From Pseudidiomarina andamanensis (lineage in GTDB: Bacteria > Pseudomonadota > Gammaproteobacteria > Enterobacterales > Alteromonadaceae), in the NCBI RefSeq assembly GCF_009734345.1, contig NZ_CP032551.1, positions 1,050,001 to 1,082,000 on the forward strand: 32,000 nt of DNA, given 5' to 3'. Position numbers and translations under genes: made by a program. The first letter of the stretch is position 1, and each line of letters starts with the position of its first letter. Positions 1 through 32,000 of the stretch are shown piece by piece. The notes under the pieces were generated by a model, which was not told the origin of the DNA, ran no database searches, and was given only the letters and a program-made list of their open reading frames with translations.

Positions 1-1938
<1,938 letters not shown>

Positions 1939-2014
1939 CTACTTCCTACGACGTTTTGGGTAAAAAATGGACTAAAATATAAGGCGAAATGCTACCACGA
2001 AAGAAACGGGTAAA

Positions 2015-2485
2015 CTAGTCTGCATCAGCGTTTGCTTGACGATCAAGCGCCTGTTTTATCTCACTGAAACTATAACCGCGCTGCATTAGGTGACGAACTA
2101 TTTTATCGCGTTGTTTCTGGTCTTGCGGTGGCGTTTCACCAAATTTTTTAATTAAGCGCTCATAGCATGCATGATTCCAGTTTGGCTGCTCAGCCTGCAA
2201 AATATCTTCGATTAATTCGCTCGAAAGGCCTTTTTGTGGCGCATGAGCCATTATTTTTCGCACGCCATCGCCCTTTGCGATGCATGCCCGAACCCATACT
2301 TGTGCAAAACGTCGATCCGATTGCCAGCCGTTTTCTTGCGCTTTGGTCAGAACCATTTCAATCGTTTGATGGTCGAAACCTCGTTGTTTTAACTTTTGTT
2401 TTAGCTCTCGCGCACTATGTTCACGACGCGCCAGCAAACGGACGAGTGTTTCTTCTGCTTGTTGAGTTTCGTTATCAGCTGTCAT
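2015..2485 (-). CDS. recX: RecA regulatory protein RecX
   Basis: 156 aa with three-repeat helical RecX-like sequence (LLARREHSARELKQKLKQRGF..., RRFAQVWVRA, IVRHLMQRGYSFSEIKQAL). Sits directly upstream of alaS as in the classical recA-recX-alaS arrangement. Confidence 0.85.
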   Translation of the reverse strand: MTADNETQQAEETLVRLLARREHSARELKQKLKQRGFDHQTIEMVLTKAQENGWQSDRRFAQVWVRACIAKGDGVRKIMAHAPQKGLSSELIEDILQAEQPNWNHACYERLIKKFGETPPQDQKQRDKIVRHLMQRGYSFSEIKQALDRQANADAD

Positions 2486-2518
2486 TTTGATTTTTAATCA
2501 ACCGTATTTGGAGGCACT

Positions 2519-3211
2519 ATGTTATTTCGCCACGCAATTATCTTAATTTTATTCAGTGCCATTCTTACAGGCTGTCAACCGGCTAGCTCTGAAATGACAC
2601 GCTCTATAAGTGTTACTGGCCACGCCGAGTCGTTAGTTGCTCCTGATCAAGCCAAGTTAACCATCAGCGTGAATCGAGACGGCGCAGAACTTGCAGAAAT
2701 CAAGCAGCAAATTGATCAAGTTTCGGCATCAATCATAGCATTTCTTCGCGAGCAGCAAATAGACGATGCCGACATCACCTCATACAAAGTAAGTGCTAGT
2801 CCGGCATATGATTACGAGGATGGTAAGCGTGTATCTCGTGGCTATACGGCTATGCGTCAAATTCAAGTCACGCTGCGAGACCTTGCGCAATACGATAGTA
2901 TCGTCGACCAAGCCCTACAGGCAGGCGCAACGTACATTATGAACGTTGAGTTCATCATCAGTGAAACCGACCAAATTTATCAGCAATTACTTGCAACAGC
3001 TGTCGAACATGCACATCAGAAAGCTATCAAAATGGCGAATGCAACTGGAAGTACAGTTGGGCAGGTTATTTCTATTCAAGAGAGTAGCTATGCGCCAGCA
3101 GTAAGTCAGCAAGCCATGATGCGCGTACACCAAGAAGCGGCTGATGTTAGCTTACCCGGAAAAAATGAAATACGGGCACAAGTCAGCGTGACCTATCGCC
3201 TACGTGATTAA
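2519..3211 (+). CDS. SIMPL/DUF541-family periplasmic lipoprotein (YggE-like)
   Basis: 230 aa. Lipobox in the signal peptide (ILFSAILTGC). Body resembles E. coli YggE (ISVTGHAE..VAPDQAKL..., GYTAMRQIQVTLRDL). GGAGG Shine-Dalgarno 7 nt before the ATG. Confidence 0.75.
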   Translation: MLFRHAIILILFSAILTGCQPASSEMTRSISVTGHAESLVAPDQAKLTISVNRDGAELAEIKQQIDQVSASIIAFLREQQIDDADITSYKVSASPAYDYEDGKRVSRGYTAMRQIQVTLRDLAQYDSIVDQALQAGATYIMNVEFIISETDQIYQQLLATAVEHAHQKAIKMANATGSTVGQVISIQESSYAPAVSQQAMMRVHQEAADVSLPGKNEIRAQVSVTYRLRD

Positions 3212-4233
3212 GGTGTGGGCAACGTCATACAATGTAATGCCCCACCCGCTTTTATAAATTCATCGGCGGCAGCACCAATAACGGTAAGGTCTGGTGCTGC
3301 GCGTCGCAGAATTAATAAAGCTTCAGCATCAGTATCAAGACCAAATTGCGGTACCAAGACAATCTTCCCCGCCCGCACAAAGTTCACGTAACTTGCTAGC
3401 AAAGGCGCCTTACCTCGTGGCAGCACGCCTGCTTGCTCGCGAATACTGTGATATTCACTTGCAATAGGCGTAATAACTTCCGGTTGAGGCAGCACAATCA
3501 CTTTGTACGGTGCACCGCTTGTGTTTGTCCAACGACGCACTTGATTTAATTGACTAGCATAATCTTCGGCTAATGATGATGCTGAATTTGGTAGACTAAC
3601 CACGATGGTATTAGCGTCTAAAAACTGCACTTGATTATCGGCATGGCCGCCGGTTTCATCGGCTGGATGAGCGAAATATAACCAATATAGGTTACTTAAT
3701 TGAAGTTCAGCCTTTAAATAGGCCTCAATTTCTACTTCTGACCAAGTTGGATTATTTCGAGTAACGCTAACGCTGTGAACAACAGCTGTACCAGCCCCAT
3801 CAGTGCTTATTGCACCGCCCTCAAATACTAAATCATGAGCGCGATAAATAGCGCCTAAATGATGAGCTAAACGTTCGGCAAATAATTGGTCATCATGGAA
3901 ATTTGGATAGAGACCGTGCCAGGCGGAAAACCTAAAACCATGTGCAATCGGCGTTTGCTTCTCATTGCGAACCCAAAGCGGCCCAATATCTCGTGGCCAC
4001 GCATCATCATAGCTAAGTGGAATAAGAGAGAATTCTTTTGAAATACGTTGCCGGACTGAATCGTATTTATCGGGATGAACACCAATCAAAAGGTTTTGAT
4101 ACGGCTGAATGAGTTCTGCGAATTGAAGCAACTGACGCTGTGCAGGCTCTCCGTTATCGCGCCACACATCGTTACGAAAAGGCCACAGCGTAAGCAGTGG
4201 CCCATTTAGTTCCCAATCAGCTAACAGGCTCAT
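3208..4233 (-). CDS. agmatine deiminase / Porphyromonas-type peptidyl-arginine deiminase family protein
   Basis: 341 aa. Family-like motifs [17 protein letters not shown], and a C-terminal catalytic-Cys motif GGALHCMT. The start overlaps the rluB stop as ATGA. Confidence 0.75.
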
Positions 4234-5276
4234 GAGCGTGTTCGTTGACGTCCACTAGGCTTACGTTTTTTATCAGCGTTCGACCGCGACGATGGTTTAC
4301 CTTTTGATGGCGTTTTACCACGTGGATTGCGTGGTTCTCTTTGCAGTTCTCTTTGCGGCTCTCTTTGTTGATCTCTCCGCGAGTTTTTCCGCGGCGCTTT
4401 GCGTTGCTCTGGCGCGGCTTCTTCAACCTTCGCTCCGGGAGTACGCTGTTGCAGCTTTTGCGCATTGATTCGACGCGCACGTGAATAGCGCTTCTGACGT
4501 GATTCACCTTGGCGCGGGTCAATAAACGTGCGTGTTTCTTCCGGTAACTCAACCAAGTCACGAAGATAATTAATATCTTTCAGTGATAGCTCACCCCAAC
4601 CACTTTGAGGCAACCCTTGTTCTAATTTAATATTACCGTAGCGCACACGAATTAATCGGCTGACCTGCACACCTTGTGATTCCCACAAACGGCGCACTTC
4701 GCGGTTGCGTCCTTCGGTTAATACCACGCGAAACCATTGGTTCATCCCTTCGCCACCACCGCGTTTGATTTCTTTAAACGCAGCAGGACCATCCTCCAAT
4801 TGCACGCCTTGCTTCAATTTACGCATCATGGCATCGGTGACTTCGCCAAACACGCGAACTGAATATTCGCGTTCAATTTCATGGCCCGGATGCATCAGTC
4901 GATTGGCTAACTCACCATCGGTGGTAAATAGGAGTAAACCCGAGGTGTTTACATCTAATCGGCCAACAGCCACCCAACGCGCACCTTGCATGCGCGGTAA
5001 CCGGTCATAAACCGTTGGACGACCTTCGGGGTCACGCCGTGTGCACAGCTCACCTTCCGGCTTGTGGTACATCAATACACGACAGACAACATCTTCTGGC
5101 TGTTTAATATTTACTTCACGACCATCAATGCGCACAATCGCGTTGGTATCAATTCGCTCGCCTAAGGTGGCAACCTGACCATTGACGCTCACGCGCCCAG
5201 CAGCAATTATCGATTCCAGCTCACGGCGTGAGCCATGACCAGATCGGGCTAGTACTTTTTGCAGTTTTTCACTCAT
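4230..5276 (-). CDS. rluB: 23S rRNA pseudouridine(2605) synthase RluB with a long basic C-terminal tail
   Basis: N-terminal S4 domain [33 protein letters not shown]. RsuA/RluB catalytic region [26 protein letters not shown]. About 100 aa of Arg/Lys/Gln-rich tail. Confidence 0.9.
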
Positions 5277-5284
5277 GGTGGATA

Positions 5285-5878
5285 TTACTCTGTATTTGTC
5301 GCTGTCTCAGCGGTTATCTCAAGTTTAATCTGAGCGGTCTGCCCGGCATTGCTGCCTCGCTCGGGAGGTTCCGGAATTGCAGGTAATTCAGATAAATCGT
5401 GTAAGCTAAAATAATCTAAAAATTCATTGGTTGTGGCGTATAGCTGCGGGCGCCCGGGTACTTCACGATGTCCAACTACTTTAATCCACCCCCGCTCTTG
5501 CAAGGTTTTCATAATGTTAGAGCTGACACTAACCCCACGAATTTCTTCAATATCGCCACGAGTTATCGGCTGACGATAGGCAATTAATGCCAGTGTTTCT
5601 AGTAGTGCCTGTGAATAGCGCGGCGGCTTTTCTTGCCACAAACGGCTTATTATACCACCCAATTCTGCGCGCGTCTGAAATCTGTATCCTGAGGCAACTA
5701 AAATAAGTTGCACACCGCGCTCTTGGTAATCATTTTGCAATTCTCGCAGCACTTCTTTAAGTTGTTTTTTCGTCACGTTTTCAGTGGCAAAATGATCCGC
5801 AAGTTGCTGCTCACTCAAGGGTGACTCAGCGACAAATAACAATGCTTCAATAGCCTGTTTAAGTTGTTGAATCTGCAT
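5285..5878 (-). CDS. scpB: segregation and condensation protein B
   Basis: 197 aa. [18 protein letters not shown]..., [42 protein letters not shown] are ScpB hallmarks. Overlaps scpA by 20 nt. Confidence 0.9.
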
Positions 5879-6692
5879 AAACTTGTTCTCGATTTGTCAC
5901 ATGAATCTCGCTAAACGCATCAACCTGGATTACTTCTACCAACGCTTCTTTCACGAGCTCTAAAATAGCGAGAAAACTCACGACAACCCCAGCGCGTCCC
6001 TCTTGGGGTTCAAAAATATCACTTAATCGAAGCCGCTTCTTGGTCTGTAATAAATCTAAAATACGGCTCATTCGCTCACGGGTTGAAAGCTTTTCACGCT
6101 GCACTTGATGATGATTCTGTAATTTGGCCTGAGCCAAAGCCTGACTAAACGCAACCGCAATTTCTGCCAGCGTGACTTCAGGCAACTGTTGTTCAATGAG
6201 CTCTTGCGCATCCGTCTGTGCATGCGCTACAAAGTTGTCACGACCAGTTTGCGGCATCCCATCGAGGTGTTCAGCACCTTGGCGAATGGCTTCGTACTCT
6301 TGTAAACGTCGAACGAGCTCGGCTCTTGGATCGTGTTCGTCTTCATCGTCAGTTGGCGGCCGCGGTAACAACATTCGGCTTTTAATTTCAGCCAGCATCG
6401 CTGCCATCACCAAATAATCAGCTGCTAATTCTAATTTCAAATCTTTCATCATGTCGACGTATTCCATGTACTGCTTCGTAATTGGCAGTATTGGTAGGTC
6501 GACAATATCGAGTTTTTGACGGCGAATTAAATAGAGTAACAAGTCCATTGGTCCGGAAAAGCTTTCGAGTATTAACTCAAGCGCATCCGGCGGAATATAG
6601 AGATCTTCAGGTTTTTCAATGACAGGCTCACCGCGCACAAAACCGAGCGGTAACGATTGTTGTTGAGCGATGGTTATGTCGGCGTTGCTCAT
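5859..6692 (-). CDS. scpA: segregation and condensation protein A (kleisin)
   Basis: 277 aa. The FSGPMDLLLYLIRRQKLDIVDLPILPITKQYMEYV motif is typical of ScpA. Confidence 0.9.
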   Translation of the reverse strand: MSNADITIAQQQSLPLGFVRGEPVIEKPEDLYIPPDALELILESFSGPMDLLLYLIRRQKLDIVDLPILPITKQYMEYVDMMKDLKLELAADYLVMAAMLAEIKSRMLLPRPPTDDEDEHDPRAELVRRLQEYEAIRQGAEHLDGMPQTGRDNFVAHAQTDAQELIEQQLPEVTLAEIAVAFSQALAQAKLQNHHQVQREKLSTRERMSRILDLLQTKKRLRLSDIFEPQEGRAGVVVSFLAILELVKEALVEVIQVDAFSEIHVTNREQVYADSTT

Positions 6693-6698
6693 CGCAGT

Positions 6699-7325
6699 TT
6701 ATGCATCCACAAATGGCGAAGTATCGCCGGCACCTTCCCGAACTACTTTGACAACATCATCGGCCAAGTCAATCACAGTGGTTGGCTCTTCTCCACGATG
6801 CTCACCATCAATGATCAGCTCAACTTGTTGGTCTAGTCGATCGCGAATCTCATAAGGATCAGACTCAGCAAATTCATTATCGTCGAGAATTAAACTCGTC
6901 GACATCAATGGTTCACCCAACGCTTCAAGTAATGCCATTACAATTGGGTCATCCGACACCCGAATACCGATAGTTTTTCGTTTCGGATTCAGCAAGCGTT
7001 TAGGTACTTCTTTGGTACCTTTCAAAATAAACGTATAAGCGCCCGGTGTGTTGTTTTTAAGCAACCGAAACGCTTGGTTATCAACCCGTGCGTAGGTAGA
7101 TAGCTCCGACAAATCACGGCACATCAGTGTGAAATGATGGTCTTTATCAATATTTCGAATGCGACAAATGCGTTCCATGGCGTTTTTGTCACCAATACGG
7201 CAACCTATGGCATAGCCCGAATCGGTTGGATAAACCACCACACCACCCTGCAAAATAATTTCAGCGGCCTGTTGCATCAGGCGCTTCTGCGGGTTTTCTG
7301 GGTGTACACTAAGGTATTGGCTCAT
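6699..7325 (-). CDS. yciO: YciO (Sua5/YrdC/YciO family, threonylcarbamoyl-AMP synthase-like)
   Basis: 208 aa, colinear with E. coli YciO as I recall it (MSQ..HP.NPQ.RL..QA.EI...GGV.VYPTDSGYA.GC.I.DKNAMERICRIR...FTLMCRDLSELSTY..VDN.AFRL.KNNTPG.YTFILKGTKEVP.RLL). Confidence 0.9.
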   Translation of the reverse strand: MSQYLSVHPENPQKRLMQQAAEIILQGGVVVYPTDSGYAIGCRIGDKNAMERICRIRNIDKDHHFTLMCRDLSELSTYARVDNQAFRLLKNNTPGAYTFILKGTKEVPKRLLNPKRKTIGIRVSDDPIVMALLEALGEPLMSTSLILDDNEFAESDPYEIRDRLDQQVELIIDGEHRGEEPTTVIDLADDVVKVVREGAGDTSPFVDA

Positions 7326-8204
7326 AATAATTAAATTTGTCTCATTACGGTTGCTTTAACACAGCCTATTTATATTGTTTACCACAGTGTCCATATTGGC
7401 ACACAGCGCTCTGGTAAACAAAGATTTTTACCTAACTCACGCCAGCGTGCCGGATAATGAAAATCAGAGCCAACAGAGGCTGCAAGACCAATTTCTTCAG
7501 CAAACGTCGCTAATGCTTCGCGCTGACCTGGTGATTGCGTGCCGATAGCAACTTCGACGCCAGTTACGCCAACTTGTTTAGCTTCGGTTAACAGGCGTCG
7601 TAACCATTTATTACTCAACTGATAAGCATGAGGATGTGCAATCACCGTCACGCCGCCAGCAGCAGTAACCGCGGCCACCGCATCGGCAAGTGTCACCCAC
7701 TGCGTCGCGACATAAGCTTGCTGGCCCTTTCCTAAATAACGTCGGAATGCCGCTTCAAAAGAACTCACCCAACCACCTTCAACCATGGCATCGGCGAGGT
7801 GTTTGCGCGTTGGCATCGTCATCGCTTGCGCCATGGGAGGCTGCACCTCAATACCTGCTTTGTGAAGCTTCGCGATCATTGCTTCGTAGCGATTGCGGCG
7901 GCATTGTTGTTGCTGCTCCAATAGTTGCTTCATAGTTGGCGCTTCGGCATCAAAATTCAGCGCCACCAAATGAATTTCGAAACCTTCCCACGAGCAGGTG
8001 ATTTCTGTGCCAACAATTAGCTCCAGCGGCAATTGGTGTTGTTTAATAAACTCCTGGGCTTCGGTAACACCGCCTACCGAGTCATGATCGGTTAACGCCA
8101 AATGTGTGACGCCTTGTTCGCAAGCACGCTGAACCAATTCTGCGGGGCTTAATGCGCCATCAGAATAATAACTATGACAATGTAAGTCATAGCGACATGT
8201 CACA

Positions 8205-10239
<2,035 letters not shown>

Positions 10240-10240
10240 T

Positions 10241-10254
10241 TAAACAACTGTTTG
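10241..10254 (-). promoter_or_regulatory. candidate PsrA-type (fatty-acid degradation repressor) operator upstream of fadH
   Basis: Minus strand reads CAAACAGTTGTTTA, i.e. AAAC-N4-GTTT with inverted AAACA/TGTTT arms, 14-27 nt upstream of the fadH ATG. Resembles the S-AAAC-N2-4-GTTT-S PsrA motif as I recall it. Confidence 0.25.
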
Positions 10255-10280
10255 AATAAGGCCACTGTACTCATTTTTAC

Positions 10281-11642
10281 TTAAAAATAATAGCCTATAT
10301 TAATGTTGAAACGCGTGTTTGTATCCGTAGCATTGCCGCTCATAGAGCCTCCCACAAACGGCTGATTACGTGCTGTCACCAAATCAAAATAGGTGTACAA
10401 ACCACCAGCAGAAACCGCAACGCCTAGCACGTTCATCAATGTATCTTCGGAATAAAAGCGCTTATCGGTCATTAAACTGAAATCATTGTAAAACGTTAGA
10501 TTGGTCACCGGCCCCCATTTCACTGGAAGGCTGTACGCAATGTTTGCCGAGTACAACGTTGCTTTCGTTGGAATGGTATCAAAGTAATTGTATGCACCGA
10601 CGACAATACCTCTATTCGGAGCTTCCATGTCGTAATCGTATTGCGTAACTTGCCCCATGAATGTCCAACGGTCGTAGTTATACAAACCATGTATTGCCCA
10701 CGCCATGCGTTCGCCAACATTATCGACGCCATCATTCATGTCACCCCATTGCACGGATGCGCCAAATTCCGCAGAGCGAATGTCATCAAATGACCATTTT
10801 CGAACGCCACGCAACGCCCAACTATTAGTTTCGGCAGCGAGCGCGGTTGGATCATCATACAAACCTTCATCCGCGAATCGAATGCCAACGGCATCATAAG
10901 CATAGCGATCCGATTTGTTGGACGCTAAACCATCCGCACCACCTAGCTCATCAGATTTAAAGAATGCGATATCAAAATCCCAGTCGGCATCGCGATAACG
11001 CATTTTCGCACCCATATCGTGGTCATCTTCTAAACCAACGTAAAAGTTTGAGCTAAAAAAGTAGCTGTTTGAGTTATACGGCGTGTTACCGAATGGGACT
11101 TTAGTTACCCCTAACTGCCCTTGCCAATTCTCGGTGAAGTTGTAACCAACCCATGCATGTTGCACCACATCCATATACTGGAACCATCGATATTGAGCTG
11201 ACAAAATCACATCACCAATTTCGCCATTGTAGTCAATTCGAACCAGATCAAAGTCAAAATCGCCACCGCGATCTTTCAGCGGGTCATTATAATCTTCCCA
11301 TACGTACTGAGCCCGTACTGCACCACCTATTTGTATTGGTGCATTTTGAGCCTCTTGCACATCCTCTTCTAAACGCTCCACTCTTGCTGCTAAGGCTGAG
11401 CTTCTTACCTCACGCCGCGGCGCAAATTCTTCTTGTTGGTCAGATTGTTGCGCTTGATCTTGCTGCTCCTGCTGCTGCGAGGCTACGCGTTGCTCTAAAT
11501 CGACAACACGTTGTTTCAACTGCTCGATTTGTTCAAGTAACTGCTGCAATCCCTCAGTACTCGTCAACTCATTAGACTGACCAAACGCGCTGGGTGCGGT
11601 GATCAAAGTCGCTATTGCTACGGTTAACAGTTTCCGTTTCAT
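10281..11642 (-). CDS. outer-membrane beta-barrel porin with an N-terminal coiled-coil segment
   Basis: I place the start at ATG 11642 (MKRKLLTVAIATLITAPSAFG signal peptide, AAGGA SD 7 nt upstream), not at the track start 11711, which lies inside the upstream gene. Gln/Glu-rich heptad region LQQLLEQIEQLKQRVVDLEQRV. Alternating aromatic beta-strand pattern, and a C-terminal ...NINIGYYF terminal-Phe OMP signature. Confidence 0.75.
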   Translation of the reverse strand: MKRKLLTVAIATLITAPSAFGQSNELTSTEGLQQLLEQIEQLKQRVVDLEQRVASQQQEQQDQAQQSDQQEEFAPRREVRSSALAARVERLEEDVQEAQNAPIQIGGAVRAQYVWEDYNDPLKDRGGDFDFDLVRIDYNGEIGDVILSAQYRWFQYMDVVQHAWVGYNFTENWQGQLGVTKVPFGNTPYNSNSYFFSSNFYVGLEDDHDMGAKMRYRDADWDFDIAFFKSDELGGADGLASNKSDRYAYDAVGIRFADEGLYDDPTALAAETNSWALRGVRKWSFDDIRSAEFGASVQWGDMNDGVDNVGERMAWAIHGLYNYDRWTFMGQVTQYDYDMEAPNRGIVVGAYNYFDTIPTKATLYSANIAYSLPVKWGPVTNLTFYNDFSLMTDKRFYSEDTLMNVLGVAVSAGGLYTYFDLVTARNQPFVGGSMSGNATDTNTRFNINIGYYF

Positions 11643-11652
11643 AGTCAATTCC

Positions 11653-13623
11653 TTAACGCAAAACATGCAAGAAATGCATATGTTTGTGGTAATGGTCGAT
11701 GATGTCACCAATCACAGCATCACGTGACCAACCTAAAATATCGTAATCTTGGCCGCCCTCACGTAGGTGAACTTCAGCGCGATAGTATTTCTGTTCTTCA
11801 GGGGCATCTACTTGCTCCCCTTCGGCATAGATAAATGCTGGCTGGATATGTGAGGCAAGTTCAACTTGATAAATAAAATCGATTTCGTCACCATGAATGA
11901 CGCGAAATGTCTTAAGGTTCTTATCGTCAACTTGCAATACAACGGTTAGCCCACTTGCTTCCATTTCTTCAGCAACATCTTTAAATGCCGGCTCAACAAC
12001 TTGCAATAAGAAACGCTGACCCACTGACTTGCTCGGAAAGTCGATAATGTTGTGCAAGCGTTCACGCCAATTCTTGTTGCTCTGTGATGACGCAGTTAAA
12101 TAGCTGTTCTGTAGCGTATCTTTTTTATGAACGTCTACACGTAAGGCTTGGATCAATCCATAAGTGGCAATAAGAAGGATGATCGTAAACGGTAAGGCGC
12201 TGGCAATTGTCATTGTCTGTAATGCCCCCAAGCCACCGGCTAAGAGCAAAATAATCGCTACGATACCTTCACCACTAGCCCAAAATATACGTTGCCACGC
12301 GGGCGTATCATCGCGGCCATTTGAGCAAAGCATATCAACAACCATTGAGCCGGAATCCGATGATGTGACAAAAAACACCACCACCATAAGTGTGGCGACT
12401 ACGCTCAGAAAACCACTCCACGGGAACTGTTCTAAAAACGCAAATAGAGCAATTGAAACATCGTTCTCAACCATCTCGCCAAGTGACGTCACGCCTTTAT
12501 TCAAAATCATATCAATGGCTGAATTACCGAAGAACGTCATCCACATCAGCGTAAAGCCGGCTGGCACTAACAGTACCCCCAACACAAACTCCCGAATGGT
12601 ACGTCCGCGTGAAACACGCGCGATGAATAAGCCTACAAACGGTGCCCAACTTAACCACCAACCCCAGTAAAAGACTGTCCAACCACCTATCCAATCCGTT
12701 TTTTCATAAGCAAACAGGTTGAAAGTATTATTAACGAGCTCCGATACATACGATCCTGTATTCTGTACAAAGGCTTGTAACAAAAACACTGTTGGGCCAA
12801 GTAACAATACGAATACCAACAACAGTACAGCCAAAATCATATTCAGCTCAGACAACCGTCGAATGCCTTTATCTAAGCCGGTGGTCACTGAAATTACCGC
12901 CAGCAGGGTCACCCCAATAATTAGAATAACTTGAACGGTGTCGGAAACTGGAATGTCGAAAAGATAGTTAATACCGGCGTTAATCTGGGTGACGCCATAA
13001 CCTAACGAAGTCGCGACACCGAATACCGTTCCGATAACTGCAAATACATCAACTACATGACCAATTGGGCCGTAAATTCTATCGCCTATCATTGGGTAAA
13101 GCGCAGACCGAAGTGTCAGCGGTAAACCATGACGATATGCAAAGAATGCTAGAATTAATGCGACAATCGCATAAATTGCCCATGCATGCAGACCCCAATG
13201 GAAGAATGTAATCTTCATCGCTTCGCGAGCAGCTTCAACGCTACCAGCTTCTGCCACCGGCGGCGCTAAAAAATGCATCACTGGCTCTGCAACGCCAAAA
13301 AACATTAAACCGATACCCATGCCAGCGGAAAACAACATTGAGAACCAGGTTATTTTGGAATAATCAGGTTCGGAGTGATCAGGACCGAGTTTAATCGCAC
13401 CCATTTTAGAAAAGCCGAGATAGAGCACGCTGATAAGAATGATCGCGACAGATAGCACATAAAACCAGCTGCCATTCTCAATAATCGCTGCCTGAATACC
13501 TTGAAACCATGTATTAGCCGTGTCAGGAACAATCGCTGCAAATAATAAAATCACGATGATTAAACCGGCGGCACTATAAAATACTGGGGGGTTGAGTCTT
13601 GCAGGAGCGGTAGTATCTTTCAT
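11653..13623 (-). CDS. BCCT-family (betaine/carnitine/choline) transporter, BetT-like with a long cytoplasmic C-terminal domain
   Basis: 656 aa, about 12 TM segments. BCCT-type Trp-rich segment (FYWGWWLSWAPFVGLFIARVSRGRTIREF). About 150-aa hydrophilic C-terminal extension. Confidence 0.9.
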   Translation of the reverse strand: MKDTTAPARLNPPVFYSAAGLIIVILLFAAIVPDTANTWFQGIQAAIIENGSWFYVLSVAIILISVLYLGFSKMGAIKLGPDHSEPDYSKITWFSMLFSAGMGIGLMFFGVAEPVMHFLAPPVAEAGSVEAAREAMKITFFHWGLHAWAIYAIVALILAFFAYRHGLPLTLRSALYPMIGDRIYGPIGHVVDVFAVIGTVFGVATSLGYGVTQINAGINYLFDIPVSDTVQVILIIGVTLLAVISVTTGLDKGIRRLSELNMILAVLLLVFVLLLGPTVFLLQAFVQNTGSYVSELVNNTFNLFAYEKTDWIGGWTVFYWGWWLSWAPFVGLFIARVSRGRTIREFVLGVLLVPAGFTLMWMTFFGNSAIDMILNKGVTSLGEMVENDVSIALFAFLEQFPWSGFLSVVATLMVVVFFVTSSDSGSMVVDMLCSNGRDDTPAWQRIFWASGEGIVAIILLLAGGLGALQTMTIASALPFTIILLIATYGLIQALRVDVHKKDTLQNSYLTASSQSNKNWRERLHNIIDFPSKSVGQRFLLQVVEPAFKDVAEEMEASGLTVVLQVDDKNLKTFRVIHGDEIDFIYQVELASHIQPAFIYAEGEQVDAPEEQKYYRAEVHLREGGQDYDILGWSRDAVIGDIIDHYHKHMHFLHVLR

Positions 13624-13692
13624 TCTATGTCCTTGCTTGAATTGAGAAACTTTCGATAATTATAGCGTTGTTTGAGGAGATTTCCTGCGCAA

Positions 13693-13720
13693 TAAAAAAC
13701 GGCCACCCGAGGGTGGCCGT
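13693..13720 (-). terminator. Rho-independent terminator closing the S10 operon
   Basis: Minus-strand RNA reads ACGGCCACCC-UC-GGGUGGCCGU followed by UUUUUUAUU, 28 nt after the rpsQ stop. Confidence 0.85.
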
Positions 13721-13747
13721 TTATCATTCACGTTGTGAGGTAATCGA

Positions 13748-14011
13748 TTAGATTACTTCAGCGCGCTCTACAATCTCAACAAGTGCCCAAGACTTGGTCT
13801 TAGATACTGGACGAGTTTCGCGAATAATCACGGTATCGCCAGCTTTACATTCGTTGTTTTCATCATGTGCGTGCAACTTAGTGGTACGGGTAATGTACTT
13901 ACCATATACCGGGTGTTTTACACGGCGAGTTACAGCAACAGTGATAGACTTATCCATCTTGTCGCTGGTAACACGACCTTGCACAGTACGTACACGTTTT
14001 TCTTCAGTCAT
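13748..14011 (-). CDS. rpsQ: 30S ribosomal protein S17
   Basis: 87 aa. [33 protein letters not shown]... is close to E. coli S17. ATGA overlap with rpmC. Confidence 0.97.
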
Positions 14012-14202
14012 TACGCACCTGCCTTCTGATTCAAGATAGTTTTCACACGTGCGATATCACGACGCACTTGCTTCAACATGTGAGTTTGATTCAGCTGACC
14101 AGTGGCTGCTTGCATGCGCAGATTAAACTGCTCACGACGCAAACCTAACAACTCTTCGTTCAGCTGCTCAACGGTTTTTTCTTTCAGTTCGTTCGCTTTC
14201 AT
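14011..14202 (-). CDS. rpmC: 50S ribosomal protein L29
   Basis: 63 aa. [31 protein letters not shown]... is L29-like. Confidence 0.97.
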
Positions 14203-14615
14203 TACATCACCGTCCGAGTCACAAAGGTGGTTTTGAATGGCAGCTTACGTGCCGCAAGGTCAAACGCTTCACGCGCCAACTCTTCCGAAACACCGTCCAT
14301 TTCATACAGGACACGACCTGGCTGAATTTGAGCTACCCAGTATTCCACGCTACCTTTACCTTTACCCATACGCACTTCAAGAGGCTTCTGAGTGATTGGC
14401 TTGTCAGGGAAAACGCGGATCCAAATTTTACCTTGACGTTTCACGTGACGCGTCATGGCACGACGAGCCGCTTCGATTTGGCGAGCAGTCATACGACCAC
14501 GCTCAACCGATTTCAAACCGAAAGTACCGAAGCTGACTTTGTTACCTGCTTGCGCCAGACCGCGGTTACGGCCCTTGTGTACCTTACGGAATTTAGTACG
14601 CTTTGGTTGTAACAT
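14202..14615 (-). CDS. rplP: 50S ribosomal protein L16
   Basis: 137 aa. [21 protein letters not shown]... is L16. Confidence 0.97.
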
Positions 14616-14626
14616 ATCGTATCTCC

Positions 14627-15316
14627 TTACTTACGGCCTTTAGGGCGTTTTGCTGGAGCTGCTGGCTTTTCTTCAGCAACTGGCATACCGCCAAGAACTT
14701 CGCCTTTGAAGATCCATACTTTGATACCAATGATACCGTAAGTGGTGTTAGCTTCAGCGGTTGAGTAGTCGATGTCCGCACGCAATGTGTGCAATGGAAC
14801 ACGACCTTCGCGGTACCATTCGGTACGTGCGATTTCCGCGCCGCCTAAACGGCCGCTAACTTCAACTTTGATACCTTTGGCGCCAAGACGCATGGCGTTT
14901 TGTACCGCGCGCTTCATTGCACGACGGAACATAACACGGCGCTCTAGCTGGCCAGCGATGTTTTCAGCAACCAGTTGTGAATCAAGCTCAGGCTTGCGCA
15001 CTTCTGAGATGTTGATTTGCGCAGGAACACCAGTCAGTTTAGAAACTGCTTGACGCAATTTCTCAACGTCTTCGCCTTTCTTACCAATCACAACACCTGG
15101 ACGTGCAGTGTGGATAGTCACGCGGATGCTCTTAGCTGGACGCTCGATGACGATACGTGAAACTGACGCGTTAGCCAGTTGCTTGTTCAACATCTTGCGA
15201 ACTAAGTGATCGCTGTGCAGGTTATCAGCAAAATCTTTCGTATTCGCGAACCAGGTTGAATTCCATGGTTTGGTGATACCTAGGCGAATACCATTAGGAT
15301 GTACTTTCTGACCCAT
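14627..15316 (-). CDS. rpsC: 30S ribosomal protein S3
   Basis: 229 aa. [24 protein letters not shown]... is S3. Confidence 0.97.
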
Positions 15317-15326
15317 AATTTATCTC

Positions 15327-15659
15327 CTAGCTATCTGATACAACCACAGTAATGTGGCTGGTACGCTTAAAGATACGATCAGCACGACCTTTCGCACGAG
15401 GCTTGATGCGTTTCATGGTTGGACCTTCGTCTACCATTACTTTAGCAACTTTTAACTCGTCGATGTCGGCACCTTCGTTGTGTTCAGCATTCGCGATAGC
15501 TGACTCCAACACCTTTTTCAGCAGCACAGCTGCGTCTTTAGGGCTGTAGTTCAGAATATCCAGAGCTTTCGCTACTGGTAAACCGCGAATCTGATCCGCT
15601 ACCAAACGGCCCTTCTGCGCAGAAAGCTTGGCAAACTTGTGAATAGCAATAGCTTCCAT
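15327..15659 (-). CDS. rplV: 50S ribosomal protein L22
   Basis: 110 aa. [26 protein letters not shown]... is L22. Confidence 0.97.
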
Positions 15660-15671
15660 CTTATGTCTCCC

Positions 15672-15950
15672 TTAGCGTTTCTTCGCTTTCTTATCAGCGG
15701 CGTGGCCACGATAAGTGCGGGTTGGTGCGAATTCACCAAGCTTGTGACCAATCATTTCGTCAGAAACGAAAACTGGCACGTGCTGGCGACCGTTATGAAC
15801 AGCGATAGTTAAGCCGATCATATCAGGGATAATCATTGAACGACGGGACCAAGTTTTAATTGGCTTTTTGTCCCCGGCTTCCAACGCTTTCTCCACCTTA
15901 TTCAGTAGGTGAAGGTCGATAAATGGACCTTTTTTAAGAGAACGTGGCAT
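15672..15950 (-). CDS. rpsS: 30S ribosomal protein S19
   Basis: 92 aa. [22 protein letters not shown]... is S19. Confidence 0.97.
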
Positions 15951-15966
15951 GTCTAATCCTCAACTC

Positions 15967-16791
15967 TTATTTGTTGCGACGACGTACGATGAACTTATCA
16001 GTACGCTTGTTCTTACGGGTCTTATAACCCTTAGTCGGAGTACCCCATGGAGTAACCGGATGACGGCCACCAGAAGTACGACCTTCACCACCACCGTGTG
16101 GGTGATCAACTGGGTTCATCGCCACACCACGAACGGTAGGACGAACACCACGCCAGCGTTGTGCACCAGCTTTACCCAATTGACGCAGCATGTGCTCTGC
16201 GTTACCTACTTCACCGATGGTTGCACGGCAATCCGACTGAATGCGGCGCATTTCGCCAGAACGCAAACGTACAGTTACGTACGCGCCATCGCGAGCTAGA
16301 AGCTGTACTGACGCACCAGCTGAACGCGCCAACTGAGCACCTTTACCAGGCTTCATTTCGATAGCGTGAATCACTGAACCCACTGGAATGTTACGCAGTG
16401 GAAGTGCGTTACCGCTTTTAATCGGTGCATCTGAACCAGATACGATTTGGTCACCAGCTTTCATGCCTTTTGGAGCAAGAATGTAGCGACGCTCACCGTC
16501 TGCATACAGAACCAAAGCGATGTTCGCTGAACGGTTTGGATCATATTCCAAACGCTCAACTTTCGCTGGGATACCGTCTTTGTCGCGTTTAAAGTCGACC
16601 ATACGGTAGTGATGCTTGTGACCACCGCCGATGTGACGAACAGTAATGCGACCATTGTTGTTACGACCGCCTTTCTTGTTGTTTTTATCCAACAACGGGG
16701 CGTAAGGCTTACCTTTGTACAGGTCTTCGTTAACCACTTTAACTACGTGGCGACGACCTGGAGACGTAGGCTTACACTTAACTAATGCCAT
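15967..16791 (-). CDS. rplB: 50S ribosomal protein L2
   Basis: 274 aa. [21 protein letters not shown]...[13 protein letters not shown] is L2. Confidence 0.97.
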
Positions 16792-16805
16792 GTGAATTCC
16801 TCCTG

Positions 16806-17108
16806 TTACTCAGCGCCGCCGACGAAGTCGATGTCCGCACCTTCTTTCAGGGTGACATACGCTTTTTTCCAGTCACTACGCTTACCAAAGCGAGCGCCGG
16901 TACGTTTGGTTTTGCCTTTTACGTTCACAGTGCGAACGCTATCAACCTCAACTTCAAACAGCTTTTCTACCGCTGCTTTAATTTGTGGTTTAGTTGCGTC
17001 TTTCGCTACTTTGAACACGACAGTGTTAGCAGTTTCTGCAGTCACAGTAGACTTTTCAGAAACGTGAGGAGCCAGAATTACAGTCAGCAAACGTTCTTCG
17101 CGCATCAT
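16806..17108 (-). CDS. rplW: 50S ribosomal protein L23
   Basis: 100 aa. [19 protein letters not shown]...DFVGGAE is L23. ATGA overlap with the rplD stop. Confidence 0.97.
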
Positions 17109-17710
17109 GATAATACCTCCTCGATTTGCTTCACTGCGTCAGCAGTCATCAAAACTTTTTCAAAAGCAATCAAGCTAACAGGGTCAAGACCTTGAACGTC
17201 GCGAACGTCAACTTTGTGCAAGTTGCGTGCGGCTAAGAACAAGTTCTCGTCAACTTCTTTAGTCACGATAAGAACGTCGTTCAAATCCATTGACTTCAGT
17301 TGAGCTGCTAATGCTTTAGTTTTTGGTGATTCAACACCAAACTTCTCTACCACGATTAAACGATCTTGACGAACAAGTTCAGACAAGATGCTTTTCATAG
17401 CACCGCGGTACATTTTCTTGTTTACTTTTTGGTCGTGGCTGCGTGGTTTCGCTGCAAACGTAGTACCACCAGAGCGCCAAATTGGGCTACGGATAGTACC
17501 TGCGCGAGCACGGCCAGTACCCTTCTGACGCCATGGCTTTTTGCCACCGCCAGATACTTCAGAACGCGTCTTTTGTGCCTTGGTGCCCTGACGAGCGCCT
17601 GCAGCATAAGCAACGACTACCTGATGAATCAGAGCTTCGTTGAACTCACGTCCAAAGGTAGCTTCGGAAACTTCAAGAGCGCCTTTTGCGTCTTTTAATG
17701 TTAATTCCAT
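17105..17710 (-). CDS. rplD: 50S ribosomal protein L4
   Basis: [42 protein letters not shown] is colinear with E. coli L4. I prefer ATG 17710 (GAGGAG SD 7 nt upstream) over the track start at 17716. Confidence 0.96.
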
Positions 17711-17728
17711 CACCATTCTCCTCAGACG

Positions 17729-18373
17729 TTACGCCTTAGCCTTGACTGCTGGCTTGACGATTACATCGCCACCAATAGCACCAGGGACAGCACCGCGAAT
17801 CAGCAACAAGCCACGCTCTGCGTCAACACGTACAACGTCAAGCGTTTGTACAGTTACTTGCTTGTTACCCATTTGACCTGCCATCTTCTTGCCTTTGAAT
17901 ACCCGACCAGGAGACTGGTTTTGACCGATAGAACCCGGCGCACGATGCGACAACGAGTTACCATGGGTAGCGTCCTGAGTACGGAAATTCCAGCGCTTAA
18001 CAGCACCTTGGAAACCTTTACCTTTAGAGGTACCGGTAACGTCTACTTGTTTGGTGTCTGCAAAAATCTCAACAGTGATTTCAGAACCTACTGCAAAATC
18101 TTCACCTTCACCGTTCTCTAGGCGGAATTCCCAGAGACCGCGACCTGCTTCAACACCCGCTTTCGCGAAGTGACCAGCAAGTGGTTTAGTAACGCGGTTT
18201 GCTTTTTTAGTACCTGTAGTCACTTGAAGCGCGCGATAACCGTCAGTTTCCTCAGATTTAACCTGAGTCACACGGTTTGCTGTCACTTCGATCACAGTAA
18301 CAGGTACAGAAGCGCCGTCTTCTTGGAAGACGCGAGTCATTCCTACTTTACGACCGACTAGACCAATAGCCAT
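17729..18373 (-). CDS. rplC: 50S ribosomal protein L3
   Basis: 214 aa. [20 protein letters not shown]... is L3. Confidence 0.97.
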
Positions 18374-18411
18374 TGTTAAAACCTCTCGTGTGTAATCCTA
18401 TTACTGCCCGC

Positions 18412-18897
<486 letters not shown>

Positions 18898-18903
18898 CCG
18901 CGA

Positions 18904-18931
18904 ATTATACACTTTTGTAGCGGAAAAGCAA
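18904..18931 (-). promoter_or_regulatory. sigma70 promoter of the S10 operon
   Basis: Minus strand reads TTGCTT (18931-18926), 16-nt spacer, perfect TATAAT (18909-18904). Confidence 0.7.
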
Positions 18932-18935
18932 CGCT

Positions 18936-18964
18936 GTTATTGGTTATTCGTTATTGGTTATTCG
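18936..18964. repeat. heptamer array, left arm: (GTTATTG GTTATTC)x2 + G
   Basis: Four tandem 7-mers read directly on the plus strand. Inverted partner at 19039-19067. Lies at about -39 to -67 of the S10 promoter. Confidence 0.85.
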
Positions 18965-18965
18965 T

Positions 18966-19006
18966 GGAAAAGAAAAATCTCCGCTCACGGAGTGAGACGG
19001 AGATTT
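18966..19006 (-). terminator. Rho-independent terminator of the dipeptidase transcription unit
   Basis: Minus-strand RNA reads AAAUCUCCG-U-CUCAC-UCC-GUGAG-CGGAGAUUU (14 bp, one bulge) followed by UUCUUUUCC. Confidence 0.85.
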
Positions 19007-19038
19007 CCGGATTTAACGCTTTTGGTTTTTCGCTTTTT

Positions 19039-19067
19039 CGAATGACGAGTAACGAATAACGAATAAC
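19039..19067. repeat. heptamer array, right arm (minus-strand reading: GTTATTC GTTATTC GTTACTC GTCATTC G)
   Basis: Plus strand reads CGAATGA CGAGTAA CGAATAA CGAATAA C. It pairs with the left arm at 25/29 Watson-Crick positions. Begins 5 nt after the dipeptidase stop codon. Confidence 0.85.
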
Positions 19068-19071
19068 TCTT

Positions 19072-20271
19072 TTAGTGGTTGGCGGCGTAGGTTTCTACTT
19101 CGCGCCATACACGCACTAAGTTTTTATACAGAATCTTCTCGATCTCTTCTTCGCTGTAACCACGATCAAGAAGACCTTGAACTAAATTCGGATATGTTGA
19201 AACGTCTTTTAAGCCAACCGGCAATGAATCACCTACACCATCATAATCCGAGCCAATACCGATGTAATCAATACCAACAAGATTCTTCACATGGTCAATA
19301 TGGTTCAACACTTCTTCAAGTGTAGCGAACGGGAATGGGTTTTTGGCGCGAACTTCAGCGATGCGTTTTTCAGCTTCCTCGCTACCTTCGCCATATTGCT
19401 CATTAATCGCAGCAATTTGCTTACGAACGATATCGCCGTACCGGTTTGCCTGCTGAGTCACGAACGATGAACCGAAGTTGATCATGATAACGCCACCATT
19501 TTTGGCGAGGCCTTTGATCATCTCATCACTCATATTACGTTCAAAGCCTGGCGTATATTTACGTAGCGATGAATGTGATGCGATAACTGGAACTTCTGAT
19601 AACTCGACGGCTTGCCAGAACGCTTCGTCCGACACGTGTGAAATATCAATCATCACACCAACGTTGTTCATTTCTTTAACTAGTTCTTTGCCAAATGGGC
19701 TTAAACCATTCCACTGACGGCGAATATCATATGACGAGTCTGAAATGTGGTTCGACTGACTGTGCGCTAAAGTGATGTAGCGGATGCCACGATTATAGAA
19801 TTCGTGGAGATTTTTTAAGTCACCTTCAATCGGCGAGCCATTTTCCATCCCAAGGGCTATGGAAATAACACCGCGCTCTTGCTGCTGCATCACTTGATCG
19901 ACACTGTACGCCATAGCAAATTTTTGCGGCGCACGCCAAGCCAACGCTTCCATACTATCAATAAGCTGATGCGCTAACTGGTAGCTAGCACCTGGTGTTT
20001 GTTCTAGCTGCGCTGGAATATAAATCGACATAAACGGAACGTTCAAGCCGCCCTGCTTTGCGCGAGGGTAATCAAAGTCACCACGTTCTGTTGCGCGAGT
20101 GACGTCTTCCCAGTCTTTATTCAGGCGATATGGCACATCAATGTGTGTATCAATAATTAAATTCTTTTGCGCAATTTCATGCGCTTTGTCACTAGCTGTA
20201 TACTCTTGCGCTGTGGCAACAGTTGTTAGACTTAGGGCGCCAACCAAACCCAACATAAGTGGCTTATTCAC
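19072..20271 (-). CDS. secreted/periplasmic membrane dipeptidase, peptidase family M19
   Basis: 399 aa. Signal peptide MNKPLMLGLVGALSLTTVATAQE. M19 motifs IIDTHIDVPY, ITLAHSQSNHISDS, IDISHVSD, VIASHSS, IGIGSDYDG. GTG start with an AAGAGGAAG SD 7 nt upstream. Confidence 0.9.
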   Translation of the reverse strand: MNKPLMLGLVGALSLTTVATAQEYTASDKAHEIAQKNLIIDTHIDVPYRLNKDWEDVTRATERGDFDYPRAKQGGLNVPFMSIYIPAQLEQTPGASYQLAHQLIDSMEALAWRAPQKFAMAYSVDQVMQQQERGVISIALGMENGSPIEGDLKNLHEFYNRGIRYITLAHSQSNHISDSSYDIRRQWNGLSPFGKELVKEMNNVGVMIDISHVSDEAFWQAVELSEVPVIASHSSLRKYTPGFERNMSDEMIKGLAKNGGVIMINFGSSFVTQQANRYGDIVRKQIAAINEQYGEGSEEAEKRIAEVRAKNPFPFATLEEVLNHIDHVKNLVGIDYIGIGSDYDGVGDSLPVGLKDVSTYPNLVQGLLDRGYSEEEIEKILYKNLVRVWREVETYAANH

Positions 20272-20337
20272 GCAGCAACTTCCTCTTATTATAAGAATTA
20301 ACGGTGAAAATCAGCCTACCATATGTTTATGTTGCAT

Positions 20338-20454
20338 TCACTCGGATTTGTCGACGCTCATCGCAGTAGAAGCGATGACGACCGCACCAGCAACCACTGT
20401 ACCCAATACTGGTGCTGCCATCATCACGACAAGTAAACTGGACTGCATCCACAT
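20338..20454 (-). CDS. unannotated 38-aa single-pass hydrophobic peptide (MWMQSSLLVVMMAAPVLGTVVAGAVVIASTAMSVDKSE)
   Basis: Below the length cutoff of the ORF track. The ATG lies 4 nt after the TAA of the upstream 90-aa gene, and the GAGGA SD (8 nt upstream) is embedded in that gene's last codons. About 25 hydrophobic residues plus a charged DKSE tail. Confidence 0.5.
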   Translation of the reverse strand: MWMQSSLLVVMMAAPVLGTVVAGAVVIASTAMSVDKSE

Positions 20455-20458
20455 GCTG

Positions 20459-20731
20459 TTATTCCTCGTTACCAGTAATTAATTCAACGGCAACTTCAGC
20501 AACGTTGGTCAACATGCGAGATGGATTTAATGCGAGTTTTACTTCAGCAAAATATTGCATCAACTCAAGTTGGTTTTCAGATTTAACTTGTTGACGCGTA
20601 TTGCTTACTTCTTGCGAAATACTTTCTTTCAGAGACAATTCTAAATTACTGTCGGTTTGTTTTTCTTGTGCTTGAGCTGAACCGAATAAAAGAGCAGAAG
20701 CAACTACGATTGAAGTGATTGTGGTTTTCAT
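20459..20731 (-). CDS. small secreted acidic helical protein, unknown function
   Basis: 90 aa. Signal peptide MKTTITSIVVASALLFGSAQA/QE. The mature ~69 aa are Glu/Gln/Ser-rich. AGGAG SD 7 nt upstream. I recognise no family. Confidence 0.65.
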   Translation of the reverse strand: MKTTITSIVVASALLFGSAQAQEKQTDSNLELSLKESISQEVSNTRQQVKSENQLELMQYFAEVKLALNPSRMLTNVAEVAVELITGNEE

Positions 20732-20784
20732 GGGTAATCTCCTAGTTAGTGTTAATGGACTAATTATTTAGTCGCTAGGAGATA

Positions 20785-20800
20785 AGCAAAGGTTGTGCCA
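20785..20800 (-). promoter_or_regulatory. sigma54 (-24/-12) promoter
   Basis: Minus strand reads TGGCAC-AACCT-TTGC-T, against the consensus TGGCACG-N4-TTGCW. GG and GC are correctly spaced, and only the G at consensus position 7 differs. This was the only such match I could find on either strand of the window. Predicted TSS ~20774. Confidence 0.65.
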
Positions 20801-20841
20801 ACTTTTAATTTAATTACGAGAATTTTATTTTATTGTTTGAA

Positions 20842-20854
20842 TATCAACGAGTTA
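20842..20854 (+). promoter_or_regulatory. candidate IHF binding site
   Basis: TATCAACGAGTTA fits WATCAANNNNTTR exactly. It is preceded by the A/T tract AATTTTATTTTATTG and sits between the sigma54 promoter and the upstream palindrome. Confidence 0.4.
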
Positions 20855-20875
20855 CGACTAAAAACAAATTTAAGA

Positions 20876-20894
20876 ATTAACGTACCTAGTTAAT
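20876..20894. promoter_or_regulatory. palindrome ATTAAC-N7-GTTAAT, candidate enhancer (UAS) for a sigma54 activator
   Basis: Perfect 6-bp arms centred at about -110 relative to the predicted sigma54 TSS. Confidence 0.3.
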
Positions 20895-20909
20895 AAATGC
20901 TAGAGAAAC

Positions 20910-21932
20910 CTAACTCGCTTCAGTTGTGAAATTAGCCAATTTTTCGGCAAAAAGCGCACGTGCCGATGTGACTTCATGGTATGCAGCCTCTAAAACAGGC
21001 CGAGCTGCACTTGCTTGTGGGCCTTGCTGACTGAGAACTTGTCGCCACTTTTTAGCACCTGGCCCGCCTTGAAACAGCCCAATCATGTGTCGCAATACGT
21101 GCCAAGGTCGGCCGCCTTGCTCAACATGTCGATCAGTGTAGGCAATCATTGTTTCGATAACCGACTCGACATCCACGTGGTGATGGTATCCTAATAAGCC
21201 ATCAAACTCACTCAACAGATAGGGGTTTTGATAGGCTTCGCGGCCAATCATCACACCATCGACATGCTGAAGGTGTTCATTGATTTCGGCGACACTTTTT
21301 ATACCGCCATTAATCGATATGTGCAGATGTGGGTAACGCTCTTTCATACGATACACACGATCGTAGCGAAGTGGTGGCACGTCACGGTTTTGCTTCGGGC
21401 TCAGCCCTTTTAACCAAGCATTGCGGGCATGGAGAGTAAAATGCTGACAACCGGCATCCATGACTGGCTCCATAAACGCTTGGAGATATTCGTCACTATC
21501 GTGTTCATCAATGCCGAGTCGAGTTTTGACGGAAACAATGGTATTTGGTGCGGCTTCGCGCATTGCTTTAACACACGCCGCAACGGTTTCCGGCTCAGCC
21601 ATTAAACAAGCGCCGAAACTACCGTTTTGCACCCGATCTGACGGACAGCCAACATTAATGTTTACTTCTTGATAGCCACGCTCGGCAGCACGCACTGTGC
21701 ATTCAGCCATGGCGGCAGGATCACTACCACCAAGCTGAAGAACCACAGGTTGCTCTTCAGGATTAAACTGCAAAAAGTCCATTTTCCCGTGAATAATCGC
21801 GCCCGTCGTCACCATTTCAGTGTAAAGCACTGACTTTTGCGTTAATAACCGATGGAAGTACCGACAATGCCGATCAGTCCAATCGAGCATCGGCGCAATA
21901 GCAATCAACTTGTCGGCTTCATAATAAGTCAT
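20910..21932 (-). CDS. dusA: tRNA-dihydrouridine(20/20a) synthase DusA
   Basis: 340 aa. IAPMLDWTDRHCRYFHRLLTQKSVLYTEMVTTGAIIHGK...NVGCPSDRVQNGSFGACLM...INGGIKS...VDGVMIGREAYQNP is colinear with E. coli DusA. Confidence 0.95.
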   Translation of the reverse strand: MTYYEADKLIAIAPMLDWTDRHCRYFHRLLTQKSVLYTEMVTTGAIIHGKMDFLQFNPEEQPVVLQLGGSDPAAMAECTVRAAERGYQEVNINVGCPSDRVQNGSFGACLMAEPETVAACVKAMREAAPNTIVSVKTRLGIDEHDSDEYLQAFMEPVMDAGCQHFTLHARNAWLKGLSPKQNRDVPPLRYDRVYRMKERYPHLHISINGGIKSVAEINEHLQHVDGVMIGREAYQNPYLLSEFDGLLGYHHHVDVESVIETMIAYTDRHVEQGGRPWHVLRHMIGLFQGGPGAKKWRQVLSQQGPQASAARPVLEAAYHEVTSARALFAEKLANFTTEAS

Positions 21933-21984
21933 TCTACTTCTTCACTGCTGGTTCAATTCGAGCGCGCGATTCTACCACTCTCTA

Positions 21985-23526
21985 CTAGTGAGGGCTAGCC
22001 ACAACAGGAGCACGGCGCGCCTGAGTCATCATTTCAAAAGAATGCGCGGCTTCAATCAATATACCTTCACTACGTGCGGTGCCGAAAAAGCTCAAGCCAA
22101 CCGGCATGTGCTGAACGAATCCCATTGGTACGGTAATGTGAGGATAGCCAGCCACTGCTGCAGCACCACTTGCTGAACCAGTGAAATGATCACCATTAAT
22201 AAGATCGATTTTCCAAGCTGGTGATGTCGTCGGCGCAATTAATAAATCTAACTGATGCGCTTTCAATATAGCATCAATTCCTTCTTCACCAGCTTTGCGT
22301 TTTGCATCAGCCTTTGCCTTTTTATAGGCCTCTTCGTCAGTTTGACGAGCAACAGACATTTCAAATAACTCTTGCCCAAACCACTTCATGGTGACACCGG
22401 CATTCTCCTTGTTTGCAGCAATAAGGTCTTCCAGTGAACTGAACTGAGGATGCGGACTCTGTTTAAAATACTCACGCATGCCATGGGCGAATTCATACAA
22501 CAAAACGGTATATTCATCGCTCCCCCAATTACGTCCATTTGGGAACTTAAGGTCATCGACAATAATTGCACCAGCCGCTTTTAGCTCTTCAATCCGACGA
22601 TTAAACACTTGGTCTAGTTCGGTGTTGTAACCTGCCAGCTCGCGCATCACGCCAATTCGCTTGCCTTTCAAGCCGTCGGTTTTCAAATGCTCAACATAAT
22701 TGGTTGTGTCTTTATAGCTAGCGCCATCATTCTTATCGTGTCCTTGCATCGCCATCATCAGGTGCACCGCATCTGCGACGCTGCGCGCCATTGGGCCTGC
22801 CGTATCCTGACTCGCGGAGATTGGAATAATGCCATCGCGACTGAGTAAGCCAACTGTTGGTTTGATAGTTACAATCCCGTTAATTGCAGCGGGACAAACA
22901 AGGCTGCCGTCCGTTTCTGTACCAACTGCAACTGGAATAAAGTTTGCGCTGACGGCAGCAGCTGAACCCGAGCTCGAGCCACAAGCGGTGCGCGATTGAT
23001 CATATGGGTTCTTAACCAAACCACCTAAGCTACTCCACCCTGAGGACGAGTTCGTAGAACGAAAGTTCGCCCATTCACTCAAGTTGGCTTTACCCAAAAT
23101 AATAGCGCCCGCTTCGCGCAACTTGGCTACTATAAAGGCATCGTCAGGTGGCATATGATCACGTAATAAGTAGGAACCAGCGGTATTTGGTAGCCCGTCA
23201 GCGGTATCAATATTATCTTTCAGTAGCACTGGAATACCGTGCATCGAACTACGAACGTTCCCTGCTTCACGTTCAGCATCTAGCTGCTTGGCAAGCTGCA
23301 ATAATTGCTCGCGCTCCTGAACTGACAAAACCGCTTGGAGTTCAGCACCATCGCGGTTGTGTCGAGCAATTCTATCTAAGTAACGCTCAACTAAAACAAC
23401 ACTGGTAACTTCACCACGGTTTAGTTGGTATTGCAGCTGTTCAATTGATGGGTCATCAGATGCCCATAGAGTCGTACTAAATAGTACGAAAAACGCCAAC
23501 CAGCAAAATGCTTTTATTGTTTTCAT
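21985..23526 (-). CDS. secreted amidase (amidase-signature family)
   Basis: I place the start at ATG 23526 (MKTIKAFCWLAFFVLFSTTLWA signal peptide) rather than the track start 23607. AS-family Gly/Ser-rich motif ACGSSSGSAAAVSANF. Confidence 0.85.
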   Translation of the reverse strand: MKTIKAFCWLAFFVLFSTTLWASDDPSIEQLQYQLNRGEVTSVVLVERYLDRIARHNRDGAELQAVLSVQEREQLLQLAKQLDAEREAGNVRSSMHGIPVLLKDNIDTADGLPNTAGSYLLRDHMPPDDAFIVAKLREAGAIILGKANLSEWANFRSTNSSSGWSSLGGLVKNPYDQSRTACGSSSGSAAAVSANFIPVAVGTETDGSLVCPAAINGIVTIKPTVGLLSRDGIIPISASQDTAGPMARSVADAVHLMMAMQGHDKNDGASYKDTTNYVEHLKTDGLKGKRIGVMRELAGYNTELDQVFNRRIEELKAAGAIIVDDLKFPNGRNWGSDEYTVLLYEFAHGMREYFKQSPHPQFSSLEDLIAANKENAGVTMKWFGQELFEMSVARQTDEEAYKKAKADAKRKAGEEGIDAILKAHQLDLLIAPTTSPAWKIDLINGDHFTGSASGAAAVAGYPHITVPMGFVQHMPVGLSFFGTARSEGILIEAAHSFEMMTQARRAPVVASPH

Positions 23527-23595
23527 TTGTTTTCCTTTCAAGTCACTGATAGATGGCGCTTTGCGCCTGATGAAACCGATGATAAACTGCTGCTC

Positions 23596-24036
23596 ATGAA
23601 CACACAAGAAACCCAGCGCCTCGTCAACAAGGCCGAAAAACTATGTGAACAACGTGGCGCCCGCTTAACGCCGGCTCGCCGCGAAGTTTTTGAGATCCTT
23701 GCTGAACAAGAGGGTGCTATTGGTGCTTATGACCTGCTTGATAAACTCAAAGCAGCGGTACCCAATGCCAAGCCCCCCACTATTTATCGCGCCTTAGACT
23801 TCCTACAAGAGCAGGGTTTCGTTCACAAAATTACTTCTTCAAATAGCTACGTACTCTGTAGCCATTTCGACCACCAGCATCCAGTACAAATGCTCATTTG
23901 TGAGCGTTGTGGATCAGTTCAAGAAATTCAGTCAGATGGCGTTTATGATGCATTGAAAAAGCAAGCTGAGGGACAAGGTTTCTTAGTTGCTTCGCAAACC
24001 ATTGAAGCGCATGGGCTCTGCAAAGACTGCCGTTAA
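23596..24036 (+). CDS. zur: zinc uptake regulator (Fur family)
   Basis: From ATG 23596: MNTQETQRLVNKAEKLCEQRGARLTPARREVFEIL..GAIGAYDLLDKL......AKPPTIYRALDFLQEQGFVHKI.SSNSYVLC...CERCG...IEAHGLCKDC is colinear with E. coli Zur. The track start at 23527 is a TTG extension. Confidence 0.85.
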   Translation: MNTQETQRLVNKAEKLCEQRGARLTPARREVFEILAEQEGAIGAYDLLDKLKAAVPNAKPPTIYRALDFLQEQGFVHKITSSNSYVLCSHFDHQHPVQMLICERCGSVQEIQSDGVYDALKKQAEGQGFLVASQTIEAHGLCKDCR

Positions 24037-24044
24037 TGAAACAA

Positions 24045-24067
24045 ACGGGCCTAGTAATCAGGCCCGT
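24045..24067. terminator. hairpin between convergent zur and dnaB (overlaps the dnaB stop)
   Basis: ACGGGCCT-AGTAATC-AGGCCCGT, a perfect 8-bp stem. On the minus strand it is followed by UUGUUUCAUU. The U-tract is weak on the plus strand. Confidence 0.55.
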
Positions 24068-25481
24068 CTGGCATATCAATTTTCGCTAAGTTATCAAATC
24101 GTGAGTAATGTCCTTGGAATTTCAGCTTCACGCTACCAATTGGACCATTACGCTGCTTACCAATAATCACTTCGGCTACGCCTTTTTCTTCACTTTCCGG
24201 ATGATAAACTTCATCACGATAGATAAACATAATCACGTCGGCATCCTGCTCAATTGAGCCTGATTCACGTAAGTCAGAGTTAACTGGGCGTTTGTTGGTG
24301 CGTTGCTCCAATGACCGGTTCAGCTGCGACAGAGCTACAACGGGTACTTCCAATTCTTTCGCCAACGCTTTTAATGAGCGCGATATTTCAGCAATTTCGA
24401 GCGTTCGGTTCTCTGCCATACCTGGCACCGTCATTAACTGAAGATAATCGACCATGATCATCGAAAGTCCACCACTCTCACGATAGACACGTCGCGCACG
24501 CGAACGCACCTCGGTTGGCGTAAGGCCTGACGAATCGTCAATGTAGATATTATTTTTATCTTTGAGAATATTGATTGTCGAAGCAATTCGCGACCACTCA
24601 TCTTCTTCAAGTCGGCCCGTACGAATTCGAGTTTGATCCACATGACTCAGAGATGCCAGCATACGCATCATGATCTGTTCCGACGGCATCTCTAAACTAA
24701 ATACAAGAACCGGTTTTTCAGAGCGCATCGCAATGTTCTCCGCCAAGTTCATTGCAAACGTTGTTTTACCCATGGATGGTCGCGCTGCGACAATGATGAG
24801 ATCTGACGGTTGCAAACCTGCAGTCATCTGATCGAGATCGTAAAAGCCGGTAGAAGCACCGGTAATACCATTATGATTTTTGCTACGGCTGAGCTCGTCA
24901 ATTCTATCGATGGTTTTCTGCAGAATCGGCGAAATAGGCTGTGGACCTTCATTCTCGTTCGTGCGTTTTTCCGCAATTTGGAAGACCTTACTTTCAGCAA
25001 GATCGAGCAATTCGCTTGAAGTGCGGTTTTGGGTGTCAAAACCTGACTCTGCAATTTCATTGGCAACGGCAATCATCTCTCTTAATACCGCGCGCTCACG
25101 CACAATTTGCGCATAGGCTCTGATATTCGCTGCACTCGGCGTATTCTTGGCAATTTCACCTAAGTAAGCGAAGCCACCAACATCTTGCAATTCACCAGAT
25201 GTTTCTAATACTTCCGATACGGTAACCAAATCAATCGGTTGGGTACGTTCTGCCAAGTGGTGCATGGCACGATAAATCAGGCGATGCCCGCGATGATAAA
25301 AGTCATCCGCAATCAATTCACCCGCGATGGTATCCCAGGCTTGGTTATCCAGCATCAAGCCGCCCAGCACCGATTGCTCTGCTTCAATAGAATGGGGAGG
25401 CGTTTTTATTGCATCTAGTTTGGCATCTTTTGCTTTGTGCTGTCCTTGCCGTGATTGCTTATCGCTGCGCTTGTCTGCCAT
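24051..25481 (-). CDS. dnaB: replicative DNA helicase DnaB
   Basis: 476 aa. PPHSIEAEQSVLGGLMLDN, Walker A AARPSMGKTTFA, LEMPSEQIMMRM, IMVDYLQLM, GSIEQDADVIMFIYRDEVY. No intein. Confidence 0.97.
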   Translation of the reverse strand: MADKRSDKQSRQGQHKAKDAKLDAIKTPPHSIEAEQSVLGGLMLDNQAWDTIAGELIADDFYHRGHRLIYRAMHHLAERTQPIDLVTVSEVLETSGELQDVGGFAYLGEIAKNTPSAANIRAYAQIVRERAVLREMIAVANEIAESGFDTQNRTSSELLDLAESKVFQIAEKRTNENEGPQPISPILQKTIDRIDELSRSKNHNGITGASTGFYDLDQMTAGLQPSDLIIVAARPSMGKTTFAMNLAENIAMRSEKPVLVFSLEMPSEQIMMRMLASLSHVDQTRIRTGRLEEDEWSRIASTINILKDKNNIYIDDSSGLTPTEVRSRARRVYRESGGLSMIMVDYLQLMTVPGMAENRTLEIAEISRSLKALAKELEVPVVALSQLNRSLEQRTNKRPVNSDLRESGSIEQDADVIMFIYRDEVYHPESEEKGVAEVIIGKQRNGPIGSVKLKFQGHYSRFDNLAKIDMPDGPDY

Positions 25482-25545
25482 GAATGTCCCAATGAACTAT
25501 TTAGAATTGACCAAGCGAAACTATACAAAATGATGCCTCAGTAAG

Positions 25546-25579
25546 AAAGCGAATCAGCATAAATTTGCTGATTCGCTTT
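25546..25579 (-). terminator. terminator of the ECF/DUF4097 unit
   Basis: Perfect 14-bp stem AAAGCGAATCAGCA / TGCTGATTCGCTTT with a 6-nt loop, 17 nt after the DUF4097 stop. The minus-strand tail is UUUCUUACU. Confidence 0.7.
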
Positions 25580-25595
25580 ATCTCAGTTCAATAAA

Positions 25596-26543
25596 TTACT
25601 TTTTAAGAACGATATCACCACTAACTGTACGGAAGTTCATTGAACCGCTGCGCTCACCAAGTTGCAAGCTCAGGCGTTGGCCAATACCAAAAGCTGACTC
25701 TTCCGCTTGCTGCTGCGTCAAATGATTATGGATAGCACCACCAGCACTGGTTTTGGCGTCAATGTCTGCGTCAATCGAACCTTTAAACATCATATTAACT
25801 TCACCACTGACGCTTTCCACATTAATACGGCCTTCGCGAGCCATCTCTAAGCTAGCATCCACATCGCCGCTAACGCTATTCACATGAAGTGAATCGATGC
25901 GCTGTAATGTCAACTCAATGTCACCAGAAACCGCCTCAACACGCACAACGCTAGCGTTCGTTTTTACTGCCACGTCACCACTAACGCTTGAATAACTCGC
26001 GCGTGAGCTATCACTGCCATGGTCTGTCACATCACCACTAACGCTTCTCAAAGCCAATTCCCCGGCAAGTTCCTTCGCATCGATATCACCGCTAACCGAT
26101 TCCAATTGAATGTTACCAGTAAGTTTTGATGCCTTCACATCACCACTGACGGTGTTGGTGGTTACCGCAGCTTTAAAATTGGTAACTTTAAAATCAACAG
26201 ATACGCCGCGTGCTTCAACTCGCGCTGTTTCCGGTAACGTAATCGTTAATTCGTTGCCATCATTATCGTTATAGTTACCGCGCTTCGGCATTTCGACCTT
26301 AATCGTCAGCGTATCGCCATTAAGTTCAAACACAAATTTCTCTGCGTGTTTGTCCAAGCGCCCAGTCACGTGTGCCACCTTATTCGAGGTGCCTCGAATA
26401 TCTACATTGCCGCGCATTGTATCAATGACGACTCGTGCATTTGCTGGAATATCAAGCTTTTGATCGATACGCTCACCTTGAGCCTGAGCAGCAAACGATA
26501 GCGCTATCACAACGGCGCCAATCAACATGTTTAATACTTTCAT
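25596..26543 (-). CDS. secreted DUF4097 (Toastrack-type) beta-strand repeat protein
   Basis: 315 aa. Signal peptide MKVLNMLIGAVVIALSFAAQAQG. Eight copies of the (S/T/A)VSG(D/E)(V/I) motif at roughly 17-25 aa spacing, typical of the DUF4097 right-handed beta-solenoid family. Confidence 0.8.
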   Translation of the reverse strand: MKVLNMLIGAVVIALSFAAQAQGERIDQKLDIPANARVVIDTMRGNVDIRGTSNKVAHVTGRLDKHAEKFVFELNGDTLTIKVEMPKRGNYNDNDGNELTITLPETARVEARGVSVDFKVTNFKAAVTTNTVSGDVKASKLTGNIQLESVSGDIDAKELAGELALRSVSGDVTDHGSDSSRASYSSVSGDVAVKTNASVVRVEAVSGDIELTLQRIDSLHVNSVSGDVDASLEMAREGRINVESVSGEVNMMFKGSIDADIDAKTSAGGAIHNHLTQQQAEESAFGIGQRLSLQLGERSGSMNFRTVSGDIVLKK

Positions 26544-26556
26544 GGTTATACTCCTA

Positions 26557-27087
26557 TTACACCTGTTGATAGGTGCGTGGTTGTTGATACATTACTTTCA
26601 ATAAATCGAGTTCTTGTTGGTGCAGCCACTGTAAAAACTGCCACAACTCACTATTATCCGGGTCAAGACGTAACTGCTCAGTCACTTTAACTGCAGCGCT
26701 TCGCAACTGCTCAAGTTCTGATTGCAGCTCTGAAAAAGTTGGTTGCAAGCCGGCATCTTCATAGTTCGCTAGAAGTACTTGGCGCTGCTGCTGATGCTGT
26801 TGCGTCACCATCGTTAACAACTCAAGTTGTTGTCCATTGACGGACGTACTAACCGGGTTCAACGACAAGCTCAAGGTAATCCCTGCTATCACAAATATGG
26901 AAGCTGCAGCACTTGAAAACCAAAGCCAGTAGTTGTTAGGTTGACGTTTTAAAGTGACCTGACTCCGACTGATATTCGCCTCAATTCCTCGCCACAGATC
27001 ACGCGGTGGTGAGACATCACGATTCTCATCAATGGCTTTTTGAATAAGCGCATCAAGCTTTTGAGCTCGGTTATCATGCGTTGTCAT
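26557..27087 (-). CDS. putative single-pass anti-sigma factor
   Basis: 176 aa. About 50-aa cytoplasmic N-terminus, one TM segment (YWLWFSSAAASIFVIAGITLSLSL), and a Gln-rich helical periplasmic domain. Overlaps the ECF sigma gene stop by 14 nt. Called from position and topology only; there is no HxxxCxxC zinc motif. Confidence 0.55.
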   Translation of the reverse strand: MTTHDNRAQKLDALIQKAIDENRDVSPPRDLWRGIEANISRSQVTLKRQPNNYWLWFSSAAASIFVIAGITLSLSLNPVSTSVNGQQLELLTMVTQQHQQQRQVLLANYEDAGLQPTFSELQSELEQLRSAAVKVTEQLRLDPDNSELWQFLQWLHQQELDLLKVMYQQPRTYQQV

Positions 27088-27643
27088 AATTTAGCCACTC
27101 CTCTAATAATGTTCGTGCACGGTGCACCTGTGCTTTGCTGGTACCGACTGCAATACCTAATTCATCAGCAACGTCTTCATGACGCATACCTTCAATACAA
27201 TGCAATACGAAAACCCAGCGCATTTGCAACGGCAGCCTTTTTATCAACGTATCAAGTTCGCCTAAATCAGCACTATCTTCTTGCACTAACTGCTGTTCAT
27301 ATTGGTTTTGATCATCACCAATCAATTGCAGTTTGTTAAGACGTTTCGTCTGCTTACGTAACTCGGTTATGGCCACACGCGTGGCTACTGTATGCAGCCA
27401 GGTACTGAACTTGCTCTCGCCGCGGAAACGCTCGAGGTTCTTCCACAGCTGAATAAATACCTCTTGCGTCACATCCTGTGCGGCGTCGTGATCGGCAGCT
27501 AAGCGCAACACTAAACCGTAAACTCTTCGGTGATGACGCTCGTAAATTTCCCGAAACGCTTGCAAATCACCTTTTCCGGCTCGCTTTACAAGAGCGGTGT
27601 CAGGATCATCAAACTGCACTGTTGTAAGAATCTGGGCTGTCAC
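27074..27643 (-). CDS. ECF-type RNA polymerase sigma-70 family factor
   Basis: 189 aa. Region 2 (FREIYERHHRRVYGLVLRLAADHDAAQDVTQEVFIQLWKNLERFRGESKFSTWLHTVATRVAI) and region 4 (VFVLHCIEGMRHEDVADELGIAVGTSKAQVHRARTLLEEWL). GTG start with an AAGGA SD. Confidence 0.9.
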   Translation of the reverse strand: MTAQILTTVQFDDPDTALVKRAGKGDLQAFREIYERHHRRVYGLVLRLAADHDAAQDVTQEVFIQLWKNLERFRGESKFSTWLHTVATRVAITELRKQTKRLNKLQLIGDDQNQYEQQLVQEDSADLGELDTLIKRLPLQMRWVFVLHCIEGMRHEDVADELGIAVGTSKAQVHRARTLLEEWLNYDNA

Positions 27644-27743
27644 TGTTAGTCCTTGAAGTCAGTTATTACAGCGAGTTGTTATTGTTCGTATCTAGTATGT
27701 CGTAACGAACCACACCATGGTTTACACCAGCTGAAAAAATTCC

Positions 27744-27776
27744 AAAAAAAAAGCTGCCCGTGTGGACAGCTTTATT
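27744..27776 (-). terminator. Rho-independent terminator of the rpsF-priB-rpsR-rplI operon
   Basis: Minus-strand RNA reads AAAGCUGUCC-ACAC-GGGCAGCUUU followed by UUUUUUGG, 22 nt after the rplI stop. Confidence 0.85.
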
Positions 27777-27797
27777 AAATTGATGACTGCGACTCAA

Positions 27798-28250
27798 TTA
27801 GTCAGCAGCAACAACCTGCAACTTCACAGTTGCGAATACGTCTGAGTGCAAGTGCAACTCGATGTCGTATTCACCAACTTCACGCAAAGTACCGTTTGGT
27901 AATAATACTTCAGCTTTCACTACCTCAACGCCAGCAGCAGTTACTGCGTCCGCGATGTCGCGAGTACCGATTGAACCAAACAATTTACCCTCGTCACCAG
28001 CTTTAGAGCCGATTACAACAGGGTCAAGTGCATTGATTTTTTCTGCACGAGCTTGCGCTGCCGCTAACTCTTCAGCCAATTTAGCTTCAAGTTCAGCACG
28101 ACGCTCTTCAAATACTTTAATGTTCGCTTCGGTAGCAGGAACTGCTTTACCTTGTGGGAACAAAAAGTTACGTGCATAGCCAGACTTAACTGAAACTTGG
28201 TCACCCAAGCTACCTAAGTTGGCGATTTTGTCTAATAGAATGATTTCCAT
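27798..28250 (-). CDS. rplI: 50S ribosomal protein L9
   Basis: 150 aa. [37 protein letters not shown] is L9. Confidence 0.97.
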
Positions 28251-28293
28251 TGTACGCTACCTCTGAGTTTCTGAGATCGTTCGCGATGCCGGC

Positions 28294-28855
<562 letters not shown>

Positions 28856-28868
28856 AGTGAGTTACAGC

Positions 28869-29243
28869 TTATGCCGCTTCGCTGTCGTCTTGCTCTTCGT
28901 TACGGCTTTCGCTCTTACGCGGCTCGTCTTTCTTGCTCAATGGAGAAGCTTCAGTTACTGCTTCTTTCTTGCGCATGATCATGCTGCGTAATACCGCATC
29001 GTTGTAGCGGAAAGCTGTTTCCAACTCTTCAACAACTTCAGCAGTCGCTTCGATGTTCATCAACACATAGTGTGCTTTGTGCAACTTGTTGATTGGGTAT
29101 GCCAACTGACGACGGCCCCAGTCTTCTAAACGATCAATGGTGCCGTTACCTGATTTGATGGTCTCGCTGTAACGCTCGATCATGCCAGGTACTTGCTCGC
29201 TCTGGTCTGGATGGACCATGAATACGATTTCATAATGACGCAT
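28869..29243 (-). CDS. rpsF: 30S ribosomal protein S6
   Basis: 124 aa. [25 protein letters not shown]... with an acidic C-terminus. Confidence 0.97.
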
Positions 29244-29349
29244 TTCTGCTCCTTATGGTTCATAGCTACTGACTGGCTCAGTCACACCCTCAGCAGCAAG
29301 GAACGCTTTTTAAATGAATAAAATACTTCAGACTGATTTAAGCGGCGGG

Positions 29350-29378
29350 ATTTTAGCCTATTAAGCCCACAATCACAA
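29350..29378 (-). promoter_or_regulatory. candidate sigma70 promoter of the rpsF operon
   Basis: Minus strand reads TTGTGA (29378-29373), 17-nt spacer, TAAAAT (29355-29350). The -35 element overlaps the stop codon of the upstream ORF. It would leave a ~100-nt structured leader before rpsF. Confidence 0.45.
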
Positions 29379-29828
29379 GCTTGATTGCGCTTTATGGCCG
29401 TTTTCAACAAGCTCAATTAATATTTTGACGTACTGTTCTGGCAAAGCACCAAAGGTTTCCATTTTCCCCTGTACTTTGAATCGCTGTACCGATGTGGCTG
29501 ATCCGCTCTCGGCGGGCGCCATGAGCTGGCCATTAATCTGCAGCAATTCTCCGTGCGTAACACTAACGTTTAACTGCCAACCATAACTCGCTTGCTGCTC
29601 TAACAGCCGCCATTCGTGACGACTCTCAATTCGCTGCCGCACATCAAATAGAACGTCTTTGAGCTGTTGATTATTCGAATTTTCCGGAATTTGGTAGGTC
29701 ACATACAAAAATGGTTTGTTCGAGCGTTGCCCAGGATCAAGGTTACCCACAGGTAGCCAGGCCAGTGCTAACATGACCACGATTAACCCCGCTAAAATGA
29801 GCGGTCGCCAGCTCCGTTTAAACGCCAT
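29373..29828 (-). CDS. membrane-anchored hypothetical protein
   Basis: 151 aa. N-terminal anchor [18 protein letters not shown]. Overlaps the rlmB 3' end by 11 nt. I recognise no family. Confidence 0.55.
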
Positions 29829-30564
29829 GACGTTGTCGCACAGCCTCGTATAAACAAACCCCAGTCGCTACTGACACATTCAAACTACTCACGGTGCCCA
29901 ACAAAGGAATTTTAATCAATTCATCACAGGTTTCGCGGGTTAATCGACGCATACCATCACCTTCAGCTCCCATCACAATGGCAACAGGACCTTTCAAATC
30001 AACAGCGTACAGTTCTTGCGTCGCTTCTCCTGCGGTACCAATTACCCAAACCTGTCTGTCTTGCAACTGTCGTAAGGTTCGCGCCAAGTTCGTCACTTGC
30101 ACAAACGGCACAGTCTCAGCTGCACCACTTGCGACTTTTCGCACAACTGGTGTAATCGAAGCGGATTTGTCTTTCGGAACAATCACAGCGGTCACGCCAG
30201 AAGCGTCTGCGGTACGCAAGCATGCGCCGAGGTTATGCGGGTCCGTCACGCCATCTAGCACCAAGAAAAGGGCTTTACCGCCAGCTTTCTCACACAAACT
30301 ATCCAAATCATTTTCGGTCATTTGTGGTGCTTCTAATGCCGTAATTGCGATGCCTTGGTGATTGCCACCTTCAGATTTCTTATCGAGCGTCGCTTTCGGT
30401 ACAAATTGAACCCGCAACCCTAATCGCTGAGCTTGACTGACTAAAAGCTGCAGCGGTTTATCCTGACGCTCGCGGGTTGCAAACACTTCAACCAAACGCT
30501 CCGGATGTTGCTCTAACAAAGCGCGCACCGAATGCATACCAAATATAGTGACTTTCTTACTCAT
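29818..30564 (-). CDS. rlmB: 23S rRNA (guanosine2251-2'-O)-methyltransferase RlmB
   Basis: 248 aa SpoU/TrmH fold. [23 protein letters not shown]...[45 protein letters not shown]. Follows rnr as in E. coli. Confidence 0.92.
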
Positions 30565-30577
30565 GATAATTATTAAC

Positions 30578-32000
30578 TCACTTTCTTACTTTTTTGTTTT
30601 TCGGCTTTTTGCCTTTGCGCGCAGCTTCCGTCGCTTTTCGCTTCGATTTAATTCGCGCTTTGGTCGCTTGTTTTTTGTGCTTCTTACTATTGGCAGGCGG
30701 CTTATTGCGCTCTCCACGGGTGCTCGGGCGATGCCCTTCTGGCATACGATTTTTACCCATTGGGCTTTCCGCCGCCAACAAATCTAAATCGATTTTACGT
30801 TCGTCCAAATCGACCGATTTCACACGGATGCGGACTTTATCACCTAATCGATAGACAATTCGACTATTTTCACCAATCAGCATCTGCTTTTCGCCATCAA
30901 ACTGATAATAGTCGTTGGAAAGATTACTAATGTGCACCAAACCATCAATTTGCATGTCATCAATGCGTACAAATAGCCCAAAATTAGTCACTGCGGCAAT
31001 CACGCCACCAAACTCTGAACCAATGTGATCTTGCATATATTCACACTTGAGCCATTCATCGACTTGACGCGTTGCATCATCGGCTCGACGTTCTGTCATT
31101 GAACAGTGCGCACCAAGTTCATCAAGTTGTTCATCTGGATACATCCATGCGCCTTCGAGCGCTGGCGTTGGCCCTTGTTGCTTCTTCAACAAGGCTTTAA
31201 TTGCGCGATGTAAAATCAAATCAGGATAACGACGAATCGGCGAGGTGAAATGCGCATACTCGTCTAGCGCTAAACCAAAATGCCCAGCATTGTCTGGACT
31301 ATAAACAGCTTGCTGCATTGAGCGCAGTAACATCGTTTGAATAAGCTCGGCATCGGGACGCTCTGCAACTTGTTGCAGCACTTCGGTATAGTCGCGCGGG
31401 CTAGGGTCATCTGACCCTTTCATGATAATTCCTAGTTCAGCTAAAAAGCTCCGAAATGCACTTAATCGCTCAGTTGATGGTGGCTCATGTACTCGAAACA
31501 GCGCACCGGCCTCTTCATGGCCTTCAATCAGTCGAGCAGTGGCAACGTTCGCCATGATCATACATTCTTCGATAATTGTATGAGCAACATTTCGACGCAC
31601 GGGCTCTATCGACTCTATTTTCCGTTGGGCATTGAAAATAAAACGCGTTTCTAATGTTTCAAATTCTATCGCTGCTCGTTGTTGACGCGCTTTTTTAAGT
31701 ACCTTAAACAAGCCGTGCAAATGCTCAATATTACTCATTACGTGGTCATACTCAGCACGCAGCTTCGGATCACCCTCCAAAATGGATGCAACCTTGGTAT
31801 ACGTGAGTCGAGCATGTGATTTCATTACAGCCGGATAAAACTTGGATTTTTGTAGCTTACCACGCCCGTTGATCTCCATCTCGGCCACCATACATAACCG
31901 ATCAACATCAGGGTTCAATGAACACAAGCCATTGGAGAGTTTTTCTGGCAGCATCGGCACCACAAAGTTCGGGAAATAAACCGAGTTGCCGCGCTCTAAA
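30578..32000 (-). CDS. rnr: ribonuclease R, C-terminal ~474 codons (5' end lies beyond the right edge)
   Basis: The frame stays open to the window edge (..[37 protein letters not shown]..). The track start at 31963 is an internal GTG. RNB-domain motifs, an S1 domain ([17 protein letters not shown]...DGLVHIS) and a Lys/Arg-rich tail. Confidence 0.95.

Follow-up and report, generated by a model that had tools for sequence, protein, structure and literature searches.

A candidate PspF/sigma54-controlled pair of very small proteins in the pspG position downstream of dusA in Pseudidiomarina andamanensis

Introduction

What is encoded, and under whose control, directly downstream of dusA in Pseudidiomarina andamanensis, in the position that pspG occupies in Escherichia coli? 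Among envelope-stress systems the phage-shock response serves as a model; its known PspF targets in E. coli are only pspA-E and pspG (PMC3041696). A dusA-pspG order is also found in Salinivibrio (PMC8537503), and pspF-pspABC has been reported for Idiomarina loihiensis (PMC3041696). A search of the literature for Psp in Pseudidiomarina, or for a PspF regulon in Shewanella, found nothing. The E. coli gene, pspG, is reportedly dependent on PspF, IHF and sigma54 (Lloyd et al. 2004).

The DNA considered here, referred to as the window, is a 32-kb stretch of the P. andamanensis genome (GCF_009734345.1, contig NZ_CP032551.1, positions 1,050,001-1,082,000, forward strand). An earlier note on it had pointed to a sigma54-type element ahead of two small open reading frames, and had suggested either a positionally equivalent counterpart of the Psp unit or an NtrC-type nitrogen-scavenging one. 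The first of these suggestions is strengthened by a PspF-type motif and by a PspC-domain gene at the corresponding place in Shewanella, and on comparative sequence grounds the unit is probably PspF/sigma54-controlled and of phage-shock type with a cargo other than PspG, i.e. the Idiomarinaceae version of the slot downstream of dusA.

The locus

The gene for tRNA dihydrouridine synthase A, dusA (20910-21932, minus strand), specifies 340 aa that match Pfam Dus (1.2e-79, residues 12-311) and the NCBIfam DusA equivalog (1e-143, residues 7-325). The conserved domain ends at about residue 325 and the final ~15 residues are a lineage-specific tail. Genes for an M19 dipeptidase, an amidase, a Fur-family (Zur-like) regulator and dnaB are nearby, as had been noted earlier. 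Just as in E. coli K-12, where the order is zur..dusA-pspG in accord with the earlier note, the small-gene unit is directly downstream of dusA, co-oriented with it, and with zur near. The spacer between dusA and the first small gene, ORF1, is 178 bp. No gene for an activator is present within the 32 kb, and an Rfam scan of the window yielded no match. For comparison, 19 related Idiomarinaceae loci (designated by L numbers; DusA 95-65% identical) were used, making 20 loci with the window included.

The sigma54 promoter

Within the spacer, and in the same orientation as ORF1, is the -24/-12 element TGGCAC-AACCT-TTGC-T (TGGCACAACCTTTGCT; 20785-20800, minus strand), with GG at -24 and GC at -12 in their fixed spacing. 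The earlier claim that it is the sole correctly spaced match in the 32 kb is confirmed, as TGGCAC-N5-TTGCW has one exact match (20800-20785, minus strand), with a mean of 0.09 in shuffled windows, 9 of 100 of which contained at least one. TGGCA does not vary in any of the 20 loci, and across the 19 related loci, every one of which retains the motif downstream of dusA (a check that had been proposed), no part of the spacer but the -24/-12 block is conserved, the remainder being fully diverged. Motif discovery restricted to this non-coding spacer found nothing conserved apart from the promoter block. The element at 20800-20785 is, by prediction from these features, a genuine sigma54 promoter, and its conservation indicates strong purifying selection across the genus.

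Simple scans revealed no sigma70-like promoter in the spacer and, in this window, no dusA terminator. However, L003-5, L010 and L013 have clear dusA terminators before the block, and because a dusA terminator precedes the promoter in several relatives, the pair needs a promoter of its own. Since the usual distance from the -12 GC is 11-12 nt, transcription is predicted to start near 20774, giving a leader of about 45 nt ahead of ORF1. An inverted-repeat scan identified a stem-loop directly after this predicted start (GACTAA-ATAA-TTAGTC, 6-bp stem; start and stem-loop together 20758-20774, minus strand). Its fold z is -2.0 in the window, the mean over 16 Idiomarinaceae loci is -1.2, the sequence of the stem varies between species and only some Shewanella have one, making it no more than suggestive as a conserved RNA element, and it is not retained as such.

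Upstream sites other than the candidate enhancer

The textbook activator-IHF-sigma54 geometry that had been suggested for the spacer lacks support, since it was based on a palindrome that is not conserved. The 6-N7-6 palindrome in question, ATTAAC/GTTAAT (20876-20894, at about -110), does exist, but it is one of six inverted repeats of equal grade (6 nt) in 229 AT-rich bases, and it is conserved in none of the relatives, being absent even from L002, the closest with a full spacer. It is judged a chance feature and rejected as an activator site, the candidate enhancer lying instead in dusA codons 332-337. At the IHF site proposed earlier, TATCAACGAGTTA (20842-20854, plus strand; 42-54 bp upstream of the -24 element) is a perfect match to the consensus, with P about 0.03 for a match within this spacer (the whole window has four, with 1.67 expected), but its conservation is weak, as 9 of the 14 relatives scanned have sites with one mismatch only, none of them individually significant. 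TATCAACGAGTTA is a possible DNA-bending site. As to NtrC, no match to its enhancer TGCACC-N5-GGTGCA, even with up to three mismatches, is present within 3 kb of the promoter, and the 14 such matches in the whole window are at chance level, leaving the nitrogen-related suggestion without a supporting NtrC-type site.

A candidate enhancer in the coding tail of dusA

A conserved motif was found by unguided Gibbs sampling, and appeared only once the 3' end of dusA was included. In the window it is a dyad, TGGCTAATTTCACAA (20924-20938, minus strand), that lies within dusA codons L332-T337, some 130 bp upstream of the promoter, with its centre at about -157 from the predicted start, and about 45 bp further upstream than the palindrome just discussed. 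A dyad of the PspF form T[AG]G[TC]N-N5-C[AG]C[TC]A, sought at roughly 80-160 bp upstream of the start, occurs at 20938-20924, in coding DNA and with look-alikes elsewhere.

Cross-species matrices are informative about its identity. When the matrix from the Gibbs motif was applied to E. coli DNA, the best matches were the site upstream of pspG (17.5) and the upstream activating sequences (UAS) of pspA (18.1), the best unrelated positions in 14.5 kb scoring 9.9 and 12.3. These top-ranked sites are the native E. coli PspF UAS (PMC6710252 Suppl. Table 3), of which there is one at pspG and two at pspA (PMC3709507). Reciprocally, with a matrix trained on Shewanella and E. coli sites only, the dyad comes second among the window's roughly 64,000 positions, behind position 8976, which is inside an unrelated ORF. 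The equivalent site ranks first in L002, L012, L014, L081, L083 and L084, and scores poorly in L003-5, L006-7, L010 and L016, where a TAGCG variant is present.

As the window dyad is in coding DNA, protein constraint could account for its conservation, and chance look-alikes do occur in conserved codons (those for RGDFDY of the M19 dipeptidase at ~20067 and for SHFDH of zur at ~23858). Pertinent here is that the motif is non-coding in L081 and L082, whose DusA is without the tail, and that it straddles the dusA stop codon in L014 and L084. In L014 and L081 there are two copies in tandem with a 22-bp spacing, like the E. coli pspA arrangement. The window copy is among the weaker ones, in that just one of its half-sites is good (AATTTCACAAC) and a tandem partner is not clearly visible, and the enhancer-promoter distances show no clear pattern of helical phasing. 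Overall, the sequence comparisons make the dyad at 20938-20924 a likely enhancer and place it in the motif family to which the PspF enhancers of E. coli belong.

Parallels with E. coli pspG extend to a sigma54 core 40-50 nt ahead of a gene for a small membrane protein, an enhancer motif of that family right where dusA ends, and an IHF-like AATCAA element in the spacer; at the E. coli pspG promoter AATCAATAGATTA adjoins the -24 element. Differences are that the -12 element is TTGC in the window and TTGT at pspG, and that the window dyad is inside the dusA frame at about -157, compared with about -86 for pspG and beyond the E. coli range of about -86 to -122. With E. coli pspA, which has UAS I and II, IHF and sigma54 sites, what is shared is the dyad motif (TAGTGTAATTCGCTA in pspA, compared with TAGCCGATTTCGCTA in L003 or TAGTGAAAAACGCTA in L081) and, in L014 and L081, its tandem arrangement. 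Unlike pspA, the window has no evident second dyad, no divergent pspF and a different cargo.

The small-protein pair

As described earlier, the promoter faces two genes, one for a 90-aa protein with a signal peptide and one, coupled to it, for a transmembrane peptide of 38 aa. ORF1 (20459-20731, minus strand) matches an NCBI 'hypothetical protein' of P. andamanensis at 100% identity and has a positional counterpart in all the related loci. The mature part of this Sec-exported protein, ~69 aa, is acidic and helical, and the AlphaFold model has helices at 23-68 and 70-87 (pLDDT 74, pTM 0.37). Pfam and NCBIfam gave nothing above cut-off, the sub-threshold matches being to signal peptides only, and Foldseek of the model against the PDB gave no match. 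An exhaustive search of 1.84 billion representatives retrieved four clusters, and a search with a combined profile retrieved only hypothetical proteins of Shewanella and Idiomarinaceae.

ORF2 (20338-20454, minus strand) is a hydrophobic single-pass membrane peptide of 38 aa with an invariant APV-GT--A core. It has no NCBI annotation in P. andamanensis and no Pfam family, yet it is kept in every related locus, and the differences between the copies are mainly at third codon positions (794, compared with 395 and 223 at the other two). It is predicted to be translationally coupled to ORF1, with the GAGGAA codons for the C-terminal EE of ORF1 serving as its Shine-Dalgarno sequence.

Neither product has detectable similarity to PspG or to a known family, the earlier impression to this effect being matched by negative results from Pfam, NCBIfam and hhalign. 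Pfam found no PspG (PF09583) in ORF1 or ORF2, and none even at E = 10 for 11 ORF2 orthologues; hhalign of PspG with ORF2 profiles gave a probability of 1% or less; and PspG is the product of a single gene, a polytopic membrane protein of ~80 aa, rather than of two cistrons as here. PspG identity for the pair was rejected on these grounds. The cargo differs from that of the E. coli pspG locus, being made up of a helical secreted protein plus a peptide of 38 aa (hhalign probability with PspG 1%).

The Shewanella counterpart

A scan of 32 Shewanellaceae loci just after dusA, in which TTGT was allowed at -12 as in E. coli, revealed a sigma54 core in 26 and at least one UAS-like site in 27, the background of UAS-like matches being 0.16 per kb. 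The order in Shewanella is dusA, tandem PspF-type dyads, a sigma54 promoter, a similar protein pair and a PspC-domain gene (Pfam 2.5e-14), the three products being annotated as 'hypothetical/periplasmic protein', 'hypothetical protein' and 'PspC domain-containing protein' (e.g. AAN56884.1, S. oneidensis MR-1). Common to Shewanella, Parashewanella and the window are dusA, PspF-type dyads, the sigma54 core, a helical protein with a signal peptide and a transmembrane peptide. In Shewanella the two proteins are ~100 aa and ~40 aa, the latter with a central Pro-Val, and the Parashewanella ORF2 (LMMAPVMSF) is intermediate in sequence and bridges the two peptide families. The similarity is weak by alignment: hhalign of Idiomarinaceae with Shewanella gave P = 0.0047 and a probability of 7.5% for ORF1, and P = 0.07 for ORF2, and in local HMM searches the positional counterparts were the top matches but with E = 0.04-4. 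Shewanella differs from the window in having the PspC-domain gene as a third cistron and no M19 gene near the pair, and in having its dyads tandem and non-coding whereas the window dyad is coding.

The downstream dipeptidase

Next after ORF2 is the gene for a periplasmic M19 dipeptidase (19072-20271, minus strand; Pfam Peptidase_M19 3.6e-99). Going downstream from the promoter, a simple scan detected no intrinsic terminator-like hairpin until 18992-18979 (minus strand), in accord with the previous statement that there is none before 18966-19006. Cotranscription of the dipeptidase gene, which had been raised as a possibility, is nevertheless doubtful. The ORF2-M19 spacer contains TGGTAGGCT (20313-20321, minus strand), an extended -10-like TGnTAnnnT and a candidate separate promoter for the dipeptidase, that is present in 20 of 20 loci and in 15 of them is exactly 19 nt past the ORF2 stop codon. 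In L081 and L082 a terminator-like hairpin intervenes between ORF2 and the M19 gene. Pairing probabilities calculated per sequence have the ribosome-binding site hidden by a stem in the M19 leader, and this stem together with the separate promoter-like element suggests decoupling from the pair. The dipeptidase gene is probably a separate unit with its own promoter, read-through into it being possible.

Alternative explanations

The sigma54 promoter could be real but served by a different activator, of NtrC-, CbrB- or AauR-type, with the M19 dipeptidase and amidase making the whole a nitrogen- or peptide-scavenging operon. Idiomarina lives on amino acids and peptides, the E. coli ddp dipeptidase operon is induced by nitrogen limitation, ORF1-ORF2-M19 is syntenic in all the Idiomarinaceae loci and no terminator separates ORF2 from the M19 gene in the window. 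This is nonetheless unlikely, given that the one upstream motif that is conserved matches the PspF enhancers, that nothing NtrC-like within three mismatches is near the promoter, that an invariant promoter-like element of its own precedes the dipeptidase gene, which in L081 and L082 also has a terminator before it, and that in Shewanella the promoter and pair are followed by a PspC-domain gene and not by a peptidase. The same strict gene order in every Idiomarinaceae locus examined, and the same scope for read-through, could alternatively mean that ORF1 and ORF2 serve the dipeptidase as accessory or anchoring partners, such as a membrane tether and a chaperone, with no general stress role whichever activator is used. 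Less probable still, this proposal has to contend with the Shewanella pair being without a nearby M19 gene and with the signs of decoupling in the M19 leader, and M19 enzymes are not known to depend on partners.

At a different level is the question of whether the block is productive at all. Non-productive sigma54 sites are reportedly widespread in E. coli (Bonocora et al. 2015), and the block could bind sigma54 holoenzyme without acting as a productive promoter, the pair being expressed by read-through from dusA, for which the simple scan found no terminator in the window, or from an unrecognised sigma70 promoter. Such a state of affairs is very improbable for a block that is ideally positioned and oriented, with about 45 nt of leader before ORF1, that is conserved genus-wide amid completely diverged spacer DNA, that is preceded by clear dusA terminators in the relatives named above, and whose arrangement recurs in Shewanella and in E. 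coli, where pspG has a proven sigma54 promoter.

Proposed mechanism and implications

Under the favoured reading, PspF control of a non-PspG cargo, PspA would keep PspF inactive as long as the inner membrane is free of stress; once stress sets in, PspF would bind to the dyad in hexameric form. Looping of the DNA, perhaps with help from IHF in the AT-rich spacer, would bring it to the closed sigma54 complex, and it would open the promoter using ATP, with transcription from near 20774. ORF1 and ORF2 would be produced jointly and, at the inner membrane and its periplasmic face, would serve as effectors or modulators under stress, replacing PspG, the downstream dipeptidase being expressed mainly from its own promoter. 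The regulatory mechanism itself is already well known. What would be new is a PspF-controlled output of marine gammaproteobacteria that occupies the pspG position but is a different one, in the form of two very small proteins. The pair is outside every described family, one member being unannotated in P. andamanensis, and would be a concrete candidate for new Psp effectors; S. oneidensis, which is genetically tractable, carries a counterpart operon.

A broader reading, entertained tentatively and at a little under even chances, is that an ancient PspF/sigma54 slot after dusA outlived its cargo, with the Alteromonadales pair adding a new arm of effectors to the phage-shock response and with the enhancer absorbed into dusA in Pseudidiomarina. 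The slot may span Enterobacterales, Vibrionales, Shewanellaceae and Idiomarinaceae, and its unannotated Alteromonadales module may consist of the secreted helical protein and the ~38-aa membrane peptide, with the PspC-domain partner in Shewanella. Regulatory DNA would then have been conserved across orders while the cargo gene was replaced, and the coding tail of the gene upstream would contain an enhancer, the same 15 bp being both a PspF site and the specification for the C-terminal tail of a tRNA-modifying enzyme.

Another type of comparison is with ZraP, CpxP and Spy, which are small helical periplasmic stress proteins, zraP being sigma54/ZraR-dependent. ORF1 is about half their size, is without the LTxxQ motif and, as mentioned, has no Pfam, NCBIfam or Foldseek PDB match; the resemblance, which is by analogy only, is in being small, secreted and all-helical, with a sigma54 promoter and a putative link to envelope stress.

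A sigma54 promoter after dusA

On the minus strand, dnaB (25481-24051) is followed by genes for a secreted amidase (23607-21985) and DusA (21932-20910; conserved domain ending near residue 325) and, past a 178-bp spacer, by ORF1 (20731-20459; 90 aa, signal peptide), ORF2 (20454-20338; 38 aa, hydrophobic) and an M19 dipeptidase gene (20271-19072), then a terminator and the S10 ribosomal operon. A Fur-family, Zur-like gene is on the plus strand (23527-24036). The order in the E. coli K-12 locus, zur(-)..dusA(+)-pspG(+), is as given in the earlier note. The main interpretation offered there, that the pspG position is taken by a non-homologous unit of Psp type, is the best-supported reading and, from sequence comparison, a reasonably probable one.

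The sole exact match in the window to TGGCAC-N5-TTGCW is TGGCACAACCTTTGCT at 20800-20785, with 0.09 expected. A genome scan seeded with DusA gave 16 Pseudidiomarina/Idiomarina loci (DusA identity 95-65%), and a further four came from looking up ORF2 homologues; every locus extending beyond dusA has the order dusA, 84-115-aa signal-peptide protein, 33-41-aa peptide, M19. Among these Idiomarinaceae loci the single alignable block of the spacer is TTGGCACAACCTTTGCAT plus ~15 bp downstream, the remainder having diverged past alignment, and within it TGGCA is without variation while the -12 element occurs also as TTGT, TTGA, TCGC, GTGC or ATGC. That single block with its invariant TGGCA, a clear dusA terminator 5' of it in several relatives, and the lack of any sigma70-like promoter in the dusA-ORF1 spacer by simple scan together argue that the predicted sigma54 promoter is real. 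The earlier observation of such a promoter is thus both confirmed and strengthened.

Its proposed accompaniments fare less well. An IHF consensus match is present (20842-20854), but such matches are not scarce here: the window has four against 1.67 expected, and the IHF-like sites of relatives have one mismatch each and are individually not significant. The 6-N7-6 palindrome (20894-20876) is also present, but its assignment as the enhancer was wrong, as it is one of six inverted repeats of equal grade in 229 AT-rich bases and is not found in L002, the closest relative having the full spacer.

A short stem-loop lies directly, or within ~10 nt, after the predicted sigma54 start in the window (20758-20773; z = -2.0, mean -1.2), at equivalent positions in L002-L016 and in some Shewanella; it was not found in the short-leader Shewanella group. 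Its stem varies by species, e.g. GACTAA/TTAGTC in the window, TTGGCA/TGCCAA in L006 and CGGC/GCCG in L009, with 9-10 bp in L018-L031, and it may be an mRNA 5'-end stabiliser.

A candidate PspF-type enhancer in the end of dusA

Unguided Gibbs sampling, run on 12 diverse loci over the 230 bp 5' of the promoter, returned a 16-mer motif lying mostly inside the last codons of dusA. When the raw matrix was applied to E. coli DNA (14.5 kb), the site right after the dusA stop, 5' of the pspG promoter, came top at 17.5 (next unrelated 9.9), as did one in the pspF-pspA spacer at 18.1 (next unrelated 12.3); a hand-curated version found in addition a second pspA site, 20 bp off. The native PspF UAS at -134 to -89, ending ...TAGTGTAATTCGCTAA, is the same pspA stretch (PMC6710252 supplement), and pspA has two UASs, pspG one (PMC3709507).

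The window's candidate dyad, TGGCTAATTTCACAA (20938-20924, minus strand), occupies dusA codons L332-T337, beyond the conserved DusA domain. In relatives L081 and L082, whose DusA has no tail, the dyad (TAGTGAAAAACGCTA / TAGCGAAAAGCGCTA) lies in non-coding DNA, equally far out (-125 from TGGCA); L014 and L081, like E. coli pspA, carry two dyads, here 22 bp apart. With an independent matrix, trained on Shewanella and E. coli sites alone, the window site ranked second of ~64,000 positions and its equivalent first in L002, L012, L014, L081, L083 and L084; the TAGCG-type variants (L003-7, L010, L016) scored poorly. That matrix also matches conserved codons in other genes, RGDFDY of M19 (~20067-20085) and SHFDH of zur (~23858), one such mimic being CGTGGTGACTTTGATTACC vs CGTGGTGAATTTGACTAC (E. 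coli pspG UAS, reverse-complemented), a warning that coding DNA yields false enhancer matches. Its best match in the window, at 8976, is inside an unrelated ORF, so chance look-alikes exist. Score alone being insufficient, the case for the putative enhancer comes from position, non-coding copies and cross-species reciprocity. An enhancer-binding protein gene was not found in the 32-kb window; pspF-pspABC is reported in Idiomarina loihiensis (PMC3041696). The rival suggestion, an NtrC-type nitrogen-scavenging unit that includes the dipeptidase, drew no support from a search for NtrC sites.

Products and counterparts in other lineages

The ORF1 product matches a Pseudidiomarina andamanensis 'hypothetical protein' at 100% identity. 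In its model (pLDDT 74) the signal helix is followed by a long helix (23-68) and a shorter one (70-87), and there is no fold match in the PDB. Neither ORF1 nor ORF2 has a Pfam, NCBIfam or PspG match, bearing out the view that they resemble neither PspG nor a known family, and in the searches made here members of the ORF1 family come only from Idiomarinaceae and Shewanellaceae. Across 12 lineages, third codon positions account for most of the differences in ORF2 (794 vs 395 and 223) and its invariant APV-GT--A core has numerous synonymous changes: by this codon pattern it is truly coding and under clear purifying selection. Within the collection queried, records of this exact sequence come from Logan assemblies only, none from NCBI, and the gene is apparently unannotated in the reference genome. 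Since its Shine-Dalgarno, 4-9 nt before the ATG, is the GAGGAA of the C-terminal Glu-Glu codons of ORF1, the two are translationally coupled. A conserved acidic ORF1 C-terminus (..NEE, ..SE, ..KE) overlaps the ORF2 Shine-Dalgarno at the junctions of all relatives as in the window (20459-20470), and part of its protein-level 'conservation' may therefore be a coupling constraint.

In Shewanellaceae, with TTGT permitted at -12, a sigma54 core is present in 26 of 32 loci, ~110-130 bp past one or two PspF-type dyads after dusA (e.g. TAGTGAATTTGACTA and TAGTGAATTTCACTA in L029; background 0.16 matches per kb). The cistrons downstream encode, in order, a helical protein of 95-115 aa with a signal peptide, a TM peptide of 34-59 aa and a protein of 66-80 aa with a PspC domain (Pfam PF04024, 2.5e-14). 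In public records the last is called 'PspC domain-containing protein' and the other two 'hypothetical' or 'periplasmic'. This three-gene operon, ~100-900 bp past dusA in L017-L045 behind PspF-type dyads in tandem and a sigma54 core whose -12 element is TTGT, is apparently undescribed so far. Homology of its first two products to the Pseudidiomarina pair is marginal (hhalign P = 0.0047 for ORF1, 0.07 for ORF2); positional counterparts are top-ranked in local HMM searches at E = 0.04-4, and the Parashewanella peptide LMMAPVMSF is between MMAAPVLGT and LLLLPVISF. Salinivibrio has pspG after dusA, as in E. coli (PMC8537503).

The M19 dipeptidase leader

Cotranscription of M19, raised earlier, is favored by the lack of a terminator between ORF2 and M19 in the window, but the spacer (20272-20337) has its own TGnTAnnnT element, in the window TGGTAGGCT (20321-20313, minus strand). 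The element is in 20/20 loci, L002-L016 and L081-L084 included, in 15 exactly 19 nt past the ORF2 stop, as in the window, and L081/L082 have a terminator-like hairpin ahead of M19. The M19 ribosome-binding site tends to pair with an upstream CUUC-type leader arm (mean P(SD paired) 0.77 vs 0.51 with the upstream part shuffled), and L081 shows covariation in this arm (GCGUCC/GGACGC). Given element, hairpin and pairing, M19 is treated as mainly a separate unit. Were TGnTAnnnT a promoter, its transcript would start within the arm and have an accessible ribosome-binding site, while an RNA extending from the sigma54 promoter would contain the arm and mask that site; element and leader could then be a separate promoter with a translational gate dependent on the transcript's promoter of origin.

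Elsewhere in the window

The top PspF-type dyad match, palindromic ATAGTTAAATTGACCAC (8976-8992; score 19.9), has a relaxed sigma54-like motif, TGGCATTGGCTTTGA (8703-8689, minus strand), 273 bp downstream of it. Both are within a reductase-like ORF (8205-9605) and may be due to chance or mark a sigma54 site inside a gene. That ORF (minus strand; Oxidored_FMN C-terminal part and Pyr_redox_2) and another at 9727-10227 (minus strand; Oxidored_FMN N-terminal part), ~120 bp apart, are apparently one 2,4-dienoyl-CoA reductase / old-yellow-enzyme-type gene (8205-10227) split in two, which may reflect a frameshift, pseudogene or assembly error.

Adjoining dnaB is a minus-strand operon (25596-27643) of an ECF sigma factor gene (27643-27074), an overlapping ORF, probably for an anti-sigma factor (27087-26557), and a gene for a DUF4097 'toastrack' protein (26543-25596). 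Toastrack domains are often tied to PspC-type envelope-stress modules.
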